IMG/VR virus record: IMGVR_UViG_3300036520_000019
Coordinates: 1-40,850 of that record
Direction: 5' to 3' (one strand)
Length of the DNA: 40,850 nucleotides
Origin: a virus
Taxonomy: Duplodnaviria; Caudoviricetes
In this document: one piece after another, positions 1 to 40,850 of the stretch
How the letters are laid out: the number at the start of each line of letters is the position of its first letter
Numbering within the stretch: the stretch's first letter is position 1
Translations under genes and position numbers: made by a program
Notes under the pieces: model-generated
What the model was told of the DNA's origin: nothing
Database searches by the model: none
What the model saw: only the letters and a program-made list of their open reading frames with translations

Positions 1-297
1 ATGCACGCCCTACCCGTAATCAAAAATGTTTGCTCCGAGGCGATCGAGGCCCGCGAGGATGACAAAGAACACTGGCGCAACGATTTCTGTGCCATCGTCG
101 CCCCTGAAGTCGTGCTCTCGCTCATTGCCGATCTAGAAAAGCCGCCACGGATCAGCGAGGAAGAACTGCAGGCGCTTGGCAAGCTGGTGCGCGACTTGAC
201 CGGGTTTATCAAGCTCAGAACGGGCGATGCGTCCGATCCGGTGCGGGATGATCTGCTATTGCAGGCCCGGCAGTTACTCGGTCTAGCCGGAATCTAA
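1..297 (+). CDS. Hypothetical protein
   Basis: 98-aa ORF at the window edge, followed by AAGGAGG SD of the next gene. Confidence 0.6.
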   Translation: MHALPVIKNVCSEAIEAREDDKEHWRNDFCAIVAPEVVLSLIADLEKPPRISEEELQALGKLVRDLTGFIKLRTGDASDPVRDDLLLQARQLLGLAGI

Positions 298-309
298 CAA
301 GGAGGATCT

Positions 310-654
310 ATGAGCAACAAGCCATTAATGACTGATAGACAAATGCTTGAACTCGCGGCCAAAGCGGCGGACATTACCGGAACATGGGCGGCAGTGCACC
401 AGGCTTATGGCAAGCCTCCTGTCGAAGGCATCAATACGGGATCTCCGATTTTTTGGAATCCGTTGACAGATGACGGCGATGCGCTGCGTCTGGCGGTAAA
501 GCTGGATATGGATATCATCTGCGAAGGCGCCAAGAATCAAACTCGTGTCAGCTGTCCGGTAAACGCCATTGGTTTTGACTTAACCAATGACGATCGGATG
601 GCCGCTACCCGCCGCGCCATTGTTCGTGCTGCCGTTGCTATCGGCTCGGCGTAG
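310..654 (+). CDS. Conserved phage hypothetical protein
   Basis: SD AAGGAGG; motifs WNPLTDDGDALRLAVKL and TRRAIVRAA, recognised from small phage proteins. Confidence 0.8.
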   Translation: MSNKPLMTDRQMLELAAKAADITGTWAAVHQAYGKPPVEGINTGSPIFWNPLTDDGDALRLAVKLDMDIICEGAKNQTRVSCPVNAIGFDLTNDDRMAATRRAIVRAAVAIGSA

Positions 655-672
655 GTTGGCGTAGTCTCCGCC

Positions 673-915
673 ATGCCATTCAAGCCGCCACTTACCCGAG
701 AGCAATTAACCGAGATACAGGAGCGCAACCGGGAGAACGAAGACGTCATCACCCTCCTGTGGGAGATAAAACGTCTGCGTGCCCTCGTCCTGCGAGCCGA
801 TCAGGTGCAGCGTTCCATCACCCCAGGCTCCGGGGCGGAGATGGTCATCGGCGTATTGCGCAAGGAGCTGGAGGGAGAGCCGTGTATCGCGGAGCAGTCG
901 AGGTTGGATTTGTAA
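673..915 (+). CDS. Hypothetical protein
   Basis: 80-aa ORF, LLWEIKRLRALVLRADQ helix; co-directional with neighbours. Confidence 0.7.
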   Translation: MPFKPPLTREQLTEIQERNRENEDVITLLWEIKRLRALVLRADQVQRSITPGSGAEMVIGVLRKELEGEPCIAEQSRLDL

Positions 916-966
916 GCCAACATTCTCTGCTAAACTTACTTGCAGTCAACCTTTTGTTGGACCACT

Positions 967-1881
967 ATGTATCCTGAGGCCGCCCCCAATACCGTTTCAG
1001 TGATCATTCCTACGACATGCGAGCTTAAGCGAGCATCCTACATCGAGCGTGCGATTCAGAGCGTCTTATCTCAAACCGGCGTCGACATTGAACTGATCGT
1101 AGTTGTAAACGGCAACCGTTACGACGACGGCATCTTTACAACGTTACAGTCAGACCACCGAATCAAAGTAATTAAACGCGCAGAAGGCAACGTCTCGAAG
1201 GCCCGCTATTTTGGACTGGCTGCAGCCCGAGGTGCGTTTTATTGTTTCCTCGACGACGATGACGAGTTCTTGCCCGGAGCGATGAAGACGCGGGCTGATT
1301 TTCTGGTAAAGCACCCTGATGCGGATGTCGTGGTCACAAATGGCTACATCAACACGCCGGATGACGCGCCACTGGTACGTGAGTCAGCAGAACAAATCAA
1401 CAAGGATCCCGCCCTTGCCTTCCTTCGGTCAAACTGGTTTGCCTCTCCCGCGTCGATGTTCCGAGCCAGTACTGTTGACTTGAGCCTTTTGGACATTGAA
1501 TACAAGTTTTTTGAGTGGACGTATCTGTTCTTCCTCTTACTGTCGAACGGCAAATCAATTAAATTTGATCCATCGATGACGTATCGCGTAACAGTGGACA
1601 ATCCATTGTCGGCCTCAAAGTCGAAGGAATACTTGCTGTCACATGCGACGTTCCTAGGATCTCTTCAATCTTTGAATCTGAATTCGCATGTTAAAAGAGC
1701 GCTCATACCGAAGTACCAGGCGGCTCTGAACGGAGCGGCTAACTTACACCTCAAAGATGGCATGATGAAGGCGGCATGGGCGGCGCATCTAAAATGCCTG
1801 ATGAGCGGCGGGTGGCGCTACCTCCCCTATACCCGACGTCTAATATTTCCGACATTTTTCCGCCCTGCGGTCCGAATTTAG
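967..1881 (+). CDS. GT2 family glycosyltransferase (moron)
   Basis: VSVIIPT..IERAIQSVLSQT..ELIVV N-terminus, FLDDDD DxD motif; ATG at 967; lower GC than structural genes. Confidence 0.9.
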   Translation: MYPEAAPNTVSVIIPTTCELKRASYIERAIQSVLSQTGVDIELIVVVNGNRYDDGIFTTLQSDHRIKVIKRAEGNVSKARYFGLAAARGAFYCFLDDDDEFLPGAMKTRADFLVKHPDADVVVTNGYINTPDDAPLVRESAEQINKDPALAFLRSNWFASPASMFRASTVDLSLLDIEYKFFEWTYLFFLLLSNGKSIKFDPSMTYRVTVDNPLSASKSKEYLLSHATFLGSLQSLNLNSHVKRALIPKYQAALNGAANLHLKDGMMKAAWAAHLKCLMSGGWRYLPYTRRLIFPTFFRPAVRI

Positions 1882-2591
1882 TTGGAACGACGCATGAAAC
1901 AGTTCATCTCCAAGAGACCACCATTGCTTATCCGGCTTACCACCGAGAGATTGTGCAAATCGAATCCTGCAGACTCGTAGACGGCCAACGCTTCTAAGTA
2001 GTGAGGCATGTTCTTGTAAAGTGGCTGGACCGAGAGTTCAGATTGAAGACCCTTGATGCTGGAGATGCAATCTGATGCGCCTTTAAAAACCTCCAAGTCG
2101 TAGCCTTGGGTGTCCATCTTTAGAAAAACGTTTTTGCAGCCCAACCCGCTAATAAGCGCAGGGAACATAGCGTCAAGTCTTTTGACTGCTACTTGTTCAG
2201 ATCGCGTATTTTTCTCCGCCGTTTTGGACTCCAGCAAAGAACTCATTACCGTGAGTTTAGGTACGTTTATTAATAGCGATTCCTCTCTGCTTCCGAGTGC
2301 CATTTGATACCCCCGCCATTTGGCATCATCCATGAAGCTTTTCTTCATGATGCCAAACTCAGTGGATATTGGTTCAAACGAAACAATATGGCCGGTATAG
2401 CCAATATCCCTTAACTCTTGTGCATACTGCCCGCGATTTGCTCCAACATCTAATACGCAATCAATTTCCAATTGCTGCAATAGGTGCCGCAGGGACGATA
2501 GTTCATTTACCCGATCAAGCTGCTGCTCTGGGAGGCGCAAGCCTTTGGATACACTCCATGTTGCCAATGACTTGGCAATATTTTTGGCCAT
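1878..2591 (-). CDS. FkbM family SAM-dependent methyltransferase (moron)
   Basis: VLDVGANRGQY, SFEP and LKMDTQGYDLEVFKG motifs; ATG at 2591 with GGGGA SD. Confidence 0.92.
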   Translation of the reverse strand: MAKNIAKSLATWSVSKGLRLPEQQLDRVNELSSLRHLLQQLEIDCVLDVGANRGQYAQELRDIGYTGHIVSFEPISTEFGIMKKSFMDDAKWRGYQMALGSREESLLINVPKLTVMSSLLESKTAEKNTRSEQVAVKRLDAMFPALISGLGCKNVFLKMDTQGYDLEVFKGASDCISSIKGLQSELSVQPLYKNMPHYLEALAVYESAGFDLHNLSVVSRISNGGLLEMNCFMRRSN

Positions 2592-2707
2592 TTCGTTGTC
2601 CCCACGGCAAGTTAAGCAAAGTTGCATTTTGGTAAAAATGACAATTTACCATACGCTTGCCCAAGATTGCCACATGCCAGCCCATAGCATCGCCATGGCA
2701 TAGGCGC

Positions 2708-3187
2708 TCACCGATCCAATCCCTTCAGGAATAGCAATCTCTCCGCATGGCGTCGCCGCGTCAGCCCGGCAAGCACCCTTCCCCCGCCTTTATTCCAGAG
2801 CAGAATCGAGTCTGCAGCCTTGGCTAGATCGCCGCGCTTGATGTGCCGACATACCGAACTGGCCCCAAAGGCGCCAAGGCCAATGTTGTATGCCAGCGAA
2901 GTGCAGGCTGCGGCCATTTCGGGAGGCAGCAGGTATAGCGCCGGACACCGTTTGTAGACGCCGAGCAGGTACTGCTTCAGCCGAAGCTCGAGCGTCATGT
3001 CCGCCTGCTCCTGCGTCCACCGGGTTTCCGGCGTGATGTGCGGTCCGGTTTCGCCCCATCCGATCGTCAGGACATTTGCCGGGCACAGGTACGGCTTCAA
3101 CAGATAGCCGTCCGACGTTCGGACCTTGCGATGACACCCTTCGAACGGCTTGACGACTTCTGCCGCCAGTTCGACTATGTCGTTCAT
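2708..3187 (-). CDS. Endolysin, GH24 lysozyme
   Basis: FEG..PYLCPANVLTIGWG, AYNIGLGAF, WNKGGGRVLAGLTRRRHAE motifs. Confidence 0.93.
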   Translation of the reverse strand: MNDIVELAAEVVKPFEGCHRKVRTSDGYLLKPYLCPANVLTIGWGETGPHITPETRWTQEQADMTLELRLKQYLLGVYKRCPALYLLPPEMAAACTSLAYNIGLGAFGASSVCRHIKRGDLAKAADSILLWNKGGGRVLAGLTRRRHAERLLFLKGLDR

Positions 3188-3657
3188 TTGTGCTTGTCGA
3201 ATACACGGCCAACGAACCAGAACGCCAGAATGCCCGACAGCATCGCCCGGTCTTCATGGTCGTAGATGTGCAGGATCGCTTCCCATCCTGACAAGCCCGA
3301 GCGCAGCGACACGATGAACATTGCGATCTTGACCACTCCATACAGCAGGAGCATGTAATAGGTGGTCAGCGGACGTACTGCGAAATTGGCTGCATCCACC
3401 CATGTAATGCCGGTTTTCTGCATCTGAGCTTTCACCGCGGCGCCCTGCACTTTCAGCATTTCAAGCGCCGTGTCGATGTTGCCCTGAACGACCATTTCAT
3501 CCACGCGCGCAGCCGCACGGGTTTGCTCGAGCTGAAACTGGCGATCCAGCATGTCGAGTTCGTGCTTGTTGTCTGTCTTCTTGTTCAGGAAGTTGAAAAT
3601 TTCGGGCAGCAAACGCATCAGGCCGCCGCCGAACATGGAGATGAGAGTGAGAATCAT
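3184..3657 (-). CDS. Putative holin (3TM/GTA-type)
   Basis: Hydrophobic segments, KHEL, VRPLTTY and AFWFVGR motifs; translationally coupled to the endolysin. Confidence 0.7.
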   Translation of the reverse strand: MILTLISMFGGGLMRLLPEIFNFLNKKTDNKHELDMLDRQFQLEQTRAAARVDEMVVQGNIDTALEMLKVQGAAVKAQMQKTGITWVDAANFAVRPLTTYYMLLLYGVVKIAMFIVSLRSGLSGWEAILHIYDHEDRAMLSGILAFWFVGRVFDKHK

Positions 3658-4127
3658 GGTGCGCTCCTTGTCTGCTTCATTTCGTTAATCTGCCGCTGCA
3701 AGTCCGCCACTTCGAGGTTGCGCAATTCGCTTCTATGCCCGAGCGCGATGATCTTGGCGTGGTCTGTTTCGATGCGGTCATATGCCCACTTGCTGGAAAA
3801 CACCAGCACCATGGACACGAAGCCGGAAAATACTTTCATCGCAAAGATTGCGCCCTGCACCTTGTTCGCCTTTTCCTCCAAGGTGCTGACGCGGGTTGCA
3901 GTAGCGGTGTTCTGCAAGATGTGATGCTGCTGGCAGTTCTTTATATCGTGCGCCAGTTCCCGAATCTCACGCTGCTGGTTGTCGTGCCGGATTGCCTGTT
4001 CGCCAACCGCTTTGTCGAGCGACACGACAGAATCGATGGACTTCTCCATGCGATTGAATCGGTCGGCCATTGCCTGGATGAGTCCTTTGACCGCGCCGAT
4101 TTCAGCGTGGATTTCCTCGTTTGTCAT
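3654..4127 (-). CDS. Coiled-coil single-TM protein of the lysis region
   Basis: Heptad-rich N-terminus, one hydrophobic stretch; ATGA overlap with holin. Confidence 0.7.
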   Translation of the reverse strand: MTNEEIHAEIGAVKGLIQAMADRFNRMEKSIDSVVSLDKAVGEQAIRHDNQQREIRELAHDIKNCQQHHILQNTATATRVSTLEEKANKVQGAIFAMKVFSGFVSMVLVFSSKWAYDRIETDHAKIIALGHRSELRNLEVADLQRQINEMKQTRSAP

Positions 4128-4136
4128 GTGCTTCCT

Positions 4137-4595
4137 TTAAGCGGTTGACGTAAAAAAACCGCCAGAAGGCGGTTGTCTGAAAGCACGTAACGCACTATGC
4201 AAAGTGCCGGGATCGTATCGGTGCGGATCTTCAAACCCGAGCGCGGCGGCCATCGCTTCGCTGCAAAACCACTTGCGCTTGTCGTGTCCGATCGGTGACA
4301 GGATGAAATGGATGTTGCCGAGGATGTCGTAGGGTTGCCCCATGTGCTGCATGAACCAGTCGCGTGCCGGCACTTCCAGATACAGCGGCAAGTCGACGAA
4401 ATCCCAGTGGTCCGGATTGAAGTCGATTTTCTTGAACCGCACGCCACCATCCATAAAGGAAGACGATGCCGACCGCCCATCGAAGAACACCAGCTCGCAA
4501 TGCGAATATGGCGAACGTGTCCACCACCGCACAAGGCGGTTATAGATGCCGGGGATGCCGGGCCGGGTTCCCTTATAGAACGCAGCGCGCAGCAT
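4137..4595 (-). CDS. Permuted papain-like (YiiX/C92-like) amidase/peptidase
   Basis: His before Cys: YSHCEL...GQPYD...WFCSEA. Confidence 0.75.
   Translation of the reverse strand: MLRAAFYKGTRPGIPGIYNRLVRWWTRSPYSHCELVFFDGRSASSSFMDGGVRFKKIDFNPDHWDFVDLPLYLEVPARDWFMQHMGQPYDILGNIHFILSPIGHDKRKWFCSEAMAAALGFEDPHRYDPGTLHSALRAFRQPPSGGFFTSTA
4152..4174 (-). terminator. Intrinsic terminator-like hairpin before the lysis genes
   Basis: AACCGCC-TTCT-GGCGGTT followed by a T run on the minus strand. Confidence 0.65.
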
Positions 4596-4597
4596 GG

Positions 4598-5080
4598 TCA
4601 GACTTTCTTTGCCGCAGCGATGAACAGCGCATCAATCTGCGCCTCGGACAGGCCCAGCGACGGAGCCAGCATCTTCAAGAGCGGATCGTCGCGCCGCATG
4701 TTGTTGGAATATTCGAATTTCTGCTGCGCCTTCTTGCGTGCCTTGGCGTCGGGAATTGCCGCCATAGCCGCCTCGACATCGTCGAGCAAGTCGGCATCGA
4801 TCATCGCATCACGCGCCTGCCACATGGCGACCTGTTCCGGCACGACTGGCGCCGGTGGTGTCGGCGGCACATAGGCGGCATTGAGCACCAGCGCGCCATT
4901 TTCCAGCTTGTACTTGCCAGGCGCGAAGTCGACCGCTGCCGCCTCGATGACGCTGGCGTTGGCATTGGTGAAGCATAGCCAGCGCTCGCCGGCAAAGTCG
5001 ATATGGTCGGCGCTGAAGGTTGCCGGTTTCCTGCTTTGCGCGAGTGCCGTGCCGGTTGCATTGTCGATCAGATAGAACAT
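4598..5080 (-). CDS. Tail fibre-associated/assembly protein
   Basis: Follows tail fibre; C-terminal LGLSEAQIDALFIAA motif typical of such proteins. Confidence 0.7.
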   Translation of the reverse strand: MFYLIDNATGTALAQSRKPATFSADHIDFAGERWLCFTNANASVIEAAAVDFAPGKYKLENGALVLNAAYVPPTPPAPVVPEQVAMWQARDAMIDADLLDDVEAAMAAIPDAKARKKAQQKFEYSNNMRRDDPLLKMLAPSLGLSEAQIDALFIAAAKKV

Positions 5081-5095
5081 GATATTGCCCCTTGA

Positions 5096-6718
5096 TTAAA
5101 TGCGGATCTTCCGACCGCGACGCTCATACCCTACTTTTGCGCCGCCGACGTTGACGCGCATATAACTACCTATATCGACTTCGCCGTACGGGTCGAACTG
5201 GATGCGCCCGCCGCTTTCGCCGCGTGATACGCCGACAAGATAGCCACTCCGTGTAATGTGCGTGCGCGGGAATTGGCTGGTGCCGCGATAGGCGACCGCA
5301 AAACCGTTAATGCCAGATTTGCAGATGATTGGATAAATAATCGTCGATTCTTCGATCAGCGGGCCATGCTCAAGCACGGCTCCACGCCCATCGGTGCGCG
5401 TAAACATCAGGTATGGCATATTTGATGGCACGGACAACATGCCGATGGTGCCATCGCCCAAAGCGCAAGCCCAAATATAGTTTGCGGCGAGCGTCGCGCC
5501 GTCGACTGGCCCGCCGGATGCGTAAGCGGAACCGAGTGTATTGCTGATCGTTTGACCAGTCAGAATGTACGCGGTGCGGCCAAGCGTCGAGCCGGATCGG
5601 AAGACATGAACGAGAGCTTCGCCGGTGGTCGGAACGACTAGCGTCGAATCATGCACGTTGGTAAATGAACTGATAGCAACGGTCGACACGCGCACGCCTG
5701 ATGCGTTGACCGTGTAAAGGTTGTGATTCGTGCCGCCGTCCGACAGTGAGAACGCAAAGCCGCCCGCAGGCAATGCGACCGGATTGGAACCGTATCCAAG
5801 ATGGGAGATCGCCACCGAAAACGCGCCAGCCGCGACCGTCGCCGTTGTCAGGTCGGCGGAATAGATAGCGCGCCGAACATGGTTGCCGCCGCTGGTGTCG
5901 CACCAGACAAACGCGACGTTTCCATCGACCATCTGGCAGCCGCCGCACAGATAGGTTCCGGTCGTGGATGCGGTTGTTGTCAGCGTCAGTGCCGCGCCAA
6001 CCGGCTGCGCGCTGTTGTCGTACCGCTGCGCGATCAGTGACGCGCCAGCGCTGGCAGTATAGAAGGCGACAAAGCCGCCGGCGGTCAACGGGAAGGCGAT
6101 CGGACGCTGCGATGATGTTTGCGTGCCGACCGAAATCGTGTTTGTTGCCACCACCGCGCCGGTTGCCGCATTCAACACCGTTGCCACGATGGCATACGGC
6201 GAAGCCGATACGCTATACAGATCCAACAAATTGCCGTTCGCCAGTTCGATAATCAGGCGATCCGTGACTGCCGTTGATGCGATCACCGAAGTCGATGGCA
6301 CCGTGACCGGGAAAGAATTGCCGCTGTCATCTTCGGCCACCAGCGAACCGGCTGCGACCGTTGTGCCAAGGGGGATGGTTGGCTTCGTGCTGTACGCTGC
6401 CCATTTCGACGATACACCCGGCACTTCGGCGGTCACATCGGCGACGTTTTCCAGCAGTTGCCAGAACTGGCCATTGTGGAAGGTCGACGCAGGAATGGCC
6501 AGCGCGCCGGTCAGCGTCGACCATAGCCCCTTGTAATTGGCCGCGGCGACGATCGACGGCAAACCACCCTCTACCAGGTTGGCGGCACTTTCCAGATCCG
6601 GCATGCCGGTATTTATTTCGTTCACCAACTGCGGCAATGAGGTGCCGAAGAACGTGTTGACATCGTTCTTGAACGTCGCGCTGGTACGGTCAAGGGATGG
6701 GAGCGGCGTCAATTCCAT
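5096..6718 (-). CDS. Tail fibre / receptor-binding protein
   Basis: 540 aa, Ala/Gly/Ser/Thr rich; CBM-like NYKGLW..HNGQFWQ..PGVSSKW segment, then propeller-like repeats. Confidence 0.75.
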   Translation of the reverse strand: MELTPLPSLDRTSATFKNDVNTFFGTSLPQLVNEINTGMPDLESAANLVEGGLPSIVAAANYKGLWSTLTGALAIPASTFHNGQFWQLLENVADVTAEVPGVSSKWAAYSTKPTIPLGTTVAAGSLVAEDDSGNSFPVTVPSTSVIASTAVTDRLIIELANGNLLDLYSVSASPYAIVATVLNAATGAVVATNTISVGTQTSSQRPIAFPLTAGGFVAFYTASAGASLIAQRYDNSAQPVGAALTLTTTASTTGTYLCGGCQMVDGNVAFVWCDTSGGNHVRRAIYSADLTTATVAAGAFSVAISHLGYGSNPVALPAGGFAFSLSDGGTNHNLYTVNASGVRVSTVAISSFTNVHDSTLVVPTTGEALVHVFRSGSTLGRTAYILTGQTISNTLGSAYASGGPVDGATLAANYIWACALGDGTIGMLSVPSNMPYLMFTRTDGRGAVLEHGPLIEESTIIYPIICKSGINGFAVAYRGTSQFPRTHITRSGYLVGVSRGESGGRIQFDPYGEVDIGSYMRVNVGGAKVGYERRGRKIRI

Positions 6719-7624
6719 TTAGATTAATCCTTCCAACTCAAGGGAGCAAAGGTGATGCGAAAAATAGGCGACATCAATGGAGAAGTCGCGCATAAATCCA
6801 TAGACCAACAGCGGTTCCAACCCGGTCTTTTCGGAGCCGATGAAGATCGACGGCTTGGCGCGGCGCGAGGTCAGGAAACGATAAATACTATTGAAGCGGG
6901 CTGCGTCGGTGACAACCGAAAAGTTAGCCATTTTGCGAAATGGCCTCTCGACGATTTCGACATAGCCAAACGCGTCGGCTTCTTTGCGTGAATAGTCGAG
7001 CGTTCGCACTTGCGCGCCGGCCTGCGTGCGTCCGATTTCGGTAATCGGCCCGACCTTGAACACGCCGCAGGACACGTTGCCGCTGCTGGCGGTGATGGTC
7101 ATGGTCAGTTCGCAGCCGGTAAATGCCGCCGGCAGATCAGTTAAAACGAAGTCGGCGCGCTGCTCCTGCTCGGCGAAGAACCAGTCGTAGATGGAATCGA
7201 TCATGGAGCCATCGAGGTCGACCGTGCGGCTATAGACCGTCGTGCCACCTGGTGCGTCCTTCATCGTGATCGTTGCTGATGTGCCGACCAGTTCCATCGC
7301 TGCCAGCCCGCCGATGCTGCCCGGCTGAATCGTCACCGTCAGCGGCGAAGTGCCGGTTGTGACCGTGCCGACGACGTTATCGAACATTGCCCAGCGGTTG
7401 GTTGGCCCGATGTCCACCCAATTCGTCGGATCACTTTCCGGTGGCGTCGTGCCTGCGCCGGCGGTCAGCCGCTGATAGATGCGGTGCGTTTCGGTGCGGA
7501 TGCGCTTGTCGTCGACCGCATAGGTGGTGCCCGACACCCATACCGGAAAATCATTTTCGGCCACCGTGCTGGATGTCAGCATGGCGGTCCTAATGTCCAC
7601 CGGTGCAATTACGGACATGGTCAT
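6719..7624 (-). CDS. Tail tip protein with CBM-like insert
   Basis: Directly after TMP; WVSGTTYAVDD..HRIYQ..PTNWVDIGPTNRWAMFD. Confidence 0.75.
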   Translation of the reverse strand: MTMSVIAPVDIRTAMLTSSTVAENDFPVWVSGTTYAVDDKRIRTETHRIYQRLTAGAGTTPPESDPTNWVDIGPTNRWAMFDNVVGTVTTGTSPLTVTIQPGSIGGLAAMELVGTSATITMKDAPGGTTVYSRTVDLDGSMIDSIYDWFFAEQEQRADFVLTDLPAAFTGCELTMTITASSGNVSCGVFKVGPITEIGRTQAGAQVRTLDYSRKEADAFGYVEIVERPFRKMANFSVVTDAARFNSIYRFLTSRRAKPSIFIGSEKTGLEPLLVYGFMRDFSIDVAYFSHHLCSLELEGLI

Positions 7625-10600
7625 GTTGTCGCTTCCCTTATCGCCAAGGCGTCGCCGTCCGGCATTGCCCGTTCAATCAGTTTTGTCAGCCTGCTGCCGT
7701 GCTGCGCACTCGCCCGTGTTTCCGCGCTGATGTCGCGCAGTACCGCTTCCAGTTGCGCCAGCCGTGCCTCGACCTTGTCGTTGCCGCTGTTGCCGCGCAG
7801 CGCTGCGATGATGGCGCGGTTGTCTGCGGCAGGCACGATGCGCTCGCCTTCGTGCGCGTACAGCGCCATGTCCTGCGGCAGGTAGTTGGTGCCGACCGCA
7901 AAGCCAGGCAATGCGAACTTCGACCCGACCGGGCCACCGTTGAGCTTTTCCAGCTCGCGCAGCGTGGCGATGATGCCAGCAAATGAGGTCTTATATTCAA
8001 GACCGGACGCGGCATTTGCCTGCAGCACATCCAGCAGGTTGCGCGTGACACCGTCGAGTTTGGCGATCGCATCGGTGTCGCCGTTGCGGGAACCGGCAAC
8101 CGCTTCCTCGTACTGGCGCCGCGCCTCGGCGATCATCTGCTGCGGGTTCAGGGTCGAACGCACATCATCGACCAGCAGCGAATCGGCGAGGCTTTCCGCC
8201 GCTTTGCGCAGGCTAGCGAACGCATCGGTCAGCTTGTTGGCTTCCTTGTCCGGACCGGTGAACAGTTCCAGCCCCAGCGAGAACAGTTCCGCATACTGGC
8301 CTTCGGACAACGTGCCATTGGCCAGCGCATTGTTGATCTTCGCAAATGCCTTCTCGAAGGATGCGGAATCATATTCGCGCACGCCGTCCAGCAGCAGCGA
8401 CACATCGCGCACCGCATCGCTGCCGAGACCCTTGAATGCGTCCTTGCCCTTCAGTTGCTCGGCCACCCTTGCGGCGTCCTGCGTCGTCATGGCTGCGGCG
8501 GCAATCTTCGCGGCTTCGGCCACCAGCGCGGCATTGCGCACGCTGGCATTTTCGGATGCGGTAAAGTCGCCGCCTTGCGCTGCCTTGGCCGATTCACCGA
8601 ACACATAAGCGGTCGAGGTCAGGCGACCGATGGCAGCGGTTGCCAGTGCGATCGGCTCATTCGCAGCCGCTGCGGCTTCGGTCATGGCGGCAACGGACTG
8701 GCCAATCTGATCGAAGTAATAGGCAATCGAATCCAGACCGGCACGCTGGATATTGCGTGCGGCGGCTTCGACCGCAAAGGCGCGATCCTCCGCGCTGATG
8801 ATGTACTTTTCACCGATCTCGTTGGCGACTTCCAGCGCTTCGGCATATTCGTCCGCCGTCAGCGCGCCGATATGATGCGCCTGCTTGATCTGCGAAATCG
8901 CCCGGTTATATTCGGTCAAGCCGGCATCGGAGCCGGCGCGAGCGCCAAGGATTTGCGCCCGCTGCACGCCAGCGATGCCCGGCCCGGTCGGCAGATACTG
9001 ATCTTCGATGCTGCGCTGCGTTTCGAAGTTGAGCAGATCGAACAAGCCCGCGCCGCTGCGGCCAGGTTGCCCGATGCCGTAACCGTCCGACACGCTTTTG
9101 CGAACGATCTGGAACAAGTCTTCATCGCGGGTCGGTGCCATCAGATCCCGAATGACTTGCGCAACATTCTGAATGTTGAGCGCATCGGCGGATGCCTGCC
9201 CTGCCAGGTTGGAGCCGGTACGCGCACGCGCAAGGATGGCCGCGCGGTTGTATCCGGAGATGTCGCCGCGGGCGAAATAGCCGCTCGGGTCGGGTCCGTC
9301 GACCATCATCTGCGCACCCAGCGCACCGGCACCGTTGCCAGCGCGCAGGCGATCCGGCACAAGTCCAGCCACCAGCATGCGGGTGCCTTCGCGCATCAGG
9401 TTCTGCGCCTCGGCCAGTTGCGCCGCCATCGCCGCCGGGAATCCCAGCGCGACGATGTCAGCCAGCGCATCGTTCGCCTGGTCGAGGAAGCCGACGAAGT
9501 TGCCGAACTTTTCCTGCTCCTGCGCCGTCAGCCCGTAGGTGTTGGACGCCATTGCCGCCCGCGCTGCCGGTTTCGCAAGCGATTCCAGCGTGGCGGACAG
9601 GTCGCCGATGATGGCGTTCGCTTCCTCGATGGCATCGCGCTCGCGCTCGAGCATGGCCAGCCGTTCGGCTGCGGCAACGTTCAGTGCCTTGGCTGCGTCG
9701 ACGGTTTCCTTGACGGTTTCCTCGACCGCTTCCGCTGCCTGCTTTGCATAGTCTTCCACGCTGGCAAAGGCCGGCGCGAGTTTCATCAGCTCGACGTACA
9801 GCTTTGCATCGGCTTCCCGGGCAAGGTCCAACCCTTCGACCAGTGCGCGGAATTCTTCTTTGGTGTCGACGCTGGACTGGCCGAGCGCTGCCATCTGCTT
9901 TTCAACCGACTCGGCGACCTTTGCCATCCGTTCGGCTTCGGTGTAGAAATTCTGAACGAATGCCGATGTTCCGCCTGCCAGCGCATCAATGCCGCCTGCC
10001 AGCTTGATCAGGTTCGCCGCGGCGTCGAAACTCAGCCCTGCCAGGTTATCAAACGGCAGCAATGCGATGCCTTCGCGCAGCAGCGTCACACCCTTGGTGA
10101 TGTTGTCGATCGTCGTCAGCAACTGGCCGGCAGCATCGTCGCTCAATGCTTCTGCGTCGATATTGGCGACCACATCGGCGATGGCTTTCGGGATGTCGTT
10201 TGCCGCCTGCAATGCTTGGATGGTGGCCTGCTTTAGGTCGGTCGCAAAGTTCGCAATGGCGGTCTGCGCGTCAGGCGACTGCGTCGAGGTCGATTCGTAC
10301 AGCGTGCCTTCGTAGTTGCTTCCTTCGCCGCTTTCGCCGAACATGGCGCCGGTCGACAGACGACCACCCGCGAACACGCCCCCGCGACCCTTGCCCGATG
10401 TTTCATATGCCGCCTGGAAGCCCACCAGCGACGCTTGCGAACCAACCGCTTTCAGTACCGCATTGATGCTGTCGACGGTGCCGTTGATGGCGGCTTTCGC
10501 TTCCTTTGCATACGGGTCGCCGCCGCTCGGGCCTTCGAGGAATTGCGCGCCGATGCCGCCTGCTGTCAGGACTTCGCCGCGGCGGTTGTTGATGACGCTG

Positions 10601-13149
10601 CGACCATCGAATGAATAGCCGTATTGACCGCCTGCGCGGGTTTCGCCTTTCGTCGCCTTGTGGATGGCAAGGATGGCGCCGATGCCCAGCGCAAGCGGAC
10701 CCAGCACTCCACCACCGGCGAGCAAGCCACCAAGCCCGGTGCCGCCAGGCGACAGCAGGCCGGCGGCATTGCCCAGCAGACTGCCGACCATGCTGCCGCC
10801 CGCGCTGGCGGCAACCTGACCGACCGCGCCGGTGGCGGCTTGACCAATGGCGCCGCCGATCATGTTCTGGATGCCGCCTGCAATCGGATTCATCACCGCA
10901 GAGATGACCGGACGCAGCACCAGCGTCTTGAACATATTCTTCAGCGAGTCGACCAGGTTCTTGCCGAACCCCTTACCGGACTCGAAGCCGCGCAGCAATG
11001 CGTCGGTCAATGACCGCTCGATTTCACTTGATGCGCGCTGCCATTCCTTTGCCGCGGCGTCTGCCGCTTTCAGCGCATCGGCGGCAATCTTTGCCGATGC
11101 GTCGCGTTCTTCCTTGTCAAGTTGCAAATCCTTCAGCCGCTGCAATGCCGACAATTGCAATTCCAGCGAACGGACTTCCCCCTCGTTCAGTTCGCGGGAC
11201 TGAAGCGCTGCCTGCGTCTTCGCAATGGACAGGTCGGTGACCGCCGAGCCGATCAGCCCGTAGGTGTCGAGTTCGCGTTCCAGTGCGCGCACCTGTTCCA
11301 GCACCCGGTCGGCATTGTCGTCGAATCGTTTCTGGATGGCGGCGGCGGCTCTTTCCGCTTCGGTCAGTTCTTCGCGTCGCGTGGTGGCAATTTCCAGTGC
11401 CAGCGCGGATTCCATGATCGCCTTGCGCAGCGCTTCGGTCGGCGCCTGCGCTGCCGCCTTGGCCGCTGCCATCATCTTCACCTGGTTGTTCGTCAGCCCG
11501 ACTTGCGCGGCTTCCAACTTCAGGTTTTCGATGAATGCGGTCGAGCTAGCAACCAGCTTGTCGTATTCGGATATGGTCGCGGCACCACCCTTGCCGCCGG
11601 TGTCCTTGCTGTCGCGCAGCACTGCGGCGATCGACGACGCACTGGCGCCGGTGGACCCGCCTGCTGCGCGCCGGTCGCTTGCGTCGGCATAACCGTCGCT
11701 GCCTTCGAGCGCACGCAGGCTTTGCATTTCCTGCAGCGACTTGCGCACGGTCTGCAGCTTCTTGATGTCTTCGTCTAGCGCGCCCTTGCCGAAGATGGAA
11801 AGTTCCTTGCGGGTTTCCAGCAAGGCAATCTGCCGGTCGGTGGCGCGGATCTGGTCGCCGTAATCCTGCCCGAACGCACCGCGCACAGTGATGCCGGCGG
11901 CAATCTTCATCTGCTCGATGAAGGAGCCGGAATGCTTCGTCGCTGCCAGGAAGCGTTCGATGACGTTGTTCAGCGCCGGAATCATGTTCGACGCCAGACC
12001 GTTGGCAGCGCTTGCCGCCAGCGTCCGCATGCGGTCGAGGTTGTCGTTGAACTCGGCGGCGTTCTTGATGGCGTCGCTGCCCATCACCGCGCCCAGCCGC
12101 TGCGCTTCCTCAGTCAGCTTTGCCAGCCCGGCCCGGCCTTCGTTCAGGGTCGGGATGAGGTCGGTGCCGCTCTTGCCGAACAGCTTGACAGCCAGCGCGG
12201 TCTTCGTCGCGCCATCTTCCAGCCCGGAAAATACTTCAGCCACATCGCCCAGCACATCCTCGGTGGCGCGCAGGTTGCCGGCTGCATCGGTGATCGCCAC
12301 ACCCATCGCTTTGAACACCGCAGCCTGTTCCTTGCCGCCGGTGGTGGCCTCGAACATATTGGTCTGCAGCTTCTTGAACGATGCCGCCATCACATCCAGC
12401 TCGATACCGGACATCTTGCCCGCATAGGCGAGTTCCTGCAGCGTTTTCGCATTGATGGACAGCTTTTGCGACAGTTCATCGAACTTGTCGAGCCGGTCGA
12501 CCGCCGCGCCAAGTTTATTCATGGCGCTGATTACCGTCTGGATAGTCGCAAATGCACCGATCGCATTCAGCGCTGCTGCACCGAAGCGCGACATGCCTTT
12601 GCCTGCGCGCTCGGCGGCTTCTTCGGCGGCGCGCATTTTCGCAATCATCGGGCCGGCGGCGTCCGACACGCCCAACTGCGCGGCGCGCAATGCGGCCAGC
12701 TCGGACGCGGTCTTGCCGATGCTGTCGGACTTGTTGCGCAGGTTGTCGAGGAACCGCGTGGATTCCTCCAGCTTCTTGTTCGCCTCGGCGGCAATCTTCG
12801 TGCGGTCGGCGGCTTCCTTCAGTGCAGCCAGGTAAGGTGCCAGCACCTTGGCATCTGCGCCGCGAGTGTTGGCCAGTGCCGCATAGTATTCCGCCGAACC
12901 CTTTGCACCAGCATTCATCGCAGCGGTTGCGCGCTGGATCGATTCGGCCAGGTTCTTCGTCGTCTTGTCGACCTTGGCCGCGGCCTTTTCGCCGCCGCTA
13001 CCCATCTTTTCAAGACCGTCGGCAGTCTGCTTGCCTACCTTTTCAGCAGTTTCACCGAGGCTTGTCAGGGAGCGCTTCGCCTTGCTGACACCGGCTTCGA
13101 CGCCGTCGGCGTTAGCGGTAAATTCTAGTTGCGCTTTTAAGTCAGACAT
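7621..13149 (-). CDS. Tape measure protein
   Basis: 1842 aa, Ala-rich helical; after tail chaperones; LFGKSG..LIPTLN and FAVGTNYLPQDM..HEGERIVP motifs. Confidence 0.95.
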   Translation of the reverse strand: MSDLKAQLEFTANADGVEAGVSKAKRSLTSLGETAEKVGKQTADGLEKMGSGGEKAAAKVDKTTKNLAESIQRATAAMNAGAKGSAEYYAALANTRGADAKVLAPYLAALKEAADRTKIAAEANKKLEESTRFLDNLRNKSDSIGKTASELAALRAAQLGVSDAAGPMIAKMRAAEEAAERAGKGMSRFGAAALNAIGAFATIQTVISAMNKLGAAVDRLDKFDELSQKLSINAKTLQELAYAGKMSGIELDVMAASFKKLQTNMFEATTGGKEQAAVFKAMGVAITDAAGNLRATEDVLGDVAEVFSGLEDGATKTALAVKLFGKSGTDLIPTLNEGRAGLAKLTEEAQRLGAVMGSDAIKNAAEFNDNLDRMRTLAASAANGLASNMIPALNNVIERFLAATKHSGSFIEQMKIAAGITVRGAFGQDYGDQIRATDRQIALLETRKELSIFGKGALDEDIKKLQTVRKSLQEMQSLRALEGSDGYADASDRRAAGGSTGASASSIAAVLRDSKDTGGKGGAATISEYDKLVASSTAFIENLKLEAAQVGLTNNQVKMMAAAKAAAQAPTEALRKAIMESALALEIATTRREELTEAERAAAAIQKRFDDNADRVLEQVRALERELDTYGLIGSAVTDLSIAKTQAALQSRELNEGEVRSLELQLSALQRLKDLQLDKEERDASAKIAADALKAADAAAKEWQRASSEIERSLTDALLRGFESGKGFGKNLVDSLKNMFKTLVLRPVISAVMNPIAGGIQNMIGGAIGQAATGAVGQVAASAGGSMVGSLLGNAAGLLSPGGTGLGGLLAGGGVLGPLALGIGAILAIHKATKGETRAGGQYGYSFDGRSVINNRRGEVLTAGGIGAQFLEGPSGGDPYAKEAKAAINGTVDSINAVLKAVGSQASLVGFQAAYETSGKGRGGVFAGGRLSTGAMFGESGEGSNYEGTLYESTSTQSPDAQTAIANFATDLKQATIQALQAANDIPKAIADVVANIDAEALSDDAAGQLLTTIDNITKGVTLLREGIALLPFDNLAGLSFDAAANLIKLAGGIDALAGGTSAFVQNFYTEAERMAKVAESVEKQMAALGQSSVDTKEEFRALVEGLDLAREADAKLYVELMKLAPAFASVEDYAKQAAEAVEETVKETVDAAKALNVAAAERLAMLERERDAIEEANAIIGDLSATLESLAKPAARAAMASNTYGLTAQEQEKFGNFVGFLDQANDALADIVALGFPAAMAAQLAEAQNLMREGTRMLVAGLVPDRLRAGNGAGALGAQMMVDGPDPSGYFARGDISGYNRAAILARARTGSNLAGQASADALNIQNVAQVIRDLMAPTRDEDLFQIVRKSVSDGYGIGQPGRSGAGLFDLLNFETQRSIEDQYLPTGPGIAGVQRAQILGARAGSDAGLTEYNRAISQIKQAHHIGALTADEYAEALEVANEIGEKYIISAEDRAFAVEAAARNIQRAGLDSIAYYFDQIGQSVAAMTEAAAAANEPIALATAAIGRLTSTAYVFGESAKAAQGGDFTASENASVRNAALVAEAAKIAAAAMTTQDAARVAEQLKGKDAFKGLGSDAVRDVSLLLDGVREYDSASFEKAFAKINNALANGTLSEGQYAELFSLGLELFTGPDKEANKLTDAFASLRKAAESLADSLLVDDVRSTLNPQQMIAEARRQYEEAVAGSRNGDTDAIAKLDGVTRNLLDVLQANAASGLEYKTSFAGIIATLRELEKLNGGPVGSKFALPGFAVGTNYLPQDMALYAHEGERIVPAADNRAIIAALRGNSGNDKVEARLAQLEAVLRDISAETRASAQHGSRLTKLIERAMPDGDALAIREATT

Positions 13150-13163
13150 AAGTCCTCGGTGAT

Positions 13164-13484
13164 CTAGTCTTTTTCATGCATTGCTTCGAGCGCTGCGCCT
13201 TCCAGCACGGTGATTTCATATTCCAGTTCGTCGTAGCGGGACGGCGTCAGGTTCATGCGGTCCATCATCCGGAACAAGACATTGAAATCCAGCCCGGTCG
13301 CACCATTCATGCCGGTGCGCCATTGCCGGCCCATGCGCTGGAACAGGATGACCGCATCCCAATTGTCCGGCCACACTTCGACCGGATCTTCCTCGAAGTC
13401 TTCCGGTGCGAAGCCGCTGGCGGCGATTTCTTCGGCGGATGGCGGACGCTTGTAGAGCGCCCGCGCCGCCTCTTTCAGTTTCCC
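13164..13484 (-). CDS. Tail assembly chaperone, -1 frameshift extension (gpT-like)
   Basis: -1 frame open from GGGAAAC into WPDNW..QWRTGMNGATGLDF. Confidence 0.85.
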   Translation of the reverse strand, partial: GKLKEAARALYKRPPSAEEIAASGFAPEDFEEDPVEVWPDNWDAVILFQRMGRQWRTGMNGATGLDFNVLFRMMDRMNLTPSRYDELEYEITVLEGAALEAMHEKD

Positions 13485-13792
13485 AGCCGTGCCGCGGTCA
13501 GTTCGGCGATGTAGCGCTCGATAATGGCGCGTGCGGCCCCGATGTAGATCTGATCCATCTTCTCGACGGCGTCGCGGTTGAATGCGTCTTCCAGATCCCA
13601 GCCGCTGATGATGTCCATCAGAACGTCAATGTCGTCGCGCCCTGCCAGTGCGTTGATGAATTCCTTGAATTCGTCCTTGGTGCGACCCTTCATTGTGAAT
13701 TCGACGACGGCAGGCTGGCCACCTGGTACGGGGATGGCAACCTTGGATTTGAAGGTCGGAGCGGCGGTCAATACGAGTTTTGGCTTAGCCAT
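13475..13792 (-). CDS. Tail assembly chaperone (gpG-like)
   Basis: Between major tail and TMP genes; ends RLGN at the slippery site. Confidence 0.88.
   Translation of the reverse strand: MAKPKLVLTAAPTFKSKVAIPVPGGQPAVVEFTMKGRTKDEFKEFINALAGRDDIDVLMDIISGWDLEDAFNRDAVEKMDQIYIGAARAIIERYIAELTAARLGN
13478..13484 (-). other. Programmed -1 frameshift slippery heptamer G GGA AAC
   Basis: X XXY YYZ heptamer immediately before the TGA of the chaperone gene; -1 frame is open. Confidence 0.88.
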
Positions 13793-13903
13793 GATGTTGT
13801 TACCTTTCGCGGGATAAAACTATGCCCGTGCCGAGCCGCTGCTTCCCGCGAAGGAAGACAGCAGCCCGGTCGGTGCCTGGTGATGGGCTAAAAGCCCGGG
13901 GGA

Positions 13904-14551
13904 TTAAGACGCGTAGCGTGTCGAACGGTTGTTACCGTTGACGGACAGGACCACCTGGTTGATGTTGCCGTCGTTAACGGTGACTTCTTCGTTCAGCGCA
14001 ACGGTGCATGGACGGTAGACCTTGGAGCCATTGCGGGAAACCATCAGCACGCAGGTGTCGGTCTGCACATCGGTCAGCGTCTTCGCTGCGTTGTAGCCAG
14101 CGGTGCCGATCATGTCAGCATCGATGTTCAGCGTGCCGTTGACCGGGTTGAAACCGTCGTTGATGCTCGACTGCACATCCGATTCGAGGTACTTGTAGCT
14201 GACGTTGATCGGGTCGCCGCCGCTGAAGCTGGTCGCCAGCACGCCGGTGATCTGCGTGAAGGTGTTGACCTTGCGAACCGAACCGATGCCCTGACCAGCC
14301 GGGAAGAAGTTCAGGCTGGATGTGTCCATGCCTTCGAGAACGAAGGTGTTCGCTGCGGCAGTCTTGACGCGGGCGATGCGCTTGTGCAGGCGACCCCAGC
14401 CGCTGGTAACTTCAACGATGTCGCCGTTGGCCAGACCGTGCGCCGTTGCAGTCACGACTGCCTCGGCTGCGTTGGAAACGATGGTTGTGGGGATCGCAGC
14501 AGCGTAAGCCGATGCGATGAAGAAGGTGGTGCCGGTTGGTACGGATGCCAT
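13904..14551 (-). CDS. Major tail tube protein
   Basis: Start MASVPTG with AAAGG SD; HGLANGDIVEVTSGWGRL motif; position. Confidence 0.88.
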   Translation of the reverse strand: MASVPTGTTFFIASAYAAAIPTTIVSNAAEAVVTATAHGLANGDIVEVTSGWGRLHKRIARVKTAAANTFVLEGMDTSSLNFFPAGQGIGSVRKVNTFTQITGVLATSFSGGDPINVSYKYLESDVQSSINDGFNPVNGTLNIDADMIGTAGYNAAKTLTDVQTDTCVLMVSRNGSKVYRPCTVALNEEVTVNDGNINQVVLSVNGNNRSTRYAS

Positions 14552-14673
14552 TTGAAACGCCTTTCTTGCCCGAACGGGCATAAAAAAGCCCCTTTAGGGG
14601 GCAAGAAAAAAGCCGCAGCGGACGATCCGATGCGGCTTTATGGGGATGCCCTTGCGGGCGGATTCACTACTTT

Positions 14674-15024
14674 TTAGCGGGAACTCCAGATGCTGAAGTC
14701 CTGCCGCGAACCATACAATTCTTCGTCCATCGTCGACACCGATGCGCCCAGCGCTTTGGTCTGGAACATCGTGGTGGTGACCAGCGCGGCTTCCACCTGC
14801 TTGATAAGTGCCTTTGCAGCCATGCGGGTGTCTGCCCACACAGCAATCTGGAAGCGTGCGTTTTCCTGGTCAGGCAGCGTGTTCTCGACATAGGCGATGG
14901 ATTCGCCGCCCGCCTGCTGATAAACGATGTACGGGCGAGCGGTATCGGCTGGTGCGCGATCCGGATAGACGCGGTTGCCGGCCAGCCCCTTCAGCAGGTT
15001 GAAAATATCCGATTCGACTGTCAT
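14674..15024 (-). CDS. Tail terminator (DUF3168-like)
   Basis: RVYPDRAP..PYIVYQ..RFQIAVWA motifs. Confidence 0.85.
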   Translation of the reverse strand: MTVESDIFNLLKGLAGNRVYPDRAPADTARPYIVYQQAGGESIAYVENTLPDQENARFQIAVWADTRMAAKALIKQVEAALVTTTMFQTKALGASVSTMDEELYGSRQDFSIWSSR

Positions 15025-15461
15025 GTTGCCTTCCGAAGGAGTTGTTGCACGCCAGCGGCAAGCCGATCCCGCGCCACTTCCAGCGCTGCCTTGTGCGCGG
15101 CGTCGTATGCCGGACGAAGGAATGGCTGCGCCTCCATGCGCGATGTGCCGAATTCGATCAGGTGGCCGTGCGGTGCCTTGCGGCGGTTCCAGCTGATGTG
15201 ATAAGTCGCCTGCCCTGCGCGGCTGTTGTCGTCGCTGTATGCCTGGTAAATCGACGCCTTCAGCGTGCCGGGCTGGTATGTCTTGCCCTTGACGGTGCGC
15301 GCCTCTTTTGCCACCGGCACCCGCTGAAGCACTTCGCGGTAAAGCACCTGCGCGCCAGCCTGCGCGGCGGGCCGAACGTGTTCCTTGACGCCATCGGCAA
15401 GGTTGTCGAGCGCAGCATTGATGCCGGACAGGTCGAAATCGATCTTGAAGGCGTCAGCCAT
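15021..15461 (-). CDS. HK97 gp10 family tail component
   Basis: GTLKASI..HLIEFGTSRMEAQPFLRPAYD. Confidence 0.9.
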   Translation of the reverse strand: MADAFKIDFDLSGINAALDNLADGVKEHVRPAAQAGAQVLYREVLQRVPVAKEARTVKGKTYQPGTLKASIYQAYSDDNSRAGQATYHISWNRRKAPHGHLIEFGTSRMEAQPFLRPAYDAAHKAALEVARDRLAAGVQQLLRKAT

Positions 15462-15777
15462 TGATCACCACGCATTCAAGGTCGACATATTCCCTTGTCT
15501 TCAGGTCCGGCAACACCGCTGCGATGTCGTACAACACTCCATTGCTCAACACGCGCATTCCTGCGGTGATGCCGGTTCTGTAGGGGATGCGCCTGCTGAT
15601 TTTCACCGTCGAGGTCGGCGCATTAGCCTTGATCGATTCCAGCCCGTTCAATCCGCGAGGGTCAGCCCACACCTTCGCAAATTCGGCCCAGTCAGCAGCT
15701 GCCGGCTGGCCAATCGCATCAACACTTGACCCTTGCTGCAGAATGGTTATTCGTTCGGTGAAGTTGCGCGGATCCAT
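15454..15777 (-). CDS. Head closure / head-tail adaptor
   Basis: Start MDPRNFTERITILQ; ITAGMRV..YDIAAVLPD; TAATG coupling to upstream gene. Confidence 0.88.
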   Translation of the reverse strand: MDPRNFTERITILQQGSSVDAIGQPAAADWAEFAKVWADPRGLNGLESIKANAPTSTVKISRRIPYRTGITAGMRVLSNGVLYDIAAVLPDLKTREYVDLECVVING

Positions 15778-16337
15778 TACAGGCTCCAAATCTTGAATGG
15801 ATGGAGCAGGCTTTCGATGAACGAAGTCTGGATGCCGTCCTTCAGCGCGGCGTTCGGTCGGTACTGTTCCATCAGCTTGGCCAGCAGATACATTTTGATG
15901 CCGTGCGGCACCGCTGCCTGAGTGGCGCCGTAGCCCGCGACATACTCGACATTCACCGCGTTGATGCGCGCCATCGTGGCAGGCCATTCGACGCCGTCAG
16001 CCGGCACGATGTAACCCGGTTCGCTGACCGTGTCCACGATATAGTCTGCAGGGTCAAGCGTCTGCTCGGCACCGTCTTCGTCGATGTACTTGACCGACGA
16101 AACCGACACGATCGGCGGGAAGTCCAGCCGGATGGCGTCAGGGAATGCATCAAGCGTGCACCTCCATGTCTGCGTCAGGATCGACCGCCCCATCTGATGC
16201 TCGGCATGGGCGGTGATGCCGCGGATCCACGCTTCCACCATTGCATCCTGGTCGTCGCCGTCGATGCGTAAATGCGCCTTTGCGTCCGCCAGCGTGACCG
16301 CCAGTTCAGTCGCCGGTGTTATCAGTCGGGTGGTCAT
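15777..16337 (-). CDS. Head-tail connector (gp6-like)
   Basis: VTLADAKAHLRID..YVAGYG..VP motifs; AAGGA SD. Confidence 0.9.
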   Translation of the reverse strand: MTTRLITPATELAVTLADAKAHLRIDGDDQDAMVEAWIRGITAHAEHQMGRSILTQTWRCTLDAFPDAIRLDFPPIVSVSSVKYIDEDGAEQTLDPADYIVDTVSEPGYIVPADGVEWPATMARINAVNVEYVAGYGATQAAVPHGIKMYLLAKLMEQYRPNAALKDGIQTSFIESLLHPFKIWSL

Positions 16338-17617
16338 CGGTTGTTCCTTTGTAGTGCTGCTGCCCGGCTTGACGATTCGCTGCCGGGCCGTGTGATGGTC
16401 CTGCGCGCTGGCGCATATCCGCCGCCTGCTGGCGCACGCGCATAGTTCAGCACCGACAGGATGGCGAACGATGCAGCCAGGTCGCGGTAGACACTGCCGC
16501 TGATGCTGTACGCGCAAGCCAGATCGACATTGACCGCCACGGTGCCGTTGAGAACCGCATAGGATGCAGCCAGATCGGAGGCCACCAACTGGAAAATGCC
16601 ATACGCGGCGGACAGGTCGGACGACACCAGCGAAACCGAGCTGGCGATGCTGTAGCTGGCGGCGAGGTCTGCGCTGACCGGCGTGGTGGACGCTTCGACC
16701 GCATAGGACGCCACCAGGTCATTGCTGACCGACTGCACAATCGCATAGCTGGCGGGAAGGTCTGCACTGACGGAGGCAACCACGCCATACGATGCGGCAA
16801 GGTCGGTTGATACGGTGCCGGTAATGGCATACGATGCGGCGAGGTCGGCGGATACCGGTGATTCGCCGTTTGACGCAACCGGCTCCACCCATATGCGGCG
16901 GCTTGGCGCCTTAAATACTTGCCACGGGTTGTCAGAAAAAGCGCGCTTTTCGTTGTCTGTCCATGCGCGGTTGGCCACGCCCACCATCTGAATCGGTCGC
17001 GCCCAGGATGGCCAGAATGGACCGCCGCCGATGCAGAAATTCGCATCCGTGGTATTGATCGTTCCAGTGTTATTCGCCCGCGATGCGCCATTCATCCAGA
17101 TATTTATGGTGGTGCCGTTCTGCGTACAGATAAAAATTACCTGACCGTTTTCAGGCACTTCGCAGGTGAAATCGACGGATACAACGCCCCAAATATTCAG
17201 ACGCCAGCCACCAGTGCCGCCGTTCCTGCGCAGCGTCCAGTCTTGCCCCGATGACGGCACGCCCAGCGTGAAGATTGCTTCCGTGTCGGCCATCGGGTCC
17301 ATCGACGCCACGCCATAGATGGTTCGATTGCTTGAACCACTGACACCAAGCGAAGATGCAAGCCGCCCGGTATTGATCTGGCGGCTGGTATTCGATGCCG
17401 ACCGAAGACCACGCCCAGCCGGGCCGGTTGCTGAAAAATAGTTCCCCGCCGCATCCGAAAACGTGCCGGTAATCCCGGTAACCAAGTCGCGGATGTCGAG
17501 CCCGTTCTGGAATGACCATAGCCCGGTTGTGCCTCTCAGCAGCGGGTTCGACAGGTCGAGCGGCGCCGGTTGCTGCGGTTGCTGGCTGAACCGGCGCGGC
17601 AGAATCAGTGCCGCCAT
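16334..17617 (-). CDS. LamG/concanavalin-like domain protein with C-terminal repeats (putative head/neck fibre)
   Basis: IWMNG..FCIGG..NRAWTDNE LamG-like signature; nine VSxDLxASYxI repeats. Confidence 0.75.
   Translation of the reverse strand: MAALILPRRFSQQPQQPAPLDLSNPLLRGTTGLWSFQNGLDIRDLVTGITGTFSDAAGNYFSATGPAGRGLRSASNTSRQINTGRLASSLGVSGSSNRTIYGVASMDPMADTEAIFTLGVPSSGQDWTLRRNGGTGGWRLNIWGVVSVDFTCEVPENGQVIFICTQNGTTINIWMNGASRANNTGTINTTDANFCIGGGPFWPSWARPIQMVGVANRAWTDNEKRAFSDNPWQVFKAPSRRIWVEPVASNGESPVSADLAASYAITGTVSTDLAASYGVVASVSADLPASYAIVQSVSNDLVASYAVEASTTPVSADLAASYSIASSVSLVSSDLSAAYGIFQLVASDLAASYAVLNGTVAVNVDLACAYSISGSVYRDLAASFAILSVLNYARAPAGGGYAPARRTITRPGSESSSRAAALQRNNR
16451..16855 (-). repeat. 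Nine degenerate coding repeats (42 or 51 bp; 14 or 17 aa)
   Basis: VSADLAASYAITGT, VSTDLAASYGVVAS, VSADLPASYAIVQS ... VYRDLAASFAILSV. Confidence 0.9.
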
Positions 17618-18067
17618 TTAGACCACCGTGCCGCTGACTTCCGCCGTGTGAATCGTGCCGGTCGTGAATGCTGCGCCGGAATCATTCTTGACCACGAATT
17701 TCAGATACGGCGGCAACACACCGCCAAAAGCCGCCGCGACAGAAAACGCCTTGCGCTGTAAGGTGGCATTCGTCGGCAATGGCAGTGTGCCGATGAGCGT
17801 CAAAACCGCTTCATCGGTGGTCGTCGTGCCGCTTGCCGGGCCAGTCTGGAAATTGGTATTGTCGAGCGAAGCCTGCGCAAACAGAACCGCCTGCTTGTTG
17901 CCAGCAACCGTGCCAGGCGTAATCGCCAGTTCCACGATGACATCGAGCGGGTCATTTGCCGACACATCCAGCACGTTGCTGGCGACGTATGTAGCACTGG
18001 CCAGCGTCGAAAGGCCGGTTGCGGTCAGCGCGGTGCGGGTGCCGACTTCTTGTTTGACGGTTGCCAT
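17618..18067 (-). CDS. Putative virion structural protein (beta-rich)
   Basis: 149 aa, Thr/Ala/Val rich; abuts neighbours in the head operon. Confidence 0.75.
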   Translation of the reverse strand: MATVKQEVGTRTALTATGLSTLASATYVASNVLDVSANDPLDVIVELAITPGTVAGNKQAVLFAQASLDNTNFQTGPASGTTTTDEAVLTLIGTLPLPTNATLQRKAFSVAAAFGGVLPPYLKFVVKNDSGAAFTTGTIHTAEVSGTVV

Positions 18068-18523
18068 TTATGACTCCAATGCGGTACGAAGGTCGGCTTC
18101 TGTCACGACGCCAAATCCAAGAACGGCGGCGCGACTGGCTGGCTGCAATGCCATGTCCTTCAGCGCCTTGCCTTCGGCAGCAGTCAGCACATTCCCGGCA
18201 ACCAGTTGATTAATCATTGCCTGCGTTGCCGGATTGCCGACATCAATGCCTGCATCCTGCGACAGAAAGCGAACCGCCCATTTCACGGCGGACAGGTTTG
18301 CCGCAGCGGCTTCGAGCTTGTCGAGAATGACGGAAGCGCCCGGCCCGCATTCGGCCAGGATGGCGCGAGCTGTCACCATGCGCGACTTGACGCCGCTTTC
18401 GGTGTCAGCGTTGAGCAATTCCACGACGCGACCAGGCGATGCCGGAAGATACGCGGCATAGCCTTTGCCGGTCGGGTCCGCTTGCACTTCGGCTTTCAAT
18501 GCCGCCAGTTGTTGAGCGTTCAT
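18068..18523 (-). CDS. Hypothetical helical protein in the head module
   Basis: Start MNAQQLAAL at 18523; abuts neighbours. Confidence 0.75.
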   Translation of the reverse strand: MNAQQLAALKAEVQADPTGKGYAAYLPASPGRVVELLNADTESGVKSRMVTARAILAECGPGASVILDKLEAAAANLSAVKWAVRFLSQDAGIDVGNPATQAMINQLVAGNVLTAAEGKALKDMALQPASRAAVLGFGVVTEADLRTALES

Positions 18524-18524
18524 G

Positions 18525-19019
18525 TTAAGCCGCCGTGTCGCCTTCGACGCGGATGGTGAAGCTGTCCGACGCTGCTGCCGCTGCTGCGGTGACCGTGCGG
18601 CGCAACCATACGGCGCGATGCTGGCCAGCCGGGATATTGCCCAGCGCAACGCCTGCGCCCTTCGTCGCGGCGGCGGCAAACGTCACGCCCGATGGCGCGG
18701 TGTTTTCGTCGGCAACGGTCTGTTCTGTTGCGTTGATGGCGGAGGTTCCCAGCCCTGCTTCCACAACGGTCGATGCGCTCGGCGTATTGACCGGAAGCCA
18801 CAGCACCGCATTGTTCAGCGACAGGGAACCGTGGTTATTGTGGACATAGATGCAGCGGTATTCGATGTCGCCTGCCGACGATTCCGCCGAACTGACATCA
18901 TCGAAAATCGCAGCCGTTGCGGCATTGCTCGACTTTGCGCCGCCCAGTGATGCGGATTGCGTCGAATTGGCCGCGCCGCCAGAAAGACGGTACAGAATGT
19001 CGGTCGTCAGAATGGGCAT
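18525..19019 (-). CDS. Putative virion structural protein (beta-sandwich-like)
   Basis: AAGGA SD; SLGG..FDDVS..EYRCIYVHN..AVWLRRTV. Confidence 0.8.
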   Translation of the reverse strand: MPILTTDILYRLSGGAANSTQSASLGGAKSSNAATAAIFDDVSSAESSAGDIEYRCIYVHNNHGSLSLNNAVLWLPVNTPSASTVVEAGLGTSAINATEQTVADENTAPSGVTFAAAATKGAGVALGNIPAGQHRAVWLRRTVTAAAAAASDSFTIRVEGDTAA

Positions 19020-19028
19020 GATGATTCC

Positions 19029-19211
19029 TTATTGCTTGTTTGCCTTGGCCGCTTTGACAGCGTCCGGGTGCGGGTCGAGCATGCCGTGTTCAACGCCGAT
19101 CTCAGCATCAGCGGCGGACACCTCGACGACATCGCCGACCTTGCCGAAATGGCAGTCGCGCAACACGGCGGCTTCAGTGGCGCTCTGTTTCGGATCTTTT
19201 TTCGTTGCCAT
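19029..19211 (-). CDS. Small capsid-associated protein
   Basis: GGAGA SD; 60 aa directly after MCP; GDVVEV motif. Confidence 0.75.
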   Translation of the reverse strand: MATKKDPKQSATEAAVLRDCHFGKVGDVVEVSAADAEIGVEHGMLDPHPDAVKAAKANKQ

Positions 19212-19222
19212 GTTGTTCTCCG

Positions 19223-19246
19223 AAAAAGGGGGCCGAAGCCCCCCTT
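19223..19246 (-). terminator. Intrinsic terminator after the major capsid gene
   Basis: AAAGGGGGC-TTCG-GCCCCCTTTTT. Confidence 0.75.
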
Positions 19247-19259
19247 TCCATTGCCGCTA

Positions 19260-20471
19260 TTAAGTCGCGGAGTTGACGTACACCTTGACCGCAGCGGTAT
19301 CCAACAGGTTGGAACCGGTGCGAGTCCAGCCGCAGAAACCGACCTGGCCGTTCAAGGCAAAGGCGGAATCATCGAAGCGGCGCAGGCTGGTAGAGCCGGC
19401 AACGTCACGGATGACGAACTGTGAGAAGTCGCCGAACGCGATTGAACGGGCATTGGCTGCCATCGCTGCGACATCGTCATTGACCGTGTACGGATAGCCG
19501 CAGATGGTCGACGGTGTGCCGCCGCTGATGCTTTCGTTGTCGCCCGGATTCCAGATCGGACGGCCTGCGGAATCCTTCAGCTTGCGGATGACCGCAACCG
19601 ATGTGTCGCGCAGCATGAAGCGGGCACCACGGCCACGGTATGCGCTGTTGACGCTGTGGATGAGGTCGATCAAATCGTCATAGGTCACTGTCAACGTCTG
19701 GCCGGTTGTGCCAGTCTTGCCGACCGATGCGCGGCCCATTACGCCGAACGGCTGGCTGGAACCTGTGCCGGTGGTGTAATGCTGGTTGGTAATGCGTGCC
19801 AGACGGGTGGCCAGACGGTTGACGACGAAGGCAACCACATCAATGGCGCTGTCCTGGATCAGCTCGACAGGCAGTGCGATCTTCTTCGAGCTGTACTTGT
19901 ACGGATTGACTGCAACGGTGCCAAAAGTGATGTCGGCGCCGGTAGCAGCAGCGTTTTCCGCAACGATTTCGCCCACTTCCGATGTGCCGTCCGATGTCGG
20001 ATAGTTCAGCGCATTGCCGCCTGCGGTCGAGATGATCTGCGACACTTCACGCATGCCGCCGAATGCTTTCATCGCATCGACCACCATTGCAGCGATTTCG
20101 GAAGGCACGGTGTAGCCGCCTTCTGCCGGTGTTGTGGTCGACATGGCGTTGCGGATGGCGATTGCCTGCTCTGCTGTTACGTTGTTGCCGTGGCGCAGGT
20201 ACAGTGCAACGGCTGCTACCGCATCGATAGTGTCGTTCGACAATGACTTGCCGGACGGTGCTGCGTTCTCGAAGAACTTGTCAGCGTCGATGTCGCGCAT
20301 CTTTTCGATGGCCTTGATCTGCGCCGTAGCCGACTCGATTTCATTGGCGAAACCGTCGAACTTTGCCTGGTCTTCCTTCGACCATGTCTGGTCGCCCTTT
20401 TCAGCCAAAAGGTGCTTTGCTTGGTTGGCGAGGTTGGCAATCTTCTCGCGCAATGCTTGGATATTTTGCAT
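19260..20471 (-). CDS. Major capsid protein, HK97 fold
   Basis: N-terminal coiled-coil delta domain, GGYTVP, ELIQDS, GTGSSQPFG, IAFGDF. Confidence 0.97.
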   Translation of the reverse strand: MQNIQALREKIANLANQAKHLLAEKGDQTWSKEDQAKFDGFANEIESATAQIKAIEKMRDIDADKFFENAAPSGKSLSNDTIDAVAAVALYLRHGNNVTAEQAIAIRNAMSTTTPAEGGYTVPSEIAAMVVDAMKAFGGMREVSQIISTAGGNALNYPTSDGTSEVGEIVAENAAATGADITFGTVAVNPYKYSSKKIALPVELIQDSAIDVVAFVVNRLATRLARITNQHYTTGTGSSQPFGVMGRASVGKTGTTGQTLTVTYDDLIDLIHSVNSAYRGRGARFMLRDTSVAVIRKLKDSAGRPIWNPGDNESISGGTPSTICGYPYTVNDDVAAMAANARSIAFGDFSQFVIRDVAGSTSLRRFDDSAFALNGQVGFCGWTRTGSNLLDTAAVKVYVNSAT

Positions 20472-20484
20472 GGCTTGCTTTCAT

Positions 20485-20510
20485 AAAAAAAGCCACCGCA
20501 TCGGGTGGCT
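20485..20510 (-). terminator. Terminator-like hairpin upstream of the capsid gene
   Basis: AGCCACC-CGATGC-GGTGGCT followed by a T run. Confidence 0.55.
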
Positions 20511-20555
20511 AATGCGAAGGAATCCGTCCTTCTGCGGCGTTATGCGCGAGAAGCG

Positions 20556-21293
20556 CTAAACAACTTGTAAGAGCCGCAGGCGGTTGGCATTCGCCACGCC
20601 CATGGCCGGTTTTTTGTCTTCAGGCGGCGTTTCCACCGGCGGTGTTTCTAATTTTTCGGGTTCAGTTTTACAAAGACTTTCAGGCGCCTTCGTGTATGCG
20701 GACAGGTTCCATGTGTTCTTGGCACCCTTCGGTGCCTCGGCGATGCGATCGACGAAGCCGTAGGAAAGTGCTTCGGATGCACTGAACCATGATTCTTGGT
20801 TCATCCAGTCGACAATTTGTGCTTCGTCCAGACCGGTCTTTTTCACGTAGTCGTTGACGATTGCGCCTTCGATCTTTTCCAGTAAGTCGGCGGTTTCGCG
20901 CATGGCGTTTTTGTCGCCCCATACCGCGCCGCTGGCGTTGTGGATCATGAAGAAAGCGCCGTCCGACATTTCGACTTCATCGCAGGCCAAGGCAATCGAG
21001 GTCGCCGCCGATGCGCACAGGGAATCGATATGCGCGATTGTCTTGCCCGAAAAGCGGCCCAGCGCGGCCATGATGGCGCGGCCTTCAAAAACATCGCCAC
21101 CCGGCGAATTGATGTGAACATGCAGGGTCGCGGCGTCGCCAGCCTGCGCGATGGCGTCGATCACGCCGGGAGCGCTGACGCCCCAATACGGGTCAATGAC
21201 GTCATAAATGTAGAGCGTTGCGTCGGCGCCGTTGCGCACCAGGTTGACCGGGCGGCGGGTGGCGTTATCACGCAGGAGTTGCAGGATTTTCAT
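20556..21293 (-). CDS. ClpP-like prohead maturation protease
   Basis: HINSPGGDVFEG, ASAATSI, FMIHNA motifs. Confidence 0.95.
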   Translation of the reverse strand: MKILQLLRDNATRRPVNLVRNGADATLYIYDVIDPYWGVSAPGVIDAIAQAGDAATLHVHINSPGGDVFEGRAIMAALGRFSGKTIAHIDSLCASAATSIALACDEVEMSDGAFFMIHNASGAVWGDKNAMRETADLLEKIEGAIVNDYVKKTGLDEAQIVDWMNQESWFSASEALSYGFVDRIAEAPKGAKNTWNLSAYTKAPESLCKTEPEKLETPPVETPPEDKKPAMGVANANRLRLLQVV

Positions 21294-22533
21294 TTTGTGG
21301 TCCGTTCGTAGTGCGCGGGTCAAAGATTTTGGCCGCTTCGCCGCCGATCGGCGCCAGCCCCTTGGTACGGCGGATTTCGTCGACGGTCATCCAGCCCATA
21401 CCGGTGCCTGGTCCGCCCAGCGCGGCGCGGTTGTATTCGGCTTGCGCCTTGCTATCGCCTTCGATCAGGTCGCCAAGGTCGAAACGCACGAAACGCCCGG
21501 TGTCACGCGGGAACAGCTTGCGGTTCAGTTCCTGCTCCAGCCGCTTCAGGTGCAGCCGCAACGTGTGCATGACGAAGTCGCGGGCCTGCTGTTCGTAACC
21601 GGCTCCCACCGCGCTGGAACCGGTTGTCTCGCCGATCATGTGCGGCGGCACACCAAAAGCACGGGCAATATCAGTCACCTGGAACTTACGCGCTTCCAGC
21701 AGTTGCGCGTCGTCGGCTGACAGACTGATCTTTTCCGCCTTGATGCCCTCAGTCAGTACCAGCGGCAGGCGGTGCGCGTTATCCAGCCCGGCGTATTTGT
21801 TGGCAAATGAGGCTTGCAGTTTGTCGATGGTATCCGGCGACATTTTGGCCGGCGCCTCCAGAATGATCGACGGATGCGCACCATTGGCAAAGAACTTGCC
21901 GCTGTATTCGTCCATTGCCAGTGCGTTGCCGACTGCCTGCCGGGCGCCATAGGCAATCACCGACATCGATTTCAGGCCGTCGAAGCCGTGACCGGGAAAG
22001 TGCAGCACTTCGTAGGGTTCCAGCCAGGTTTGAATGCCGTAATCCGGCAGGCTGATGTAATAGCGCACCGATCCATCCGGCATGCGGAACGGGTTCACGC
22101 AGCCCCACGGCAGCGGGAGGAATTCTTTAAAAGAGCCGTTCAATGCGCGGCGAATCCATGTGAAACCGTCGCCACGCAGGAGTTGGGCGCTGACGCGGGT
22201 TTCCCAATGGCTAGTCGCCGTAAAGTCTGAATGCGGCTGCTCGTTCAACAGATACCAAAGTGCATCACGCGGCATTTTCACTTCGTTGCCGTTCTCGTCG
22301 AACTTATAAACATCGAGCCGCAGCGTCGAGATGGTACCGGCGATTTTTTGCACACAGGCGGCAACCGCCGACACGCGCATGGCAGAAAGCGGCGTCACAT
22401 GGGCGCCCGACGAAGCCGGGATCAGGCCGAATGCTTCATTGACGCTGTCGGAATAGGTAACGTTTTGCACTTCCTGCGGACGTGACGAGTCCCGCCACCA
22501 CATCATTTTGGCAGCGAGGTCTTTTATCTTCAT
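21268..22533 (-). CDS. Portal protein, HK97 family
   Basis: AVAACV, LLRGDG, FFANGAHP, DAQLLEARKF..IARAFGVPP motifs. Confidence 0.96.
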   Translation of the reverse strand: MKIKDLAAKMMWWRDSSRPQEVQNVTYSDSVNEAFGLIPASSGAHVTPLSAMRVSAVAACVQKIAGTISTLRLDVYKFDENGNEVKMPRDALWYLLNEQPHSDFTATSHWETRVSAQLLRGDGFTWIRRALNGSFKEFLPLPWGCVNPFRMPDGSVRYYISLPDYGIQTWLEPYEVLHFPGHGFDGLKSMSVIAYGARQAVGNALAMDEYSGKFFANGAHPSIILEAPAKMSPDTIDKLQASFANKYAGLDNAHRLPLVLTEGIKAEKISLSADDAQLLEARKFQVTDIARAFGVPPHMIGETTGSSAVGAGYEQQARDFVMHTLRLHLKRLEQELNRKLFPRDTGRFVRFDLGDLIEGDSKAQAEYNRAALGGPGTGMGWMTVDEIRRTKGLAPIGGEAAKIFDPRTTNGPQNENPATPA

Positions 22534-24206
22534 CACAGTTCCACGAATCCTTGGGTAATTTGATTGCTTTCCGGGTTGAGTGCCATCAACGAGACAGCAT
22601 CAAAAAGCGCCATCAGTGGGTCAATCTTGGCCGTGCCGCTGGCCTGCTTTGTAATGGATACAGCGTTGCCCTGCTGGACAGTCCGCGCATTGCCAACGCT
22701 CCAGCGCATCATTGACGACGCCGCCACCAGCAGATCCCCTCCAGCCAGCTTCCGCTCCGTCGTCTTGATTGCTCCTGTTAGCCGCCAGCCCTGCGAAATC
22801 GCCACGATGTCTTTCTCAGGATCGAAGTCGCGCGCAGCCAGTTCGTCAACGATGTCACCTATGCCGGCTGCATCAACGCCGATTCCACGCTGTTCCGGGA
22901 GCAACCCAGCATCGCGGACACGGCAGACGTTATCGGCAAATTCCTGCACGTCCTGGCCGGGACGATCAACGATGGTGAGGAATCCCTCCCGTTGGAAGTC
23001 CAGCAGGCGTGGCGCGATCTCTTTACGCCGCTCAAGTGCGATTTTGTGCGCCCAGGCGTGAAACCATGCCAGCCAGCGCCCGGTTTCGCGCTCGCGACCG
23101 ACCACAGCTTGCCCCAGCAAGTCATCCAGACCGCCACCGTCGCCGCCCACGACTGCAACCTCACACCGCTGCAGTAGTTCATCTAGCGTCAATACAGTCT
23201 CCGCCGACTCCCAGAAGTCAGCACCTGCCCAGCGGTCGGACCGAAGATTCAGTCCGATTTCAACGTTCAGGTGCTTCGCGAGGAATTCCTTAAACTCCTG
23301 CTCACCGCTTTCTTTGGCCTGGCTGTGTAGCTGGGTGATGCGCTCAATGTCTACCGACGCGCCCCAGTTCGGGTTCGTGATGTAGGCATTGTTTAAATCT
23401 TCATACGCCTTGCTTTCCAACATGGCGCGCGGGAATTCGTAGATCACCGGAAGGAATTTCCTGTCTGTGACCCGCCCATCCCGCACCTTCCGGGCATAGT
23501 CCAGCTTTGCCTTGAACACGCCTGCCGGAGGTTCTGCCGACTGGGTTGTGGCGTAGATTACGAACCCTTCTGGCCGCGATGCCAGTCCGCCCGTGGCCTC
23601 CAGCAGCATGTTTGATGCCTTCGCCTGCTTGCCGAACTCGTGCAACTCGTCGACAAAGACGAAAGACGCCTTCTTGCCAGAAACCGTATCGCTGTCTGCC
23701 GCAACTACTTTCAGCGTCGCCCCTGTCTCAAGGTGCGTGATCGTGCGGAAGTAATCCTGCACTTTAAGCATCGCTGACAGTTCTTCATCGGCTTTGATGA
23801 AGTCGCGGATCGGCTTGTAGCTGTTGTCCGCTATCTCTTTCGTGGGCGAGAGAATCAGCAATTCGGCTGACTGGCGCCAGTTCATCAGCAGCGCGCACAG
23901 CATGATTGCCGCGGCGATCGTACTTTTCGCGTTCTTCTTGCTCACCATGAGCATAAATTCGTTGATATGGCGCCGCCCGGTCTCCGGGTCTTCCGCGCCG
24001 AACACTGCCATCACGAACTCACGCAGCCAGGGAAGCGACGCCTCGCCCAGCAGGGGTTGACCCATGACGTCGGTCAGCACGAACTGACTGCAGATTTCCC
24101 ATGCCTCGGTTGCAACCTCGGGGAAGAGCGGCTGGCAAGCAATCAGGCTTTCGCGGCTGACAATCCGGCTTTCCCAGTCCGGGCAGGCCGTCGACCACTC
24201 TTTCAC
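22533..24206 (-). CDS. terL: Terminase large subunit
   Basis: Walker A variant SKKNAKST, Walker B VFVDELH, C-terminal KIDPLMA. Confidence 0.95.
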   Translation of the reverse strand: MKEWSTACPDWESRIVSRESLIACQPLFPEVATEAWEICSQFVLTDVMGQPLLGEASLPWLREFVMAVFGAEDPETGRRHINEFMLMVSKKNAKSTIAAAIMLCALLMNWRQSAELLILSPTKEIADNSYKPIRDFIKADEELSAMLKVQDYFRTITHLETGATLKVVAADSDTVSGKKASFVFVDELHEFGKQAKASNMLLEATGGLASRPEGFVIYATTQSAEPPAGVFKAKLDYARKVRDGRVTDRKFLPVIYEFPRAMLESKAYEDLNNAYITNPNWGASVDIERITQLHSQAKESGEQEFKEFLAKHLNVEIGLNLRSDRWAGADFWESAETVLTLDELLQRCEVAVVGGDGGGLDDLLGQAVVGRERETGRWLAWFHAWAHKIALERRKEIAPRLLDFQREGFLTIVDRPGQDVQEFADNVCRVRDAGLLPEQRGIGVDAAGIGDIVDELAARDFDPEKDIVAISQGWRLTGAIKTTERKLAGGDLLVAASSMMRWSVGNARTVQQGNAVSITKQASGTAKIDPLMALFDAVSLMALNPESNQITQGFVEL

Positions 24207-24511
24207 TCGACCAGCTTCCCACCGTTAGCCGCCAGCTTGGGCTGTTGGCGCGTACCAAACCGCCCCTTGGCCGCCGACTTTTGTTTTTCTTCGGCTTCTT
24301 CCTTTTTCCCAGTACCTTCACCCAATTTCTTGTGGATGAACGGCAGCGCAGCCGAGGCCGCACGTACTTGTGTCGCGTTCGCCTCAAGCTCGCCCTTCCA
24401 GACTGCCCGCAGGAAGTCCAGCGGGTCCGTATAGGCGGTTACTGCGGGTTCTTGGGGCTTACGGCCGGCACCTTCACGGCGTCCGCCGCTGCGTCCTTTG
24501 ACTCCGGCCAT
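24203..24511 (-). CDS. terS: Terminase small subunit
   Basis: GRSGGRREGAGRKP N-terminus; immediately upstream of terL. Confidence 0.85.
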   Translation of the reverse strand: MAGVKGRSGGRREGAGRKPQEPAVTAYTDPLDFLRAVWKGELEANATQVRAASAALPFIHKKLGEGTGKKEEAEEKQKSAAKGRFGTRQQPKLAANGGKLVE

Positions 24512-24574
24512 TTGATTACCTTTTGAATAGGGGGATTTTTTTGCGCGTGCGGGACCGGGTGGTGTCCAAGCCCT
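24512..24574. other. Candidate cos region
   Basis: Gap between HNH and terS, the usual location in HK97-like phages; GGAC-N8-GTCC dyad at 24552-24567. Confidence 0.5.
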
Positions 24575-24913
24575 TCATCTTCCAAAGATTGGACTGCCCC
24601 CTGCCCTTTGCTTCGCCTCGCGTGCTGTCTTCACGTCGTGGCAAGGGACGCACAGTAGTTCTTTGTTATCGTCCTCGTCTGAGCCTCCATCCCACAATGG
24701 GTGGATGTGGTCGACTACCTGACCCAAGCTGACGATGCCCTTCCGCTTGCATTCCTGGCATAAGCCACAGTCACGCTTGCGGATGTTGTTTCTATCCTTT
24801 ACTCCTGCGCTTCCTCGCTTGCGCTCTACCGTTCCTGTGCGGATGTTCGGGAGCGTCTGCACTCTTGACGTGCTGAGCGTGGTCAGCCGCGGTTTAAGTG
24901 TTTGGAGTTTCAT
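24575..24913 (-). CDS. HNH endonuclease (HK97 gp74-like packaging cofactor)
   Basis: CQEC..VDHIHPL..GG..N..LCVPCH..KT. Confidence 0.92.
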   Translation of the reverse strand: MKLQTLKPRLTTLSTSRVQTLPNIRTGTVERKRGSAGVKDRNNIRKRDCGLCQECKRKGIVSLGQVVDHIHPLWDGGSDEDDNKELLCVPCHDVKTAREAKQRAGGSPIFGR

Positions 24914-25069
24914 AGCCCTGGAAGTGAATCGTTCCCGCCTGCGCCGTAAGATCGCACCCCGAAGGATGAAGGAGACCCGGCCTTTGTTCATCGGGAACTG
25001 CGCCCGTTATTTCTGCCCATGGGACAGCTACACATCGCCACTCGGAGCGCTCTGGCGAACCTGCTGAAT

Positions 25070-25103
25070 AAAAAAGCCCGCGAACCGTTTCCGGTTGCGG
25101 GCT
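25070..25103 (-). terminator. Intrinsic terminator in the late leader
   Basis: AGCCCGC..GCGGGCT stem followed by a T run. Confidence 0.75.
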
Positions 25104-25216
25104 AAATAAACTTATCTCTTCCTAGGGAGATAAATTCAGAATAGGTCACTATTTCCAACTTGAACTGTTTTACATCAACATGGTGCACTGCAACTATTCA
25201 CCAAAGTCGAGTTGCC

Positions 25217-25273
25217 TCACTTCCCATTGCGGAGCTTCCAGCCGAGAATGGTGCGTATCGCTTCGTTGCTCAT
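25217..25273 (-). CDS. 18-aa leader peptide MSNEAIRTILGWKLRNGK
   Basis: AGGAGG SD upstream of the ATG; below the ORF-track size cutoff. Confidence 0.45.
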   Translation of the reverse strand: MSNEAIRTILGWKLRNGK

Positions 25274-25358
25274 GCTGGCCTCCTGAATTCGTACCGGTTA
25301 CAGCGTCCGGCGCCGTAAGCTTTTGCGGGGTCCGGCTGATCTTTGAATTGTCTGGACG

Positions 25359-25388
25359 AAAAAAAAGCCAGCTTTTTAGGCCGGCTTT
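25359..25388 (-). terminator. tR'-like terminator
   Basis: AAAGCCGGC-CTAAAAA-GCTGGCTTTTTTTT shortly downstream of pR'. Confidence 0.8.
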
Positions 25389-25425
25389 ACTTTTCTCTGG
25401 ACGACAAAACGCATCCAGTGGAAAT

Positions 25426-25454
25426 ATTGTGTCAGAACAATGTCGCGGTTGCAA
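25426..25454 (-). promoter_or_regulatory. Late promoter pR'-like
   Basis: TTGCAA-17 bp-CACAAT overlapping the end of the Q-like gene, followed by a terminator. Confidence 0.7.
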
Positions 25455-25854
25455 TGTTTTTTTTCAGTTTGTCGCGCAAATCTTGTTCGGCTTCAATAAG
25501 CACCACTGTGAAATCAAGTAATGGGAATTTCCACAGGGTAGATATACCGCAGCGCCGGTATATTGCCCACCGATGCGCAGGCTTCATGCCTTGGATGACT
25601 GCTCCGGTGGCCTCTCCGTACTTCATGTCCTGTTTGCGCTGTTCTTCATAGGGGTCGGATTCATAGGCCACCTTGATCGGGTTGCCCCTTTCGTCCAGCA
25701 GCGGGTCGCCAGTGTCATCCAGTCGCATGCGGGATGCGCTCAGATCCCGATCGTCCTTCTGCATCACCCTCGCCCAGCACTCCAGGCAATAGTCCAGCGC
25801 GTCAGGCTTTACGAACCGATCTATCTGCACTTCTTCTTTTCTGACTCGCCGCAT
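25432..25854 (-). CDS. Late antiterminator/activator, Q-like
   Basis: Last gene before pR'/tR'; helical C-terminus. Confidence 0.6.
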   Translation of the reverse strand: MRRVRKEEVQIDRFVKPDALDYCLECWARVMQKDDRDLSASRMRLDDTGDPLLDERGNPIKVAYESDPYEEQRKQDMKYGEATGAVIQGMKPAHRWAIYRRCGISTLWKFPLLDFTVVLIEAEQDLRDKLKKNIATATLF

Positions 25855-25867
25855 CCTTGTTCTCCCC

Positions 25868-26065
25868 TTATCGCGTGTACTTCCAACCCGGGAACATCAG
25901 TGTTAACCCGCCTGCGCTAGCCGCTATATATAGAATGAGGCACAAACCCTCCGCGTTCTTTGCGCTCCGAACCGTCCAATCTGCGCCGCCGTACCACCCG
26001 ATGAACAACCCAACAAGTACCACCCCAAAAAATGCGGCCAGTGCCCAAGTGACTCTCTTACTCAT
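25868..26065 (-). CDS. Small 2-TM membrane protein
   Basis: GGGGA SD; two hydrophobic segments. Confidence 0.7.
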   Translation of the reverse strand: MSKRVTWALAAFFGVVLVGLFIGWYGGADWTVRSAKNAEGLCLILYIAASAGGLTLMFPGWKYTR

Positions 26066-26077
26066 CGTTCCCCCTAA

Positions 26078-26584
26078 TTAATCCGCCTGCAATACCGTGT
26101 GAATGTGCCCCTTGCCCGGACTGCCTGACACCGCACCCTTCAGGATGTCGTCTACTCTCTGCGTTGCCTTCGCCAGCTCGCCGGCGGACACAAAGTCGAT
26201 CTGGATAGCGTGGAATTCGATCCCGACCTCGATCGTGCGCAGTTCATCACCCTTGGCCAGCCACTTACCAGTAGCGTTGCGCCTTGCGGACAATTGCTGC
26301 AGTGCGTGATGAGCAGCATCGAACTTGTCCATGTGGTCAGGCAGCAGGCCAATCCCCGGCAGCGTAAGTGCCTGGGCGACGTTCAGGCAATCAGCCATGA
26401 ACTTGAAATCCTCGTTCTTCCATTCGCCCTTTTTCAGCTTCTCAAAGCTTTCCCATATCGGATCCAGCAGCATCGCCTTCTCGAATGGACGGAGTTTGGT
26501 CGCGCGCATGATGGCACTGCGAATAGGGTCAATCAGGTCGCGCTTCTTGACATACTTCTTGCGTGGTTTCTTATTGCTTGCCAT
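26078..26584 (-). CDS. Hypothetical nin-region protein
   Basis: GAGG SD; basic N-terminus KKPRKKY. Confidence 0.8.
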   Translation of the reverse strand: MASNKKPRKKYVKKRDLIDPIRSAIMRATKLRPFEKAMLLDPIWESFEKLKKGEWKNEDFKFMADCLNVAQALTLPGIGLLPDHMDKFDAAHHALQQLSARRNATGKWLAKGDELRTIEVGIEFHAIQIDFVSAGELAKATQRVDDILKGAVSGSPGKGHIHTVLQAD

Positions 26585-26591
26585 TCTTGCC

Positions 26592-26717
26592 TCAGTTCAG
26601 GTGCTTCATAATCAATACTGCTATCAGCCCGCCGAGCAGCACACCCATGAGGAATGCAGCCGTTGCGCCGATCATTACCATCACGCCTGCCTGGTCATCC
26701 GTCATTTCGCTGTCCAT
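26592..26717 (-). CDS. Small 1-TM protein
   Basis: GGAGG SD before MDSEM; hydrophobic helix. Confidence 0.5.
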   Translation of the reverse strand: MDSEMTDDQAGVMVMIGATAAFLMGVLLGGLIAVLIMKHLN

Positions 26718-26857
26718 GCCGCCTCCCTTGATCGTTTCTCCATCAACAGCTCGTATGCCTTCACCGCACATCCCTGCAAGTGACCAGTTCCCTGTTGCTT
26801 TCCGCACCCGACACAGCAGGGAGGCGACTGCTTGAGGGGCTTGGCTACCTGCTCCAT
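26702..26857 (-). CDS. Small Cys/His-rich protein
   Basis: CCVGC..H..C; AGGGG SD; overlaps neighbours. Confidence 0.5.
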   Translation of the reverse strand: MEQVAKPLKQSPPCCVGCGKQQGTGHLQGCAVKAYELLMEKRSREAAWTAK

Positions 26858-27090
26858 GTCAGCCCCTTGAGCCAATGTGTGTGAATACCCTTTGCCCATG
26901 CCATCGCGTACAGGACGGAGACGAACAGAACGCCGGTCTGGTCTGCTTTCCATGCCGCATACAGCCAGCAGGGTTGCCCGAGCATCCCGAAGATGCACGC
27001 GAACCGGCGCCACTCGATGCGCTCGCATTGCGTCAGAAACACGGCCACGGTTCCGGTTACGGCGATACCAATCTGCACAAAGTCGATCAC
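26845..27090 (-). CDS. 3-TM membrane protein resembling half of a PnuC-type transporter
   Basis: GTG start with AAGGAG SD; GMLGQPCWLY..GVLFVSVLY..WAKG. Confidence 0.6.
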   Translation of the reverse strand: MIDFVQIGIAVTGTVAVFLTQCERIEWRRFACIFGMLGQPCWLYAAWKADQTGVLFVSVLYAMAWAKGIHTHWLKGLTWSR

Positions 27091-27272
27091 ACGCGCTCCT
27101 TCCATGCCTGCCGTACCTTTTCCATGTGTTCGCTCCCCATTACCGTTTCGATTACCGGCGCATTCGTCTGGATTTCCGGCTTCGTCATCTGGGATAGCCA
27201 TCTGACACAGCAGGCGACGCATTCAAACTCCATGAACCGGGTGGTGCCGCAGCTCGTGCACCGCGCCATCAC
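27087..27272 (-). CDS. Small zinc-finger-like protein
   Basis: CTSC...CVACC; coupled overlaps. Confidence 0.65.
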   Translation of the reverse strand: MMARCTSCGTTRFMEFECVACCVRWLSQMTKPEIQTNAPVIETVMGSEHMEKVRQAWKERV

Positions 27273-28018
27273 ATCGCCCTCGATGCAACCGACTCTTTGG
27301 CGAAATTGACCTGAATCATCGTCAGAGACTTGTCACCGTTCCTGTGGCGCTCAAGGATGCGTTTCGCCCAAAGCTTGTGGTCAGTCTTGGTGTCGGCGGT
27401 CTTAAGCACCTCCGAAGCACCTATTTCCTGCAGCATCTGCGCGGCCTTTTCCTTGCTCAACTCGGTCTTACCTGGCGCCGGCAGTGCAACCATCGGCGCC
27501 GGAATCGCCGCCCATTCGCCCTTGGCCATCTCGTCGGCAAGAGCTTTGTTCCAGCGATCCTTAATGGCCGAGTAGGTCAGGCTTTTCAGGTCAAATGCCA
27601 TCTTGATCGCGGCCCAATAGACAGCAGGATGCGACCACTCGCCCATCTCACCCTTTTCGCGTGCTGTTACACCTGAAACTGCCTCGTAGTAGGAAACGAG
27701 CGGGTCAACCGATGGCTTGCAAGCCTTGATAAACTCGGCGCAGCTTGGCGGCCAGTCGTACTTGGTGCGGCATGCCTTCAGGCCAGCCTTGATGTCCTGC
27801 GGCGTGATGCCCTCTTCCTCGAATGCTTCAGCCCATGACACCTTCCAGTTGTCAATTGCTTCCGGCGTGCTGAAATTCGAGCGCCACTTGTGCGGATAAG
27901 CACCGTCGAGCCGGTTGTACAGGTGGTCCATCATGGAGATGCCCTTCAAGCCTTGGATCGGCATGAACCAGAGGTCAAACGGGTTCGCCAGTTGCGTCGA
28001 TTTCAATGGTGCGTTCAT
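27269..28018 (-). CDS. Replication protein P-like (helicase loader)
   Basis: Follows initiator; WPPSCAEFIKAC and WSHPAVYWAA motifs. Confidence 0.75.
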   Translation of the reverse strand: MNAPLKSTQLANPFDLWFMPIQGLKGISMMDHLYNRLDGAYPHKWRSNFSTPEAIDNWKVSWAEAFEEEGITPQDIKAGLKACRTKYDWPPSCAEFIKACKPSVDPLVSYYEAVSGVTAREKGEMGEWSHPAVYWAAIKMAFDLKSLTYSAIKDRWNKALADEMAKGEWAAIPAPMVALPAPGKTELSKEKAAQMLQEIGASEVLKTADTKTDHKLWAKRILERHRNGDKSLTMIQVNFAKESVASRAM

Positions 28019-28784
28019 GGTGTTGGGTCCTGGGGCGGTTCACGTAAGCGGTCGGGTCAAACTTCTCGGGCCGGCTTGCAACTGGCGAGGCGCGCGGCTG
28101 CGCAGTCCGAAGCTTTGCCCAATCGTCGGCAATAGCGTTCTGCAATGCCTGGTCCCAATCGACGTAGGTGTATCCATTCGCCCTCGCCTTCCGGACGAAC
28201 GACTCGAAATGTTCGTCAATGCGGTCGTAGCCTTTGCTTGTGGCCCATTGGCGAACGTCATCAGAAATCGCAAAGTCAGCAGGCAATGGCAACTTTGTGG
28301 GCTTGCGGGCTCTCGGCGCAGCCGAAGCCTTTGCTTTTGACTTTTCTTCTTTCTTCTCTTCTTCTCTTATCTCTTCTTCTCTAGGCTGTTTTTGGTGTGA
28401 CATGGCGTGACATGGCGTGACATCATCTTGATTGGCTTCCCGTGCGCGTTGTTGGCGCTTACGTTCTGCCGCCGTGTCGTCCTCCCGTTCACGCTTTGGC
28501 TGGCGCTTTTCCCAGCCGGTGAGATAGTCACCATCCAAAACACGGCCCTGCATGGCTTCACGGATTGCCTCAACTTGCTCTGTATCAATATCAAGGGCGG
28601 TTGCAACGTCTTCGTCGCACCAGCCCTCGGTGTGTCCACGGTCTTCCGCGCTGGATGCGCAGGTGAGCATGTGCATGTACACGGCAATCACGTCGCCGAT
28701 CTTTTGGCCGGACTTGCGCGCGATGGTCCGCCACTTTGGGTCGTTGACCATGTCGCCCCATACGCGGAACCATGGATTAGCCAT
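27975..28784 (-). CDS. Replication initiator (O-like)
   Basis: WFRVW..DPKW N-terminus, AERKRQQR linker, YVDWDQALQN C-terminus; contains iterons. Confidence 0.85.
   Translation of the reverse strand: MANPWFRVWGDMVNDPKWRTIARKSGQKIGDVIAVYMHMLTCASSAEDRGHTEGWCDEDVATALDIDTEQVEAIREAMQGRVLDGDYLTGWEKRQPKREREDDTAAERKRQQRAREANQDDVTPCHAMSHQKQPREEEIREEEKKEEKSKAKASAAPRARKPTKLPLPADFAISDDVRQWATSKGYDRIDEHFESFVRKARANGYTYVDWDQALQNAIADDWAKLRTAQPRASPVASRPEKFDPTAYVNRPRTQHHERTIEIDATGEPV
28330..28424. repeat. Putative replication origin: GTGACATGGC tandem iterons plus pyrimidine/purine-skewed tract
   Basis: GTGACATGGC x2 plus GTGACATC at 28397-28424, adjacent CT-rich tract, inside the initiator gene as in lambda O. 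Confidence 0.7.
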
Positions 28785-29440
28785 TACGCATCCCCCTGTT
28801 TCAGCGCCTTCAGCTTGGCCTTATAGGTGGCCTTGATCGCTTTGAGCGCGTCGATCGTCCATTTCTGTGGCGCCTGTTCCGACTCCAGCGCTTCGACGGC
28901 TTCCAGGCCGATCCGCTTGATCAGTCCAATGCGATAGTCGACCGCACGACCGGCGCCATAGCGGTTGTCCTGCTTGCTCTGCGCGTGGCAATTGCGCTCG
29001 TCGAAGCGCAGATGCGGGGCACTGCCTACGCTGCGGTAATGCCCTGCGTCGACACCATTCCCTGACCAGTCCAAGGGCTTGCCGCTCGAAATGCAGAGAT
29101 GGCCGGCCTGGCGGTCACGCTCACGAATGAATGCATTGAAAGCTGTCTGCGCCTCCTTCAGCCAGTCGGAGCGCGTCTTCATTTCTTCCTTGCGCTTCCG
29201 ATCCTCTGCCCGTGCCACCCGGCGTGCCTGCATGTCCCGCTGCTCGCGGTCCTTGTTCGCCTTCACGATCGCGCAGCCGACCGAACACACCGAAGCCATC
29301 GGATTGGCGACTGGCGCCTCCTTGCAGATGGTGCATTTGCGGTATTTCTTCGCACCGCTCTTGATGTCGACCTTGTGTGTCGATGGCGTGAAGCTGGTGC
29401 GCTTCATGGGCGTCTTGCGGGTCAGGGCTGCGGATTTCAT
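28784..29440 (-). CDS. ninG: NinG/Rap recombination endonuclease
   Basis: AQTAFNAFIRERD, CISSG, DAGHYRSVGSAPHLRFDERNCHAQ. Confidence 0.93.
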   Translation of the reverse strand: MKSAALTRKTPMKRTSFTPSTHKVDIKSGAKKYRKCTICKEAPVANPMASVCSVGCAIVKANKDREQRDMQARRVARAEDRKRKEEMKTRSDWLKEAQTAFNAFIRERDRQAGHLCISSGKPLDWSGNGVDAGHYRSVGSAPHLRFDERNCHAQSKQDNRYGAGRAVDYRIGLIKRIGLEAVEALESEQAPQKWTIDALKAIKATYKAKLKALKQGDA

Positions 29441-29721
29441 TAGCCACCCTCAGCCGGTGCAAGCATGACTGTCTTGGCCTTGTAGCCAGTCACCGGGCAT
29501 TTCTTGATGTCGCACTCTTCCAGGCGCTTTTCATCGTGGATCAGCTCATTGACGCGGCCAGTGATGACGTTGATAGCAAAGCCGGTAAGCTTCGATAGTT
29601 CAGCGCGGGTGTACTGAACGCCCGGCTTCATTGCGGCCAATACTTTCTGTTGCTGCGGGCCGAGTTCGCCATCGGCGGCGAGTTGGCGGTAGCGTTCGAT
29701 AGAGGTTTCTGCGACAGCCAT
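29440..29721 (-). CDS. Winged-HTH protein
   Basis: TRAELSKLTGFAINVITGRVNEL; GAGGGG SD. Confidence 0.75.
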   Translation of the reverse strand: MAVAETSIERYRQLAADGELGPQQQKVLAAMKPGVQYTRAELSKLTGFAINVITGRVNELIHDEKRLEECDIKKCPVTGYKAKTVMLAPAEGG

Positions 29722-29722
29722 A

Positions 29723-30103
29723 TCAATCCCCTCCCTTGCTTGGTACGTTCTTCCAGAATTCCGCCTCTTTACGCGTGCCGGTGGCACTGGCGATGTACTT
29801 GGCCTGAATTGGGCGGGTGAACACATTGACGACACGCGGACCGACGAGAGCAGGCTTTGCTTTCACGACCGGCGTCAGGTCTGCGAGCTTTTCGCGTGCC
29901 TCAGTCGTTGCCTTGAAAATGCCATCCTTGAGCACAACAAAGCCGCGATCTTCAAGACCATTTAGTGCATGCTTTACGTGATATGCGTAAGCGAGGCCGA
30001 AGCGGGTTGGCGACTCGATGATTTCTTCCAGGGACATGCCACCACGGGCATTGATTACTTCAAGCATTGCGCGAGGCGCGGTATTTGGGCGCGGGAGAAT
30101 CAT
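29723..30103 (-). CDS. Hypothetical (wHTH-like) protein
   Basis: Coupled ORF in the pR operon. Confidence 0.7.
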   Translation of the reverse strand: MILPRPNTAPRAMLEVINARGGMSLEEIIESPTRFGLAYAYHVKHALNGLEDRGFVVLKDGIFKATTEAREKLADLTPVVKAKPALVGPRVVNVFTRPIQAKYIASATGTRKEAEFWKNVPSKGGD

Positions 30104-30669
30104 GCTACGGCCCTCAATGACATCTGCTGACGCACATCGGCGCGAGCGGCGCGTACTGCCTCTTCTGCCTCGGCCAGCTCACGATCAGCCTTTGCCAGTT
30201 CGTCTTGCGTCGCACCGTCGATCAGGTTGGCAACTGCGCCCTGCGCTTCCGACGTCTCGCGGGCGATCTTCACCAGGTGGCTGGTGGCGTTCAATGCGCC
30301 CTGCTCTTGCACTTCCAGGCCTCGAACGGACAAGTTCATCGGCGCCAGCATCTCGTTCAGGCAGGCCATGCGCAGATCCGCAGGCAGGCGGCGCAGGATC
30401 ACGCGGGAGAAGTTGAAGCCAAGGAGGTTCGTGTCCTTGCTGCTGTCGTCGAGCCACCGCATGATCTTGTCGGCATTGTTCTTCTGGCGCTGGCTGATGT
30501 CGGCATGGTTGCTGAACTCGATGTTCCAGGCGTTCGGTGATTCGGTCTGCTCGAATTCTTCGACGAACTCCTGACATACCGTTTCGCGGCTCCAGTTTTC
30601 GCGGACTCGCCATGCGTTCACCGCGTCACTGACTGTGCTGATCCATGATTTGTGCGATACGTTGCGCAT
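30100..30669 (-). CDS. CII-position regulator, YdaT-like
   Basis: After cro; AVNAW..NNADKIMRWLD..LPADLR; AAGGA SD. Confidence 0.65.
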   Translation of the reverse strand: MRNVSHKSWISTVSDAVNAWRVRENWSRETVCQEFVEEFEQTESPNAWNIEFSNHADISQRQKNNADKIMRWLDDSSKDTNLLGFNFSRVILRRLPADLRMACLNEMLAPMNLSVRGLEVQEQGALNATSHLVKIARETSEAQGAVANLIDGATQDELAKADRELAEAEEAVRAARADVRQQMSLRAVA

Positions 30670-30796
30670 GACTTATTTCCTTTTGAAAACTATTCTTGTT
30701 TCATCGACTAGAAGAACAAGCAACTAAGGGAGGTTCTTAAATGAAATCTATTGACTTCAGGAATTTGATAAATCTCAAGCCGCGTTGCTTAGGTAC

Positions 30797-30827
30797 AAAA
30801 AAAGCCGGTAGCTCGAAAGCCACCGGC
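30797..30827 (-). terminator. tR1-like terminator after cro
   Basis: GCCGGTGGCT-TTCG-AGCTACCGGC-TTTTTTT. Confidence 0.8.
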
Positions 30828-30838
30828 GAAGCTGCAAA

Positions 30839-31108
30839 TTACGAAGTTCGTTTATCGCCTTTGCGGCGTCCGTGCTTTACTGCGTTGGTTGCGGCCAGTT
30901 CGGGCCAGATGCGCTGCCAATCATCAGGACGCAGATCACGGCGGGTCACCGCACCTTCCGTTGCATGTTCGATTTCGACGCACCGTTCCACCGGAATGCT
31001 TCGGCTGCCCGAAGCCCATTGATAGACCTGTTGAGGCGCCACATTGAGGACCGAGGCTATGTTTGCCCCACGACCGCGTTCGACTGAGAGATATTCTGAT
31101 AGCTTCAT
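30839..31108 (-). CDS. cro: Cro-like (YdaS family) HTH repressor
   Basis: IASVLNVAPQQVYQW..IEHATEGAVTRRDLRPDDW..IWPEL; divergent from cI. Confidence 0.9.
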   Translation of the reverse strand: MKLSEYLSVERGRGANIASVLNVAPQQVYQWASGSRSIPVERCVEIEHATEGAVTRRDLRPDDWQRIWPELAATNAVKHGRRKGDKRTS

Positions 31109-31179
31109 GCTACACACTGTAGCACCACGCTTCGTTTATTGCAAGCACCAAGCTACGTTCAAACGTAGCAAAATGCTTC
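31099..31179. promoter_or_regulatory. OR operators (4 x 15-bp GWAGC-N5-GCTWC) and pR (TTGCAA-17-TACAGT, minus strand)
   Basis: Sites at 31099, 31119, 31142, 31165; the same motif recurs at OL. Confidence 0.85.
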
Positions 31180-31181
31180 GC

Positions 31182-31655
31182 ATGAAAACTGTGCAAGAAA
31201 TTCGCTACGACAACTTAGTAGCGCTGGTGAAGAACGCAGCCGGGGATTCTGGTGATCAAGGTAAAGGCTTGAGCAAGATTGTTGCGGCCGTCCAGGAGAG
31301 AGGGAAGAAGCTTAGCCGCCCTACCCTCTACCAAATACTCAGTCGTCGGACCACCAATGCTGGAGCGATCCGCAACGTTGGCGATGATTTAGCCAGAGAC
31401 ATAGAAGAAGGGCTGAAGCTTGAGCGCGGGTGGATGGATAACGATCACGATGCCCGGCCTCCTGCTTCAGGCTATAACTTCTCTCCTGAGCAGCTTGCGG
31501 ATGTGATTACAGTTTTCTGCCAAACGACAGAAACTGGACGAAAGGGCATTTTGGCTGCGGTCAATGCAGCAAGGCCGCTAGGAATTGCCACGGACGCCGC
31601 CAATAACCAGCTTGAGAGTGGGAGCGTCGCGTCGATCGGGAGCAAAATTAAGTAA
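31182..31655 (+). CDS. cI: CI-like repressor without an S24 peptidase domain
   Basis: IRYDNL..LYQIL..RNVGDDLARDIEEGLKLERGWMD HTH; only 157 aa; divergent from cro. Confidence 0.82.
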   Translation: MKTVQEIRYDNLVALVKNAAGDSGDQGKGLSKIVAAVQERGKKLSRPTLYQILSRRTTNAGAIRNVGDDLARDIEEGLKLERGWMDNDHDARPPASGYNFSPEQLADVITVFCQTTETGRKGILAAVNAARPLGIATDAANNQLESGSVASIGSKIK

Positions 31656-31757
31656 AAATGAAAGAGCGTATTCCCGCTCACTGTCACTCATCCTCCGCAA
31701 TGCTTCCAATGCCGCTTGTTCTTGTTCCTGAAGTTTTTTCTGTTCCTGCCGCTGCAT
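31578..31757 (-). CDS. Putative LexA-regulated antirepressor (59 aa)
   Basis: GGAGGG SD; SOS box upstream; convergent and overlapping the cI 3' end. Confidence 0.65.
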   Translation of the reverse strand: MQRQEQKKLQEQEQAALEALRRMSDSEREYALSFLLNFAPDRRDAPTLKLVIGGVRGNS

Positions 31758-31895
31758 AGTCCCTCCGAGAGCTATTGCCATATGCAATGGCTATAGCGCT
31801 TAGTTTGTTTCGCCGAAATAACGAGTTCCTGAACTGTGGTTCTGGGTCGGCGGGGCTGGGCCGATGCTCTGTGGGGAACAGAAGGAACATCAAAG

Positions 31896-31915
31896 TACTG
31901 TATGTGCATACAGTG
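31896..31915. promoter_or_regulatory. LexA (SOS) box
   Basis: TACTGTATGTGCATACAGTG, a close match to the CTGT-N8-ACAG consensus. Confidence 0.88.
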
Positions 31916-32074
31916 TAAGCCAGCAATCTTAGAAAAACTATAGTCAAACAGTTAATCTTGAGCACCTTTGTCAGGTACCGTAGAAACTGCTTAAAGTTTC
32001 CTCTCATAAATATGGGATGACCATGGGAAGGGTTTACGGTTTAATTGTTTTTTTGAAACTCTTGATGGAACGTT

Positions 32075-32785
32075 ATGAAACGGATGATCTGCCTTGCAGC
32101 CCTTCTTGCTTTTTCGATGAGCGGTCATGCGAGCGGCAATGCAGAATCTCTCGTGAAGGCTTGCCAGTCACTGAAGCGTCAGAGCGATCGCAATAAGTGC
32201 TTGGAAGAAGCGATCAAGTCATCTGCAAACGCGCAGCCTGCCGTCCAAGCTATCCCAGCAGCGCCGGCAGTTCCTGAGGCGCCAGTAAAGGAGATTGCGG
32301 CAAAGCGAGCCGAAACCATCTTTGCGTCCGTCGCTGCTATGAAAAGCGTCATCGATATTGGCGTGTCTTACAACGACTACCAGCCTTACATTCAGCGTAT
32401 AGCAGTAGATCTCGGCCAATATAGGCAAGCAGCTCAGTTGCCCGAAGAGAAGGATGCGGTCGCCCTCCTCGAAAAGGCTTTAGAAGCTTATGGCGACGCG
32501 AGAGATTACTGGCAAGCTGACATCAATTTCTACTCTAGGCGCGACAACAGGCTTGCATATGCCGGAGGGCTGCCAACGACCATGGCTGGTGTCGGTGGGA
32601 TTGTCAGCAAGTACGACATCCCGGTACAAAAGTCAGATATATGGGGAATCAACCATGGAGCTACACGCGGCGTAGCCTTAAGCCGGATCTGGAGCGTTGC
32701 GGATGAGAGTGTTACGGCAGCAAAAGCACTGCTTGATGGCATCGGGCAAACCAAAGACTCTGCCAAGCCTGGCGCCGGCCTCTAA
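32075..32785 (+). CDS. Exported hypothetical protein (immunity-region moron)
   Basis: Sec signal peptide MKRMICLAALLAFSMSGHA; Cys pair; Pro/Ala linker. Confidence 0.8.
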   Translation: MKRMICLAALLAFSMSGHASGNAESLVKACQSLKRQSDRNKCLEEAIKSSANAQPAVQAIPAAPAVPEAPVKEIAAKRAETIFASVAAMKSVIDIGVSYNDYQPYIQRIAVDLGQYRQAAQLPEEKDAVALLEKALEAYGDARDYWQADINFYSRRDNRLAYAGGLPTTMAGVGGIVSKYDIPVQKSDIWGINHGATRGVALSRIWSVADESVTAAKALLDGIGQTKDSAKPGAGL

Positions 32786-32922
32786 CCGCTCTGCTTCTTA
32801 CGATGCAATTAAAACAAATATTGAATATTTCTACACCATAAATAGTCAAATCAAATCGTTTTCCATTGTGAACAACCACAGAGACGGTGGAACAATAAAT
32901 ATTTAAATGACACTTATTTAAA

Positions 32923-33384
32923 ATGCCCCCTTGGAATTACTTTTGTTTTTTATCGCATAGAGGCGACGATGTTATTGATCAGTGGCATAACACCTTATCT
33001 AAAAAAGCCAAGGCAAAGTTCGAGCGAACTCGTGATCAGCTCAGAGACCAACCGAAAACTGAATGGTCACGCCCTCTTGCAAGCCCATTAGGAAATCACA
33101 TATATGTGATACGATTCACGGATGAGAATCGTATGCAGCATCGGGTATTCGGGCACTTCAACGACAATTTCAGCGCATTTGCAATGACCAATACAGGAAC
33201 AGAAAAAGATGGCGCCTACATTCCTTCAGACTATCTTGACCGAGCAACAGAGCACAAACACACGTGTGATCAGCAGTTCGCAGCTCGGACTAAGCAATGT
33301 TTCGGTCTCGATCCTGTACCAGGGGCAGATAACGCAACCCCAGGAGAGGTCGCGCGCGATCCCGGCAAACCAACGATCCATTAG
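32923..33384 (+). CDS. RelE/HigB(Gp49)-like toxin
   Basis: G.DVIDQW..L..KAKAKF..RP.ASPLGNHIYVIRF..QHRVFG pattern; upstream of an HTH gene. Confidence 0.7.
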   Translation: MPPWNYFCFLSHRGDDVIDQWHNTLSKKAKAKFERTRDQLRDQPKTEWSRPLASPLGNHIYVIRFTDENRMQHRVFGHFNDNFSAFAMTNTGTEKDGAYIPSDYLDRATEHKHTCDQQFAARTKQCFGLDPVPGADNATPGEVARDPGKPTIH

Positions 33385-33733
33385 ACAAAATTGGTTTGAT
33401 AGAGAGTATCGAGAAGCTTACATGGACGCTTCAATCGAAGAAGGTGTTGCTTGGCAAATCAAAGCTAATCGGCAGAAGCGAGAAATGTCACAAGAAGAAC
33501 TCGGCCGACTAATTGGGACTACTCAATCAGGCATTTCGCGTGCTGAAGATCCCGAGTATGGAAAGCATTCTCTGGAAACGCTTGTAAAAATGGCGCATGC
33601 TTTCGATTGTGCCTTGTCAGTACGTTTTATCCCCTATTCAAAACTAGCCGAAGAGAGTCAAGATCTCAGCCCGGCAGCCCTATACGCGCCCTCTTTTGAG
33701 GAAGAATTTGGACAAGGAAATGTAGATGGATAA
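33209..33733 (+). CDS. XRE-HTH (HigA-like) antitoxin; start uncertain
   Basis: QIKANRQKREMSQEELGRLIGTTQSGISRAEDPEYGKHSLETLVKMAHAFD. Confidence 0.85.
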   Translation: MAPTFLQTILTEQQSTNTRVISSSQLGLSNVSVSILYQGQITQPQERSRAIPANQRSIRQNWFDREYREAYMDASIEEGVAWQIKANRQKREMSQEELGRLIGTTQSGISRAEDPEYGKHSLETLVKMAHAFDCALSVRFIPYSKLAEESQDLSPAALYAPSFEEEFGQGNVDG

Positions 33734-34052
33734 CCAAACCCCAATGGATTCGACTCAGGTTATGGCAGAAATGCAAAAACATGCCCAAGCACTGAAAATC
33801 GAACATCCGGTTCTTTATGCGGATCAAATGGCTGCTTTCGCATTTGGTCCTTTTGTGTCGAAGCTAATATTGGCACAAGAGTCATTCCCACCAGGAAGCC
33901 AAAGGCCCGTGGTCACAGTCGTAATGCCGACCAATATCCTTCATCAAATGGCGTCTGCCATAATTGCGAATCTATCAAATGAAGAGCACCAAAAAGGTAT
34001 GCGACACTCTTTTGAGGAGTACCAGAAGCAGGTTGAATTGGCTAAAAATTAA
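33726..34052 (+). CDS. Hypothetical protein, DUF3467-like, third gene of the TA operon
   Basis: AAGGA SD, overlap with antitoxin; LYAD..F..SKLIL..VVTVVMP pattern. Confidence 0.75.
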   Translation: MDNQTPMDSTQVMAEMQKHAQALKIEHPVLYADQMAAFAFGPFVSKLILAQESFPPGSQRPVVTVVMPTNILHQMASAIIANLSNEEHQKGMRHSFEEYQKQVELAKN

Positions 34053-34090
34053 AATCGCTAGCTGTAACAGTATTGTTATTAAGACAATCT

Positions 34091-34120
34091 AAAGCCCACC
34101 CTCTGCGGTGGGCTTTTTAT
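34091..34120 (+). terminator. Intrinsic terminator after the TA operon
   Basis: AAAGCCCACC-CTCTGC-GGTGGGCTTTTT. Confidence 0.85.
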
Positions 34121-34255
34121 TTTGTGGCGTGACAATGCAAACATTATCTATCCATAAAATTTATCTAAGCGCCGCTTAAGAAAGGCGTTGTATTCTTATT
34201 ACTGAGCGTTGGTGGTCCTCCGCTCATTTGTGACATCCTAGAGGTAGTATATTCA

Positions 34256-34288
34256 TCCCGCACTTCTCCTAAAGTGCGGGATTTTTTT
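34256..34288 (+). terminator. Intrinsic terminator
   Basis: ATCCCGCACTT-CTCCTA-AAGTGCGGGAT followed by a T run. Confidence 0.8.
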
Positions 34289-34331
34289 CGTCTTTACCCT
34301 CCCCTCCCGGCCTTGAGCTGGTAGCCAGATC

Positions 34332-34354
34332 GCCCCGCTAGCCGGGGCTTTTTT
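34332..34354 (+). terminator. Intrinsic terminator upstream of OL
   Basis: GCCCCG-CTAGC-CGGGGC-TTTTTT. Confidence 0.75.
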
Positions 34355-34372
34355 ACGTCAATCCGAAAATAA

Positions 34373-34436
34373 ATAGCATCAAGCTTCATTTAAACGTAGC
34401 TTAGTGCTTGCATAATGTGAAGCACGCTGCTACACT
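34373..34436 (+). promoter_or_regulatory. OL operators (3 x 15 bp, 23-bp period) and pL (TTGCAT-17-TACACT)
   Basis: Sites at 34373, 34396, 34419; the block is a near reverse complement of the OR region. Confidence 0.87.
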
Positions 34437-34578
34437 TCTTCTATCGACACAGCAACAAGTCGATGCCCCAAAAAGGGTTGGTTGCACTGGTAGTGCCGCT
34501 TAAGTGTCGCCTTCGTTAGTGATCAACCCGAGAGTCGCCGGTTCTCCCGATAACCGGCACCAATTCTCAGGAGCCGCA

Positions 34579-34794
34579 ATGAACGACATGGAACGCAGGG
34601 TTGAAGCGCTTACCAAGACCCTCTGGAAGCAATGCGAGGGTAAAGGTGCTGCGGTCGCCATCGGCGCCAGCCTGAACATCATCATGACGGCGGCACAAAT
34701 GGTTCCAGACAAGTTGGTGCGTGCTGGCCTGGCGGCTTCGTTTCGCAAGATCGCTGATTCGCTCGAACAGCAGAACTCAGAACGTAGGCAGTAG
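34579..34794 (+). CDS. First pL-operon hypothetical protein
   Basis: CAGGAG SD before MNDMERR. Confidence 0.7.
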   Translation: MNDMERRVEALTKTLWKQCEGKGAAVAIGASLNIIMTAAQMVPDKLVRAGLAASFRKIADSLEQQNSERRQ

Positions 34795-34933
34795 GTCGGG
34801 ACGCCACCGCAAGGCGTCTGTGGAATGGGCAATCCTACAGAGACGATTGCATCCGGGGCGCGTCCTCAAGCCCGTAGAGCCTACGTCAGAGCTGGCAGCC
34901 GGAGAGACGGCAACTAATACAGGGAGCCAAAGC

Positions 34934-35074
34934 ATGAAAAAGTTTGACGTTACCGTTCGCACCCTTCGCGGCTGCATCGCTTATACCGCAATCGCCAAGT
35001 CTGCCATTGAAGCCATGCTGGATGCGTATGACCAGTTCGGCGTGTGTGGAGTATCGGTCGAGGTGGCGCAATGA
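34934..35074 (+). CDS. Small hypothetical protein
   Basis: GGGAG SD; MKKFDVTVRT..DQFGVCGVSV. Confidence 0.65.
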   Translation: MKKFDVTVRTLRGCIAYTAIAKSAIEAMLDAYDQFGVCGVSVEVAQ

Positions 35075-35154
35075 TCACCGGCTTCGTCATCTTACTGGCA
35101 ATGCTGGCGGTTGCTGTCTCGGGTTGGGCGGCTGCTTTTGCGGGGGTGAAATGA
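35071..35154 (+). CDS. 27-aa single-TM peptide
   Basis: GAGG SD; ATGA overlaps at both ends; MITGFVILLAMLAVAVSGWAAAFAGVK. Confidence 0.6.
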   Translation: MITGFVILLAMLAVAVSGWAAAFAGVK

Positions 35155-35372
35155 GCAAGCAATCCGTCGCCAAGAAGCAGCAAGGATACGTTCCAAGGGT
35201 GGAGCCAAAGAGATGCGGCAACTGTGCTCACCTCCAGTTTGACACTAAGCACTTCACTATCTTCGGATCGGACTACACAGAAGATGCGAACTTCCGATGT
35301 GGAGTCGGCCAGTTTGCGGTGAAAAAGCTTGGCTGCTGCAACATTCACGAACACAAGCCAGAGCCAGCATGA
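35151..35372 (+). CDS. Small Cys-rich protein
   Basis: CGNCAH..C..CC; coupled overlaps. Confidence 0.7.
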   Translation: MSKQSVAKKQQGYVPRVEPKRCGNCAHLQFDTKHFTIFGSDYTEDANFRCGVGQFAVKKLGCCNIHEHKPEPA

Positions 35373-35590
35373 AACCACTACACAACGAGTTAACCGTGAT
35401 GCAACTGATGAGCATATCCCTGACACCGCTGCGCCGCTGGATTCGCCGCCAGGTACTGATTGCCAAGGTAAACCGGGAGTATTCAAACCTTGAGCACTTC
35501 AAATGGCAGATGAAGAACGGGATGGCCGGCCAGAAAGACAGCCAGTACCGGATCGCGCACATGGAGTCGGAGATACGGAGCCTGCGATGA
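35369..35590 (+). CDS. Hypothetical protein
   Basis: ATGA coupling at both ends. Confidence 0.6.
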   Translation: MKPLHNELTVMQLMSISLTPLRRWIRRQVLIAKVNREYSNLEHFKWQMKNGMAGQKDSQYRIAHMESEIRSLR

Positions 35591-35662
35591 GCGGCGCTTG
35601 CTGGAGGCAGTTGCAGGAAATGGAAGAAGAGCAGCAGTGGCTAGAAGAACAGGAGAGAAAGC

Positions 35663-36247
35663 ATGAATCAGATCGCACCCGCCTTCATCAAGGCCAAGAA
35701 AGCCTTCGGGCCTGCCTTGAAGGACAAGAACAACCCGCATTTCAAGAGCAAGTACGCAGACCTCGGAACCTGCTTGGAAGCCGTTGACGATGCCCTGCTT
35801 GCAAACGGCATTGCGGTCTATCAGGAGACATTCGAGGACGCAACCGGCGTCACCGTCGAAACCGTGTTCCTGCATGAATCGGGCGAAATGATCCGCACCG
35901 GCAAACTGCACGTTCCGGCCTCCAAGCAAGATCCGCAAGGCTATGGCTCCGCACTCACCTACGCTCGTCGCTATTCGCTGATGACTGCCTGCGGGATAGC
36001 GCCGGAGGATGACGACGGCAATAGCGCCAGCCAGCCCCGCCCTGCCCCGCAGCCTGTTGCCAAACCCGGCTTGACCGCTTCGGACATCGACTCGGTGAAG
36101 CTTGCAATGCACGAATGCGCCGACCTTGATCAGCTCAAGGAAATGTTTGCTGCAGCGTACAAGAAGGCCAACGGCGTGCAGCAAGCCGATCTGAAGGCTG
36201 CTTACGACAAGCAGAAAGACTATCTCACCACAAGGAAAGCAGCATGA
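35663..36247 (+). CDS. erf: ERF family ssDNA-annealing recombinase
   Basis: NPHFKSKYADL..DPQGYGSALTYARRYSL..EDDDGN. Confidence 0.95.
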   Translation: MNQIAPAFIKAKKAFGPALKDKNNPHFKSKYADLGTCLEAVDDALLANGIAVYQETFEDATGVTVETVFLHESGEMIRTGKLHVPASKQDPQGYGSALTYARRYSLMTACGIAPEDDDGNSASQPRPAPQPVAKPGLTASDIDSVKLAMHECADLDQLKEMFAAAYKKANGVQQADLKAAYDKQKDYLTTRKAA

Positions 36248-36648
36248 ACAAACTGACAGCTACAGGCCGGATCGTCGCAGACGCCGAAGTGAAGTATCTC
36301 CCGAATGGCGATGCGCTTGCCAACTTCCGCGTTGCGTCGGATGTGGGCTATGGCGAGAAGAAATCGACCAACTGGTTCAACTGCGCCGTGTTTGGCAAAA
36401 GAGGCGAATCGCTTGCCCCTCATTTGGTCAAGGGCCAGCAAGTGACAATCTTCGGCACATTGACGCTGCGGGAGTGGGTCAACAAGGACGGCGCCAAGCA
36501 GATCAGCCCTGATATTCGCGTGGACGAGATCGAACTGCAGGGCGGCAAGCGGGATGCCGGCGTAGAAACGTACAGCAAGGGCGGTCTCCGCCAGCCAGCG
36601 CCACTCTCGACTCCTGACAACTTTGTAGACACGGATATTCCCTTCTGA
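36244..36648 (+). CDS. ssb: Single-stranded DNA-binding protein
   Basis: OB-fold motifs and acidic C-terminal DIPF. Confidence 0.96.
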   Translation: MNKLTATGRIVADAEVKYLPNGDALANFRVASDVGYGEKKSTNWFNCAVFGKRGESLAPHLVKGQQVTIFGTLTLREWVNKDGAKQISPDIRVDEIELQGGKRDAGVETYSKGGLRQPAPLSTPDNFVDTDIPF

Positions 36649-36650
36649 CC

Positions 36651-36950
36651 ATGCTAGACCTATCCGCCATCCCTGAAGAAATCCGCCTTGCTCGTGGTGA
36701 GTACGCCACGGTGCGAGGCGCACACGAAGACGCCAAACAACGGCTCCAGGCTGTATGCGGTGAAGTGATGGCGGCAGCCCCGAGAATATTGAAATTCGGG
36801 CAAATGGACTCGCCAAACGACGTCCAAGAGGCATTCAACCAGCTCGAATACCTGCGTGTTGTGTCGGCACGTATCGAGAGCAGACTGGAAGAAATTCAAT
36901 CACTGGCCGTGCAAAGGGCTGCATTGAAAGTAAAGGCTTGGAGCAAATGA
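36651..36950 (+). CDS. Hypothetical coiled-coil protein
   Basis: Fills the gap between ssb and ninB; ATGA coupling. Confidence 0.7.
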   Translation: MLDLSAIPEEIRLARGEYATVRGAHEDAKQRLQAVCGEVMAAAPRILKFGQMDSPNDVQEAFNQLEYLRVVSARIESRLEEIQSLAVQRAALKVKAWSK

Positions 36951-37354
36951 ACAAGACGATCACGCTACGCCAAGAATCGAATGCTCAGCAGCTTTGGGCA
37001 TTCCTCCGCACTAACTGGCGAGCAATGGCCGATGCGGGCAAGCCGCTTGCCGTCTCCATCACCGAGGCCAAGAGTAAACGCACGCTCGACCAGAACAAGC
37101 GGCATTGGGCCATCGTGACCGAGATCGCGGAATCGGCGTGGGTTGGTGGCCGGCAGTACAGCAAGGACGCATGGCATGAACTCCTGGCAGACATGTTCGC
37201 GCCGAAGAAGGAGATCACGCTGCCGACTGGCGAAATCAAGCTGGTGCGGATCAGCACATCGGACATGAACGTGACGGAGTTCAGTGCCTTCATGACTCGG
37301 ATCGAATGCTATGCGGCGCAGGAGCTGGGCGTGGAGCTGGGCCATGGAAGCTAA
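36947..37354 (+). CDS. ninB: NinB/YbcN-like recombination protein
   Basis: KRTLDQNKRHWA..EIA..STSDMNVTEFSAFMTRIE..GV. Confidence 0.88.
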   Translation: MNKTITLRQESNAQQLWAFLRTNWRAMADAGKPLAVSITEAKSKRTLDQNKRHWAIVTEIAESAWVGGRQYSKDAWHELLADMFAPKKEITLPTGEIKLVRISTSDMNVTEFSAFMTRIECYAAQELGVELGHGS

Positions 37355-37502
37355 ACACATCGTAGCCCTCGAAGAAATCACCCGGTTATGCGAAGACCAC
37401 ATGCAGCGGGTTCCGACAGCACCGAACCCGACAGTGGTGGCAATCAAGCGAGTGGTAGCCCTTGCGCTGGCGGACGTACCGAAAACGAAGGATGGGAAAT
37501 GA
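37344..37502 (+). CDS. Small hypothetical protein
   Basis: GGAG SD; overlaps neighbours. Confidence 0.55.
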   Translation: MEAKHIVALEEITRLCEDHMQRVPTAPNPTVVAIKRVVALALADVPKTKDGK

Positions 37503-37597
37503 AATCAATCGTAATAGTGACTGCAATGGCGCTGGTGGCGTGGCTGTTCTGGTTCAGCAATGCGGATCTGGCTTTTATGGCGAGAGGATTGCACTGA
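37499..37597 (+). CDS. Small TM peptide
   Basis: ATGA coupling; hydrophobic helix. Confidence 0.5.
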   Translation: MKSIVIVTAMALVAWLFWFSNADLAFMARGLH

Positions 37598-37598
37598 C

Positions 37599-38279
37599 AT
37601 GACCACACCACAAGAAGCATTGAAGCGTGCGCGGGAAGCGTTACTGGCTGTTGAAGCGTATCCAGACATCCGAAGGGAGATCGGCACGGATGTACATGAC
37701 AAAGTTCTTGCCGCCCTTGCCGCTCTCGATAGCGCGCAAGCAGCGCCAGCCGGTGCGCCGGAAGGATGGACGATTGAGCGAGCGGATCAGAAGCTGTTCA
37801 AGGCGATCAAGATAAAAGCGCCTAATGGTTTTACTGCAATAGCGTCCAGTATTGCTATCAATCCTGAAAATGTCTTGTACATGCTGGCCGATGCATTGCT
37901 TGCCGCAGCCCCGCAGCAAGACCCAATGCAGGAATTGGTAGATCAGGCGCAGGCATTGAACATGGGATACGCGCAGCAAGACACCGCGCAGCCAGTAGCG
38001 CATCCCGACGAAAAGATCACGATGACCTATCGACAGTATCTATCGTTGGTAGGTGCGCAAGAAGCGCAGCAGCCTATCGGACAAGTCGTCATTTATGACA
38101 ACGGCCAGCGGTACGACCTTTGCACAACCGGCGAACAACGGGCGCGATTGCTCAAAATGAACGGAATGCCGCTCTACGCCGCTCCACCATCTGCCGCACC
38201 AGCGCATCTCAGCAACTGCGCCACTAGCAACTATCCAGATGGTCCGGTCGGGCCGTGTAGCTGTGGAGCAAAGGGATGA
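37599..38279 (+). CDS. Mosaic hypothetical protein with Ala/Pro/Gln linkers
   Basis: GAGGA SD; PLYAAP motif typical of phage early-region mosaic proteins. Confidence 0.75.
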   Translation: MTTPQEALKRAREALLAVEAYPDIRREIGTDVHDKVLAALAALDSAQAAPAGAPEGWTIERADQKLFKAIKIKAPNGFTAIASSIAINPENVLYMLADALLAAAPQQDPMQELVDQAQALNMGYAQQDTAQPVAHPDEKITMTYRQYLSLVGAQEAQQPIGQVVIYDNGQRYDLCTTGEQRARLLKMNGMPLYAAPPSAAPAHLSNCATSNYPDGPVGPCSCGAKG

Positions 38280-38527
38280 ATATCTACCGCTATCAGTTTG
38301 CAGCGGCTTGCCCTATCAACGATGCGCAGATCATCTACCAACTGACCATTGAGACCACGCACATGATTCACGTTGAGCACATCGTTACGTTTGCGGCTTT
38401 GCACAAAACTGGCTTCCATGAAGATCTTGCCGACAAGTTCTACAACAAGTTTCGCGGTAGGCAAACCATGACAGCGCATCACCATGGCGTGAATATCGAA
38501 ACCATTAGGGGAAAGTCTGATGTTTGA
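38276..38527 (+). CDS. Minimal QueF-like (QueF-L) T-fold protein
   Basis: ACP..Y.LTI, FHEDLAD and HHGV motifs; next to queD-like and dpdA-like genes. Confidence 0.65.
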   Translation: MNIYRYQFAAACPINDAQIIYQLTIETTHMIHVEHIVTFAALHKTGFHEDLADKFYNKFRGRQTMTAHHHGVNIETIRGKSDV

Positions 38528-38924
38528 ACTCTCTCAGGATTTCACCTTCGACGCCGCGCACACCCTCACCCGCGCGGTGCCACTGGCTGAATTTACGCCG
38601 AGCAAACGCGTGCATGGCCACACCTACACCGCCACCGTGACGGTGGCCGGCACCAAAGGCGCCGCCGGCATGCTGGAGTTTTTCACGCTGCCAAAGAACA
38701 AACGGCAAACGGTCGATTTGTTCTACCTGCGCAAAGCCATTGAATCGGTGCGCTCGAAGCTGGATCACCACTTTCTTGACGAAGTTGCCGACCTGGGAGC
38801 GCCCACGCTGGAAAACCTATGCGTGTTTATCTGCGATCAGATCAAGAAAGACATGCCGGTGTCAGCGGTTACGGTACGCCGGATCGGAAGCGGAGATGCA
38901 TGCACGTACAGGGTAAAGCCATGA
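38520..38924 (+). CDS. queD: QueD/PTPS family protein
   Basis: FDAAH, HGHTY, LDHHFL, PTLENL. Confidence 0.9.
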   Translation: MFELSQDFTFDAAHTLTRAVPLAEFTPSKRVHGHTYTATVTVAGTKGAAGMLEFFTLPKNKRQTVDLFYLRKAIESVRSKLDHHFLDEVADLGAPTLENLCVFICDQIKKDMPVSAVTVRRIGSGDACTYRVKP

Positions 38925-39613
38925 CGCTCAAGTACCACGGCACGCCGATTACCCCTATCGAGCAGATCATGCGGATGGTAGGTCGGAATTTCTGTGTGCC
39001 GTACCCTCGCCCTGACGACTTGCGCCGCTGCTTACAGATTGCCTCATCCATCATGTTCGATAACGGCGCCTTTACCTGCAAAACCCAAGGCATCCCGCTC
39101 GACGAGAAAGGTTTTTATGAGTGGGTGGAGCCGATTCTTGGTCACCCGCATTGGGCGGTTGTGCCAGATGTGATTGATGGAAGCGTTGAGTTGCAGAGGG
39201 AAATGACGGCACGCTGGCCTTTCCCCCGCGAGCTGGGCGCTCCGGTTTGGCATCTTGGCCTGCCTATCGACTATTTGCTGGAGTTGACCGACGAATGGCC
39301 GAAAGTCTGTTTCGGATCGGCCGGCAGGTACTGGAACATTAACTCGCCGGAATGGTGCGCCAGGATGGATGAAGCATTCAATGCTCTTGCCAAGCACCGC
39401 ACCAGAATGCCGTGGATTCACGGGCTTCGGATGCTAGGGCAAATGGATCAGGATTGGCCGCTGGCGTCCGCTGACTCCACCAACGTGGCGCAGAACTTCA
39501 AGCGGGACGGCGGCTGCGCGGAGTGCAAGGCGGCAAAGATAGACGCAGTGCAATGCCCAACGCACTGGAACCCACGCGCCGAACAATGCAGTTTGTTCGA
39601 GCAGGCAGCATAA
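38921..39613 (+). CDS. DpdA/TGT-like transglycosylase
   Basis: FDNGAF, PDVI, PVWH, IHGLR, SADST match TGT/DpdA barrel motifs; ATGA coupling to queD. Confidence 0.75.
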   Translation: MTLKYHGTPITPIEQIMRMVGRNFCVPYPRPDDLRRCLQIASSIMFDNGAFTCKTQGIPLDEKGFYEWVEPILGHPHWAVVPDVIDGSVELQREMTARWPFPRELGAPVWHLGLPIDYLLELTDEWPKVCFGSAGRYWNINSPEWCARMDEAFNALAKHRTRMPWIHGLRMLGQMDQDWPLASADSTNVAQNFKRDGGCAECKAAKIDAVQCPTHWNPRAEQCSLFEQAA

Positions 39614-39625
39614 GGAGGCAAACAC

Positions 39626-39847
39626 ATGAGCGCCGTATTCCTTGAAGAATCGGAAATCGTCGTTTTGACCGGACGTAAAATCAAGTCCAAGCAGATTGAA
39701 GCCCTGCGGAAGATGGGCCTGCCCTTTTTTGTTAACGCAGTCGGCAAGCCGATCGTGACGCGTTCGGCAGCAGAAGGTCGCAAAGAGCAGCAAATGCCAA
39801 CCAAGTGGGAGATGCCACGCCATGGGTCGAAAGCCAAGCAAGCATAG
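39626..39847 (+). CDS. Excisionase (DUF4224-like)
   Basis: FL..EI..LTGRK..QIEALRKMGLPF.VN..GKPIV; AAGGAGG SD; overlaps int. Confidence 0.85.
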   Translation: MSAVFLEESEIVVLTGRKIKSKQIEALRKMGLPFFVNAVGKPIVTRSAAEGRKEQQMPTKWEMPRHGSKAKQA

Positions 39848-40850
39848 CAACTTGCCCCCGCACATGCGCAGACGGGCGCAAAAGTCGGGCAAGGTCTATT
39901 ACTACTTCGATACGGGTGAAAAGCCGCGCCGGGAAATTCCGCTAGGCGATGACTATATTGCAGCGCTGCAAAAGTATGCGGAGCTGCGCCGGAACGTCGA
40001 GGTGGCCGCAACCGTGTTCGGTGATGTGATTGACCGGTACGTGCGCGACGTTCTGCCTACCCTCGCCCGAAATACGATAAAGACGCATACCAGCGACATG
40101 AAGCACATCCGGTTTTCGTTCAGTACCGCCCCGATTGACCAGATCCGCCCGATGCACATTCAAGCCTTTCTGGAGGATCACCGGGACAAGCCGACCACGG
40201 CAAACCGTTGCAAGCGGCTGTTTTCCACGCTTTGGAACCATGCGCGGGGATGGGGTTATACGGACGAGCCGAACCCATGCACCGGCATCATGGGCCATTC
40301 CATCGAAAAGAAGACCGCCTATGTGACCGATACGGTATTTAACGCGGTACGGGACTGCGCCAGCGATGCGCTTAAAGATGCGCTTGATCTGGCTTACCTC
40401 ACCGGCCAGCGGCCCGCCGACACCCTCAAGATGCGCGGCAGCGACATTGCCAACGGGTTCCTGGAGATTAGCCAGGGCAAGACAAAGAAACGGCTGCGTA
40501 TCTCGATTACCGGGGCGCTGGCCGAATTGCTTGGCAGGATTGCGGTACGGAAGGCGCAGCACAAGATTATCCACGACCAACTTCTGATGAATCGGGACGG
40601 CAAACCGTTCACTCAGCCAGCATTACGGAGCCACTTTGACGCAGCACGTAAGGCGGCGAAATTGAAGCATCCGAAGCTGGCGGCACAGATCGACAACTTC
40701 AAGTTTCGGGATTTGCGGGCCAAGGCAGCGGATGACACGTCCGACCAGCGTGGACAGCAGGCGGCAAGCGATCTTTTGGGCCATGACAACGTGAAAACGA
40801 CGCAACGGCACTACCTGCGTCGGGGTAAAATTGTCGAGCCGACGAAGTGA
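39822..40850 (+). CDS. int: Tyrosine integrase
   Basis: LTGQRPAD, KT, FRDLRAK, LLGH..TT..HY catalytic motifs. Confidence 0.96.
   Translation: MGRKPSKHSNLPPHMRRRAQKSGKVYYYFDTGEKPRREIPLGDDYIAALQKYAELRRNVEVAATVFGDVIDRYVRDVLPTLARNTIKTHTSDMKHIRFSFSTAPIDQIRPMHIQAFLEDHRDKPTTANRCKRLFSTLWNHARGWGYTDEPNPCTGIMGHSIEKKTAYVTDTVFNAVRDCASDALKDALDLAYLTGQRPADTLKMRGSDIANGFLEISQGKTKKRLRISITGALAELLGRIAVRKAQHKIIHDQLLMNRDGKPFTQPALRSHFDAARKAAKLKHPKLAAQIDNFKFRDLRAKAADDTSDQRGQQAASDLLGHDNVKTTQRHYLRRGKIVEPTK

Follow-up and report, generated by a model that had tools for sequence, protein, structure and literature searches.

The closest described counterparts of the locus analyzed here are the phages of the "DpdA-only" DpdA1 group, among them 7-11, MED16 (gp38), HK106, SfI, and SEN1. 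These phages rely on FolE, QueE, and QueC of the host, have YhhQ as an optional neighbor of DpdA and, as the group is presented in the available text of PMC6884629, carry no genes for G+ or preQ0 synthesis. DNA of Salmonella phage 7-11 contains 50 molecules of 7-amido-7-deazaguanine (dADG) per 10^6 nt (PMC6884629), and that of Pantoea phage MED16 contains 354 dADG and 3 dPreQ0 per 10^6 nt (PMC8306585); in these two measured relatives, 0.02–0.13% of G is modified. The origin of dADG in phages with DpdA alone is left open in the available portions of both reports.

Three further families serve as points of reference. QueD, of the PTPS-I type, has a Cys that is described as required (PMC9894224; PMC10516641). 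DpdL of Cellulophaga phage phiST is a Cys-less QueD paralogue encoded beside DpdA; it has an LxxxHRHxF motif and both Glu, occurs together with QueD and QueE, and is proposed to decarboxylate CDG (PMC10516641). QueF and QueF-L have in common Asp28 as general acid/base (PMC5485725), and the D197N, D197A, and D197H substitutions in E. coli QueF abolish activity (PMC13740343). The locus that we describe has a barrel homologous to that of the DpdA-only group, with the same invariant pocket, and differs from that group in adding two T-fold genes.

The cassette and its prophage

The window (the whole stretch of DNA analyzed, 40,850 nucleotides of IMG/VR record IMGVR_UViG_3300036520_000019) holds a near-whole prophage with head, tail, lysis, replication, Erf, SSB, NinB, xis, and int genes. 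The cassette and its neighbors are as follows.

37599..38279, + strand: upstream ORF of 226 aa (context); no family match; ATGA overlap with the cassette start; not observed as a conserved partner
38276..38527, + strand: 83-aa minimal T-fold protein, QueF-L-like; C12, E34, H48, E49; Ile19 at the Asp site; His69 at the position of QueF-L Tyr90; no NADPH motif
38520..38924, + strand: 134-aa QueD of the Cys-less/Arg type; S28, R121; Zn ligands His14/32/34, D66, D82-H83, E98
38921..39613, + strand: 230-aa small DpdA (DNA guanine transglycosylase) of the 7-11/MED16/HK106 clade; D47, D83, H111, G132, H167, R170, D185
39626..39847, + strand: excisionase, xis (context)
39822..40850, + strand: tyrosine integrase, int (context); prophage at tRNA-Gly(CCC)

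The initial annotation had described three translationally coupled genes, in agreement with ORF overlaps of 8 nt (small gene and queD) and 4 nt (queD and dpdA). Its placement of the cassette at the end of the pL operon needs correction: xis and then int follow, which puts the cassette near, not at, the end of what gene content suggests is an early-left block, and promoter and terminator scans of the window gave hits at chance level only. That the phage is temperate is borne out by a 40-bp att repeat at positions 15420-15459 and 57337-57376 of contig G000:C243, overlapping tRNA-Gly(CCC). Searches of the window with tblastn revealed no queE, queC, or yhhQ, as had been stated for the first two; the corresponding statement on folE rests on a scan of 59 window ORFs against PHROGs, in which neither folE nor any other Q-pathway gene was matched. 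The proposed dependence on host precursors fits the host genome (96% complete), which encodes a canonical Cys-type QueD beside QueE, as well as QueC, QueF, TGT, and YhhQ.

The third gene, whose 230 codons are counted from the ATG at 38921, had been called DpdA/TGT-like, and a TGT barrel is what we found. Its product matches phrog_887 (queuine tRNA-ribosyltransferase, E 8e-40), and its structure model (pLDDT 84.8) aligns with Cap10 (Z 11.6), archaeal TGT (arcTGT, 11.3), DpdA (7ui4, 10.7), and TGT (10.5) at rmsd 3.5-3.6. TGT-family folds thus occupy four of the top five rows, although their Z-scores all lie within about 1 of that of the unrelated PdxJ (10.9). Pfam and NCBIfam gave no match to the protein, and the PDB, queried by sequence with both the protein and its profile, returned nothing useful, leaving placement among solved structures to the fold alone. 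Relatives are numerous (2,582 at 90% clustering, and 105 of 50,697 phage records) and include 7-11 gp032, HK106, SfI, SEN1, BTP1, PEAT2, and Athena1, which are entered as DpdA in Supplementary Data 1 of Hutinet 2019, several of them without synthesis genes; the rows for this group show neither QueD nor QueF-L (PMC6884629). The window protein is 34% identical to 7-11 gp032 and 41% identical to MED16 gp38; these two proteins make up the DpdA tree's most distant branch.

Nine positions (D47, N48, G49, D83, H111, G132, H167, R170, and D185) are invariant in all 142 distinct DpdA sequences, those of 7-11 and MED16 included. They are also alike in the sets linked to QueD, to YhhQ, and to the small gene (57 thinned rows). 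The conserved acidic residues of this pocket presumably correspond to the catalytic Asp residues of TGT. The 230-aa protein is therefore a TGT barrel belonging to the known DpdA-only phage clade and, by analogy with 7-11 and MED16, would carry out exchange in DNA. Since the measured members of this clade carry dADG, dADG is the default expectation for the window as well. The suggestion that a different base is likely loses ground here, as the pocket is the same as in dADG-bearing MED16 whatever the partner gene. Resistance to restriction through this clade is doubtful, given the low modification of the measured relatives and the cutting of MED16 DNA by every tested restriction enzyme not blocked by Dam methylation (PMC8306585).

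A QueD lacking the canonical cysteine

The middle gene encodes a PF01242 protein (E 1.6e-21) that scores 60.7 bits against the NCBIfam QueD model (TIGR03367), below its cut-off of 89.25. In comparison with E. coli QueD (4ntm), it shares the fold, the three Zn-binding His, the ring-binding Glu (PTLE98), and the equivalents of Asp54 and of the Asp70-His71 pair (D82-H83). It departs from that enzyme in three places: S28-K-R-V-H32-G-H34 stands opposite C27-x3-HGH, Arg121 aligns to Glu110, and His25 is not kept. We take Glu110 and the His25-Asp54 pair of the E. coli enzyme to be catalytic. The initial annotation had correctly read the Ser in place of Cys amid otherwise retained motifs (H14 among them), but the Arg was absent from it. 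The arrangement S-x3-HGH also sets the protein apart from QueD2, which has Cx4HGH.

Both substitutions are conserved features of a family. Ser and Arg are each present in all of the best 120 of 1,354 relatives, which bears out the conservation that the initial annotation had proposed to look for by alignment. The two positions also vary together: among distinct QueD-like rows, from a sample biased to the Ser type and with 12 incomplete rows set aside, all 6 that have Cys also have Glu, and all 271 that have a non-Cys residue (Ser in 262, Tyr in 5, Asn in 2, His in 2) have Arg. The remaining D, D, H, and E are retained in 270 of these 271 Arg-type rows. Sporadic decay as the source of the substitutions is rejected, as Ser/Arg here and Ile/Val in the small protein are family-wide.

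Genome context indicates what this type of QueD does in bacteria. Seven of 80 metagenome loci carry DpdA (one being the window's own DNA), and in 71 of the other 73 the gene adjoins queE; the bacterial orthologues thus share with QueD itself the position beside queE (and queC). We also considered 26 proteobacterial genomes, 99–100% complete, that are the best-scoring Cys-less cases from samples of 251 and 401 and that span 9 families and 15 genera without being independent of one another. In all 26 (23 with the Ser type), the Cys-less gene is adjacent to queE, and QueC, QueF, and TGT are present. It is the only PF01242 gene in 22 of them; the other four add a paralogue with FGPAQ, the PTPS-IV signature (PMC5445326), and one of these four also has a Cys-type QueD gene broken by three stops. 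An intact Cys-type QueD was found in none of the 26, nor was small DpdA, for which the search set had no positive control. Because it is the sole, queE-linked QueD type in many bacteria with a full Q pathway, we consider the Ser/Arg protein likely to be a working CPH4 synthase with a different active-site design. These data also lead us to reject it as a phage-only invention, and the earlier proposals, in which the Ser is the mark of a new activity particular to the phage or of simple binding, are not supported, this type being the housekeeping QueD of many bacteria. Equation with DpdL is likewise rejected: the window protein shares with DpdL the lack of Cys and the position beside DpdA, but it has SxRxHGH with Arg in place of the LxxxHRHxF motif and one of the two Glu of DpdL, and it replaces QueD rather than accompanying it.

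The phage copies appear to have been acquired from bacteria repeatedly. In a quick tree of 85 of 181 rows they are nested among bacterial sequences in several places, and at least three label changes are forced; a phage subclade is marked by a 12-residue insertion (53-64). Phages carry this Ser/Arg QueD although the window's host has the Cys type.

Partner genes differ among the DpdA loci, and all of those that we found are deazaguanine related. Direct searches of loci identified through DpdA gave YhhQ/Vut_1 (PF02592) in 65 of 86 (the count used here; a preliminary cluster count was 72 of 86), the small gene in 8 of 86, and the Ser/Arg QueD in 0 of 86. Viral loci identified through this QueD have DpdA in 79 of 80, YhhQ in 0 of 80, and the small gene in 2 of 80. 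The window DpdA lies within a YhhQ-rich branch of the DpdA tree, so the Ser/Arg QueD appears to have replaced YhhQ there, and the two may be alternative modules of precursor supply. Their mutual exclusion is suggestive only, as the locus counts are inflated by many near-copies and the two sets derive from separate queries. The order small gene-queD-dpdA recurs at two loci, L104 and L106, whose DpdA is from another starred subclade.

A minimal T-fold protein resembling QueF-L

The 83-aa protein is modeled with high confidence as a T-fold (pLDDT 97.1). Among known folds, QueF-L matches it best (Z 12.8; rmsd 1.6 across 83 residues), with QueF at Z 9.6. Against archaeal QueF-L (5jyx), C12, E34, H48, and E49 align to Cys21, Glu46, His62, and Glu63, and two positions differ: Ile19 stands opposite Asp28 and His69 opposite Tyr90, a residue that we take to have a role in the ammonium pocket. 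The CP and HE motifs with Ile at the Asp site, as first described, are therefore correct. The fold, the Cys, the Glu, the His-Glu pair, and the lack of an NADPH motif are all as in QueF-L, and the Asp is not; the short length and the phage-borne position by DpdA are further differences from QueF-L and QueF.

Sequence comparison alone places the protein less clearly. Neither Pfam nor NCBIfam gave a match, and the family profile hit QueF-L weakly (E 0.066), below a peptidyl-tRNA hydrolase row (E 0.011) that aligns on a C-terminal His run. The QueF NADPH-binding motif follows the first Glu. A QueF-type nitrile reductase is rejected for the window protein, which has no PF14489 match, variable residues at positions 35-39, and no catalytic Asp.

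Clustering at 50% identity divides the family into 847 clusters. Among the best 150, C12 is kept in 149, E34 in 147, H48 in 136, E49 in 150, and H69 in 149; the Asp site is Ile in 125, Val in 24, and Met in 1, so that the initially noted Ile is, as Ile/Val, conserved in 149 of the 150. By strand order, His69 ends a strand that is expected to pair with the start of the Ile19 strand; on this reasoning from secondary structure, His69 could substitute for the missing Asp as acid/base. The protein is a candidate preQ0 nitrile hydratase, the least certain of the roles proposed here.

Fusions of the small domain to YhhQ (P0376) and, in four proteins, to short Cys-less QueD-like domains connect the family with the metabolism of deazaguanines. 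The gene adjoins DpdA in three cultured phages, Epa33, RHph_X2_30, and Mae-JY30. The domain also occurs in long unrelated fusions and, at locus L336, without DpdA within about 1.5 kb. One family member beside DpdA, at locus L001, retains the Asp; a search with this form yielded no loci, and a search of plasmids for the small gene found none. Among 150 related genomes, the gene is present in one. It was not detected in 7-11 or MED16, which nonetheless carry dADG; it is thus unnecessary for dADG and at best a booster, or else it changes the product. Both helper proteins of the cassette lack a residue that their model enzymes need, given the inactive QueF D197 mutants and the Cys described as required in QueD.

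Proposed route and alternative readings

The reading that we favor, at about an even chance, is that the prophage DpdA swaps few DNA guanines for dADG, with the Ser/Arg QueD boosting supply and the small protein hydrating preQ0. As its genome context suggests, the QueD would run the committed step, in which H2NTP becomes CPH4, with neither the canonical Cys nor the canonical Glu, occupying the slot that the YhhQ importer holds in sister phages and pulling pterin flux into the QueE/QueC route of the host. QueE and QueC, whose genes are observed in the host, would then make CDG, ADG, and preQ0. Cys12 of the small protein would add to the nitrile of preQ0, whether free or placed in DNA, in the manner of QueF and QueF-L; this is the least certain step. 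As the protein has neither an NADPH motif nor the Asp, the thioimide would be resolved to the amide by water, with His69 as substitute acid/base. Finally, DpdA would exchange G after replication, a step seen only as dADG in virion DNA of the relatives 7-11 and MED16. The small protein would raise the yield of dADG, traces of which may form without it. By analogy with the measured relatives, the base made is most likely the known 7-amido-7-deazaguanine and not a new one.

Alternatively, the small protein could be a true amidinotransferase of the QueF-L type in which His69 serves for Asp; DpdA would insert preQ0 and the product would be dG+. The clear margin by which QueF-L is the closest fold, the use by QueF-L of free ammonia on preQ0 already in nucleic acid (PMC5485725), and the Asp retained at L001 are consistent with this activity. 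We nevertheless consider it improbable: the site of the general acid/base holds Ile/Val in 149 clusters (of the best 150 of 847), Tyr90 is altered too, relatives of the window DpdA carry dADG, and, according to the available text of PMC6884629, the phage "QueF-L" calls tested to date gave dPreQ1 and not dG+.

The small protein might instead bind preQ0 without turnover, as a covalent trap or as a carrier to DpdA, which alone would set the base. A covalent trap could act as a sink, leaving the host short of preQ0 for its tRNA modification or for a deazaguanine-dependent defense. The substrate-anchoring E34, H48, and E49 are retained along with the Cys, the catalytic Asp is lost, the domain is found away from DpdA, and the thioimide that archaeal QueF-L makes with free preQ0 is stable and does not turn over (PMC5485725). 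However, His69 and the Cys are equally conserved (each in 149 of the best 150 of 847 clusters), which is more catalytic-like for His69, and a sink fits poorly with an adjoining QueD or YhhQ that boosts supply. A binder role for the QueD is, moreover, contradicted by the 26 genomes with a full Q pathway. We consider the binder reading improbable, too.

There is also a slim chance that the altered sites yield a different, undescribed base, such as a decarboxylated, thio-, or protein-linked 7-deazaguanine. The family-wide nature of the Ser/Arg and Ile/Val substitutions speaks for this possibility, as does the proposed CDG decarboxylation by the Cys-less DpdL as a precedent (PMC10516641). A further point in its favor is that phages captured the Ser/Arg QueD several times, and not the Cys type, despite a Cys-type QueD in the host, although Cys-type captures would be under-counted by searches seeded with Ser-type sequences. 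Set against it are the lack of LxxxHRHxF and of one DpdL Glu, the occurrence of this QueD as the sole one in bacteria with a full Q pathway, and a DpdA pocket unchanged by its partner. That the barrel has a target other than phage DNA (tRNA of the host or, as for Cap10, a deazaguanylated protein), with dADG in relatives as a side effect, is very unlikely: Cap10-CdnD is the top match in both Foldseek and VIA, DpdA is a bare 230-aa barrel, and modification in relatives is very low and gives no restriction protection (PMC8306585), but the Cap10, arcTGT, DpdA, and TGT matches differ by no more than 1.1 Z, virion DNA of two relatives contains the base, and the DpdA gene has phage DNA-metabolism and methyltransferase genes as neighbors.

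The broadest outcome would combine two new T-fold chemistries. Many alpha- and betaproteobacteria would have as their real QueD a CPH4 synthase free of the Cys and Glu, and a family of more than 800 clusters would be defined by a Cys/His nitrile hydratase of 80 residues (or by an enzyme making an undescribed base), together answering how phages with small DpdA reach dADG, with temperate phage DNA heavily modified from host precursors. We regard this combination as rather unlikely. Should the cassette yield dADG, the base itself would be nothing new and the advance would concern mechanism; for the question of dADG origin left open in the available text of PMC6884629 and PMC8306585, the cassette offers a testable candidate enzyme. 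Independently of the phage, many bacterial QueD proteins may do without the Cys that is described as required, with consequences for how the queuosine pathway is annotated.

The kind of system, a phage DpdA working on host precursors, is already known; its helper families we did not find described. The literature searched by full text contained no description of the Ser/Arg QueD class or of the small QueF-L-like family; Phillips 2012 (COG0720), Miles 2014, Mei 2017, and the 2024 deazaguanine review lie outside that search and may list the class. The available portions of a 2026 preprint (10.64898/2026.04.15.718813) and of PMC5041015 contain no description of the helper families, and the Cui 2023 supplement lists none of six accessions that belong to two related phages. 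In the network of PMC9894224, as far as its available text reports, 14% of PTPS sequences are unassigned.

Breadth of the Cys-less QueD class

The QueD of this cassette (QueD*) carries Ser at the canonical Cys site and Arg at the conserved Glu. In further Cys-less QueDs, the Cys site is occupied by Tyr, His or Asn (loci L267, L269, L271, L272, L326-L328, L330 and L334). Because all of these proteins contain the Arg, and several are encoded in queC-queE-queD operons, the Cys-less class is broader than the Ser type.

The Ser type itself occurs in other gene neighborhoods. At two loci (L092:2185-5085 and L246), queE-queD*-queC adjoins a gene that we take, from its motif, to encode a DGQHR-domain protein; this arrangement possibly represents a defense-island context for the same QueD type. 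QueE, QueD* and a small DpdA are found together at L134, L146 and L248, and QueC is absent from the fetched DNA of these loci. Such loci are a longer version of the cassette, one that would end at CDG.

We also observed a further shortened QueD-like domain of about 95 aa, which keeps the His triad, the DH motif and the Arg and has neither Ser nor Cys. Four proteins (P0262, P0265, P0277 and P0288) combine this domain with the small T-fold in one chain; in Caulobacter phage DMCA it stands alone ahead of DpdA (L088:2708-3004).

Neighbors of DpdA and relatives of the small T-fold protein

Among the 86 loci found with small DpdA (L002-L086), C5 DNA methyltransferases recur at 20 and PAPS-reductase-like genes at 16. 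The same unknown protein of 81-84 aa lies beside the DpdA module in DMCA (L088:3726-3980) and RHph_X2_30 (L091:3748-3993), which are unrelated cultured phages.

One member of the small T-fold family adjoining DpdA (L001:3744-4004) retains both the Asp and the His, so that nature supplies a control against which the Asp-less form can be compared. In a same-genus genome (L336:1489-2145), the small domain bears a 135-aa extension and is encoded between nuclease-like and integrase-like genes; DpdA was not found in the 3.2 kb of DNA covered there.

Other gene groups and extent of the prophage

Two further gene groups were delineated in the window:

940-1881, + strand, glycosyltransferase-like gene with a weak GtrB-like match, beside the endolysin gene
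1878-2627, - strand, methyltransferase gene, also beside the endolysin gene
32923-34052, + strand, three genes past the immunity region (153-aa ORF without a match, HTH protein, 108-aa ORF)

The glycosyltransferase-like and methyltransferase genes are convergent and may constitute a surface-conversion moron. Terminator-like hairpins lie on both sides of the three-gene group, whose 153-aa ORF and HTH protein presumably resemble a RelE/HigB-type toxin-antitoxin pair, the database match being to the HTH protein only.

A 40-bp direct repeat is located at tRNA-Gly(CCC) in the host contig carrying the prophage (G000:C243, 15420-15459 and 57337-57376). The prophage is complete, measures about 41.9 kb, and reaches about 1 kb past window position 1.
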